Shown piece by piece: positions 1 to 64,000 of a stretch of DNA of 64,000 nucleotides (the first letter of the stretch is position 1; each line of letters opens with the position of its first letter). The stretch comes from Octopus vulgaris (taxonomy: Eukaryota). The stretch lies in the NCBI GenBank assembly GCA_951406725.2, contig OX597835.1:17918001-17982000 (forward strand), read 5' to 3'. The notes below the pieces were generated by a model. That model was not told where the DNA came from. It saw only the letters and a program-made list of their open reading frames with translations, and did not search any database. Made by a program: the position numbers and the translations under genes.

Positions 1-37
1 AGAAAAATGTCTGCCAGGATCAGAAGGTGAATACACA

Positions 38-438
38 GGCGTAGAAGTGGCTCTGTGGTAAGTGGCTTGCTTACGAGCCACATGGTTCCGGGTTCAGTCC
101 CACTGCGTGGCAACGTGGCCAGGTGTCTTCTACTATAGCCTAGGATCGACCAAAGTTTTGCAAGTGGATTCGGTAGACGGAAACTGAAAGAAGCCCGTCG
201 TATATGTGTATATATATATATATGTGTGTGTGTATATTTGTCTGTCTCTGTTTGTATCCCCAACATCACTTGACAACCGATGCTGGTTTGTTGACGTTCC
301 CCTACCTTAGCGGTTCGGCAAAACAGACGGATAGAATAAGTACTATGCTTAAATTGAATAAGTCCTGGGGTCGATTTGCTTGACTAAAGGCGGTGCTCCG
401 GCATGGCCACAGTAATATGACTGAAACAAGTAAAAGAC
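38..438 (+). mobile_element. tRNA-derived SINE, family A (internal TA/TG microsatellite, GAGTAAAA-type tail)
   Basis: A-box/B-box-like head (gtggctctgtggtaag...ggttcagtccc); the body ggaaactgaaagaagcccgtcg...ggcggtgctcc.gcatggcc.cagt recurs more than 10 times in the window. Confidence 0.85.
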
Positions 439-489
439 ACAAACCAACTGTTGGCTTGCCGTTTCCCAAAAATGTGTACTAAGATTGAA

Positions 490-1000
490 AAGTATCAAAC
501 TACCAGTCAACATAATGTTGTTTGGAGGTTTAACTATTGATGGCCACGTTAAGTTTCCCTTTATATTCCCACACGCCTGAGGCTCAACACGGAGGTCTAC
601 CATCCGGAAGATGTAGTGCTACCTCGTGTTAAGAGGGTGGTTGCTGCAAGACTCAATATAGCAACATGACTCTACACTATGCCCCATGGCCAAGGAGACC
701 CATTTATGGCTCTCAAACAATTTCTGCGACTACATCAGCCCTATAATTTGGTCACCTACCACCCTACAGTGCATAACCCTTGATTATTATATGTTGGAGT
801 GCAGTTGAGAGAGAGAGAGAGGGAGAGTGTGTGAGAGAGAGAGAGAGAGATGGACTGAAGGCAAGGATTACGTTATCTTCAGCAATTTAAAACTGGTGAT
901 CTTCCAGAAGAGTTGCAGTGAATTCTGAGCTTGTCTGGAAGATGTGGTTGAAGCCAATGACGGTTTTATTGAATAAATTTACTCTTAGTATTTCAGAATG
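490..1000 (+). pseudogene. Decayed Tc1/mariner-superfamily (maT/DD37D-like) transposase, C-terminal part
   Basis: Frameshifted translation gives VVLPRVKRVVAAR..QHDS, NP-LDYY..WSAVE and a terminal F*ACLEDVVEANDGFIE*, typical of these transposases; interrupted by a (GA)n tract at about 808-850. Confidence 0.55.
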
Positions 1001-1076
1001 TTCTTATGTAATTTTATTACATATATATCTGTTAAAATGAGATGACAGTGTTACTTAGACGACAACATGTTCACCG

Positions 1077-1136
<60 letters not shown>

Positions 1137-1727
1137 ATGCATATATGTATGTGTGTGTGTGTGTGTGACAACGTACCCGCTAATCTGCCCACGTCGTCCA
1201 AGCATTCCTCGTCAAGCAAACCAGATGACTTGTTCGTCAGATTTCCTATTCTCCAGATTTCGCACCGTGTGACTTTTGGATATTCCTAAAGCTAAAATGA
1301 AAAGTAAGATAACACTCAAAAGGAGAAGATGTGAGTCAACAGAGGACATTAGGCAAAAATTCGAAGGCGCAGCCCTACAGCATCCGATAATGTGATTTAT
1401 AGAAATGATTCTAACAGTGATAGGAACGCTCACAGAAGTGTGCAGACTCCCAACGGGAAATATTTGAAGGACACTAAATCAAAATTGGCAAAAAGTTTGG
1501 ATACTTTTTGACTACACCTCGTACAAATGTTGCGGCGGTGAAGGCAATAAAACACACATATATATGCATTTGGGCGGCGTTGTGAGTGTTGGCAAAATAG
1601 TAGCAGTGGAATTGGTTAGTGTTTAATGCTTCGGTACATCTTGTTACATATCCTGGCAAATGAATTGTAAACTACTGCTCTTGCATTGAATAAAAGAGTG
1701 TAAATATCCAACATATTAAAATATACA

Positions 1728-2136
1728 CTCTTTTACTCTTTACTCTTTTACTTGTTTCAGTCATTTGACTGCGACCATGCTGGAGCACCGCCTTTAGTCG
1801 AGCAAATCGACCCCGGGACTTATTCTTTGTAAGCCCAGTACTTATTCTATCGGTCTGTTTTGCCGAACCGCTAAGTGAAGGGGACGTAAACACACCAGCA
1901 TCGGTTGTCAAGCAATGCTAGGGGGACAAACACAGACACACAAACACACACACACACACACATATATATATACATATATACGACAGGCTTCTTTCAGTTT
2001 CCGTCTACCAAATCCGCTCACAAGGCATTGGTCGGCCCGGGGCTATAGCAGAAGACAGTTGCCCAAGATGCCACGCAGTGGGACTCTACCCGGAACCATG
2101 TGGTTGGTTAGCAAGCTACTTACCACACAGCCACTC
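1728..2136 (-). mobile_element. SINE family A copy
   Basis: Reverse complement of the family A consensus, with the (ctttta)-type tail at the left end. Confidence 0.9.
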
Positions 2137-3105
2137 AGTTCACTTTGGAACCATGGGTGCGAATAAAAAGCGGGAACTAAGCGTGGATTAACGTTATCAG
2201 TGTAGGTATTTGAAACGCTTCGCAAGAGATTAATGTTTGTGCCTACAATTCGATATTTTCTCCAAACGTGCTTTTAATGTCAGATGTGTGGTGAGTACAG
2301 AAGAGTAAAATGTGCCTTCTCTTTCCCAGATATGAAGATAGGCGGAACTTAGAAGCAGTAGTGAATAATTATTCATTCTCATGATGTTCCAGATTATTCA
2401 TTCTCATGATGTTCCAGTCTGCAAATGATTTTTAAATTCCATACTTCGTTAGAAATTACAGTATTAGATCAGATGCTGAGATTTGGGAATGCGTATACAT
2501 GCTCCTTATAACAAGATCTGAACACTCAAAATATTTTTGTATTCTTATATTGAATTTAGTTATTATAAGGTTTCACCTTGAAACAGCTGTAGAACTTAGA
2601 TAAAAATGTTAAATAATCTGTGAAATCTTAGTGTTTTGTAATACTGTAAACATTACCTTATGTAAAAGAAATATCAAGTTCATTGAAATGTACCTGCATT
2701 CAAAAGCTTGGTGTATAAACATATGTAAACAGTGGTTAATCCATTTCTTTAATATAGAACTATTGCGAGAAAGTAAATGAAGATTACCAGATTTACTTAG
2801 TCACACCTACACAGAAGTCTAAGTGAATGTGTTATTTTCTATTTGTAAAGAATATTCCAGAAGACAGAAACTTCATTTGCTATTCATTTCAGTGATCTTT
2901 ATGTGACACAAACACATACAGACACACATGGGTACTAATTGGAAATGTACGTCTACATATGTACATACCTACATACATGCGTACAAACACACACACATAT
3001 GTATGTATGTATATATATATATATACATATATACATACATGCATATACATATATACATGAGTATGTATATGAATATATATATACATATATATGCATCTAT
3101 CTAGC

Positions 3106-3148
<43 letters not shown>

Positions 3149-3252
3149 GTAAATATACATATATGCATATATTTATATACATATATGTACATATATATAT
3201 ATATTATATGTATATGTAAATATACATATATGCATATATTTATATACATATA

Positions 3253-3300
<48 letters not shown>

Positions 3301-3454
3301 AATACAAAGATTTATGTATATGTGTGTGTGTATGTGTCTGTATGTTTCTAACGAAGAGTGATGAGCGTCTTCATATTTATACATATATACATACATGCAG
3401 ACGTTTAAGTTTATATACATTTGCAATCAACATGGAAATGTATGTGCTTATAAG

Positions 3455-3497
<43 letters not shown>

Positions 3498-3596
3498 CAC
3501 AAACAGGTATATCAATGTCTCATTATTATTATAATTATTATCATATTAATTTGTATTAGTAGTAGTATTAGTTGTATAGGTAGAACTAGTGCTAAG

Positions 3597-3628
<32 letters not shown>

Positions 3629-3989
3629 AAGAGAGAGAAAGAAAAAGAGAAAGATTCGTATTTAGGTGTGCGTCTTTTGTATTTGTATATGTGGTGTCTA
3701 TTCATTCTTCAATATAACCAACCATAAGAAGTTAACATTATCTGCTGCTAGCCTCAAGGCGAGAAGACGTTTCAGAATGACACGAAACTTCTGTATTTCT
3801 GTACAGTGCTTACAACTTAGTTAACGATACGATTTGAATTATTTCAGAGCACAGCAGACGATAATGAGTTCTCTCTATTAAAACAACAACAACAGCAAGA
3901 ATAATCGCAGAAATCCTAAAATATTATGGATTCTTCATATCATTTGCTCTTTCAATTCAACGGAATCATACTTAAATATCAATGGCTTC

Positions 3990-4668
<679 letters not shown>

Positions 4669-7600
4669 ACTTTTTTTTCTTCTTTCAAATTTTCTTCCAT
4701 TTCTTGCCGAGTGTCTTCCCGACTCCTAGGGCAAAGAAACTCATAGTGTATATTGGTAGGCCATTAAACCAAACTCAGTAGTTCGTTCATTTTTTTTTTT
4801 TTTGTTTTTTTAAGTTAAATTAAAATACATGAGAAGCAACAGTTCTCACATCGACAATGCTCTTCTCAATACGTGTGATGTACCAGTTAAGACAATCTTT
4901 TGCACTTCTTGCAGGGATGGTAAGCCAGGGATCATTCTCATATAATTTTCGGTTCCCTTCTTGATCATTCCTAGTGCTCCTACGATCACTGGTATTGTAA
5001 CCGCCTTGAGATGCCACATTTTCTCAATTTCAATGAGTAGGTCTTTATATTTTCTGAGCTTGTCAAACTCTTTCGCTGAGATATTATGATCACAGGGGAT
5101 GCTCATGTCGATCAATAAGCAAACTTTATTGTTTTGGTCTTTCACAACAATATCTGGTTTATTGGCCTTGATGGTTCGGTCTGTATGTACTGGAAAGTCC
5201 CACAGAATGGTTACATTTTCTCCTTCAGTTACAGCCTCAGGGTGGTGATTATACCACTTGTCGGCAGTTTTGATATTGTAATGCCGACTTATTAGCCAGT
5301 GGAGATATTGGCCAACTCTGTCATGTCTTAATTTATACTCCACTGGTGCTAAGACTTTACATCCAGAGATTAGGTGGTCCACTGTTTCAATCATGTCGTT
5401 GCAGAATCGGCATTTTGGGTCTGCTCCATTTTTCATCACATTGGCCTGGTAGTTCCGGGTTGATAGGCTTTGGTCTTGAGCAGCCAGGATGAAACCTTCG
5501 CTCTCTGCTTTTAGCCCTGAGCTCCGCAGCCACTGATGAGTTTGCTTCTGGTCAACATCAGCTTGTTTGCTGCGGGTCACATATTTGCCGTGCAGAGGTT
5601 TCTCCTCCCACCTATCAGCCAATTGCTCGTGCGCTTTTTTCATTGCCATCATTTTCACCTTCTTTGCAACAATAGTTGCCGTACTTCCCTCGGGTTGTTC
5701 AGTTTGGGTATCCTGCACGAGATCAATAGCAAATTTTTTGCTTTCCTTGATGATAGAATGAAGCTTCTTTCGTCTCTCGTGATGTTCCACGAGCTTTAGC
5801 ATCCAGTCATTCGATATTTCGAGATATTTGGCCAGTCCAATTGTGGTTGTTTTGTAAGCTAGTTCAAATTGGATCAGGCCTCGACCTCCTTGGGCTCTGG
5901 GAAGGTAAAGGCGATCTACGTCTGCCTTTGGGTGGTGCATCCTATTACAACTCAGCAGCTTGCGTATTTTTCTATCTATATCCTTTACTTCACTCATATT
6001 CCAGTTCAACACATTGTAGCTATAAGTAACAACTGGAACTGCTAAGGAATTTATAGCTAACACCTTGTTACGTGCATTTAGTTCAGATTTCAGGACTGCA
6101 CGAACTCTCCTATAACATTCCTTCCTGATTTTCTCTTTCATGCTTGCATGCTGAATACCAGAGCCTTCATTTATCCCTAAATATTTGTATGTTTGTTCTT
6201 GCTCAAGCTCTCTTATGACTGTGTCAACATCTAACACGACTGAATTTGTGGTCTTCACTTTCCCTTTCTGGAAAGTGGCCTTGGCACACTTCTCAAGTCC
6301 AAACTCCATCCCGATGTCATCGCTGAATGCTTTCACGGTGCGCAATAGGCCTTCAAGTTCATTATTGTCTTTACCATAAAGTTTTAAGTCATCCATATAA
6401 AATAGATGGCTTATTTTTTTATTGGCAATTTTATACCCATACCCTGTTCTGTTTAATTCACTTGTAAGGGGTATTAGGGCTATGCAGAATATTAAAGGTG
6501 AAAGTGAGTCACCTTGAAAAATTCCACAGTTGATGTTTATATTTTCTGAGGCAAGTACTCCATTAGAGTGGTATAATTGGAGATTCGTATTCCACAACGA
6601 CATATTGTGCTTCAGGAAGTTTGAAATCACAGGGGAAATTTTGAAGATGTCCAGTGATCTCAAGATCCATGGATGCGGTATACTGTCGAAGGCCTTTTTA
6701 TAGTCAATCCATGCGGTGCTGAGATTTCTGCGCTTGTTGTGACAGTTCTCAAGGATCATACGATTGATTAGCAGTTGATCTTTGCATCCGTAAGAGCCTC
6801 GGCGGCACCCTTTTTGTTCAATGGGGAAAATATCGTTCTTCTCCATGAACGCATATGTTTTCTCCGCCAGGATAGATGTTAGGATTTTATACGTGGTGGA
6901 TAGACAGGTTATAGGCCGATAGTTTTTTGGAAGGTTGGTTTCGTTATTCTTTGGGAGTAGGTAAGTAATGCCACTTGCTAACCATTCAGGTGTTTTCTTT
7001 GGGTCTCTCATAATTCAATTGAGCAGCTGAACTAGCTTACCGTGTGCGCACGGGAGCGATGCGAGCCAGAAATTCGGCACCCTATCTTTACCGGGGGATT
7101 TCCAATTATGGGCCTTCGTTAGAGCCTTTCTTAGGTCTGCTATTGTGATGTCTTCCCATGCTTGTTGTAAATTTTGGTAGGATCCTTCAGTTTGTATAAT
7201 CCAGTCTGCATTTATGTTGTACGTTTTCTTGTCACTCCAAATCCTTTTCCAAAAGTTTTGAACTTCTTCCATGGGAGGGGGGTCTTTAACGGTTACTTTC
7301 TCCTTCCCTATTTCTCTGTAGAATTTTTTGGCATTGGATGTGAACAGCTTATTTTGCTTGTAAAACTTGTTTCTCTTCTCAAATCTTCGTATTCTTTGGG
7401 CTTTTGCTTGGACTTTTTGTTTCAGCGTTTCTTTTATTGATATCAGTTCTTCTCTTGGTGAGGATCCAAATTTTCTCTTCATCTTTCTTCCTGTTCTGGA
7501 TCTTACATCATTTCCACATATTAGTTCATTTAATATTGATATTTCCCCTCTCATAAATTCAATCTCTTTTTCAATTTTACTTCTCCAGGTTTGATTTCTT

Positions 7601-8641
7601 CCCAGGTTTTGTTTTCTTTGTTTTTTCGGGGGCATACAGCTGGTTTCAATTGCCCTGGCAGAAGCGTAAATAATTTCATTTAACTCAGTAAAATCAGGTT
7701 TTAATTCTCGTATTATTTCATTTGTTACATAGTTGCCAATTTGGATTTGTTTTTTATTTTGGTTTGTATTTGAGAGTTTATGAAGCGGTTCTCTATCATT
7801 CATACTTGTATGTCTTACAACTTCAAGCGTATTCAGGATTTTCTGCCTCATTTCTGCCATAGACTCTCTGTGTTCTTCAGCAAATGCGAGATCTTCAGTT
7901 ACTGTTGTTTTTTCGTTTTCCTGGCTATCTTTAACAGGTACAATAGAATTTCTTGTATCTTCAGGCCTTTGCGTACTTTGGTCAGATGGCAGTCTTTCAA
8001 TTAAGCCTCGTGGCGGGCTATACTGTTCATCTGATTCTTCATTTCCTTTGTGTCTTATATTTATGTCATTTTCCGTTGCGTGCTTGATCGCGCTTATTTC
8101 ACTGTCTGTGAGTCTGTTATTTCTAAAGATATCCCTCCTCACATTTGCTAATTTGTTCTCGTCCAAATAGGGCCTACTGTCTTGATTCCGTGTTCTCCAT
8201 ATACCGTAAGAGTTTGCGGTGTGTCTCTCTTGAGATGGCCTACCTAATGCATAGTAATAAGCGTATATTACTTCTTTATACTCTTCTCGGGTCCATTTGT
8301 TCCGCTTACATTTTTCTTTCTGTGGTGGTTGTGGTGGTGAACTTGGAGGGCTCGAGTTGGGGGATTTCCCGTTCAAGTGACCATCCATGTCCGTATTCGG
8401 AGAAGAGTTTGTGCCAGTTGATGACTTTTCGATCCCAGGCTGGCTCTTCCCTGGGGGACGCGCTTCCAGATTAACCATAGGACAAGCGATTTGGTATACT
8501 GATTTAGTTTTCCTTTTAGTTTCCAAAAACATTTTGGTGCTACGATAATGTTATCATTTTTTAGCTTTGATTGGCTCGTGGGGAGACGGCCATCATTGCC
8601 GTTACAATTATAATCGTACCATTATAGCAGCCGTAGTCGGC
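4669..8641 (-). mobile_element. Near-full-length R4/Dong-clade non-LTR retrotransposon with RLE endonuclease (~3.97 kb)
   Basis: Single reading frame 8532->4846, a 3' UTR ending gaagaaaaaaaag-taataataa, and a short 5' UTR; both junctions abut (TAA)n. Motifs: RT (YRPITCL, IDYKKAFDS, GIFQGDSLSPL, YMDD), CCHC knuckle CRFC..DHLISGC, RHD, and PD..D..K-type nuclease (KPDIVV..LIDMSIP..EFDKLRKY). Confidence 0.93.
4846..8532 (-). pseudogene. RT-RLE polyprotein (~1228 codons) interrupted by one in-frame TGA at 7015-7017
   Basis: ORFs 7015..8532 (505 aa) and 4846..7011 (721 aa) are in the same frame, separated only by TGA-ATT (...KLVQLLN*IMRDPKKTPEW...). The RT N-terminal motif KSPGKDRVPNFW is in the upstream ORF. 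Confidence 0.9.
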
Positions 8642-9047
<406 letters not shown>

Positions 9048-9219
9048 TACTACTATTCCTACGATTGGGTTTTGTTGTATTATTGGTGGCGCGGGCGGTA
9101 TAGTAGTTTGTTAGAACTTGTAAGAGGTGAGTGAGTCGAAAACTTGATTGATAGGTTGCAAGGTATACATTTATATCTTATGAACTAATTTACATTCAAA
9201 TACTATAGCATCTGCTGCA

Positions 9220-9372
9220 GATGATGGTGATGACGATGATGATCTTGGTGATGATGACGATAATGATGATGTCGATGATGATGATGATAATGGTGCTGGC
9301 GGTCGTGGTTGTCGTGGTTGTCGTGATCGTGTTGTTGTTGGTGATGGCGTTAATCATGATCACGATGACGTA

Positions 9373-9405
<33 letters not shown>

Positions 9406-9677
9406 GTGGCGGCAGTGGCGGTGGTGGAGACGATGACGATGATGATGATAATGGTGATGGCGGTCGTGGTTGTCGTGGTCGTGGTCGTGGTCGTGTTGTT
9501 GTTGTTGGCGTTCATCATGATCACGATGACGTGATGATGATGATGATGATGATGGTGGCGGCAGTGGCGGTGGTGGAGACGATGACGATGATGATGATAA
9601 TGGTGATGGTGGTCGTGGTTGTCGTGGTCGTGGTCGTGTTGTTGTTGTTGGTGGCGTTCATCATGATCACGATGACG

Positions 9678-9715
<38 letters not shown>

Positions 9716-9980
9716 GTGGTGGCGGCAGTGGCGGTGGTGGAGACGATGACGATGATGATGATAATGGTGATGGCGGTCGTGGTTGTAGTGGTTGTCGTGG
9801 TCGTGTTGTTGTTGGTGGTGGCGTTCATCATGATCACGATGACGTGATGATGATGACGATGATGATGATGATGGCGGCGGCAGTGGCGGTGGTGGAGACG
9901 ATGACGATGATGATGACTTTGATGATAAAATCATTATGATCATGATGATGGTGATGATGATGATGATAATGATGATGATG
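9220..9980. repeat. Higher-order minisatellite of degenerate GAT/GGT/CGT triplets, about 4.5 units of ~150-165 bp
   Basis: Anchor ggcggcagtggcggtggtggagacgatgacg recurs near 9408, 9557, 9721 and 9876; anchor tcatgatcacgatgacg recurs 4 times. Confidence 0.9.
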
Positions 9981-10121
9981 TGATTGTAGTTGTTGTGCTG
10001 CTGCTGTTGCTGTTACTGTCACTGACGTATAGCTGCAAACAGTTTCGCCCAAGCACAGGCTGTTCCGTTCCCGCAGAATCATTTTTGTGTATCAATTCTA
10101 TTGATTTGCCAGTTACTCTCA

Positions 10122-10518
10122 TCTTTATATATAAAAGTGAAGTTGTGTGCTGTCTGTCTCCTACGATTTAGATTCCTAACTACTCCCACATTTTGTGGTG
10201 CAGTTTAACCAAAACCGGGTATCTTATAGTCGTAATTCATATCGAGCCCTTCTGGGTATTAGCGCGCGTGTACGATGAGTCTACGATTTTAAAAATAATT
10301 TACCATCAATTTTTCCCATTTTTAATGCATTTTTGGTATATATAAGGGAAGTAACTCTCTAAAAATTTATTATTAAATCTCATAACGTAAAAAGCTACAG
10401 TAACCACCTCCCTTTTGTGGTTAGCCATATTGAGATAGCTATTATACTTTACATCTCTAAAAATGCTTATATAGTTATTTCCCTTACAAACCCGAGCAAC
10501 GCCGGGCGATACTGCTAG
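10122..10518 (+). mobile_element. Non-autonomous Helitron (~397 bp)
   Basis: Inserted between A (10121) and T (10519); 5' TC(tttatatataaaagtgaagttgtgt..ctgtctgt); 3' hairpin CCCGagcaacgcCGGG followed by CTAG; no TSD. Confidence 0.85.
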
Positions 10519-11023
10519 TCCTGTATAATGTTCTTTAAGTTAAGACATATATTCAGTTAGCAACGGCGTTGCCACCCATCAACGCGTTATTTTTATTCCC
10601 TTCTACATAAACCAAGAGAAATTCAAAAGGAACATTAGCCAAACTCGCTCAAGCATTAACGATACGAGGCACTCCCAAATTCTTAAGCATCTTTAAGTGT
10701 TTTATTACATAAATTCAATGAACAAACACCACGGTCATTAACAATAGGAAGAAATAAAAAATAATTAAACACACCCTCACATGCAATATTTACACAAACA
10801 ATCATGATTATTAAACACGTTCAATATGACCACCCAGTTGGATTAAAAAATATTGCGTCTCAATAAATTATAACTACCTCGATAGACGCTCAATATACGC
10901 TCATACACGCACACATATTCACAATTACCCATCACGCACATACATACACATATACACACTTACAAATTGGTGCACACGCACACAAACATATACACAGATA
11001 TGTACGCCTTTATACAACACGCG

Positions 11024-11410
11024 GTGGAGGCGCAATGGTTAGGGCAGTGGTTAGGGCAGCGGACTCGCGGTCATAGGATCGCGGTTTCGATTCCCAGACC
11101 GGGCGTTGTGAGTGTTTATTTAGTGAAAACGCCTAAAAGCTCCACGAGGCTCCGGCAGGGATGGTGGTGATCCCTGCTGTACTCTTTCACCACAACTTTC
11201 TCTCACTCTTACTTCCTGTTTCTGTTGTACCTGTATTTTAAGGGGTGGCCTTGTCATTCTCTGTGTCACGCTGAATATCCCCGAGAACTACGTTAAGGGT
11301 ACACGTGCCTGTGGAATGCTCAGCCACTTACACGTTAATTTCACGAGCAGGCTGTTCCGTTGATTCGGATCAACCGGAATCCTCATCGTCGTAACCGACG
11401 GAGTGCTTCC
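11024..11410 (+). mobile_element. tRNA-derived SINE, family C
   Basis: tRNA-like head gtggaggcgcaatgg..cagtggttagggcagcggactcgcggtc..ggtttcgattccc; near-identical reverse copy at 24196-24579. Confidence 0.88.
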
Positions 11411-11530
11411 ATCATATACAACACGCACATGCAGATAAAAATACATGAATACACAAGTGAATTTTGAAAGAGGCGCTTTGCATCTCTACCGGATAGATAG
11501 GAGAGCATTGTAGAAAATGAAAGAGAGTAA

Positions 11531-11845
11531 TTTTTTATGCGGCCCTTTTCAAGCCTATAGCCAGGCTCACGGGCCCGGTTTCCCGGATTCTGTGGCGTAT
11601 GTGATCCCCTCAGCTGGACGCGACGCCATTTCATCGCAGCGTTAACCAAGAAATAGGAAGAAAGAGTGAGAGAAAGGTGGGGCAGAAGAGTATAACAAGG
11701 GTCGCCACCCCCACCCCCTGCCGGGGCCTCGTGGAGCTTTAGGTGTTTTCGTTCAATAAACACACACTGCCCGGTCTGTGTATCGAAACCGCGATCCTCC
11801 GACCGCGAGTTCGCTGCCCTAACCACTGGGCAGTTGCGCCTCCAC
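11531..11845 (-). mobile_element. SINE with family C head and a different (V-domain-like) 3' half
   Basis: Same tRNA head as family C, then gcgatgaaatggcgtcgcgtccag...gccacagaatccgggaaaccgggccc; a related decayed copy lies near 43960-44190. Confidence 0.75.
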
Positions 11846-11951
11846 AAAGAGAGTATATTTTAGATCAAAAACTAATTTCGTTTATCTGAATTCTGAAAAA
11901 TAAAAGAACTTTTAAAAAAACAAAGCTCATTATTTATGGGATGGCCCAATA
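11846..11951 (+). mobile_element. Mariner-type element, right end
   Basis: Ends atgggatggcccaa-TA; homologous to the reverse copy at 54150-54291, which encodes a mariner C-terminus. Confidence 0.65.
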
Positions 11952-12112
11952 TATGTGTCACTGTGAGTGTCTGTTTGTGTGCGTATGTGTGCCTGTGTGT
12001 GTGTGTGTGTATATATGTGTGTGTGTGTGTGTGTGTAGGTGTGTGTATGTATGTTGTTCTATACACTATTTGACAACCGATGTCGCTTTGCTTACGTACC
12101 CTATATTAGGGG

Positions 12113-12325
12113 ATTGGCAGAACCGTTAGCGCGCCGGGCGAAATGCGTAGCCGTATTTCGTCTGCCGCTACGTTCTGAGTTCAAATTCCGCCGAGGTCGA
12201 CTTTGCCTTTCATCCTTTCGGGGTCGATAAATTAAGTACCAGTTACGCACTGGGGTCGATATAATCCCTTTGTCTGTCCTTGTTTGTCTCCTCTATGTTT
12301 AGCCTCTTGTGGGTAATAAAGAAAC
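12113..12325 (+). mobile_element. tRNA-derived SINE, family B (Meta-domain-like core)
   Basis: Head tggcagaaccgttagc..gagttcaaattcc; core gcctttcatcctttcggggtcgataaattaagtaccag; tail gggtaataaagaaa. The core resembles the MetaSINE domain as I recall it (not verified). Confidence 0.85.
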
Positions 12326-12859
12326 ATATATTAGGGGATTGGCGAGGTTTATCGAAACAATACGTATCAGACAAGCACAAGAGTCGATTCGTTAAATGCC
12401 GCAGCATGACTGCCATCCAATGAATGAAGCAAGCAAAATAATTAAAGATAAATGGCACAACATAAAAATAGAAGCACAGACACCCACCCTACACACACAT
12501 ATAACATTCTTCTGTGAATGTCTGTGTGTATAAAATATTAATAAATTCTATTTAAGTAAAAGAGTTTTTAAAGGAAATGAAATTAAAGATGACACTACAC
12601 CTGCAGTCTGCAATGACAGACTTTGGAGATCGTGATAAAATGAAATTTAATCTATTAGCTGCCATTGGAATTCCGCCTGAGAGTTCTTTGACGTTTGGTA
12701 AGTAGTAGTTATATGCCAACATCTATCACGTCATTCCGATATCCTCGTTGTACCAATTTATAGCAAAACTTTCTACTTACTTACACATTCTTACTTTCCA
12801 AAGCATCATGTCACTGAATTTTTTAAATTTATTTATTGCACTGTTATCTAAGATCTGGG

Positions 12860-13192
12860 TTCTTCATGTGGCTAACTTTTGATGATAAACGTATGTGTGT
12901 TATACTTACTGGAAATTTCTCGTATATCGAGCTTAAAACATATCTTAAGTTGTGCACTTTATTGCCTATTTTAGACGTAATAAACGGTTAAATAGCCAAG
13001 TTCCTTTCCACTTCGTCGTATCTCGGTTCTTTTTCTTCATCTGGCTAACTTTTGATGGTATTCGAATGTGTGCGGCTATTGTCATTTATCGAATTTAAAA
13101 TACTTCTCAAGTTTAACAATTTATTGCTAGTCTTATACGTAATAAACGGTTGAATAGTCGAGTTCCTTCTCACTGGGTAGCATCTCATTTCT
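12860..13192. repeat. Diverged tandem duplication, 2 x ~170 bp
   Basis: Shared blocks ttcttcat.tggctaactttt..gatg, acgtaataaacggtt.aatag.c.agttcctt and atctc..ttct occur twice in the same order. Confidence 0.8.
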
Positions 13193-13195
13193 GAT

Positions 13196-14089
<894 letters not shown>

Positions 14090-14260
14090 GTAGATATGTA
14101 GTGAACAACTATAGAGAAGTTTGCAAGACGCAACGAAAATTTAAGAAAAATAAATATGTAAATGAGTATAAATTTTACCAGTCTGTGTGTTAAATTATAA
14201 GGCACTAAAAGAATGAATCTCCCCAGACACAAGAGAATATGCTTCAACACACGAAACGAA

Positions 14261-14299
<39 letters not shown>

Positions 14300-14330
14300 A
14301 ACAATTTAATGAATAAAACATATGCATACA

Positions 14331-14363
<33 letters not shown>

Positions 14364-14784
14364 GTACATAACTATATCTACATCTATATGTATATATACA
14401 TGTATATTTGAGTACAGGACACCACAAATAAACGTAGAACACAACGAGAAACGAAAACACAAAATCAAACAAGGAAACGGACTTGTTTTAACAACGAAAA
14501 AACAGCCTACAAGACAAACATTACAAGGAATATTCCCCTCCATCCTTTCTGCAAAATGAATTAAATAAAATTCTTTTGCAGAGGTGTAAAAAAAGTGACA
14601 AGAACAGGACGTAAAAGCAATACAAATGAAGAAAAAAAACAGTACAAATAAAGAATAAAAACAGGACAAGGATCGAACGGTTTCCTTCTCTAAAATTCAT
14701 TCGAGAGGCCCTTATGGGCCTGGGGCTACAATAGAAGGCACTAAAGATTCAACGCATCATGTGATTCCCAAGTAACCTTCTTAC

Positions 14785-14824
<40 letters not shown>

Positions 14825-15950
14825 TGGAAACGTATTCAAATACATATATGCTTAGAAACGTTGGTGGATATAAGTATGTATCTAGGTACGTACTTAAGCA
14901 GGTACATGGCTCGCAGATTCATTCTTCATAACTTAAAATATATTTAATTTCAAAACTAACTCTTGGCACTTCTGAGCAGATGGATCTGTATAACGATTCC
15001 CCAATTATGGATTCGGAATTCCGTTCTGTTTCCGCGCCTGTGGAATTAATCATGCGCACGTATATATGAATTTATGCATGGGCCTCTATGCCTGTGCATG
15101 TCTGTGTGGTTTACGTGTGTGTGCGTGCGTGTGTGGGTGTTGTTGCCGTGTGTGTGTATGCGAACGCGCGTGCGTGTCTGCGTGCGTGTGTGTGTGCATG
15201 TAAGCGTATGTGTGTGTGGGTGTAAGCGTGTGTGTGTGTGTTATTTGTGTTTCAGTCTATCTGTCTGGCTATCTCTCCGTATACACACAGATTCAAACAC
15301 ATCCACATATGTTCACACGTATGTTCATACACAGAAACACAGAAACACACACACACACGCACACACAAACACTCACACACACACACACACACACACACTC
15401 ACGCACACAGGCACACACACACGCACACAGGAACACACACACCAACAAATCAAATATATTCCAAAATTCCTCAGAATCTCTTTAAACGTAGCATAGATTT
15501 TCGATAGATTTTCATCTATTTTTCGTTCATTTTTACCCTAATATATTTTAATTTGTTTTTCATTAATAAAATCACTTTTCTTCAGAAATCCCATTTGGAA
15601 ATAATTTCAGTTTAAACTAATATTCTATAAGGTTACGGCTTTTATTAAAACAGCGTTGTAAACGCAGAATAAATTGTATGAAATTTTCATCGTAACGTTA
15701 TTAACCCGCGGGTAATTTTTACTGAACACAGTTCCTCCAAAGGGAGGCAATGAAGTGCATAAAACAATGAAAAATATACATAATTAGTTTCAAAACATAA
15801 AACATGATTTTCATTAGTGGATATTGGAAGATTAGGGAAGACGTTAGAATATGTACATGTTAGATTGGAAATGTAAATAAGGAGAGAAAGAATAGTGTAT
15901 ACCTTCAGATGGTATATACGTATATGTACACACACAATTACACACACAAT

Positions 15951-16040
<90 letters not shown>

Positions 16041-16104
16041 TAGATAGATAGATAGATAAAACTTACTTCGAAGATGCGTGGCGTTCAATCATATAACATA
16101 AATA

Positions 16105-16141
<37 letters not shown>

Positions 16142-16183
16142 GGCATATATGCATACATATATGCACATACCTACATCTATACG

Positions 16184-16220
<37 letters not shown>

Positions 16221-16223
<3 letters not shown>

Positions 16224-16811
16224 ATAACAATTTAGGAGTGACCTTGACAGGCCATTCGTCCACCAGAGAGAGCAGCCATAACTCACACCGCCAAGTAGTA
16301 GTAATTCAGAAATTAGGAGAAAATTTAAAAACATTTACCCTAATTCATCTTTTAGACGATGCATCGTTTCTGTGTTATTGATGATTAAATTAGCTTAATT
16401 AAATTAAATTAAGCTAATCTACCATAGGTCACACTTCATCAGTAAAAAACCTTGGGAGAGACAAATATACACGAGGCGTCTGTATCGATGCCTCCGGAAT
16501 ATCTGTCTTAAAATTTTCAAGACCGACGCATTCGCGCCAAACCTATCAGCAGTAAATATAAACTGCCGATTCAATCTCAGAATTATTCAGAAAATTATCA
16601 ATTAGTCAATTTAGGGACCTCTTTCTGAATTACTACTACTTGGCGGTGTGAGTTATGGCTGCTCTCTCTGGTGGACGAATGGCCTGTTAAGGTCACTCCT
16701 AAATTGTTATATTCTTATATATTTAGTCTTTGACTATTTTCTCTTTTCCACTAGGCCGCTGGTAGCGATAAATTTCTATTGAATTTTTTGCTACCCTAAA
16801 TTGACTAATTG

Positions 16812-16812
<1 letters not shown>
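16221..16812. mobile_element. Hammerhead-containing retroelement insert (retrozyme / Penelope pLTR-like) with internal inversion
   Basis: 92-bp inverted repeat (16221-16312 vs 16622-16713, 1 mismatch) plus 19-bp inverted repeat (16598-16616 vs 16794-16812); contains an HHR; flanked by A/(TA)n tracts. Confidence 0.7.
16350..16447 (-). ncRNA. Type I hammerhead ribozyme with palindromic stem III and extended stem II
   Basis: Minus strand reads tttta-CTGATGA-[~65-nt stem II with gtgt/acac base and a 12-bp attagcttaatt/aattaagctaat hairpin]-GAA-ACGATGCATCGT-C-taaaa: intact core, GUC cleavage triplet, 5-bp stem I. Confidence 0.78.
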
Positions 16813-16868
<56 letters not shown>

Positions 16869-16909
16869 ACATATATGCATACATATATGTACATACTGAC
16901 ATCTATACG

Positions 16910-16946
<37 letters not shown>

Positions 16947-17357
16947 GTGTGTGTGTGTGTATGCATGTACGTATATTTGCATATGTGACACACCACGCCA
17001 TGAAACGTATATAACAGAAAAGTACGAAGCACGACTACATGAAACATGAAGTATTCTTTCGAACTACGAAAGACACAAATGGAAAAGAAAACAATCATAA
17101 AGAATGACCCTTCATCAGTTGTTGGCTGTTTCTCTAGTCTCGTATTTCTAGCATTTAACAGCAATGCACTCTGTGTTGATAAAGGGCAATAACTAAAAAA
17201 TCAGTCCAAAGATGTCGGTTTGTGCTGGATGACGGTGCTGAACTCCATATTCGAAAATATAAGGACACCGATATTGTGTCGTATAGCTAGCTGGAATCGA
17301 TGTTTCCTGGGGCTAAACAACAGTAACTATCGTTCTTTCCAGGACAGCCACATTATA

Positions 17358-17723
17358 CTCTCTTTTAATCTTTACTTGTTTCAGTCATTTGACTGCGGTC
17401 ATGCTGGAGCACCGCCTTTTAGTCGAGCAAATCGATCCCAGGACTTATTATTTGTAAGCCTAGTACTTATTCTATCGGTTCTCTTTTGCCGAACCGCTAA
17501 GTTACGGGGACGTAAGCTCACCAGCATCGGTTGTGAAGCGATGTAGGGGAGACAAACACAGACACACAAGCATATACACACGCATATATATATATATATA
17601 TATGTATGCGACATGCTTCTTTCAGTTTCTCTGTATCAAATCCACTCACAAGGCTTTGGTCGGCCCGAGGCTATAGCAGAAGACACTTGCCCACGGTGCC
17701 GCGCAGTAGAACTGAACCCGGAA
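17358..17723 (-). mobile_element. SINE family A copy (5'-truncated)
   Basis: Matches the family A reverse complement. Confidence 0.88.
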
Positions 17724-17873
17724 ATAGCTTTTACTTTAAAGAACTCTTACTGAATATCTCTCTTTGAGAGATTTAATTGCTTATAACCACCTTCAACGCT
17801 GCAACTGTTGTAATTATATTAATTATAATATCACTAGTACAGCAAAACCACCAACAACAACAGCTACAACAAA

Positions 17874-17926
<53 letters not shown>

Positions 17927-17944
17927 TATATATATATATGTACA

Positions 17945-18150
17945 TGCTTGTGTGTCTGTGTTTGTCCCTACACCATCGATTGACAATCGATGCTGGTGTA
18001 TTTATATTTACATCCACGTAACTTAGCGGTACGGCAAAAGAATAATACTGATAAAAAAAATAAGTCCGCGGGGGGGGGGGTGTCTATGTGTTCGACTAAA
18101 GGTCGTCCCCCTGCAGGGCCCGCAGTCAAATGGCTGAAGGAAATAAAAAA
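17945..18150 (+). mobile_element. SINE family A, decayed 3' half
   Basis: tgtgtctgtgtttgtccc..cgatgctggtg..gtaacttagcgg..cgactaaagg..cgcagtcaaatggctgaa. Confidence 0.7.
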
Positions 18151-18388
18151 GAATAAAAAAAATAGAACATATAATATACTAATGTATTCTTGCATGTGAT
18201 TCATACATGCCAATCTTCTAGAAACGGTTCTACTTACCATTTCTCATCATATTCGTTATTCTCTGATGTGTAATTATAAAGAAAAATTACATTTTACTTG
18301 CGCTGTCCTTCCTCTCCTAATCCCGCGAGCCTAAAGTGATAAGCACGTTTTCGAAGTACCACTTTGGTGTTCATAAATAAAGTGTACT

Positions 18389-18429
<41 letters not shown>

Positions 18430-18471
18430 ACCATCTTTTCGTTTTGAGAAATTTAGTAATTATAGGGAAAC

Positions 18472-18502
<31 letters not shown>

Positions 18503-18619
18503 TAATAATAATAATGATGATGATGATGATGATGATGATGTTGATGATGATGATAATAATAATGATGAAAATAATAATAATAATAATGATGATAATGATG
18601 ATAATAATAATAATAATAA

Positions 18620-18653
<34 letters not shown>

Positions 18654-18678
18654 AATGATGATGATGATGATGATGATG

Positions 18679-18715
<37 letters not shown>

Positions 18716-18756
18716 TGATGATGATGATGATGATAATAATACTAATAATACTAATA

Positions 18757-18824
<68 letters not shown>

Positions 18825-18840
18825 AATGATGATGATGATG

Positions 18841-18886
<46 letters not shown>

Positions 18887-18951
18887 TGATGATGATGATG
18901 ATAATAATACTAATAATACTAATAATGATGATGATGATGATGATGATGATG

Positions 18952-18983
<32 letters not shown>

Positions 18984-19011
18984 AATGATGATGATGATGA
19001 TGATGATGATG

Positions 19012-19066
<55 letters not shown>

Positions 19067-19230
19067 TAATAATAATAATAATGATCATGATGATGATGAT
19101 AATAATAATAATAATTTTAACAATAATAATAATAATGATACTAATAATAACAATGGAGATCATAATGATGATAACAGTAACAACAACAGCAACAACAACA
19201 ATAATAATAATAGTAATAACAATAATAATG
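18472..19230. repeat. Compound (AAT/GAT)n microsatellite with recurring aatactaat units
   Basis: Direct reading; source of poly-N/D, poly-I/M ORFs. Confidence 0.95.
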
Positions 19231-19421
19231 CAAATACTTGGAAATGATGAAAAATTATTGGTATCTATTTATGAAATCTGGGAGACATTCGGAGTATCAA
19301 CGTAGACATGTCGCCATTTTAGTTGTAAAGTAGAAGCAATTATCATGTCTGAACGTTGTTTTGCGATGAGCGAAAATCGCAGTCAAATTTCATTACAACA
19401 GACGAATATATACTACTGCTG

Positions 19422-19454
<33 letters not shown>

Positions 19455-20425
19455 CTCCTCCTACTACTACTACTACTACTAATACGACTGCTGCTGTTGC
19501 TTGTGCTGTTGCTGTCTTCTTCCAATCACGATTCACGCCATTAGCCACAAAGAATAATCTGTCATTCGAGCCTCATCTAAGCTACTAAGAACATGTGTGG
19601 CCACTTGAAAATCCATCCACCACACGCGATAGACTGGCGGTTGCACGGGCGCGAAAGCTACGTTGTTACCCGTATTCTATAAACGGTGGCTTTCAAAGGG
19701 TGGAGCGCTGCTACGTCTACACTAAGGGACCTTACGCCATTTAAAATGTGACTTAGTTTAGGACGGTGAAGAGATATACTTACCACTGTTGTCTAATAGG
19801 GTTGGCTCCATTGGTGTTTCGTGTGGGTGTTTCCACGAAATTTTGTATATTTTTTTTGTGAAAGTCTTTTGGAGCAGCCCAACAGCTTCGGGAATATTAT
19901 TTTTATAGTGTTAAATTATTCTTGTGTCATTAAAAATTATTTTTTCGTGTAGTGGTGGGAAGACAAAGTCTGTCATTTCTATTGTCCCTCAAGTATGTAA
20001 TTAGGTCTGTGAGATTTGTAGTGCTCGTTGGTGTCTGAGGTGGTAGTGCCTTCCACGCCTACTCCTATTTACATTCACAATTTGGTATCAAATATTCACA
20101 GAGTCGATATATTTATGACCAATTTTCGTTCTTCTACAACATTGAAATCTTAACAACAATATGATACTCAAAACCTGTATATTATATTTTGTTTATGAGA
20201 AAAGTTCATTTTCATTGCTACTTAAATATCTGTCAAGCGCTACCATCTTAATATACTGGTTTCAAATTTTGGCACAAAGCCAGTAGGTTTGGAGACAATG
20301 TTAAGTTGATTACATCGAAGCCACGTTTTATCTGTTACTAATTGTGTTGATCCCAAAACGATGAAAGGCAAAGGCGACTTCGGCAGATCATAAAGATCAT
20401 AAAGCGTTTGGCTCGGCATGCTGAA

Positions 20426-20663
20426 TTTTTTCTTTCTTTATTGCCAACAAGGAGCTAAACATAGAGGGGACAAACAAGGACAGACAAACGGATTAAGTCG
20501 ATTATATCGACCCCAGTGGGTAACTGGCACTTATTTCATCGACCCCGAAAGGATGAAAGGCAAAGTCGACCTCGGCAGAATTTGAACTCAGAACGTAATG
20601 GCAGACGAAATACCGCCAAGAATCTCGCCCGGCGTGCAAACATTTCTGCCAGCTAGACGCCTT
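20426..20663 (-). mobile_element. SINE family B copy (an older related copy lies at ~20255-20425)
   Basis: Reverse complement of the family B consensus. Confidence 0.85.
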
Positions 20664-20754
20664 AATAAAAATAATGATAACGACGGACTTTAACGTCGAT
20701 TTCCACTTTGAGAGCTTAACATTATTTTTTGAAAAAAGCTTTGTAGTCTAAGTG

Positions 20755-20787
<33 letters not shown>

Positions 20788-20788
<1 letters not shown>

Positions 20789-21135
20789 TCTTTACTCTTT
20801 TACTTGTTTCAGTCAGTTGACTGCGGCCATGCTGGAGCACAGTACTTATTCTATCGGTCTCTTTTGCCGAACCGCTAAGTAACGGGGACATAAACACACC
20901 AGCATCGGTTGTCAAGCAATGCTAGGGGGACAAACACAGACACACAAACACACACACGCATATATATATATATACATATATACGACGGGCTTCTTTCAGT
21001 TTCCGTCTACCAAATCCACTCACAAGGTTTTGGTCGGCCCGAGGCTATAGTAGAAGACACTTGCCCAAGGTGCCACGCAGTGGGACTGAACCCGGAACCA
21101 TGTGGTTGGTAAACAAGCTACTTACCACACAGCCA
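20788..21135 (-). mobile_element. SINE family A copy with internal deletion
   Basis: gctggagcac joins directly to agtacttattc, skipping about 50 bp of the consensus. Confidence 0.85.
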
Positions 21136-21439
21136 TATAAATATATACAAACATGCATTATCATTTTGTGAATATATTGATGGAATTCATTCGAACCTCG
21201 AAACTGGAAATCCATGTTTGTTTATCGAGGTGAGATCAATGGAAAAGCAAAATAATACGTTTTAATAGCGATAGGAAATTCATTATATTTGTTTCCAACG
21301 ACTTAAAAGAAAAGACAAAAATATTTTTATGTTTCTGTTTTTGATTTATCTGCTTTCTTACTTTTCCCCCTTCATTTCTAATAATTCAAGTTTAATGAAT
21401 GGAAAAGTATAATTTTTATTCTTTACATATTTATATATC

Positions 21440-21534
<95 letters not shown>

Positions 21535-21547
21535 GTCTATCTGTCTA

Positions 21548-21599
<52 letters not shown>

Positions 21600-21779
21600 T
21601 ATATATATGCATATATGAACTACGTATGTAAGAATATACATATTTAGGTATATATGTTACAATATATGTGCGTTTATACATTTATATGTATGTATAATAT
21701 ATATGCATATATATATATCCATATATATACATATATATGTGTTTGTGTGTGCGTTTAATGTATATGCATATATATATAT

Positions 21780-21832
<53 letters not shown>

Positions 21833-21867
21833 GGCATGCTTATATATATTTACAAATATGGATATAA

Positions 21868-21910
<43 letters not shown>

Positions 21911-21935
21911 ACATACATACATATTGTATGATATA

Positions 21936-21972
<37 letters not shown>

Positions 21973-22528
21973 TAGATACATACATACATATATGTATGTA
22001 TGTATGTATGCATGTATGTATGTATGTATGTATGTATTTATGTATGTATGTATGTATGTAAGTATGTATGTATATGAAAGGCATATACACATTACCCGAA
22101 ACCGAAACTGCCATTCAAACACATACATACGCAAGTATATTGACAAAGTTATACCAAAATAATGAGTAAAACTTTCACTGTCTCGTGTATTGATACTGAA
22201 ATATATAATATAATAGATGGCTGTTGGCTGTGATTTCGTTTTCTTTTAACCCATTAAGACTATAATTATGCAATGATGCAGCAAAAGATTTTTGAAGTAT
22301 CCATAATATAATATATGCTATGTAAAATATTTTAGCCTCGGCAACCGTTATTTCGTCGATTGAAAGACTGAAATAAAGAACAATTTTTTCACTTTTACAA
22401 ATCAACAAGTCCGCATGTACGTAAGCGTGCATTAATGTATATAGAAAGGAATCGGTACGTGATTATATGTCAAACTTTTTATATATATGCCTGCATTTGT
22501 CTGAAGTAAATAGTTGTATATTTACAGT

Positions 22529-22932
22529 GGCGCAGGAGTGGCTATGTGGTAAGTAGCTTGCTAACCAACCACATGGTTCCGGGTTCAGTCCCACTCCGTG
22601 GCACCTTCGGCAAGTGTCTTCTACTATAGCGTCGGGCCGACCAAAGCCTTGTGAGTGGATTTGGTAGACGGAAACTGAAAGAAGCCCGTCGTATATATGT
22701 ATATATATATATGCATGTGTGTGTTTGTGTGTCTGTGTTTGTCCCCTAACATTGTTTGACAACCGACGCTGGTGTGTTTATGTCCCCGTTACTTAGTGGT
22801 TCGGCATAAGAGACCGATAGAATAAGTACTGGGCTTACAAAAGAATAAGTCCCGGGGTCGAGTTGCTCGATTAAAGGTGGTGCTCCAGCATGGCCACAGT
22901 CAAATGACTGAAACAAGTAAAAGAGTAAAGAG
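22529..22932 (+). mobile_element. SINE family A, full-length copy
   Basis: ggcgcaggagtggctatgtggtaag ... aagtaaaagagtaaagag. Confidence 0.9.
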
Positions 22933-23229
22933 TATATACCCATGCGTCTATGAATACACGCACACAGGCCCACGTATACAGAAACAGACGCGCACACAAC
23001 GGCAGATAAATATTCAGTTATACAAAACGTTGACAGTAACTTCGAAGTTTCAGCTTGCTCGTTTTGATGAGAGAGTGTAATTAATCAAGTAAGCAGGAAC
23101 TACAACTTTTGTCAATATTTTCCTCTCCAAAAAAAAAAAAAATTATGGAGTATTTCGAATGAACAAAGTAATGTAACCCGATGGTTGAAATAATTCCGCG
23201 AATTAGGTCCTCCAAAGTCAGTCGGAAGG

Positions 23230-23470
23230 CCAGGGGTCCGTGTGAGTGTGCGGTAGGTGAATAGTAAATCCCCAAAAAAACCAACAAAACCAATAATAAA
23301 CAGAGGAAAAAAAGAAATGCGAGGAGGTGGTACATGTAAAGTATTAGCAGACACGAAGTAAAGAAAGGTGGTTTAACGTTTCGAGCAAATCTCTTCTTCA
23401 GAAACAGGTTACTGTCCAATAGAAAAGGGAGACGCAGTAAAAAATCACCAGCGATCCAGACGTGGTTATA
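23230..23470 (-). mobile_element. ~200-bp interspersed element with a minimal hammerhead (23371-23405)
   Basis: Minus strand gttt-CTGAAGA-a-gag-atttg-ctc-GAA-ACGT-T-aaac; flanks homologous to 54709-54901 (ctaatacttta..ccac.tcctcgc). Confidence 0.6.
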
Positions 23471-23625
23471 TACAAACGGCTTCTTTCTGTTTCTGTCTAT
23501 TAATTCCACTAACAAGGCATTGGTCGGCCCCAGGCTATAGTAGAAGACATGTGCCCAAAATACCACGGAGTGGAACTGAACCAGGTATCACGTGGTTGGG
23601 AAGCAAGCATCTTCCACGCATGCTC
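23470..23625 (-). mobile_element. SINE family A, decayed 5' half
   Basis: ttggtcggccccaggctatagtagaagaca..gtggaactgaacc. Confidence 0.7.
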
Positions 23626-24195
23626 CTACTTATATTCAAAATTTTGTTTCCATATTCACAGAGTCGAAACATTTATTAACAATCTTGGTTTTTTTCTCTC
23701 TCTCTCTTTGTCTCAGACTCGGCAATACAGTGTTGGGAAAGAGTCGCAGCTTTGTACTCTATAACATAGACCTGAATGTTATAGTTTGCTTAGGAGAATG
23801 TTCATTTTCATTGCAACCAAAATATCTCTCAATTGCCACCATCTTAATATACTGCTTTCAAATTTTGACACAAGTCCAGTATATTCGGGCATACATTTCA
23901 GTCGATTACATCGAAACCAATGTTTAGCTGGTACTTATTTTATCGATCCCGAAACGATGAAAAGCAAAATCGAATTTGAACTCAGATCATAACGACAGAC
24001 GAAATACCGTATTTTTCCCCGACATGCTAACGGTTCTGCCAACTCGCCGCTTTCACCATCTTAATATATTAGCAATAATGTAAAGAAGATACACTAATAG
24101 TCTACATCGGGATACAACATCACTGGATTAAATTAAAGGCAATGAGCATATTGGAATCATACGCTTAAGCAATTAGAAATAAACTGGGATTAATG

Positions 24196-24579
24196 GGAGG
24201 CACTCCGTCGGTTACGACGACGAGGGTTCCGGTTGATCCGAATCAACGGAACAGCCTGCTCGTGAAATTAACGTGTAAATGGCTGAGCACTCCACAGACA
24301 CGTGTACCCTTAACGTAGTTCTCGCGGATATTCAGCGTGACACAGAGAGTGACAAGGCCGGCCCTTTGAAATACAGGTACAACAGAAAGAGGAAGTAAGA
24401 GTGAGAGAAAGTTGTGGTGAAAGAGTACAGCAGGGATCACCACCATCCCCTGCCAAAGCCTCGTGGAGCTTTAGGTGCTTTCGCTCAATAAACACTCACA
24501 ACGCCCGATCTGGGAATCGAAACCGCGATCCTATGACCGCGAGTCCGCTGCCCTAACCACTGGGCCATTGCGCCTCCAC
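24196..24579 (-). mobile_element. SINE family C, full-length copy with TSD tgggattaa
   Basis: Reverse complement of 11024-11410; tgggattaa present at 24185-24193 and 24580-24588. Confidence 0.9.
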
Positions 24580-24676
24580 TGGGATTAAACAACAACGATA
24601 TCAATAACAAGAGGCTCATCATCAGAATAATAAAAGTAGTTAAAAAAAATATACGCAATAGAAAATATTTTTCACT

Positions 24677-25073
24677 CTCTCTTTTACTCTTTTACTTGTT
24701 TCAGGCATTTGACTGCGGCCATGCTGGAGCACCGCCTTTAATCGAGCAACGCGACCCCGGGAGTTATTCTTTTGTAATCACAGTACTTATTTATTCTATC
24801 GGTCTCCCGCTAGGTAACGGGGATGTAAACACACCAGCATCGGTTGTGAAGCAATGCTAGGGGGACAAACACAGACACACAAACGCACACACGCATATAT
24901 ATACACATATATACGACGGGCTTCTTTCAGTTTCCGTCTACCAAATCCACTCACAAGACTTTGGTCGGCCCGAGGCTATAGTAGAAGACACTTGCCCAAA
25001 GTGCCACGCAGTGGGACTGAACCCGGAACCATGTGGTTTGTTAGCATGCTACTTACCACACAGCCACTCCTGC
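24677..25073 (-). mobile_element. SINE family A copy with a long flanking direct repeat
   Basis: Family A reverse complement; gttaaaaaaaatatacgcaatagaaaatatttt.cact is present on both sides. Confidence 0.88.
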
Positions 25074-25082
25074 ATAGTTTAA

Positions 25083-25303
25083 ACCTTTAGCATTTAAACC
25101 GGCCATATCCGGTTGAAATGTTCTATTTGTTTTATGTTCAAATTGGCCAGATCCAGCCTCTCATACAGACCCTATAATGTCATTCTTACAAATAAACAAT
25201 TGCATCATCGAAATCTTGAAGCTACATGAAAATACATGTTTAATTCAAAACAATATAAGTTAATAAGCATTACAATTGACAGCATAATCTGAATGCTAAA
25301 GGG
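25083..25303. mobile_element. piggyBac-type MITE (~221 bp)
   Basis: TTAA|(a)cctttagcatt ... aatgctaaaggg|TTAA: terminal inverted repeats ending in CCC/GGG (left end mutated), flanked by TTAA on both sides. Confidence 0.8.
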
Positions 25304-25737
25304 TTAAAAAAAATATACGCAATAGAAAATATTTTCCACTGTTAATCACATTTCTGACTCTGTTCCTCTTCTCGGTGTTTGCTAGCACACTACATTTGCC
25401 AGTATTCATATAGACCTGCACTTCTTACTAATCAATCCCTCTTCTCATCTCCTTAATTAAACATACGCACACCTGTGACAATTTTGTAATAATAACATGC
25501 AGGAAATTTTCAGTTTGGTAAACATGAAATCTTGAATAATTTATGTAATTTAGATCTGATAATTAGCCGGGTGAACAGAATAATTTCAACAATATTTCAG
25601 TTATGTATTGATAGCAACAAGAGTAATAGTCTATATAGTAATAGTAATAGTCTATATGTATAATGTTGCTGTTATTGTTGCGCGCTTGGTAGTATGTAGA
25701 GCAGTGATTAACAACAGCCTAACGGAGACCGTTATTT

Positions 25738-26052
25738 GAGCTGGCAGACACGTTAGCGCGCCGGGCGAAATGCTTAGCGGTATTTCGTCTGTCGTTACGT
25801 TCTGAGTTCACATTCCACCGAGGTCAACTTTGCCGTTCATCCTTTCGGGATCGATAAATAAAGTACCAGTTTCGCACTGGGGTCGATATAATCGACTTAA
25901 TCCGTTTGTCTATCCTCTCTGTGTTTAGCCCCTTCTGGGTAGTAAAGAAATAGGTATTTCGTCTGTCGTTACGTTCTGAGTTCAAATTCCGCCGAGGTCA
26001 ACTTTGCCTTTCATCCTTTCGGGGTCGATTAATAAAGTACCAGTTTCGCACT
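25738..26052 (+). mobile_element. SINE family B with a partial tandem second unit
   Basis: A full unit, then ggtatttcgtctgtcgttacg...gtaccagtttcgcact repeated from about 25953. Confidence 0.85.
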
Positions 26053-26127
26053 AGGGCAGTATCGGCTCTTTGGGCCTAGACCATTTTACATCACATTGGC
26101 TCGATCGTTCCGGAAAAAAGAAGCTCT

Positions 26128-27058
26128 GATCTTGAGCAGCCAAGATAAAGCCTTTACTATGTGCCTTTAGCTCTGAGCTCCGTACCTACTGATGGGTGCG
26201 CATCTGATCTACCTCAGCTCGTTTACGACAGGCCACGTATTTGCCATGCAGAGGTTCGTTCCCTCCTATCAGCCAACTGTTGAAGTGCATTTTGCTTTGC
26301 TTTTGATTTCACCTTCTTTGGAACTACAGTTGCTGCGATTTCATCATGTTGGTTCAACTTGGGTATTATGCATAAACTCACTTGAAAATATTTTGCTTTC
26401 TTTCATATCAGAACGAAGCTTCTTACGTCATTCATTGTTTTCGACAAGCTTTATGTTCCAGTCGTTTGATGTTTCAAGATATTTTGAAAGTCGGATTATA
26501 TTAGGTTGTCCCAAAAGTTCGTAAACACTTGCGAAAATGAATTTTTACTCGCCAAGTACTAACAAAAACAACCAAAATTATTCCTCAAAATAAAGACCAT
26601 TATTTTCCAAGACTTTCTACGAACTTTTGGGACAACCTTATAGTAGTTTTGTAGGAGAGTTCAGATTGGATCAAGCCACAATGAGATCTTGGTAGGTTAA
26701 AAACGATCTGCGTCTACCTTTGGCCGGTATATCTTATTGCAAGTCAGCAGCTTACAGATTTTCGTGTTTGTCTTCATTATTTCGCTCATATTCCAGTTCA
26801 ACACATTGAAACTATAAATAACAAGAGGAACTGCTAAGGGATTCAAAGCTAACACCTTGTTGCGTGCATTTAACCCCAATTTTAGCACTGCTGGAACTCT
26901 CTTGTAACACTCCTGCCTGATCCTCCTTTTCATACTTGCAGGTGGAATACCCGATCCCTCATTTACTCAGAGGTATTTCTGAGTTTGTTCCTCCTGAATT
27001 TTTTTCATGACAGTGTCAACATACAACACCACTGAATGAGAGAGCTTCAGTTACCCCC
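26128..27058 (-). pseudogene. Decayed internal fragment of a related Dong/R4 LINE (RT thumb region)
   Basis: Colinear with about 5470-6265; ORF 26697..26933 (MKRRIRQECYKRVPAVLKLGLNARNKVLALNPLAVP..) matches the intact copy; its upstream end abuts (TTC)n(TTA)n. Confidence 0.88.
26501..26640. mobile_element. Mariner-type MITE (140 bp) inserted in the decayed LINE
   Basis: TA|ttaggttgtcccaaaagttcgta ... tacgaacttttgggacaacctta|TA: 23-bp TIR with 1 mismatch and a TA TSD; LINE homology resumes on both sides. Confidence 0.88.
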
Positions 27059-27061
27059 TCA

Positions 27062-27150
27062 TTCTTCTTCTTCTTCTCCTTCTTCTTCTTCTTCTTCTTC
27101 TTCTTCTTCTTCTTCTTCTTCTTCTTCTTCTTCTTCTTCTTCTTCTTCTT

Positions 27151-27226
<76 letters not shown>

Positions 27227-27288
27227 GTATTAGTATTATTATTATTATTATTATTATCATTCTTCTTCTTCTTCTTCTTATTATTATT
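27062..27288. repeat. (TTC)n/(TTA)n compound microsatellite
   Basis: Direct reading. Confidence 0.95.
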
Positions 27289-28261
27289 GGATGAGAGAGC
27301 AGTGTATATCATCAAATTGACACCGGGGTAAAATATACGAAGCCCAGTATACCCATCATGACTACCCGTCTGATAAGGGTACACTGGGAGCATGCATCAC
27401 AACCATATGTGCGCGACATGGTGATCTCATATCAAGATCAACAACGCATGACCTTGCAGGTGGGAGCCAGTTAGAATTTTCTTCTGTTCGAGTAGACCAT
27501 CCTACAAAAAGTTCCTGAATAAGGATTGTCTAAGGTTCTTGATGTTAGTTGTGTCTCCGTGTGAAGCAAATAAGCCATGGCCCAGTAAACCTGCAATCAG
27601 AAACATTCCATATGCCAACATTCTGTTGCATTTAAAACGAGGAATTATCTTACATCTGGATTCAAATTCCATTTAGGTTAATTATTTAAGGGTCGATGAA
27701 ATCAATGCCAGCTGATCATTGTGGTCTATGTGATCGACGAAACGTGTCACTTCCCAAATATTCAGACCTTTTTTCTCAATTTGAAAGGATTTTGAAAAGA
27801 CAACGATTTCCTAAGATAACAGGCTCAGCATTTGAGTAAGATTTTACTTTCTATTTCTAGCATATTAATCTAATCGTTTTCTTGCAGGCACTTCTTGTTG
27901 TAGAATTGTGCAGTCATTACGCCACCTTTTCCTTGATATCTTTCCAGAAGAATATCAAAATTAATCGAAGGATATAAAATATAATAAATTATGCCCACTA
28001 TCTTTACTGCGACAAAAGAAACATTTCACAAAGATAAAATCAAAAGCTAAAAAATGCCACCATCTTTCCTTTTGCTTTGTAAATTTCAAAAACAAATATT
28101 CACGTAATAAAAAGCAGAGGAAATAAATCTACGAGACTTTAGAATCCACTAAAACATAGTAATAAAAATATAAAGAAAATAATTTCCCCTCTCGCTAGAG
28201 TCTAATTTTATATAATAAATAAATAATATCCGTCAAGAACGAAAGAACATACGTACAAACC

Positions 28262-28303
<42 letters not shown>

Positions 28304-28339
28304 CATATATCTATCTATATATACATACACATACACCCC

Positions 28340-28400
<61 letters not shown>

Positions 28401-28533
28401 ATATATGTGTATATATGTTACTTTATTTGGAAGGAGACAAGGGAAATCTACACATTGCAATTAATGTTTCGACCTAAAATAAAATGAAAGAATGTTTTTT
28501 GCTCTTCGTGTCGTCTTTTCTATATAATATATG

Positions 28534-28614
<81 letters not shown>

Positions 28615-28664
28615 TATATATATATATATGTATATATATTTATATGTATGTATATATATATATG

Positions 28665-28711
<47 letters not shown>

Positions 28712-31530
28712 ATGTGTGTGTATGTGTGTGTGTGTGCGTGTTTGCTTTGTTTCTTTCAATTTGGTCTTCCAGGTCTAGACTCAGCAGCTCATTTTCTCTT
28801 CATTAATCATATACGCCCTGAAAGGCAGGAAACTGTACACACATACTTAAATATATCCCTACAGATGTGCGTATGTATACATGTATGTATGTATGTATGT
28901 ATACGTGCATCCTTGATTATGCATGTGGTGTGTGTTAGTGTGTGCCAGTACACTCGTATACCTACATACATATACATATTTACAATGGCACGGAGAGAGA
29001 GAGAGAGAGAGGGTGAGCGAGAGAAAAAGAAAGTGTGAGAATTAGACAGATAGACAGACAGACAGACAAGGTGACAAGAAGAAAGAGATAGGAAGAGAGT
29101 CAGGGAGAAATGAAATACTAATACAATACTTTCCGCAATCGACCCGTACACATGTATTATATCCACTATGCATGTCTTTTCTTCTTGCAACCAATTTATA
29201 TCAACAAACCGTCACCATTTGTTTAACAAATGGCATATCATCTGGAACACCCTTCACTGTAGATATACCATGGACAGATATATCATTTGTGCAGAATATG
29301 ACTACTACAGTATCTGAAATAACTTCCTAAATATTCATAAATAACCACCCCAGTTTCTAGATTAGTTAATTTACCGTAGTGCGAAAAGGACATTTTTTAT
29401 TCCTGTTGGCAGTAATAGTTCCTAATGGTAATATTTACGCTACGAGCTGTTTTATATGCTTGGTTAAACTACCTTTAACTTTCAGTATCTCTGTCACACT
29501 GTGTTAGCACTTATATACACACATATACACACGTGTGTGTATGTGTGTGTGTGTGTGATATGGATGTCTGAACGTTTCTTAAAGAAATATGTTGTATATC
29601 AATCTAAGAATTGCAGAGGAATCAGGCTCTTTCGTCTTGTCTAAAGTTGTCTACAGATCTTTGTTCTTTCAATGAAACTATTCCTTCATATTGTATCCAA
29701 TCTATGAAGGAACCTAAACAATGGTCACACTTCCTCCCTCTTAAATGATTCCAACAATGGCATCTAAAACTCTAACCAAAATACATCAATCGCACGTATG
29801 ATATTCATCATACAGGCAAAGGAAGGAGACCTCTATATGTCCTGTTAAATTACAGTAGGTAGATCTAGACTATTGCAGGTACATAATGTTAGAATCAGAC
29901 ATCAGAAACTCCCGGAAAGCATTATGAGTTGTATTTATGAATTTCTCTAAATTTAGTAATACCCACCATCAGGGCAGGCCTATGGTCCCTAAGTTCCGGA
30001 GGTCCCTTCTGCTTGTTTTTTTAGACAGGTCTACCATCCATCATTCGCTTGTAAAATCTGTCGCTACTTCACCGTATTAGTCATTTTTATCAATCGTGCG
30101 AACAAGAACATATATATATGCAGAAGGCTGAAATGGAACACACGTGTTGGTATATATATATATGTGTGTGTGTGTATATATATATATACTAAAGAATTTA
30201 CAATTTCAGAAGGAATGTTGACAAAAAACATTAGGAAGATTTCTCCTTATGTGTATGGTATTGGATATCGTTATCCATAGCTTCCAGTGGTGGTTGTATC
30301 TTTCTGAGTATGATTAAAATAAGTATATTGCTCACGAAATTTATAATGGCTTTGACGTACAAGACTTCTTCATACATTTTGAGAACGATACAGTCAATGT
30401 AGATAAGTTTTGCAATGTAACAGAGATTGACTACATGACCGTCAATGAGAACGAAAGCCAGATGCCATTTTCGATATTATGATGCCACACAAGAGGTTGG
30501 TGAATTGAAGAACGCTGGGTCCCTTGTTACTGATCATACAGAAGGCTACTTGACATGGAAGCAACTAGACTGAAACTGAAACGCCTGTGATACACGCTTC
30601 AAGTTATCAAGCATTCAGGTATTCTACAGTCGACAACATTTACAGTCAAGCGGATTCATCTTAGGACTGCTCGCAATATATTTTTCTCATAAATCTGTAA
30701 GTGCATCTCTATAAATGCTCTGGCTTTTCTCAAGGCATACATAGAGAATACTCTACTTTGTGGAGATTAAACCCAGCACTATGACGAGGAGCTTAAAGAT
30801 CAACATGAACGGCACATTCGTCATGCTCCTACACAGAGCACAACACATCTCATATCATGGCCGTAAGTATTACTTAAGGGATTTATATACATATTTCACT
30901 CACCTCTGTTATTGTTTCCCAATGCAGAGCTTGCTTGCTTATCCCTGCAGTTAAACTGAACAACGGGTCGTATCGGAAGATACATTTTGGAGAATTTCAA
31001 CACGGATTTATATGAGAAAAGACGAGTATTGTCGATTCTATTAGTAGATATAGATAACAAATTATTCAGGTTCGACCAAAACTAATGGATGATGTCGGTC
31101 CCTGGCAGTGTGGGGTGGAACACATTTTAATTGCAGTCACTTGAAAAAGAAGGAGATTCAGAATAAAAGATTAAGAACAAACACAAAATATAAACCTATA
31201 TAGTGATATAAGCTTCATCTCATTTTTATGCATAGGCGAAGTCTATGAACGTGAATCTATATATCTCTTAACTACGTGTTGATAGTAGTGTCTTGTTATA
31301 TACATACATATAAACATACATACATGCATACAAATAAGATGATAAGTTAGTCTCGATCGCAGAGTAATTTACCCAACGTTTTGGGTGTTCTGACGTCGTC
31401 TCTGCATTCGAAAATAAATTATCATCTTATTTCTATCTTAATATACACATTTAGGCGCTTATGAAAAACAAATATTAATTTATATTTATATTCACGTGAT
31501 TCTACACACATGCATATATACATAAATATA

Positions 31531-31619
<89 letters not shown>

Positions 31620-31668
31620 GTATATATATTTATATATACTCATATATTTGTATATATATACACACAGA

Positions 31669-31704
<36 letters not shown>

Positions 31705-31714
31705 ATCATATATT

Positions 31715-31750
<36 letters not shown>

Positions 31751-31760
31751 TATATATATG

Positions 31761-31810
<50 letters not shown>

Positions 31811-32318
31811 TATCTATTATTTGCATATAGACATATCTATCTACCAACCTCTCTATATATTCTATAACTATCTACCTTGCATACTAAATATATTTGTGCA
31901 TATATATAAATACAGACGCATACACACACACACACACTGATGCATATATGTATATACACATATACACACACACAAACACACACACACACGTAACTTTCTT
32001 TTCTTCCTCGCGAGGAACACAAATAACTGAGTATAAATATTTCATTTATTAAAATAAATGAAACATCTCTGACATTTTCGGCGCTCCATTATGTGGAGAG
32101 CAAGGAGAAGAAGAATTACATAAAACAACAACAGCAATGACAGCAACAAACGTCTACAAACGTTTCCCATAATAACAGTCTTCTAAGGAATGGCGAGCAA
32201 CATTTAATTATAGTTTAGTATTCAGTGTAATTTGTAATTCCATTCATATCACATATGTGCAATCGGACACAACACACACTCCACTAAATCTCCCCACACA
32301 CACATGTACATGCATCAA

Positions 32319-32426
<108 letters not shown>

Positions 32427-32598
32427 TATATATATATGCATATATATATATATATGCATATATTTATATGTGTATATGTGTGTATATGTGTAAATACATA
32501 TATGCATATGTATATATATATTTATATATATGTATGTATATGTGTATATATATCTATTTATCTATCTATATATATATGTATGTATCTTTTTGTATATA

Positions 32599-32657
<59 letters not shown>

Positions 32658-33149
32658 CTTGAAGGCATATATGTGCATATATGTGTATGTATAAATATAC
32701 GTTGGAATGTCAATAATGAATTGAAAATTAATACCAATAAGAAATAAAAAGGAATATCGTTATTATTGTTTTAACACAATGGAGAATAGATTAGAATTGT
32801 GTTTGACGTTTCGTAATGAAACACTTCATCATAATAGACGGATCAGAAAGTAAAAGAAAAGAAAAATAGTATGAGAAATTATGTAAAATATCGCAAAATT
32901 ATTGCTACGGCTAATCTAGCGCCCCCATCCTTACTTTTTGACCATAAAGATACACGTAGATACTCTGATAGTTTTCAGTGCATGTCACGTGTTTCTCTCC
33001 TTACTCCACGCAACCTTTTGTGTTTTTATTTTAAGAAAATTGAGTTTGATTTCTGGCATATTTGACTATTATTTCCAGTAGATCAAGGTTGGATAGATGT
33101 TACCAGTGCTGTTGCTAGATCCAGGAAAACCTCATCTTTCATCTTTCAA

Positions 33150-33356
33150 CATTTACTTGCTCCAGTCATAAGACCGTAGTTATTGTGGAGCACAGCCTTG
33201 AAGAATTTATAGCCAAATGTATCAACCCCAGTACTTTTTTGCATGAAGCTAGGTACTTATTCTATCGAATCCCTTGTCGAACCGCTAGGTTACGAGGACA
33301 TAAACACACCAACACTAGTTGTGAAGTGGTGGAGGCGGGGGCAAACACAGACACAC

Positions 33357-33411
<55 letters not shown>

Positions 33412-33414
33412 TAT

Positions 33415-33472
<58 letters not shown>

Positions 33473-33625
33473 TCGACGGGCGTCTTTCAATTTCCGACAC
33501 GCACAAGGTCTTCGTCGGCCCGTGGCTATTGTAGAAGTCAGTAGCCCGAGGTGCCACGCAGTGGGACTTGACGCGGATCCAAGTGATTGGGAAACATACT
33601 TCTTTCCACAACCACGCCTGCACCT
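33150..33625 (-). mobile_element. SINE family A, diverged copy
   Basis: All consensus blocks are recognisable, with an expanded internal microsatellite. Confidence 0.75.
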
Positions 33626-33737
33626 ATGTACGCAAACATTAAATGGAACCTGAGCCAGCCATGACCATTCCGTTTATTTAGTCTTATAAAAATGCGATGT
33701 TATCCAGTCCATTTTGGTGAATATTATGTGACTGCTA

Positions 33738-33965
33738 TTTCTTATTTATTTATTGCCCACAAGGGGCTAACATAGAGGGGACAAACAAGGACAGACAAAG
33801 GGACTAAGTCGATTACATCGACCCCAGTATGGAACTGGCACTTAATTTATCGAAACCGAAATGATGAAAGGCAAAGTCGACATCGGTGGAACTTGAACTC
33901 AGAACGTAGCGGCAGACGAAATACCGCTAAGCATTTCGCCCGGCGTGCTATCGTTTCTGCCAGCT
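33738..33965 (-). mobile_element. SINE family B copy
   Basis: Reverse complement of the family B consensus. Confidence 0.85.
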
Positions 33966-34774
33966 ATTTCTGTCAGGTAATTCACCACATAGAGACATTC
34001 GCTGTTGTCGTTTGCGCTACATTTACGTTTGTATGACGCACAGACAATGAAATAGAATTATTCAACGATGCCCGTCTAGATATATGACGATATCACACTG
34101 TCAGCAGGTCTAAGATGAAACTACTGCTATAATAAGTTTCTTTTTTCATTAATAAGCTAGTAACTCTAATCCTACGACGCATCTATTGTTGCATGATAAT
34201 AACTTACGACAGCTGTTTTATGATACACTTATAGATGTATAACAGCTCTATGACACTTATGAGCTGAGGCCATTGCTTTAAGGCACACAGATATCCCAGT
34301 GACAACTGTTCTGAGACAGGTAGATAACGCTATGACAAAAGCTTTCAGACATGCACTTAGCTCAGCTCTATGACTCCCTCATTTACAAAAGCTTCAAGAC
34401 ACGTGAATAGATCTGTAACAGTGTCCCTATGACAGCAGTCCTCAGACACGCAATGTAATAATAACAGATTTATAACAATAATTCTAAGTCTCACAGAGAG
34501 ACCTATAACAGTTCTAAAACGGGCAGCTCAATGATAATAGCTGTATGATAAGAGTTGTTAAAGAAACGAGTAGTTCTATAACAGATAATTCTATTATACT
34601 CATTTCCATGGCAATAATTCTATGAGACAACAATGTGATGTTATTTCTGTCACACACAAGATTCAATGAAAATATTTTTTTACGTCATAGGTAACTCGAT
34701 GGCATTAGTTCTATAGCGCACGGTTTGCTCTCTGACAACAAATATATAATGCAGACAATCCATTATGACATAGA

Positions 34775-36225
34775 TACTGGTTTCAAATTTGGCATAATGC
34801 CAGCAATCGTAAGGGAGGGGGAAGTCGATTACATCGAACCCAGTGTTCAAACGATATATATTTTGTCGACCTCGAAAGGATGAAATGCAAAGTAGACCTT
34901 GACGGAATTTTAGAACTGTTGTCAATATGCTATTGTTGTAAATCTGCAAGTGCATCTCTATGCATGCTGTAGCTTTTCTCAGGGTACATATAGAGAACAT
35001 TCTACTCTGTGGAGGTTAACCGTAGGCTATAAAAAAAGGACTCAGAACATAAAGACGGACGAAATACCGCAAAGCATTTCGTCTGGCGTACTAACGATTC
35101 TTCGATCTCGCCACCTTCAACTGTGACATAGATATCATGCAACAATAGTTGCATAGCAACATTTGTGAGGCACACATACTACTATGGAATATGAGTGTTG
35201 TACTAAAACACGAATAACCCTATTTAACTTTGGTACAAGATTAGCAATTCGGAAGAAAAGGGTGGTCTGTTATATCGGACGTAATACTTCACAATTATTT
35301 TTTCATTGGTCCCGAAATATTAAATGGGAAACTTGACCAAGTGTGCATACATGAGGTTGATAACATCATAAGACATGGAAGGTAGCTCCTTCAGCAACAT
35401 TCTTCGTCTGATCTCAGAACTTGAAGAACCAGAAGGAATGCCGTTAACCATTTTATCAGACGCTCGCCGACTCACAGCACACGAATAATCTTCTATATTT
35501 TAAGCTTGGAATTTAAGAGGAAGAGACTTATCGATTACATTGACACCAGTCCTAACCTGGTTCGTATTTTCATTAACCATTAATGAATGAAAGGCAAACT
35601 CAACTTCGGTGCTATTTGAACTCAGAACCTAAAGATACGCCGCTGAGCATTTTCTCAACTGCTCTAACGATTCTGTCATCTCGCCGTCTCTCAGCATAGA
35701 AATAATTTTAACACACTTTAGACGAATATCAGCAATTTCAGGAGAGGGAACAGTCTAATATGTTTAACTTCCCCTTACCGATATTGACCATGAATGGATG
35801 AAATGCAAACACGAATTTAATAGTTGAACTGAAGGCCTGCAAATGTGCTGCTAAGCATTTTATCAAGCACTGTAACGGTTCTAGCAGTTAACCGTCTCAC
35901 AGCATACAGAGAATCGTCCCAAATTTGGGATCAAGACCTGAAATTTTATGGACGTAGATAATCGATTAGATCGATCCCAATACTTAACCGGTTCATTTTT
36001 TATCGACCATGAATGGATTAAAAGCAATTTTAATTTAAATATATTTGAACCCAGAGACTAAAGGTGTGCCACTGAGCACTTTATCAAGTGCTCTAACTGT
36101 TCGTTATAATATACAAATAATTGGTTTACGTTTTGACCCAAGACCAGCAAATTGATGGGAGAGGATATTCGATTGTATCGCTCCCAGTGTTTTTCGTATC
36201 TTGATGACCTCGAAAGGATAATAAA
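34775..36225 (-). repeat. Head-to-tail array of about 6 old family-B-related SINE units (~200 bp period)
   Basis: Recurring blocks tcgatt.cat, gaa.ggatgaaa.gcaaa, tttgaac.caga, ctaagcattt, ctaacg.tt and the linker cagca.a..(g)aataat. Confidence 0.65.
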
Positions 36226-36611
36226 GCGTAAACAAAGACAAGTGTAATCGAGGGATAGGCTATCGTTTACGTAAAACTAGCACTCGGGTTAAATGAGGTT
36301 TCGTCGCAAGTCATATCTGATATTTTTCTGCAAGATGACCAAATAATCACCTGGCTTTTAAAATTCGATTTGCGCTTCACAAGCAACCATACAAGATTCA
36401 TAAACCTTTTGACTGGATTAGGTAAGGAAAAAAATACGAAGAGAAAATGCCATATTCAACGTAGACAGAATAATTTAGGGCTTAGTGCACCGTGTGGTTT
36501 AACGAAGAATTTTTAGCTCCTCATAACGTTTTCTTGGAATGGTTTATCGTTAAGAAAACAAAATCGCTGTAAGATGCAAACATCAAACATTTGTATTTGC
36601 AGGAGGAAAAA

Positions 36612-36625
36612 GTAATAACAATAAC

Positions 36626-36659
<34 letters not shown>

Positions 36660-36685
36660 GCAACAACAACAACAACAACAACAAC

Positions 36686-36770
<85 letters not shown>

Positions 36771-36795
36771 GCAACAACAACAACAACAACAACAA

Positions 36796-36857
<62 letters not shown>

Positions 36858-36885
36858 GCAACAACAACAACAACAACAACAACAA

Positions 36886-36932
<47 letters not shown>

Positions 36933-36998
36933 GCAACAACAACAAGAATAATAATAATATTAATAATAATAATAATAACAACAACACCAAGAATAATG

Positions 36999-37029
<31 letters not shown>

Positions 37030-37046
37030 CAACAACAACAATAATG

Positions 37047-37077
<31 letters not shown>

Positions 37078-37094
37078 CAACAACAAGAATAATG

Positions 37095-37170
<76 letters not shown>

Positions 37171-37271
37171 CAACAACAACAATAATGATAATAATATTAA
37201 TAATAATAATAATAACAACAACAACAAGAATAATGATAATAATAATAATAATAACAACACCAAGAATAATG

Positions 37272-37305
<34 letters not shown>

Positions 37306-37376
37306 CAACAACAACAATAATGATAATAATATTAATAATAATAATAATAACAACAACAACAACAACAATAATAATG

Positions 37377-37425
<49 letters not shown>

Positions 37426-37439
37426 CAACAAGAATACTG

Positions 37440-37502
<63 letters not shown>

Positions 37503-37518
37503 GCAATAACAATAATAA
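36612..37518. repeat. Compound (AAT/AAC)n microsatellite with higher-order units (..caagaataatgat..)
   Basis: Direct reading; source of poly-L and poly-I/T ORFs. Confidence 0.95.
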
Positions 37519-38974
37519 AAAGTTGAAACTAATTAGTTAAGTTCTGAAATTGTTAGCGAAAATATGCTGTATTTTTTTCTCAGCCAAGTTTATAAATTAG
37601 AGGAAATAAACAAAAAGAAAAAAAAAAGAAAAGAAAAAAATAGTCACTTAAAGCAAATGACAACGTCGGCAAATATTGCAGTAAACATAAATTTTGCTGG
37701 TGTTCGTTGTTGTTGTTGGTTTTGTTGTCTTCGCCTGTGGGCGCTTGAAATGCGTTCATGATAAATGTTGTTGAAACTTCATGACATAGATCGGAACTTA
37801 TTTTGGTTTTTTCCATTTTCTATGGAAGTACAGAAGTGTTGTGTTGTAGAAACAAAATCAGTATCGATTTTCTGGTTTTTGTTTTGGTTCTTTTTTTAGG
37901 CCAGTAATTGTGGCAGAACCTTGAAGCAACATCTATACTACTTCCGGTAGGTGGAGCTTGTGAACGGATTTAGTACAGAATTGATGTGAGCTGGAGTGCG
38001 ATTTCTGCCATTAGGTACGTCAAATAAATGTGTTTTGTATGTTGTCGAATGCCCGCTGTTTCTGTTGGTAGGTGATAAACAGGATGTCATTTGAGCGCCT
38101 TATATTGTGATGTCTGACAACGTATGGATTTAGTTCAAATGAATGAATATCAAAAAAGAGATTTTAGCAGTTTATTATCAACCAATCAGACAAGCTTGCA
38201 ATATCAAACGGACCAATAAGGGAGCAACTACCTCGAGCTAGATGTCACTGGTAACAATAACGACAGTATTGTTTATATGTAATCATTAATAAGCATTTTC
38301 TATTTAGGAAGACAGGTAGCAGGTTTTAGGGAAGGGGATTAGAACGCATCATCGACCCCAGTATATGACTGGTACTTCGTTTCATCTATTCCGAAAGGAT
38401 GGAAATTAATTTTGTCTTCGGCGAGATTTGCACTTCGGAGACATTATCCGACGCTCCAATGATTGTGGGAGCTCATCGAATTTAATTGGTCTTTAATAAT
38501 GCTTTCTGACATAACTTTGAAACGAAAAACAAACTTACGCAACGTGGATGACTGGTACTTCATTTGACTGGTACTTTATTTTATCGGCTTTGGAAACATG
38601 GGAGGCAAAGTTGACCTCAGCTGATGTTTGAACTCAATGAAAATACTTCTAAGATACCACAATACTCATATGGTTTTAGTTCTGTTACATGCATAAAATC
38701 AAAAGAGGATTATGATGCCCATAGCATTCTGACAACGGTTTTATAACGCGCGTTTTATTCTCAGACAACTGACATATGTCGTAGAAAATCTTTCTTACAC
38801 AAAGAAAGGCATATATGATGACCTCAATAAAATGTATGCGCAACATCTGATATAATGAACAAAAACTGTGCACATTTGGGGAAATTAGCTGCCCAGTGGA
38901 TATTAACATAAAGCTGTAGATTTGTGAAAAAGAGAGTACCTACATTGAACTATTGAAAAATCTGCAGTTACTCT

Positions 38975-39447
38975 ATCGAGATTATGACTACACCCCCATT
39001 TAGAGCATAGTTTAAGCTATTTTTTTTTTTTGTGGATGAAGGTTTATGTTCCTATAACCTTTGTTAATTCTGTAACCCTTTAAAATGGAAGATAAAAAAA
39101 TTAAAATTCATTTTCGGCACTTGATGCTTTGGGAACCACACAAAAATTGCTGCAGCTCGGCTGGCATGTGTTACCCGACCCTCCATATTCACCAGATGCT
39201 GCTCCTTCGGATTTCCACTTATTCAGGTCTCTACAGAATAGTCTTAATGGTAAAAATTTCAATTCCTTGGATGACGTAAAAAGATACCTTGATGATTTCT
39301 TTGCCATAAAACCACCTCAGTTCTGGGAAGAGGGTATTTTCAAGTTAAAGGAAAGATGGAGACGCATTATGCAACAAAATGGTTCATAGTTGGTTGATTA
39401 AAAATATAATGGCAAGTATTTATTGACCTTTTTCGTTCCTTTAAAAG
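38975..39447 (+). mobile_element. Second copy of the internally deleted mariner (TIRs lost, frameshifted)
   Basis: Colinear with 59225-59680, including the same internal junction HLMLWEP|KKLLQLGW; encodes PYSPDAAPSDFHLF. Confidence 0.88.
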
Positions 39448-39595
39448 ATATTGTGTCCCTGCTGGAAACAGTATTCTCTAATCACGTTTTTTCCTAAAAC
39501 CTCTCCATATTTGTCGCAAAGACACCGCTACATTAACAATAAAGCTATAGGTCGTAAGGTCACAGGTTTTTACATACAGAAATACAGAAAAAAAT

Positions 39596-39828
39596 AGCGG
39601 CGAGCTGGCAGAATCGTTAGCACGCCGGACGAAATGCGTAGCCATATTTCGTCTGCTGCTACGTTCTGAGTTCAAATTCCGCCGAGGTCGACTTAGCCTT
39701 TCATCCTTTCGGGGTCGATATATATTAAGTACCAGTCACGCACTGGGGTCGATGTAATCGACTTAATCCGTTTGTCTGTCCTTGTTTGCTCCCTCTATGT
39801 TTAGCCCCTTGTGGGCAATAAAGAAATA
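39596..39828 (+). mobile_element. SINE family B, full-length copy
   Basis: gcggcgagctggcagaatcgttagc ... gggcaataaagaaata. Confidence 0.9.
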
Positions 39829-40558
39829 AAAAATAGAGGTGTAATTACTCCAAGTTCAGCTTCACCTACCACATAGCATCAACAGAGAGCAGATGGATAT
39901 CGGTTTTCCTTTCTGTACGTTGTTCTAACATTCTTCTTCACGTTCCTTCAAGGAAGTAACAAGGTGAATCTAGGTATGTCATGCGCTCGGATTGACCTTT
40001 TAGATGTGTCGTTGTTTTCCTACGTCAAAAAGAACACCTAAAAATTGTTTTTTTTTTTATTTATCACACAGCAAGTTTGCTGTTTATAACCAATATATCC
40101 ACATGAAATGTATAGACAAAGGTCTCACTTCTGTAACGAGAATGTAACAAAAAAAAAAAAAAAGAGAAAGAAAGAAAGAAAGAAAAAATAACAACAAATA
40201 AACAAAACAAAAACGCAAATATGAAATGAAAATGATTAAAGATAAAATAAATGAAAGATATTAATCAACAATATAAAGTCTTTCGTAAAACACTAACCTC
40301 AACTTCAAATCTATGCTATCAAATTGATCTTCAATGGCTAAAACGATATTTCCGAGATATGTTACTTTCGTTCAGTCATCGCAGGCAAAGACTTTTCACC
40401 TGCCAACTTAATGTATATCTTATATTACAAACTTTAGAAGCTAGACAGACGCATTCATCTAAAATTAAACATTCTCAGATGGCATTTTAATAGCTTTATT
40501 CATTTATTATTTTGTCACAACCAGACATCGAAATTTTCATAAAAATGCCCACACATGG

Positions 40559-40940
<382 letters not shown>

Positions 40941-41483
40941 TGGCTGATGTGTTGTCACCTCGGCTCCGAAGGTAATCGTTTATTTTGACTATTTATAGCC
41001 CATATTTTGTGTACATTTTTGTAAATAAGGTGTGTAAGGCACTCAACTTTCGTTTGAGTGCTTTTCCAAGGGAGGAATTCGCCCGTAGGGGCAGTTTCAA
41101 CCCTATTTAATTTGCGGATTTTTCTTCTCGACATTAAAAAATGTCGAGAAATGGTATTGTAGAACGCTGGTCGCGCTCCTTTATGGACCAGCATTTTCCT
41201 AGACTTGAAACGCTAGGAGAAAAAAAGGACTTATGCACCCACACACATTCGACAAAGACAAACCTGAGTGACGTGGTGCTGAACGCTGCAACCACTTGCG
41301 GTAACAGCCCTGTCACCACCACCACTAACAACAACAACAACAACAACAACGAGACTATTACTGCTACCACCATCGCCTCCACCACCACCACTGCCACAAT
41401 CTCTACATACGTGTGAAAATATGTTAGTATATGAGATCCTATGTATGTATATTTGTATCTTTGTCTGTCTGTCTGTCTCTCTG

Positions 41484-41515
<32 letters not shown>

Positions 41516-41854
41516 CACACACACACGTAAGTATATCAATGTGTGTATTCGTATGCAGGTATGTATATATGTGGGAATGTCCAGCTGTCTAATTGTCGTG
41601 TATTTCGTAGTATAACACACACACACATACACACATGCACACATACTCGCACACACACATGTACACACACACGCACAATCAGTATAATAGTTTATAGCTT
41701 AACTCGTTAAATACAACTTAGTGTAAACAAAACACATTTTTATAAAAATTCATACATACATATCCATACATATACATATATGTAGACACTCTACATAAGA
41801 GACTAATTTTGTTATATACGTTTCAATTTGGTTTATATAAACTTGTGTGTATAT

Positions 41855-41886
<32 letters not shown>

Positions 41887-41905
41887 TATATCTATATAGA
41901 TATTG

Positions 41906-41937
<32 letters not shown>

Positions 41938-42617
41938 TGCTATATTTATATATATATATATTTGTGTATGAATGTTTATATATATATATATATATATCTG
42001 TATGTATATGCATGCGTATGTATGTAATTTAATGTTTCCGATATACATTTATGAAATTAAATATTGATATACACTGGCTTTATATTTAATTAACTATTGT
42101 TCTGCATTACATTGGAATAAACATTATATGTAAAGTAAGCATAGATGTCTGCGCTGTTACAGAATAATAATTCTTAAAAACCGCAGTGAAAATTAAATAC
42201 CCAGACACGAACAAATATGTGTCCAGAGAATTCGGTATCCAGAGAAATTTCGGACATTTTAGCAGAATATTACACGGCTGCTTGACGTCCGTATCTTTGT
42301 ATGACTGTTTGGTGGGTTGTGACTACAAAAGGTAATCTTATTCGATGGATCTGCGTTTTAAATGGCTGGCTGTTTTCGTTGACACACGTACCTTTATTTT
42401 AATCCTGATCCCTAATCTGTATGACAAATAATGGGACTAGGCTTTTTGGCTTTCGGTCTGTCTCATGTTTGCTGAAGAAAAAAGACAACAGATAAAGATA
42501 GGTAGACAGTCAGATCGATATATAGAGAGATATACAGATAGAAAGATAGATAGATGGATAGATAGATAGATAGACAGACAGACAGAAAAATAGATAGATA
42601 GATAGATAGATAGATAT

Positions 42618-42678
<61 letters not shown>

Positions 42679-43426
42679 CAAAACTATCTGTCTGTCTTTC
42701 TCCGTATCTATATATGGATATATATATATGTCTATATAGATAAAAAGACAGATAGACAGGTAGATAGACAGACAGACAAACAGAAAGACAGACAGACAGG
42801 TAGATAGATAGATAGATATATATATATAGGTAGGTAGGTAGATACATAGATAGATAGATAGTCTGATAAATAGGTAGATAGATCTGTAATCAACGGCTTG
42901 ACATGTTAACTAATTTTATTTAGTTCTAACACCTTGAAGGCTTTATTAAATTAATTATTATCTTGCACTTGTGTTCTTGTGATTTCTGTAATTTAACTGG
43001 AGTTGGTGACAGTAACACAAAGAGAGAAGTATGAGAGGGAGAGAGAGAATGAAAGAGAGAGATAGAGTGACAGACAAACAGTAAGATACAAACGGAGTCG
43101 ACGAAAATGATGAAAAACTGATTGTTATGAACTACACAGGAGTAATTAGTTGATAAAACTGTGTAAAATTAGAAGAATTGGCTTGAAGCTTGGTGATGAG
43201 ATGGCCGATAATTTCAACTAATATTTTTTAAAGTTGAAATTTGGTGCAAAGAAAAATGTAATTTTAGTTTGTAAACAGTTCATAATCCTGTTTTTCTACT
43301 TAGACAAGGATCTATACGCATATATATGTAGGACAGAAACAAGACAGGCTTACACGCTCCCTTCCCCGCTCTCCCTCAAACACACAAGAGAATTTATGTA
43401 TATATACATACATATATATATATATA

Positions 43427-43476
<50 letters not shown>

Positions 43477-43479
43477 TTG

Positions 43480-43801
43480 CTTCTGTCATTCGACTGTGGC
43501 CATACTGGAGCACTGCCTTTAGTCGAGAAAATCGAGCCCAAGACTCATTCTTTGTATGCCTACTAACTAATTCTATCGGTCTCTTTTTGCTGAACCGCTA
43601 AGTTACGGGGATGGAAACACACCAGCATCGGCTGTCAAGCGATGTTGGGGGGACAAACACAGACATACAAACATACACACACACATATATATATATATAT
43701 ACATGTATACGACGGGCTTCTTTCGGTTTCCGTCTACCACATCCACCCACAGGGCTTTGGTCGGCGCGGGGCCATAGTAGTAGACAATTACCCAAGGTGC
43801 C
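43480..43801 (-). mobile_element. SINE family A copy (5'-truncated)
   Basis: Family A reverse complement. Confidence 0.82.
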
Positions 43802-45600
43802 TCATATGTATACACACGTATATACTCTGAATATCCTTGTTAATTAATTTTATATATGTATATATATCATCTGTGGAGAATTGGATAAATTAAGGATTTA
43901 TTGTGGATGTGGGCTCATGGCAGACGCATTAAAGTTTACCTTTTATGGCATGTGGAACCTTGTTGTTAAGTGGTTAGAGTGCTATGGTCTTGCTTGCAAT
44001 ATATCGGTTTCGATCCCTGGACCGGTCGTTGCGATGTTTTCTCGAGCAAAGCAATTCATTTCACGATAATCCAGTCTAATCAACTGGCAGAATGGCGCCC
44101 CATCCACGATGGGAATTACACGCCACGGAATCCGGGAAAGAAAATTTATGAGCTTATGACTTGGAAAGAACTTTTGAACCATTTTTTTCATATGGTCTGC
44201 AAGAGGGAAAGAGAAAGAGAGAGAGAGAGAGAGAGAGGGAAGGAGAGGAAGGGAGAGGGAAGGATAGGAGGGTTGAGGGAAGGAGAGGGGTAGAGAGACT
44301 GAGACAGAACGAGAGTGAGTGAGATGTGGATGTTAGAGCAAAGTACTTTGCAAGACGGATGAATTGTTTAATAAAGCGTAGATCTGTGCGCACACGCACA
44401 TTCACACACGCACACACACACACACACACATACATACACACACACACATGAAAAATGAGTAATCCAGCACTCGTTCCAGGAGGGAAATATATATATATAT
44501 ATATATATATGCACTGGAGAATTCGCGAAAACATTTATGGGCTTATGACTCGAGAAGGATCTTTAAACCTTTTTTTTCATATGGTGGGTGAGAGAGAGAG
44601 AAAGACAGAGAGAGAATGTGCTGGAGGAAATGAGGGAATGAGAGAGAGAGAGCTATGTATAATGGTATAAATTACTTTTGCATGTCCGATGAGTTGATTA
44701 ATAGACCACAGGTCGGTACACACACACGCACACACACAAACACACATACACACCCACACACATACGCACACACGCAGACACACTCACACACTGTATCATT
44801 GGGAATTCGATAATTGTCATGCACCAACTTAATAGCAGTGGAATTATGCAAGATCACGAGAATCCAAGCCCAGACATTGGCACCATTTGTTATACAACGT
44901 GGAGGATGAAACGACTGGTTAACTGACGACCCCTGACATGAAGAATACATCTTTGGGGAGTTATTGATTTGTAGAAATTACAGATTACATTTATTTTCAC
45001 GTTTGAGAAATTAACTCTAATCAACCATGACATCACTAAGGATCAGCTCCTTAAATATATACGAGTAATTCTGTTGTAGCCTTTGATAAATTGATCAGTC
45101 GGTTTGGAAGATATGTTAACCCTGGAGTTAGGATCAATTGGATTGTTTCTGTTAGGTTTGCGAGACACAGCAGGGGTTTGTTATGATGTAACAGAGTGGC
45201 CTAATCCATAACAGAGAGCGCTCAAGATTTCATACCATAGTGTTAATTAACAAAACCTTTCATTGTTATCTAAATATAAATAGAAGGAACAGATTGATTT
45301 ATATCTACTTCAAAAAAAAACAAAAAAACTGACTGAAGGGTCTATCAATGATTTAGTCATGTTTCTTAGACATATAACCAAATATCTGTTGCCACAAAAG
45401 CTTCGACGATCTAGCGATGACTTTAATGTTTCTTTTAACCATATTTCTTAGACATAGGTGAAGATGTGGGTATTGGGTAACAATCTTGCATCATCCAAAG
45501 TCCAGTCCTACTAAGCCTGCCTTCTGCTGAAGATTCGGGTCAACGAAAGCCTTGTGAGTGCATTTGATTGATGGAAACTGAAAGAATCTATCTATCTATG

Positions 45601-45685
<85 letters not shown>

Positions 45686-45880
45686 GTCTGTCTGTCTGTC
45701 TATCTATCTGTCTGTCTGTCTGTCTATATATATATATGGATATTTATATATTTTTTATTTAAACTACACATGTGTGTGTGAGTCTACGTGTGTGCGTGTG
45801 TATACACATGTACATCCATATGTACATATGCATGTATATATTTTTATACAATTATATATACATTTACGTACATAAATATT

Positions 45881-45925
<45 letters not shown>

Positions 45926-46029
45926 AACTTGTTTATTTTTATTTTCTTTTATTTATTATTAGTGTTGCTTAATATGCTTTGCCAAAATTGATGTTTGTTT
46001 TCAAATATCAGAAAAAGGTAAATAAAATT

Positions 46030-46770
46030 CATTAAAATATATCGGACTTTCGAAGATGTCATATTGTCGATGCTCGTATGGCAGGCCCTAGATTAACAAT
46101 AACAGCCAAAATGTTTGTTGTATAAAGAAGTATTGTCCTCCATCGAAACAAAACTCCAGACGAAAGCCAAAACTTTCAGATAGGAACCGTCGGGCTCTTA
46201 CACGAATTGTTAGAAAGGATAACAAAAGTATAGCTCACAACATTACTGCAGAACTTAATGACCACATCGGGAACTGTTCGCCGGGCTGCTATCAGAAAAC
46301 CACAACTTTCAAATCAAACGTTGCAATGCGTTTGGAGTGGAGTAAAAACTACAGAATTGGTTTCTAGAGCAGTTGAAGAATGTTATTTTCGCAGACGAAT
46401 CATCCTTTACCTTATTTCCAACCATCGGCTGATTATACGTATGGAGACAGCATTTGACCTAGACGTCCTTCTTCCAGCTGTTATATACGGTGGAGGATCT
46501 GTGATGATCTGGGCAAGCTATATTTTGGAGATCCACCGGCCCAATGGTTTCCCTTCATGGCAGATTTAATTGTCAAGACTATTTGAGCATTTTATCTGTT
46601 AAAATTCATCCTATGGTTGCGGAACTGTTTCCGTAAGGAAACGCAATCTTTAACACAGCTAAATTGTTACTGAATGACACGAGGGACATTCTAGTGACGC
46701 TGAACATGTTACCTAGCCACCACAGGCCCTAAATCTTAATGTTATTGAACATACATGGTGCATTTTACAA
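46030..46770 (+). pseudogene. Decayed Tc1-family transposase
   Basis: Frameshifted motifs HIVDARMAG, FADESSF, GGGSVMIW and PPQALNLNVIEHTW (variant of SPDLNxIE.W). Confidence 0.75.
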
Positions 46771-46846
46771 CAGGAAACTGTTTTCGCTGAAGAACGGACA
46801 AAAATTATTTTGGAAACAATTCAAAATTTGTACGAATCCATAAATC

Positions 46847-46878
<32 letters not shown>

Positions 46879-47096
46879 GAGTGTGCTTGTGTGTATATGT
46901 ATGTATGTACATACGTGCGTGTGTGCATGTGTGTGTATATGTGTCTGTGTAAGAAATTTCATGGGTTTACTATGGATAAATGACGCCAGACCTGTTAGAA
47001 CTTGCACGTAATAATTTCAACCTTATTAATACTTGTGTTGTTTCTTTCCAGTTGAACTGACATCTTACTCTTCAGAATGAAAGAGAAAAGGAGAAA

Positions 47097-47136
<40 letters not shown>

Positions 47137-47363
47137 TAGATTGATCTTTCGTTTGCTTTGATATTTGTGAGGGCTTTCACTATCGTTTTTAACTTTGATG
47201 GCGTCGTTGCCTTTGGAATGGGTTTCCTTACTGACACAAACTAAAAAAAAAACCCATGTGATATTACAGAGATTCACTATTCACACCCTTTTAATTCTAA
47301 CGGTTGCACTTACTTTTTGACAGCAATCTGTTTCCAGAATCCCAGTTTGCTCACATTATTTTC

Positions 47364-47412
<49 letters not shown>

Positions 47413-48342
47413 GCATAGGTATTTGTGCACTGGTATAGGTGTGTATATATATCTTACAGCTATCAAGTTAGTTGGAAAAGATCTGCTCGAAACTTTAAAA
47501 ATAACCTGAGCATATATGGAAATGTGATGGATGTGGCAACCTTCTTGACATAAGAAGAAAAAGAAAACCAACAAGAACATATTATGCCCTTTAGAAAATC
47601 GTGACAATGCCAAAAAGCAAAACGAAACGAAATTTTAAATAAATAAACAAAGGAATATGATAAATAAATAAATAAATAAATAAATACAGGCAAATAAAAG
47701 AAAGAATTCAACAAAAATAAAAAAAAAACGAAACAAAACAAAGAAAGTGAAGGAGAAAATTGAATAAAATGAAACTAGCGAAACGAACAAAGAATAAGAA
47801 ATGTTACGTAGAGGAATCAGTTTTTCACGTTTCGCATAAGGAACGAGGCAAGGCGAAAAGAAGAGTGAAAAAATATTCTTGGTTGATGTGTTTTGATGGT
47901 TGCGTTCTTCGTGAACTTGGTCTTCTATCACTTCTAGTATTTTTAATTGTGTGGGTTTTTTTATGGTTGTGTTTGGTTTTTCTGTTTTCAAGTGATCCTA
48001 CTTAACGCATATATAGAGTTGCACTCAGTCGTACGCCCGTGTACGCCGGTAGGGACGTGCACAAACGAGTAAACAAACATACGTGTATGAGCGTCTGTGG
48101 GTGTACATAGGCATGTTTACGTACACGTACTTATATACATACGTGCATCGAGAAAAAAAAGAGCAAATATCCGTGTGTGTGTATACATATATGTGTGTGC
48201 GTGAGTGTGTGTGTATGTGCGTGCATGTGTGTGTGTATACATATCTGCACAGGTGCATATATACATGCACATAGACTTACATATCTAAATGTACACATAT
48301 TTATATATACATGTGTGTGTATGCGTGTATACATGTATATGC

Positions 48343-48392
<50 letters not shown>

Positions 48393-48465
48393 CAGTACTT
48401 TCAGCTCAGAGCTGCGGCCATGCTGATGCACCTACGTTTATACATATATATATACATATACACAT

Positions 48466-48647
48466 ATAGTCGCCATGATAGATCGTTAGCCACTACATAC
48501 ATTTTTTTCTCTCCTTGTTTTTTTCTGTGTCCCTTTCTGTAGAAGAGCGTAGGCTCGAAACGTAAAAGTCTTTTTCTATTCCTGGGTGTTATACTAATAC
48601 ATCTCTTTGTTTTGTACACCACCTGTCTTCGTCTTTTTTTTTCGTAT
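48466..48647 (+). mobile_element. ~180-bp TA-embedded element with a minimal hammerhead variant (48533-48568)
   Basis: cttt-CTGTAGA-a-gagc-gtag-gctc-GAA-ACGT-A-aaag; same layout as 23230-23470 and 54709-54901. Confidence 0.6.
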
Positions 48648-48751
48648 ACATATATGTATACATATATGTATGTTTATATATACATGTATTCATGTGCTAG
48701 CATCTGTATATATGTATGCATAAATCTCTCTCCCTATACATACAGACACAC

Positions 48752-48808
<57 letters not shown>

Positions 48809-49604
48809 TATATATCATGCATTCCTTTCTAAGTACATAATCCGTCATGTAAGAGCTCTGTGCACGGATAAAGGAGATAGGTTCATGTCGTGATATAGAG
48901 GTTCGGGTTTCAACCGAGAGACGGCCTCATTTACAAACAAAATGTCATTGTACATTATTCTACCATAACCATGGCAACACAACGAAAGACGTTTGAAGAA
49001 GTCTCTCGACCCGCAAGGTTTTTAGGATTTGACACAACAAGCAATAATTCTCACAGCGAACCGTGTATCATTGACAAAATGAAGGTTAGTATGTACGGCT
49101 GAAATGAAGTGATATCGCCAGGGGCCTATCCTTGAAACTGAGATAATATAAAGGCATCACCATTTCTATTATGAAACCAACCGGAATTTAATCATCTTTG
49201 TCGTCTTATTCTGAAGAATTTTGCAAACATGAATCTGTCATGTGGCGGGAAACCTTGCTTCCAACATTCCGGTAGCAAAACGCTCTTTGCTGAAGAAATA
49301 AATATGTCTTATTTATTGTGGTTTGTTTACAGTTCCTGTTGTTTATAGATTTCTTCCTGACAGAAGGAATCTATAAACAACGATGTAGAAACGCAATTAT
49401 ATTGTTCTTACACAAGTGTTGCATTCTTAGAATCCTATTTTCTAGATGATTCCGTGCTATTTCGAGGTGTATTTGGTTGCTATTTCATGCAGCGTTGGAA
49501 AATGCCTGCATGTTTGTGAGAATTCTCAGAAATTTACGAGACTTTAAGAATATTTTTCTATTTATATGGAAAAAATACGAAAAAAGGCACTGCTCACTAA
49601 CCTC

Positions 49605-50291
49605 GTTACACCGTCCCCACTGTAAAGCACGGAGGTGGTTCGATCATACTTTGGGGCCGATTTTCAGCTGCTGAGCCTGGAGAGTTGGAAACCATACAAG
49701 GTATCATAGACAGTGTCAAGTACAAAGATATATTGGAGGCAAACCTGCTGAAGTCTGCTAGAGCTCTGCGCTTGGGGAAGCAATTTCAAGTTTCAACAAG
49801 ATAACGACCCCAAGCATGTGTCAAAAAGCACTAAAGCTTGGTTTGCTGGCAAGAAAATCACAGTTTTTGAGTGGCCCAGCCAGTCTCCAGACATCGATCC
49901 TATAGAAAATCTACGGCGAGAATAAAAGCTAGCTGTGCACCGACCTTCCCCATCAAATCTGACACAGCTCGAGAAGTTCTGCCATGAAGAATGGCAAAAA
50001 CTGTAGGCAGACCACTGCAGCAAGCTCCTAGAAGGCTACCCAAGGCATCTGTAGGCTGTAATTGGCGCAGCAGGATCATTCACAAAGTATTAGATGAAGA
50101 CATTCCTAAATTATCTTTGTTTAAGAATCTGTTTTAAATTTTTCAAATGTATTTTGTGTATTAAATAAAAGTGCGATAGATATGCTTATTAAAACAAATT
50201 ATAGGAGTTTAAAATATTAATTGTTTCAATCAAACTAAACAAAATACATCCAGTTTCTAAGGGGTTGGGTGTAGGCCTTTGCAAGGCTCTG
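49605..50291 (+). mobile_element. Tc1-family element, 3' half (decayed DD34E transposase plus right end)
   Basis: [37 protein letters not shown] with stops and frameshifts; ends tttgcaaggctctg|TA, a Tc1-like CAG terminus. Confidence 0.85.
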
Positions 50292-50530
50292 TATATACAC
50301 TAGTATATTTGCGTACGAGTGAAATAGGTTCTGCAGTTTCAAGAATAGTTGGAAAGAGCTGGAGACTAGCACAATAAACAACAGATTAAGCAACAGGAAT
50401 CGACGGAACACTGATGTATAATTCATGGTTTATATAAATCAAGAATTTTCAGACTTGGCTTGCAGAGACCCATTATCACCGACACATGTAGTGGATGTGA
50501 TACATAAGAAGAGAGCGAGACAAAGTAGCA

Positions 50531-50573
<43 letters not shown>

Positions 50574-50615
50574 ATTAACATGCGCATTCCTTGTAATGTA
50601 AATTTTATTTTTACA

Positions 50616-50825
50616 GGTGTCGAGCTGGTAAAAGTGTTAGCACACTGCTCAAAATGCGTAGGGCATTATCGTCGTCCTTACGTTCAGAGTTCAAATTCCA
50701 CCTAGGTTGACTTTGCATTTCATTATTTGGTGGTCGATAAAAGAGTACCAGTCGAGCTCTGTGATTGCTGAAATCGACTTATCCCCTACCTACGAAATTG
50801 CTGGTCTTGTGCCAAAGTTTGAAAG
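50616..50825 (+). mobile_element. Old family-B-related SINE
   Basis: gagctggta..gagttcaaattcc..gactttgcatttcat..gtcgataaaagagtaccag..gtgccaaagtttgaaa; similar old copies lie near 23850-24055, 59920-60290 and 63250-63870. Confidence 0.7.
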
Positions 50826-51003
50826 AAATATATATTTTATTTAAAGATGGACTTGTATGTATGCAAAAGTCTTTCAAATTTGCCTAAACGTCTGACTCAC
50901 TGCATCTTTCTTTCTGCCCATGTATCTATCTATCTATCTGTCTGTCTGTCTGTCTCTCTGTATATATGTATTCCTGTGCATGTGTTTACATGTGAGCAAT
51001 ATA

Positions 51004-51052
<49 letters not shown>

Positions 51053-51059
51053 GTCTATG

Positions 51060-51110
<51 letters not shown>

Positions 51111-51903
51111 AAATGCACATGCTTATGTATTACTCTGCGTCCATACACACCCAAGCACACACACACACCTAAGCGCGCATACACAGACACACACACACAC
51201 ACACACACACATACACACAAGCACTTATACACAATTCTGATTGAAGTTGTAACTTATCAGAAATATTAAATTCCATACAATAATATTCAGCATGTATGCA
51301 TTAGCTCACATTCTTAATTAAATTCTATTTCTTTTCTCCCTTCTGGTCTGGTCTGGTCTGAACGCAACCCACATCATTAGTAATTTAAACTAAACGTAGA
51401 TCTTTCTACAAAGGATACATTGAAATGTCTATCAAATATATGAAACGGCCTATTCAGGTTTTGATGTGTGCTTTCAATGTGTAGTCACGATTAATTTTAA
51501 TAGACGATATATATATATTTAGAGATTCTATAAAATTATTATTCCATCTATAATACATGCAGCACGTGTGGTTTAGTGGCTGTAACCTCTAAGTTCTATT
51601 ATAAAAGGATCGATAGTTAAAACTAGTTGGGACTTATTTACGTGGTAGCTATTTCAGAAAACATGTTGTTGGGTCTTATTGAGTAGAACGCTATTTTAAT
51701 CTCGTTCGATCTTATTCTGCTGCATTGCAATAATAATCGAACAGTCTGTCTTATATAATGCAGATGTACAGCAAAGGTATTCATCTATTAAACAAAAGAT
51801 AAACGCAAGAGGAATATCTGTATGTTATTTGATAATGGGAGGTGTATTTCGCCTGGCTCTCTATGTTCTGGTTTCATATCCCAGACAGGCCGTTTTTCTA
51901 TTC

Positions 51904-52174
51904 ATGGTGGTCGGCCTGCGACGATGGAACCGTGACTGGCTCGCTATCTCCAGTGAACTGGATCGCTATCTCCAGTGAACTGGCTCGCTATCTCCAGTGA
52001 ACTGGCTCGCTATCTCCAGTGAACTGGCTCGCTATCTCCAGTGAACTCGCTCGCTATCTCCAGTGAACTGGCGCAGGACCGTCGTGCGTGGGCTGCCATG
52101 GTTCGAGATGCCTCGAGGGTGGTAGAAGAAGCCGACTCAACCCGCCCAGGGTGAATGTCGCCACAAGTAAGTAA
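51904..52174 (+). mobile_element. 5'-truncated RTE-clade LINE 3' end with a 12-bp TSD
   Basis: Encodes ..SSELAQDRRAWAAMVRDASRVVEEADSTRPG* followed by an (AAGT)n tail; gtttttctattc at 51892-51903 and 52175-52186. Confidence 0.8.
51935..52072. repeat. 22-bp tandem repeat, 6.3 copies (actggctcgctatctccagtga)
   Basis: Units start at 51935, 51957, 51979, 52001, 52023 and 52045, with only two single-base variants. Confidence 0.95.
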
Positions 52175-52515
52175 GTTTTTCTATTCCATCAAATATGGAA
52201 ATCAAATATCTAAGTTGATTCGTCACACACCCTGTGTTCTCTGCCTCTTTGTCTGTCTCTGTCTACCTCCTTCCATCTCATTCTTTTTTCCCTCTCTTTT
52301 TTCCACTGTGTCTCTCTTTCTATGACCCTTCACTCCACTCGGCATCGATTACTTTGCACCGTCTAAAACAATGATCTCAACCGGGGCGACTATGGCACTT
52401 GGGGCTCCGTATGAGATTTTGCTGTTAAAGTTTGTGCAAGAAACTGGTTATAATTCTGCAATACACAAAATATTTTAACAGGGCCCTGGGTTCGATAACC
52501 GGCCTCTCCACCATG

Positions 52516-52865
52516 GACGCAGGAGTAGCTGTGTGGTAAGTAGCTTGCTTAGGAACCACATGATTCCGGGTTCAGTCTTGTGAGTGGATTTGGTAGACGG
52601 AAACTGAAAGAAGCCTGTCGTATATATCTATATATAGGTATGTATGTGTGTGTATTTGTTTGTGTGTCAGTATTTGTCTCCCTCCCAACATCGCTTGACA
52701 ACCGATGCTGGTGTGTTTACGTCCCCGTAACTTAGCGGTTCGCCAAAAGAGTCCGATATAATACGTACTAGGCTTACAATGAATAAGACCTGGGGGTCGA
52801 TTTGCTCGACTAAAGGCGGTGCTCCAGCATGGCCACAGTCACACGACTGAAAGAAGTAAAAGAGT
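52516..52865 (+). mobile_element. SINE family A copy with internal deletion
   Basis: ggttcagtc joins directly to ttgtgagtgg. Confidence 0.85.
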
Positions 52866-53071
52866 ATTTGTTAATATAATTATATTTCATCCTAAATAAA
52901 TTAATAGGGTTTTATTTAAGCGTCAGATATCTGTGAGGTCCAGTGGATTAAAATAGAAATCAACGAGTTCCTTGGACAAAAATCAGTTGTTCTAAATAGT
53001 CAACAAGAACAGAGAGTAGTAACTATCTCAGGAATAATTATACGAGTATTTATAAATACAATTTACATATT

Positions 53072-53245
53072 TCTTTTACTAACCACAAGGGGCTAAACAC
53101 AGAGAGGACAAACAAGGACAGACAAACGGATTATGTCGATTATATCGACCCCAGTGCGTAACTGGTACTTATTTAATCGACCCCGAAAGGATGAAAGGCA
53201 AAGTCGACTTCGGCGGAATTTGAACTCAGAACGTAGCGGCAGACG
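53072..53245 (-). mobile_element. SINE family B copy (5'-truncated)
   Basis: Family B reverse complement. Confidence 0.85.
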
Positions 53246-53680
53246 TATAAATACAATTTACAGGCATACAGAAAGACATTTGACGGGATTTAAGGAAGAA
53301 CTAGTGAAATAATGATCCCTCGGCCTTATTATCTATAGCCTTTATGTTGTTTTTTCTCTTTCCTTAGGCCAGAGACTACATCACTTTGAGAAGACCGAGG
53401 ATGAAAATACTCCAGTGTTGACAAGCATTTATGACATATATTATTCGGATATATTTTGTGCATAATTATATTTTGTATATAGCTGAGTGTGTTTTTGCAG
53501 ATATGTCACGTAAAGAAAGGTAGCACGTCGATAGAATTGTTCTGTAATTCGTATTAGTCAGGAAATTAAAAGACTAACGTATATAATTGAACGGTAATCG
53601 CACTGTCTCTAGCTTCTTTATTCCTGTAAGAACAGCCCTCCCCCTTCATCTACCATTCTCTTCTCACACAGTCCTACTCC

Positions 53681-53768
<88 letters not shown>

Positions 53769-53772
53769 GTGA

Positions 53773-53852
<80 letters not shown>

Positions 53853-54042
53853 TTATATATATATATAGATAGATAGATAGCTATAGATATATATACTCAG
53901 GTATTGACATGTATATGTGGATATCTACACACTTGCACGCACATATGTGTACATTCAAATGTAGCTGCATTTTATATGTGTATATATATGCATGTATCTT
54001 ACACACGCATCCTCTCTCTGTGTATATATATATATATATGTA

Positions 54043-54118
<76 letters not shown>

Positions 54119-54149
54119 TATATATTTCTTTACTATATATATATATATA

Positions 54150-54291
54150 TTGGGTCATCCCATATACAATGCAGTTTTTATACTTACTTATTTTTCAAAA
54201 TTAAGATAAGCAACATTATTTTTTAAAATCTGAAATATACTCTCCTTCATCTTCTACAACACTCTTCCATTTATTTGGTAGAATTGCAAGG
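54150..54291 (-). mobile_element. Mariner element right end with transposase C-terminus
   Basis: Minus strand encodes LPNKWKSVVEDEGEYI; terminus atgggatgacccaa|TA. Confidence 0.75.
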
Positions 54292-54654
54292 CCCCTCATC
54301 GAAAATTGACTCGTCTTTTAATTCACGTCGATACAGCAGACACAAATGTATCTACGTTCGTATCCTTACTTATCTCATAAAGCGAATTTCTCTTATTTAC
54401 ACGTATGGGCACATAAAAGAATACAGAGATGCACACACACACATACACACACACACACATGAATGTATGTCATGTATGTATACACGCACACACATGAATG
54501 TATATCATGTATGTATAAACACACACACACACACACAAATATAGAAACATCATTTGAAGCTAATTTATTAAGTGACAATGAACGAAACACACGTCCCTCG
54601 AGCCATCATAGCTTCTTCTGATGAAGGATAACATTGCTAAATTTAATATATACT

Positions 54655-54708
<54 letters not shown>

Positions 54709-54714
<6 letters not shown>

Positions 54715-54896
54715 CCTCGTGAGCACCGCCAGCAATTTTTTTTCTTCTGTCTTCCCTTCTCCTTTGTTTCCGACGAAGAGCTCCGCTCGAAACGTTAAAC
54801 CCTCCTTCTTCCCTTCTTTCCTGAGCGTCCAATAATACTTTATTTGTTCCACGTCCTCGCGTTGCTGTGTTTTTTTTTGTGTTTTCTTGTTTGGAT

Positions 54897-54901
<5 letters not shown>
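54709..54901 (+). mobile_element. ~190-bp element inserted in (TA)n with a minimal hammerhead variant (54766-54800)
   Basis: gttt-CCGACGA-a-gagc-tcc-gctc-GAA-ACGT-T-aaac; pure (TA)n on both sides. Confidence 0.62.
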
Positions 54902-54934
<33 letters not shown>

Positions 54935-55193
54935 CAAATAAGGATAAGATCGATATTTAAATAACGATCTTATCAGGTGGCCAGCATGGGAATAAAAACT
55001 TTTCAAAGGTAATAATTATTCAAAATTTATAATAAAGAGTGGTTTCAGAGTGGTTTTAATGTGGCTTTAGAGTCAAGTTTTGACTGATATTTCCAGCGTG
55101 ATGGTATCTCTTAGATACCCTACATTATAATCTTATATATATATATATACATATATATATTTATATATATGTGTGTGTATATATATGTATATA

Positions 55194-55236
<43 letters not shown>

Positions 55237-55914
55237 ACAAATTAATCGGAAATGGTGCAATACATGGTCAAAAAATATAAGCAGCCGGTATTGTTCTTTT
55301 GTTGTTCTATTGGTCCTGTTTCCATTATATCTCAGCACTATTACCGTATTTTACAATTACTCATACTAACTATTATAGACACCACACATATACTCGCACA
55401 CAGACACACACACACACACACACAAACACACACATTCACACACACTCCAAATAGATAAGAGACGGCGAACTTTATTTAAAGTGGGACCTTATGGCTGAAT
55501 GTCTACATCAGAGACCGTTTTAATATTTATCAATAAATAGTTAAGATGTAAAAGGAGATAAGCATATAAAGGAGAAAAAAAAAATATTTTTCCGGAACAC
55601 GAACAAATAACAGAATTCGGTTTGTTATTCAGGCACATAGACTCTGCTGCGTATCGATGCTGTACAATCCATAGTCGTATATAAGCCATTTCCGGTCAGA
55701 TGATCAGATACATCCGTTTGGCTTTTCCAAATTGGAACAAGAAGAAAGTCTATGTTGACTGTACACACACACACACACACACACACAGACACACAGACAC
55801 ACATATATATTATATATATATATTATATATATATATATATACATACCAACGTTTTTACTGCGTACGTATATAGACTTAGAGACACTAACGCAACGAAATA
55901 TACGCATATAAGTC

Positions 55915-56117
<203 letters not shown>

Positions 56118-56410
56118 GTATATATGGGTGTGTGTTTTATATTACGTATATATATAGTACATATAGATATATACATGCAAATATAAATACACATACACAC
56201 ACATGTATATATATATACACATATACAAACATGTATGCATTCATACATATATAAATGCAAATTTGAATTTACTATTAAGTTGAATATAGTAGAAATGGTT
56301 TGTTGTAGTGATGTGATTACTCTCCACTTCTACTCAGAGTTTAGCGATTTTCGCTGAGGTGAGCAGTCACGGTGTATGTCAGCAAGAAATAATGACGTTT
56401 CAGTTCTACA

Positions 56411-56724
<314 letters not shown>

Positions 56725-56928
56725 ATATCTATCTAATCTATCTAAGACTCTCCCCACCTCTCTCTCTATATATATATAATACATAAATATTCACATATGT
56801 TCATGCGTGTTTGTGAATGCATCTGTCTGTACACACACAGACACACACACACAAACACATATACATGCACGTACACCTGCGTATCTCCTCCTGTAAATGT
56901 TTTAATGTATTTATGTACGTACGTATAC

Positions 56929-56962
<34 letters not shown>

Positions 56963-57678
56963 GTCTATATATATATAACTATATTCATATATAAATATAT
57001 ATATATATGTGTATATGTATATGTATATATATGTATATATATATATATATATATATGCGTGAGTCGGTGCTTGCGTGTGTTTGCACACGTGCCCATACTG
57101 TTGTATGTGTGTGTGTGTTTCTGCCTATGTATCTGTCTATCATAAGCAAATATGTGTATTCTAATATATCAGCATATAGATCTTCATAATGGCCATGCAC
57201 ATCATTGTATACAGAATCGTATATACACAGAGAAGAGTGATAGTGAAGGAAATGGTGAGGCTGCGAAAGAGAGAACGAAAAACAGACGCAGAGAGTCATA
57301 ACAATGAATCTATATGTATATACTCACAATATTTAGTTTCTGCGTAAGTTGGAAGTCAAAATCTCTTTGACAAGTTACCGAACTGTGCTTAAAGAATTTC
57401 TAATAATATTACCAGCGTTGTCTACTATTTTTGGCAAACATGGGGGATTATATTCTTTGCTCTAGGATTAATCTAGAACATAGTCAAAACTTACACTAAT
57501 GTATTTCTTAGGCCATTGGAACGCTACGTGAATGAAGCAGCGGAAAGCCAGCGTGGATATGATGAATAGATCGGTCAACTTTGTAAGTGAGTTTTGAGAT
57601 CGATGCTCTATGTCCTGTATGGCCGTTGCTTAGCAGCGAATGATGCTCCTTTGGGATTTTGATATAGTGTATAAATGT

Positions 57679-57764
57679 CACTTGCCCAAGGTGTCACGCA
57701 GTGGGACTGAACCCGACACCATGTGGTTGGTAAGCAATCTACTTACCACATAGTCACTCCTACG

Positions 57765-57767
<3 letters not shown>
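57679..57767 (-). mobile_element. SINE family A, head fragment
   Basis: cacttgcccaaggtgtcacgcagtgggactgaaccc..cttaccaca..cactcctacgcc. Confidence 0.75.
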
Positions 57768-57819
<52 letters not shown>

Positions 57820-58586
57820 TTATTATCTTTGTAAGTACACACATGTGCGTATGCATGTGTGTGTCTGTGTGTGTGTGTGCGTGCATGTGTGGTATGTATG
57901 TATATTCTATTTTACCCTTTAATTATTTGAAGTCTTCACCTAAGGACGAAGTTGGTATTTGGCAATGACACAATACTCTATTGGAATAAACATCACAGAA
58001 ACAGTCACGTACTTTGAAAAAGTCTTGCTTATTACAATTGCTCTTCTTTCCAAAAATAGAAGCTGTAGATGTTGGCATTCGCGTCTTTGAACTGTCCAAT
58101 TAACACGATCATTAGGGCACAGACATCAATAAATGAGCGTTTAATGTACTCTACGATCAGTATTTTCCTATTGTTGTTCAGACATAGCCTGAAGTAACAA
58201 TATACTCGTGTTGTGTTAATATACGATGGATCGTATAAACGAGATTTCTCGTCCTTTTTATCTTAGCATCAAGGCTGTTAACCGTTATTCAGTAGACGTT
58301 TCATGAGAAACGTTCCAACCATAGCAGGTCCATACATTTTTGTCTCGGAAATTCCATTTTATAACGGACTGGTTTCATGTTATTAAAACAAGAGAGAGGT
58401 GTATAGATCTATAAGTAAATTTAAGTCCGATTCACCAGGATCAATGTGAATTCTGTTCTTTATAAAGCTATACTCTCTTGTGTCTCATCTGTTTTTTAAA
58501 AATACGTTGCAAGGTATTTCGCAGAGGCATGACAACTAATTCTGTCAAATGTACTGGCGGTGTTCACATCCTAGAGAAAGGTCAAT

Positions 58587-58882
58587 ATGATGATGATAAT
58601 GATGTTGATGATGTTGATGATGATGTTGATGATGATGATGACGGCGACGATGATAACGATGGCGACGACGTCAATGATGGTGATGATGATGGCGATGAGG
58701 ATCATCATGATGACAGCGATAATAATAACGATTATAATGATGATGATCATGATGGTGGTGGTGGTGCTGGTGATGATCATGATGATGATGACGATATGTG
58801 ATGAATATGATGACCACAACAACGTTGACAACGATGATGATAATGATTATAATGATGATAATGATGATGATGAAGATGATGT

Positions 58883-58930
<48 letters not shown>

Positions 58931-59032
58931 CAATGATTATGATGATGAAAATGATTATTATGATGAGTATGATGACCAGAACAACGTTGACGATGATGAT
59001 GATAATGATTATGATGACGATGGTGATGATTA
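58587..59032. repeat. Degenerate (GAT)n tract with internal duplication (tatgatgacca.aacaacgttgac twice)
   Basis: Direct reading. Confidence 0.9.
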
Positions 59033-59139
59033 TGTGTTCACAGATCATCTGTTCCATAAGTTCAACAGGAAACCATTTACATTATTGGAACGTCGTATAT
59101 GAGGTGGTGGCCACGAATATAAATAACTTTCTTAAACTA

Positions 59140-59707
59140 TTGGGTTGTCCGGAAAGTTCGTACCGATTTATAGTAGCTAATATTTCGACTTATTTTAGAA
59201 TATAGTTGAGTCCATAAAATAGGATTTGACTACACCTCCATTTAGAGCACAGTTTAAGCTATCTGTTCGTGGAAGAAGGTTTATGTTCCTATAACCTGTG
59301 TTAATTTTGTAACCCTTTAAAATGGAAGATAAGAAAGTTCATTTTCGGCACTTGATGCTTTGGGAACCAGACAAAAAATTGCTGCAGCTCGGCTGGGATG
59401 TGTTACCCCACCCTCCATATTCACCAGATATTGCTCCTTCGGATTTCCACTTAGTCAGGTCTCTGCAGAATAGTCTTAATGGTAAAAATTTCAATTCCTT
59501 GGATGACGTAAAAAGATATCTTGATGAATTCTTTGACATGAAACCACCTCAGTTCTGGGAAGAGGGTATTTCAAAGTTAAAGGAAAGATGGAGACGCATT
59601 GTGCAACAAAATGGTTCATATTTGGTTGATTAAAAATTTTAATGGCAAGTATTTATCCACCTTTTTATTTCCTTTAAAAATCGGCACGAACTTTCCGGCC
59701 AACCCAA
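59140..59707 (+). mobile_element. Internally deleted mariner element (568 bp) with both TIRs
   Basis: TA|ttgggttgtccggaaagttcgtaccgattt ... aaatcggcacgaactttccggccaacccaa|TA. Confidence 0.92.
59322..59633 (+). CDS. 103-aa truncated mariner transposase ORF (N-terminal 15 aa fused in frame to the C-terminal catalytic half)
   Basis: MEDKKVHFRHLMLWE joined to LLQLGWDVLPHPPYSPDIAPSDFHL..LKERWRRIVQQNGSY; lacks the HTH domains and the first two catalytic Asp. Expression unknown. Confidence 0.55.
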   Translation: MEDKKVHFRHLMLWEPDKKLLQLGWDVLPHPPYSPDIAPSDFHLVRSLQNSLNGKNFNSLDDVKRYLDEFFDMKPPQFWEEGISKLKERWRRIVQQNGSYLVD

Positions 59708-60295
59708 TAGTTTAGTCATTTTCATGGAAAACATTGTTGAAGGAATACTTCAAAGCAATCGTTTGGTCTGCTAGAGATTCAAATGACTCTCCATCTCTTA
59801 AGATAATCAATGATCAACGAAACAGCCTGCTCCTGAAATTAGCGTTGAAGTATCTGAGCACTCTACAGACTTGCCTACCTTCAAAATTATTCTCAAAGAG
59901 ATTCAGCGTGTCACCGATTATGTCGAGGCTGGTCGACTTTGCCGTTCATCCTTTCGGTATCGATAAAATAAGTACTAGACGAACTCTGGGGGATCGATCT
60001 AATCGATTAGCCCTCTCCCTCGAAATTACTGGCCTCGTGCCAAAATTTGAAATCGCTATTAAGTTGGAGGAAAATGGCGTCCTGGCAGAACCGATCCAGT
60101 GCCGGGCAAAATGCTTAGCTGCATTTAGTCCATCTTTTCATTCTGTGTACAAATTCTTCCCAGGTCGGTTCTGCATTTCAACCTTTCGGGATCGTCAAAA
60201 TAAATTAATAAGTTCCTGGGGTCATTGACTCCCCACCACCACCACCAAAAGAAAAAAATTTCTGGCGTTGTGACAAAATTTGAAATCAATCAAAC

Positions 60296-60608
60296 GTTGT
60301 CAGATAAATTCGTTCGTTTTTCCTGTTTATTTAAATTTTCCCACTACGACATCTCTCTCGAAACTCGCTTACTTACTTGACTCATCTATTTTCCTACTTC
60401 ATTTCAATTAATTCCTGTTTTATTTGTATTAACGAAAAATATTTTATCGCAATTGTTTTCTGGTGTTTATGTAGCGCAACTCCTCCTCTACAACTTGTGT
60501 TCACAAACTTTTTGAAATTTGAATAATGTTTACATCTTTTCAGATATTTGATGACATAATGCCAAGTAGAAGAAAAACGAAAACGAAAGAATTTATCTGA
60601 CAACCCAA
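60296..60608. mobile_element. Mariner-type MITE (left TIR tip lost)
   Basis: gttgtcagataaattcgttcgtttt at the left vs aaaacgaaagaatttatctgacaacccaa|TA at the right. Confidence 0.75.
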
Positions 60609-62067
60609 TATTTTTACTTGCACCGTTCAAGTTTCTTCTTGAAATGCAATTTCGATCTTCAAGAAACTAAATATAATAACAACACCGTTTTAGCGCAACA
60701 CATAATTCAATAGCATTTTAAGATGTTGGCGTCTGAATAGTTAATTCTTCATTTGCAATGCACACTTTTTCTGAGTCTAATCACGTAACGCCAGCCTCGC
60801 CCTTCCATCGATATGCCGATGACGAACACTCCCATTCAAACTACCTTCACCAGCACCGCCAGCACCACCACCTCCACCACCACCACCACCGCCACCACCA
60901 ACAGTACCTCCAACACAACCAGCACCACCACCAGCACCACCAACCCTACCACCTCCACCACCACCCCCAACCCTACCACCACCACCACCACATTTGTTAT
61001 TCATTCGCCGTACTGAGTTCGATAAAAGGGTATTTCTGAAACACTTTTCCTCTGACCTTCCATATCAATCAAATTTAAATCACGTAATAAAATTTCATAA
61101 ATCCACCCATCAGTTTTCGACGACAAACGTTTAATAATAGAAGAAATACGACTCCTAAGCATTAATATCTTCGAAGAACCTGCAATTATAAACTCGTTTC
61201 TTTATCGAGCGCCAACATTTAATGCAGGGCTTATTATTTCGAAAGATAACCAGTTGTTTACTCGCTGAAATTTCATATTACCTTCAAAATTGCAATAAGA
61301 ATTGTATTCTTAGAAGTAAGATAGCAATATTTCACACGTGTTTTAAAAGAAACTCTCCAAGGAAATTCTATGAGACCTGATCTATGTCGAGTGCTGACTA
61401 TTGCCATTCTATGCTGTCAAAATAACTAATTTAATAACAGGGGCTTTAATTAACTATCCGAACTGACAAGAGGTATATATATTTCTGTGGATTGTGTTTA
61501 AATTATTCGGCCACTTCAACTTTTTCAATTACGCAAGCCGCAGAATGTCAACCAGGAGAAGAGAATCACAGAAGAAAACAAAGAAGATGTAAGAGAGAAG
61601 AGCAGGGAAAGATTGAATGGGTTTTCCAGTCTGATATATATTATATTTAATGAGGAATGAGTTAGATGAAGTATCACGTGAAAACGTGGAAATATTTTTG
61701 GCAAAATCGTTATATGTTTCAGCATGATAATGAATGGTTCCTTTCATAATGGTATCATTATCGATCTTTCTCTTTCCGTCTCTTTCTCTCTAACCCGCTA
61801 TCTCTCTCTTTCTCCCTCTCTCTCTCATTCTCTTTCTCTGTATATCTATATATATACATTTTTCTTTATCCATACTTAGATATACATATATAATATACGC
61901 ACACATACACATAACACGGATTCATGATTGCTCACGCCTGTAAGCATGGCATGTGAACAATAGGGAGAGAGGGAGAGAGCGAGAGAGAGCGAGAGAGAGG
62001 GAGAGTGAGAGACAGGGAGTGATATATCACTCTCTCTCACTCTCTTCTCTCTCTCTCTCTCTCTCTC

Positions 62068-62115
<48 letters not shown>

Positions 62116-62757
62116 TAGATAGATAATAACAACACCACAAGTGTAAACAAGAGAGACAGAGAAAGGCAGAAGCAAGGAAAATGCCACTTATATTTGAACA
62201 CTATACAAATATTCTTTTAAAAAAACTTTTCTTTTAATTTTTCTAAATTTAATTATTTAATCGTTACAGTTGAAAAGATCTCAAAATGACCGAAATCGGT
62301 ACTGAAATGTTCTTTATAAAATTATTTTAGCATTTTCTATCTTGACTTGTTTTTTCATATATATATAGATATATACATATACATCGTGAGATGAAACAAT
62401 ACAATCGTGAGATGAAACAAATATTGTCATATTTGGTGATGGTCATATTTTGCTAATTAAAAACACGCACCATTTATTCCGTCTCCACTTCAGCTCTACT
62501 ATTATTATTGTAGTTTCTTTATCAAAGAGGACGCCAAAATGTTATAAGCTGAATAGAGAAAGACACGTCGGACAGAGTGTCGCTGAAGAGGCAACAGCAT
62601 GTGTAATGAAAGAACTTTATCAAAGAAACTAGTATGACAGTAATAAGGCTGAAGCGAGGACCCAGTTACATCGTGCGTGTATTTAATTGGCGAAATGTGG
62701 GAGAGAGACAGAGAGAGAGAGAGATAGAGAGAGAGAGATAGATAGAGAGATAGATAG

Positions 62758-62788
<31 letters not shown>

Positions 62789-64000
62789 GGAGAGAGGGGG
62801 TTATGAGAGGTAATGGCGTCAAAAGAGCGAAAGGTGTCAAGTAATGCTAAGTGCTCTGGACAGACCATAGTCTCTCGGCGCGCTGACGATTCCACCAACA
62901 CGCCGCGCCGCCTTAATCAAATTAAATATCGTTTAATATTCAACATGGGAAAAAAATCAAACAGAAAAGAAATTACCGGGATTTCCTGTCTGGATATTTT
63001 GGCAACTTTCTATATTTTCAGCATAAATGAATGTTATACACACGGGTTTGGCAAGGTGTTCGATACAACCAGCCATGTGTATATTTATAAACATGGACCG
63101 AAACATGCATGTTTAATATTATATTTATAATTAAGAAAATATACTACCATTTTGTTTTTTTCATCTCACTGGAATGTATTAATTAATATCTGGTGTGTAA
63201 AGGCTTTTATTGATTCTTCATTTCTGCAGTAAAGTCCAGTTGGTAGGATATTAAAATACTTTTGGCAAAAAGCAGTGTAAGGTGAAGAGGTAAATCGATT
63301 AGGAAAATCCTAGTATATGACTGGTATATTATTTTATCGACCCGGAAAGGATAAAAAATGCTAAGTTGGCCTCGGCGTGATTTGAGTTCAGACCGCACAG
63401 CTTCGGAAGAAACCCTGCTGAACATTTTGTGTCCGACGCCCTAACGATTCTCCCAAGCGTGGCACCATTGTGACAAAAATACGGTGCACTTCTAGTATAA
63501 GCTCAAGGATGAACATTTGTTGGGACAGGATATGAATGGACTACACAGACCCCAATACTCAATGGGTTCTACTTTTATCGACGACGTAATGAAGCAAAGC
63601 AATATTGGTATCCGTGGAATTTGAGCTGAGAACGCACGCAGTGAGGAGAACTGTCGCTAGCCCTTTTTGACCAATACGACGACGACTGTCCCACTACCTT
63701 AATGCAACAACATTTCTTTCAACACTTCTGAGTACAAATTCTGCCAAGGTCCACTTTACCTTTTATCCTTTCGGAGTCGATAAATTAAGTACTAGTTGCG
63801 TACTGGGGAGCCGATCGACTGGCCCCTCTTCCAAAATTTCGGTCCTTTTTACCTAAAGTAGAAAAGAATATTTCTTTCAACAATAAGTACAACACCTGAA
63901 ATTTTAGGTACGTGTAGCTCAGGATCACGTCTACCCCAGAACTTAACTGGTATTTATTTCATGAACCCCAAACGGATAAAAGACACAGCTGAATTCGGTA

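Follow-up and report, generated by a model that had tools for sequence, protein, structure and literature searches.

A non-coding, hammerhead-bearing insert with two head-to-head arms probably belongs to a retrozyme family that moves as a non-autonomous Penelope-like element

The insert described here occupies positions 16221-16812 of a 64,000-nt stretch of DNA, the whole of which was analysed (hereafter the window). It comprises 592 non-coding bases and consists of two back-to-back pieces, whose parts are as follows.

16221-16616, minus strand: left arm, reading A-hammerhead region-linker-B; 5'-truncated at the centre, with its 3' end in the left TA tract
16221-16312, minus strand: segment B, left copy; terminates in a TA-rich stretch that continues into the flanking TA tract
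16598-16616, minus strand: segment A, copy at the centre; 19 nt, with the same sequence as 16794-16812
16617-16621, no strand: spacer of 5 nt at the head-to-head junction
16622-16812, plus strand: right arm, reading B-C-A
16622-16713, plus strand: segment B, right copy; differs from its left counterpart by 1 mismatch
16714-16793, plus strand: segment C, between the right copies of B and A
16794-16812, plus strand: segment A, right copy; 19 nt
16714-16812, plus strand: C plus A, the 'tail' between the two termini; ~97-99 nt, including a 14-bp hairpin at 16761-16795

The two copies of segment B differ at one of 92 positions (16246/16688) and form the longest inverted repeat of the region. A sequence-only reading of the window had described a minus-strand arm of A, hammerhead and B, a plus-strand arm of B, C and A, a 5-nt spacer between them and a setting of A/(TA)n tracts, all of which was borne out by the sequence. 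Removal of both overlaps yields a closed unit of 476 nt with a GC content of 35%, one hammerhead motif in which helices I-III are present and a longest reading frame, on either strand, of 65 codons from stop to stop; these figures agree with the ring of about 476 nt, carrying exactly one ribozyme motif per monomer and no ORF, that had been proposed by the same reading. The predicted fold of the unit was more stable than those of 60 out of 60 shuffled sequences (z = -5.3). No second copy of the unit was found by BLAST in the 64-kb window. A 9-mer is repeated at 16585-16593 and 16622-16630, one copy lying just inside the left arm and the other opening the right arm at its 5' end; together the copies flank the centre junction as a short inverted repeat.

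The hammerhead motif was predicted from sequence and fold to be of type I and to comprise the following elements.

16348-16449, minus strand: type I hammerhead motif, as predicted
16449-16443 paired with 16354-16348, minus strand: helix I, 7 bp with one G-U
16442-16436, minus strand: CUGAUGA box
16421-16386, minus strand: 15-bp hairpin within the long extension of helix II, which itself has 4 bp
16370-16367, minus strand: GAAA
16356-16367, minus strand: helix III, a perfect 12-nt palindrome
between 16355 and 16354, minus strand: predicted GUC cleavage site

Scanning of both strands of the window gave seven loose matches to the hammerhead core at five sites, only one of which (i.e. 16348-16449) possessed a fully self-complementary helix III. 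The palindrome was predicted to be weak as a hairpin (-1.0 kcal/mol) and strong as an intermolecular duplex of two copies (-18.7 kcal/mol), and a palindromic helix III is the arrangement described for hammerheads that cut as dimers (PMC4209133). The core is atypical in having an unpaired A after position 9, and the register of helix II is ambiguous, requiring an insertion of 2 nt or, alternatively, one additional A ahead of G12. The hammerhead fold of the closed unit lies 6.7 kcal/mol above the minimum-energy fold. Searches of Rfam produced no match at the gathering score in the whole window and, for positions 16150-17250 at E-values of up to 10, no hammerhead family among 62 matches, the best of which were microsatellite-driven miRNA models. 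The atypical core, the non-minimal fold and the Rfam results are additions to the sequence-only reading. Self-cleavage between 16355 and 16354 is a prediction from the modelled fold. A second CUGAUGA box is located 300 bp to the right of the insert (17112-17118, minus strand) with GAAAC shortly upstream; the scan gave no hammerhead fold for this box.

Related sequences were sought in public sequencing runs, and part of the stretch was present in 20 of the 24 runs listed, under three organism labels and from eight studies; none of these is recorded as RNA, which is not informative on expression. Four runs were examined at a likeness of 85, namely X1 (of unclear kind), X2 (probably DNA) and X12 and X13 (both guessed to be RNA). 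Matching contigs numbered 1641, 888, 62 and 7, respectively, with identities ranging from 99% or more to under 90%, and the family is high-copy and heterogeneous, in line with the retrozyme family that the sequence-only reading had suggested as a possibility. Summed contig depth, which is not equivalent to copy number, reached 10^5 to 10^6 versus 12-50 at single rare joints and suggests, as a rough approximation, thousands of copies. Such depth cannot reveal RNA ends, and depth steps near the predicted cleavage site were not used. Statements on loose ends and substitutions refer to the 24 of 139 and the 40 of 72, respectively, that were listed, and 2583 contig pieces fall outside this set. A metagenome scan with the helix III pattern produced 18 loci, none of which had a CUGANGA box within 120 nt upstream; with similarity ending at ~28 nt and the box missing, all 18 were rejected as chance matches. 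Viral contigs gave no matches to the element.

The contiguity of C, A and the hammerhead is absent from the locus at 16221-16812, and its presence elsewhere had been set beforehand as a test of the proposed ring; this junction was found in all four of the runs examined. Two joints in X12 run from C through A into the hammerhead arm, 11 contigs of X1 extend behind 16616 into C and nine contigs of X2 extend behind 16812 into the hammerhead arm. A 504-nt contig of X13 (i.e. record 18) runs from 16804 to 16715, then from 16222 to 16616 and then into the end of C again, having a period of 474 nt and a terminal overlap of 30 nt by which it closes on itself. We infer that such an overlap is the expected output for a closed cycle from an assembler with 31-letter words. 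The same contig matches the left arm over its full length, with 19 differing letters and one gap. Every junction of the cycle was observed, including B-C and C-A-hammerhead, and, because these junctions and record 18 close the cycle, the unit is cyclic (~474-476 nt) with no ORF inside it. Contigs of the record 18 type are produced equally by a circle, a tandem transcript or tandem DNA; the locus at 16221-16812 holds one hammerhead, and the short contigs of the runs cannot show arrays.

The dimer-type hammerhead fold is conserved among these copies. Positions 16359 and 16364 co-vary in a manner that preserves the palindrome, the paired change accounting for most of the depth in X1 and both positions being changed in record 18, and a second symmetric variant of helix III was present in one joint of X13 and one loose end of X12. 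None of the 40 listed substitutions (of 72) hit any of the 15 core positions. For 31 of these 40 substitutions, the nine at 16666-16715 being omitted, effects on predicted pairing were assessed: taken one at a time, six disrupt a pair in the hammerhead-containing fold versus 12 in the minimum-energy fold, and the substitutions at 16268 and 16286 break a predicted pair in both. As the variants are pooled over many copies, this comparison is not a phylogenetic test; the variation fits the hammerhead fold and would fit a hammerhead under selection.

Head-to-head arrangements are not confined to the locus at 16221-16812. Six of the 10 joints listed were other head-to-head junctions, distributed over X1, X2 and X13, in which an antisense arm leaves the reference at 16342-16428 and a sense arm begins at 16622 or at 16748-16781. 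Five of these six have a shorter side of under 30 letters at a likeness of 85 and were flagged as weak, and in all six the two arms together are shorter than one unit. The centre junction of the 16221-16812 locus was spanned by none of the contigs listed from the four runs. Between the arms of one X2 joint (16417>16781) lies the 5' half of a diverged hammerhead in which G replaces the extra A after CUGAUGA, i.e. a more distant subfamily represented by one contig.

The termini and flanks of the insert contain the following features.

16144-16217, plus strand: 74-nt direct repeat, left copy; a 44-nt block plus a TA tract, abutting the insert
16698-16706, plus strand: 9-nt motif, ending 6 nt before the B terminus
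16795-16803, plus strand: second copy of the 9-nt motif, ending 6 nt before the 16809 terminus
16813-16869, plus strand: right flank; A15, then TA and TG repeats
16870-16943, plus strand: 74-nt direct repeat, right copy; 3 mismatches in the 44-nt block

Both ends of the insert run into TA tracts, and three X13 contigs stop at 16809 and continue as TA repeats. Two termini are found ~97 nt apart, namely the end of B, which was seen at the 16221-16812 locus only, and the end of A. The left arm ends in the TA-rich stretch of B itself, with TA microhomology at the left junction, and this stretch could pair with a nicked TA target. All four occurrences of the 9-nt motif in the window lie inside the element; the motif was noticed post hoc, 28 of about 20,000 random pairs of 25-mers score as well for a 9-mer, and as a candidate priming signal it is only a lead. 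A wider duplication, with the B end and the C-A end as copies of one module, was rejected beyond the 9-mer (394 of 2000 shuffles score equally), and the structure of the B end is not unusual (z = -0.27). The 5' end of the left arm falls 2 nt into the foot of the 14-bp hairpin at 16761-16795 (z = -2.7 for the hairpin) and, because the foot of a hairpin is a natural stall point, this end may be explained without a circle. The 74-nt direct repeats, which the sequence-only reading did not mention, are 96% identical, bracket the insert and occur nowhere else in the window. The flanking block has mismatches at 3 of 44 positions and the duplicated segments within the element at 1 of 111 (Fisher P = 0.07), and the repeat may represent either a long target-site duplication or an older local duplication.

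A single mechanism can accommodate the cyclic unit and its family, the conservation of a dimer-type fold, the head-to-head copies and the TA termini. With a probability of roughly 70%, the insert is a copy of a non-LTR retrozyme family that works as a non-autonomous Penelope-like element (PLE) and was primed at two sites on an uncut, longer-than-unit RNA. Tandem copies would be transcribed into longer-than-unit RNA, whose hammerheads would pair via the palindromic helix III and cut only as dimers, making cutting slow or conditional. A PLE reverse transcriptase (RT)/GIY-YIG endonuclease acting in trans would nick both strands of a TA microsatellite, and cDNA would be started at two internal sites ~97 nt apart, i.e. 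where B ends and where A ends. One cDNA would proceed through B and the uncut hammerhead and be halted at the hairpin of C, the other would proceed through A, C and B, and the two 5'-truncated products would be joined head to head. Since the left arm crosses the cleavage site, the template would have been uncut or re-ligated RNA. Both a linear unprocessed multimer and a circle fit, with the linear form somewhat ahead. The sequence-only reading had proposed a copy of circular or multimeric RNA: the cyclic unit and the recurrent head-to-head joints speak for this proposal, and a circle over a linear multimer is not established by them.

A source of the enzymes was sought within the window. The unit contains no PLE-type ORF, and no GIY-YIG match to Pfam was obtained at E-values of up to 0.01 for the 150 longest of the 223 complex reading frames of the window. 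The only RT among these 150 frames belongs to a different kind of element ~8 kb away (4846-8550, minus strand) and was set aside as a helper, not being PLE-like. This is a near-complete non-LTR retrotransposon ORF of 511 + 722 aa in one frame with a single stop at 7015-7017; it lies between long trinucleotide tracts, has an RVT_1 match (E = 5e-30) and full-length relatives of about 1,200-1,250 aa with up to 69% identity, and we take it to be R4/Dong-like. Elsewhere in the window, a dispersed repeat of ~400 bp occurs with 80-93% identity at 32-437, 1734-2136, 17354-17723, 20782-21135, 22532-22938, 24683-25073, 43477-43801 and 52574-52866, and a 17-mer of this repeat matches six times; these copies are presumably SINE-like, in resemblance to octopus SINEs. 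A weak Pfam match to Pox_P4B at 22826-23077 (plus strand; 22.9 bits, below the 25-bit cut-off) overlaps a copy of the repeat and is probably spurious. A frame at 46234-46720 (plus strand) has what we assume to be a Tc1/mariner-like transposase motif, and 46234-46566 gave no Pfam match at E-values of up to 0.01.

Nested within the two-site-primed retrozyme reading is a version, possible if unlikely, in which the locus was copied from a covalently closed RNA circle of 476 nt by two RTs on one circle, each reaching the start of the other with a slight displacement (19 and 92 nt). Both ends of the arms overlap; the left arm stops only 19 nt past the start of the right arm, a coincidence that on a long linear multimer would have a chance of ~4-8% (a rough estimate); one unbranched cycle of 474 nt assembles in the probable RNA run X13, and retrozyme circles are known from coral, mussel and axolotl (PMC7229834). 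Against a circle stand the halting of the left arm at the foot of the 14-bp hairpin, arms of less than one unit in the six other head-to-head joints, the one site at which the copies of B differ, the capacity of tandem transcripts or tandem DNA to yield a closed contig, and the use of unprocessed RNA as a substrate by the one PLE tested in vitro (PMC11167929). Similarly unlikely is the fuller form of this idea, in which a real circular RNA of 474-476 nt exists and the locus is a fossil of two Penelope RTs that collided on one circle after beginning at motif-marked start sites. A model from 2014 already has cDNA of more than unit length copied from a circular template (PMC4209133), and in the literature consulted this step is still a proposal; if a circle did serve as template, junctions of this type would be a genome-wide, countable footprint of circular retrozyme RNA integrated by PLE machinery.

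Other readings dispense with an independent short unit or with reverse transcription of a retrozyme. The pieces might be only the pLTR and tail of a long autonomous PLE that was heavily 5'-truncated, which we regard as improbable. The hammerhead does have PLE features and Schistosoma hammerhead pairs lie 100-700 bp apart on opposite strands (PMC4209133), PLE insertions are mostly 5'-truncated and inverted (PMC8557442), and the loose ends that might lead into a longer element are known for only 24 of 139; yet a single contig closes a 474-nt cycle without an ORF, the B-C and C-A-hammerhead junctions were seen directly and the longest frame of the unit has 65 codons. Quite improbable in our judgement is a tandem satellite with a decaying hammerhead that spreads at the DNA level, the inversion having arisen by recombination or break repair in a duplicated microsatellite block. 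Local amplification of retrozymes as satellites has been proposed (10.64898/2026.07.22.740005), and the flanking copies of the 74-nt block may predate the insert given their mismatches (3/44 vs 1/111, as above). This account is opposed by the variable 5' truncation, the repeated 3' termini in TA repeats and the recurrent head-to-head joints, which fit target-primed reverse transcription, and by the compensatory changes of helix III, which argue against neutral decay. That the head-to-head layout is an assembly artefact, fusing two repeat copies in low-complexity DNA, appears very improbable indeed: the centre junction is unspanned by the contigs listed and the flanks are microsatellites, but six similar joints occur in three independent runs, the 5-nt spacer is private to the locus and the arms differ at one base.

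L1 twin priming, in which primers from both target strands give divergent arms, proceeds from the poly(A) end of one linear mRNA and usually leaves small overlaps. Divergent arms are common to L1 and to the insert, whereas the starts here are internal and sequence-defined and the overlaps measure 19 and 92 nt. Three further classes were considered and rejected. An autonomous PLE would need an ORF with RT and GIY-YIG domains, and the unit has none. A plant LTR retrozyme has a type III hammerhead, direct LTRs and a 4-bp target duplication; the motif here is of type I, the repeats are inverted and no 4-bp duplication was defined. For a MITE or foldback DNA transposon, the right copy of B is internal, with 99 nt of C-A beyond it, and terminal inverted repeats are not present at both ends.

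Metazoan non-LTR retrozymes are tandem repeats with type I hammerheads, and in coral, mussel and axolotl they give rise to RNA circles (PMC7229834). The unit resembles them, as characterized in that source, in being non-coding with one type I hammerhead and a GC content under 45% (35% here), in its strong self-pairing, in its head-to-tail cyclic organisation and in its many heterogeneous copies. It differs from them in length (474-476 nt versus about 170-400 nt), in its atypical core and long helix II extension, in its head-to-head locus and in having cleavage and a circular RNA as predictions (PMC7229834). A preprint of 2026 proposes that retrozymes are non-autonomous PLEs with units of 51-972 bp, a range that includes the unit described here (10.64898/2026.07.22.740005). 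The same source reports that eight of nine predicted Xenopus retrozymes remained uncut in vitro and one was cut, and its definition of an active copy asks for two or more complete hammerheads in a genomic tandem. Its argument uses 35 genomes (vertebrates, insects and one coral, with no mollusc class listed in the text available) and relies on co-occurrence and on the phylogeny of pLTRs, whereas the link to PLEs here lies in the insertion architecture itself (10.64898/2026.07.22.740005). The sequence-only reading had set a retrozyme and a Penelope pLTR against each other as alternatives, a distinction largely closed in print by the proposal that retrozymes are PLE derivatives (10.64898/2026.07.22.740005).

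Many PLE insertions include a 5'-truncated copy in inverted orientation, carry a tail of 30-40 bp at one end and lie in microsatellite or TA targets (PMC8557442). In an anole PLE, both strands of the target receive a nick and are then extended, the tail is set by two internal sites at which the RT starts, and the RNA is copied without having been cut (PMC11167929). The insert shares with these elements the inverted 5'-truncated copy adjoining the 5' end, the extension at one end, the TA/AT-rich target and a hammerhead that was crossed uncut, and its two termini may correspond to two internal start sites (PMC8557442, PMC11167929). Unlike PLEs as described there, it has no RT/GIY-YIG ORF and its tail is ~97 nt rather than 30-40. 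Naiads are a TA-targeting PLE clade without canonical hammerheads (PMC8557442), in contrast to the hammerhead motif of this element. A helix III that is a palindrome and one additional nucleotide following position 9 are features of PLE hammerheads that recur here; relative to the variants in that account, the helix III palindrome here is longer (12 nt) and the register of helix II ambiguous (PMC4209133). Judged by its sequence features, the element behaves like a PLE insertion and has those features of non-LTR retrozymes that were checked, i.e. a hammerhead, a short, non-coding, low-GC and self-paired unit, a cyclic organisation and many copies.

Elements of this kind are already known, and no new class is involved: published work covers retrozymes and how they relate to Penelope, as well as 5'-truncated copies in inverted orientation, tails and the model of a circular template. 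Penelope elements are abundant in coleoids according to PMC8967140, whose available text makes no mention of hammerheads, and no hammerhead or retrozyme family of octopus or other cephalopods appeared in the titles and abstract openings searched; Repbase, Dfam or subscription journals may hold such a family. The species lists in the supplements of PMC7229834 and 10.64898/2026.07.22.740005 may include the family or its host. If the host is a cephalopod, retrozymes would be extended to a group absent from the literature searched. The many junctions of the family can be counted, making it testable whether a circle or an uncut multimer is the template and, likewise, whether the 9-nt motif marks RT start sites. 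So far, inferences on the movement of animal retrozymes draw on co-occurrence and on similarity among pLTRs; a family present in many copies and bearing the insertion signature of a PLE (i.e. an inverted truncated arm, a tail and a TA target) would tie the retrozyme to the PLE by mechanism.
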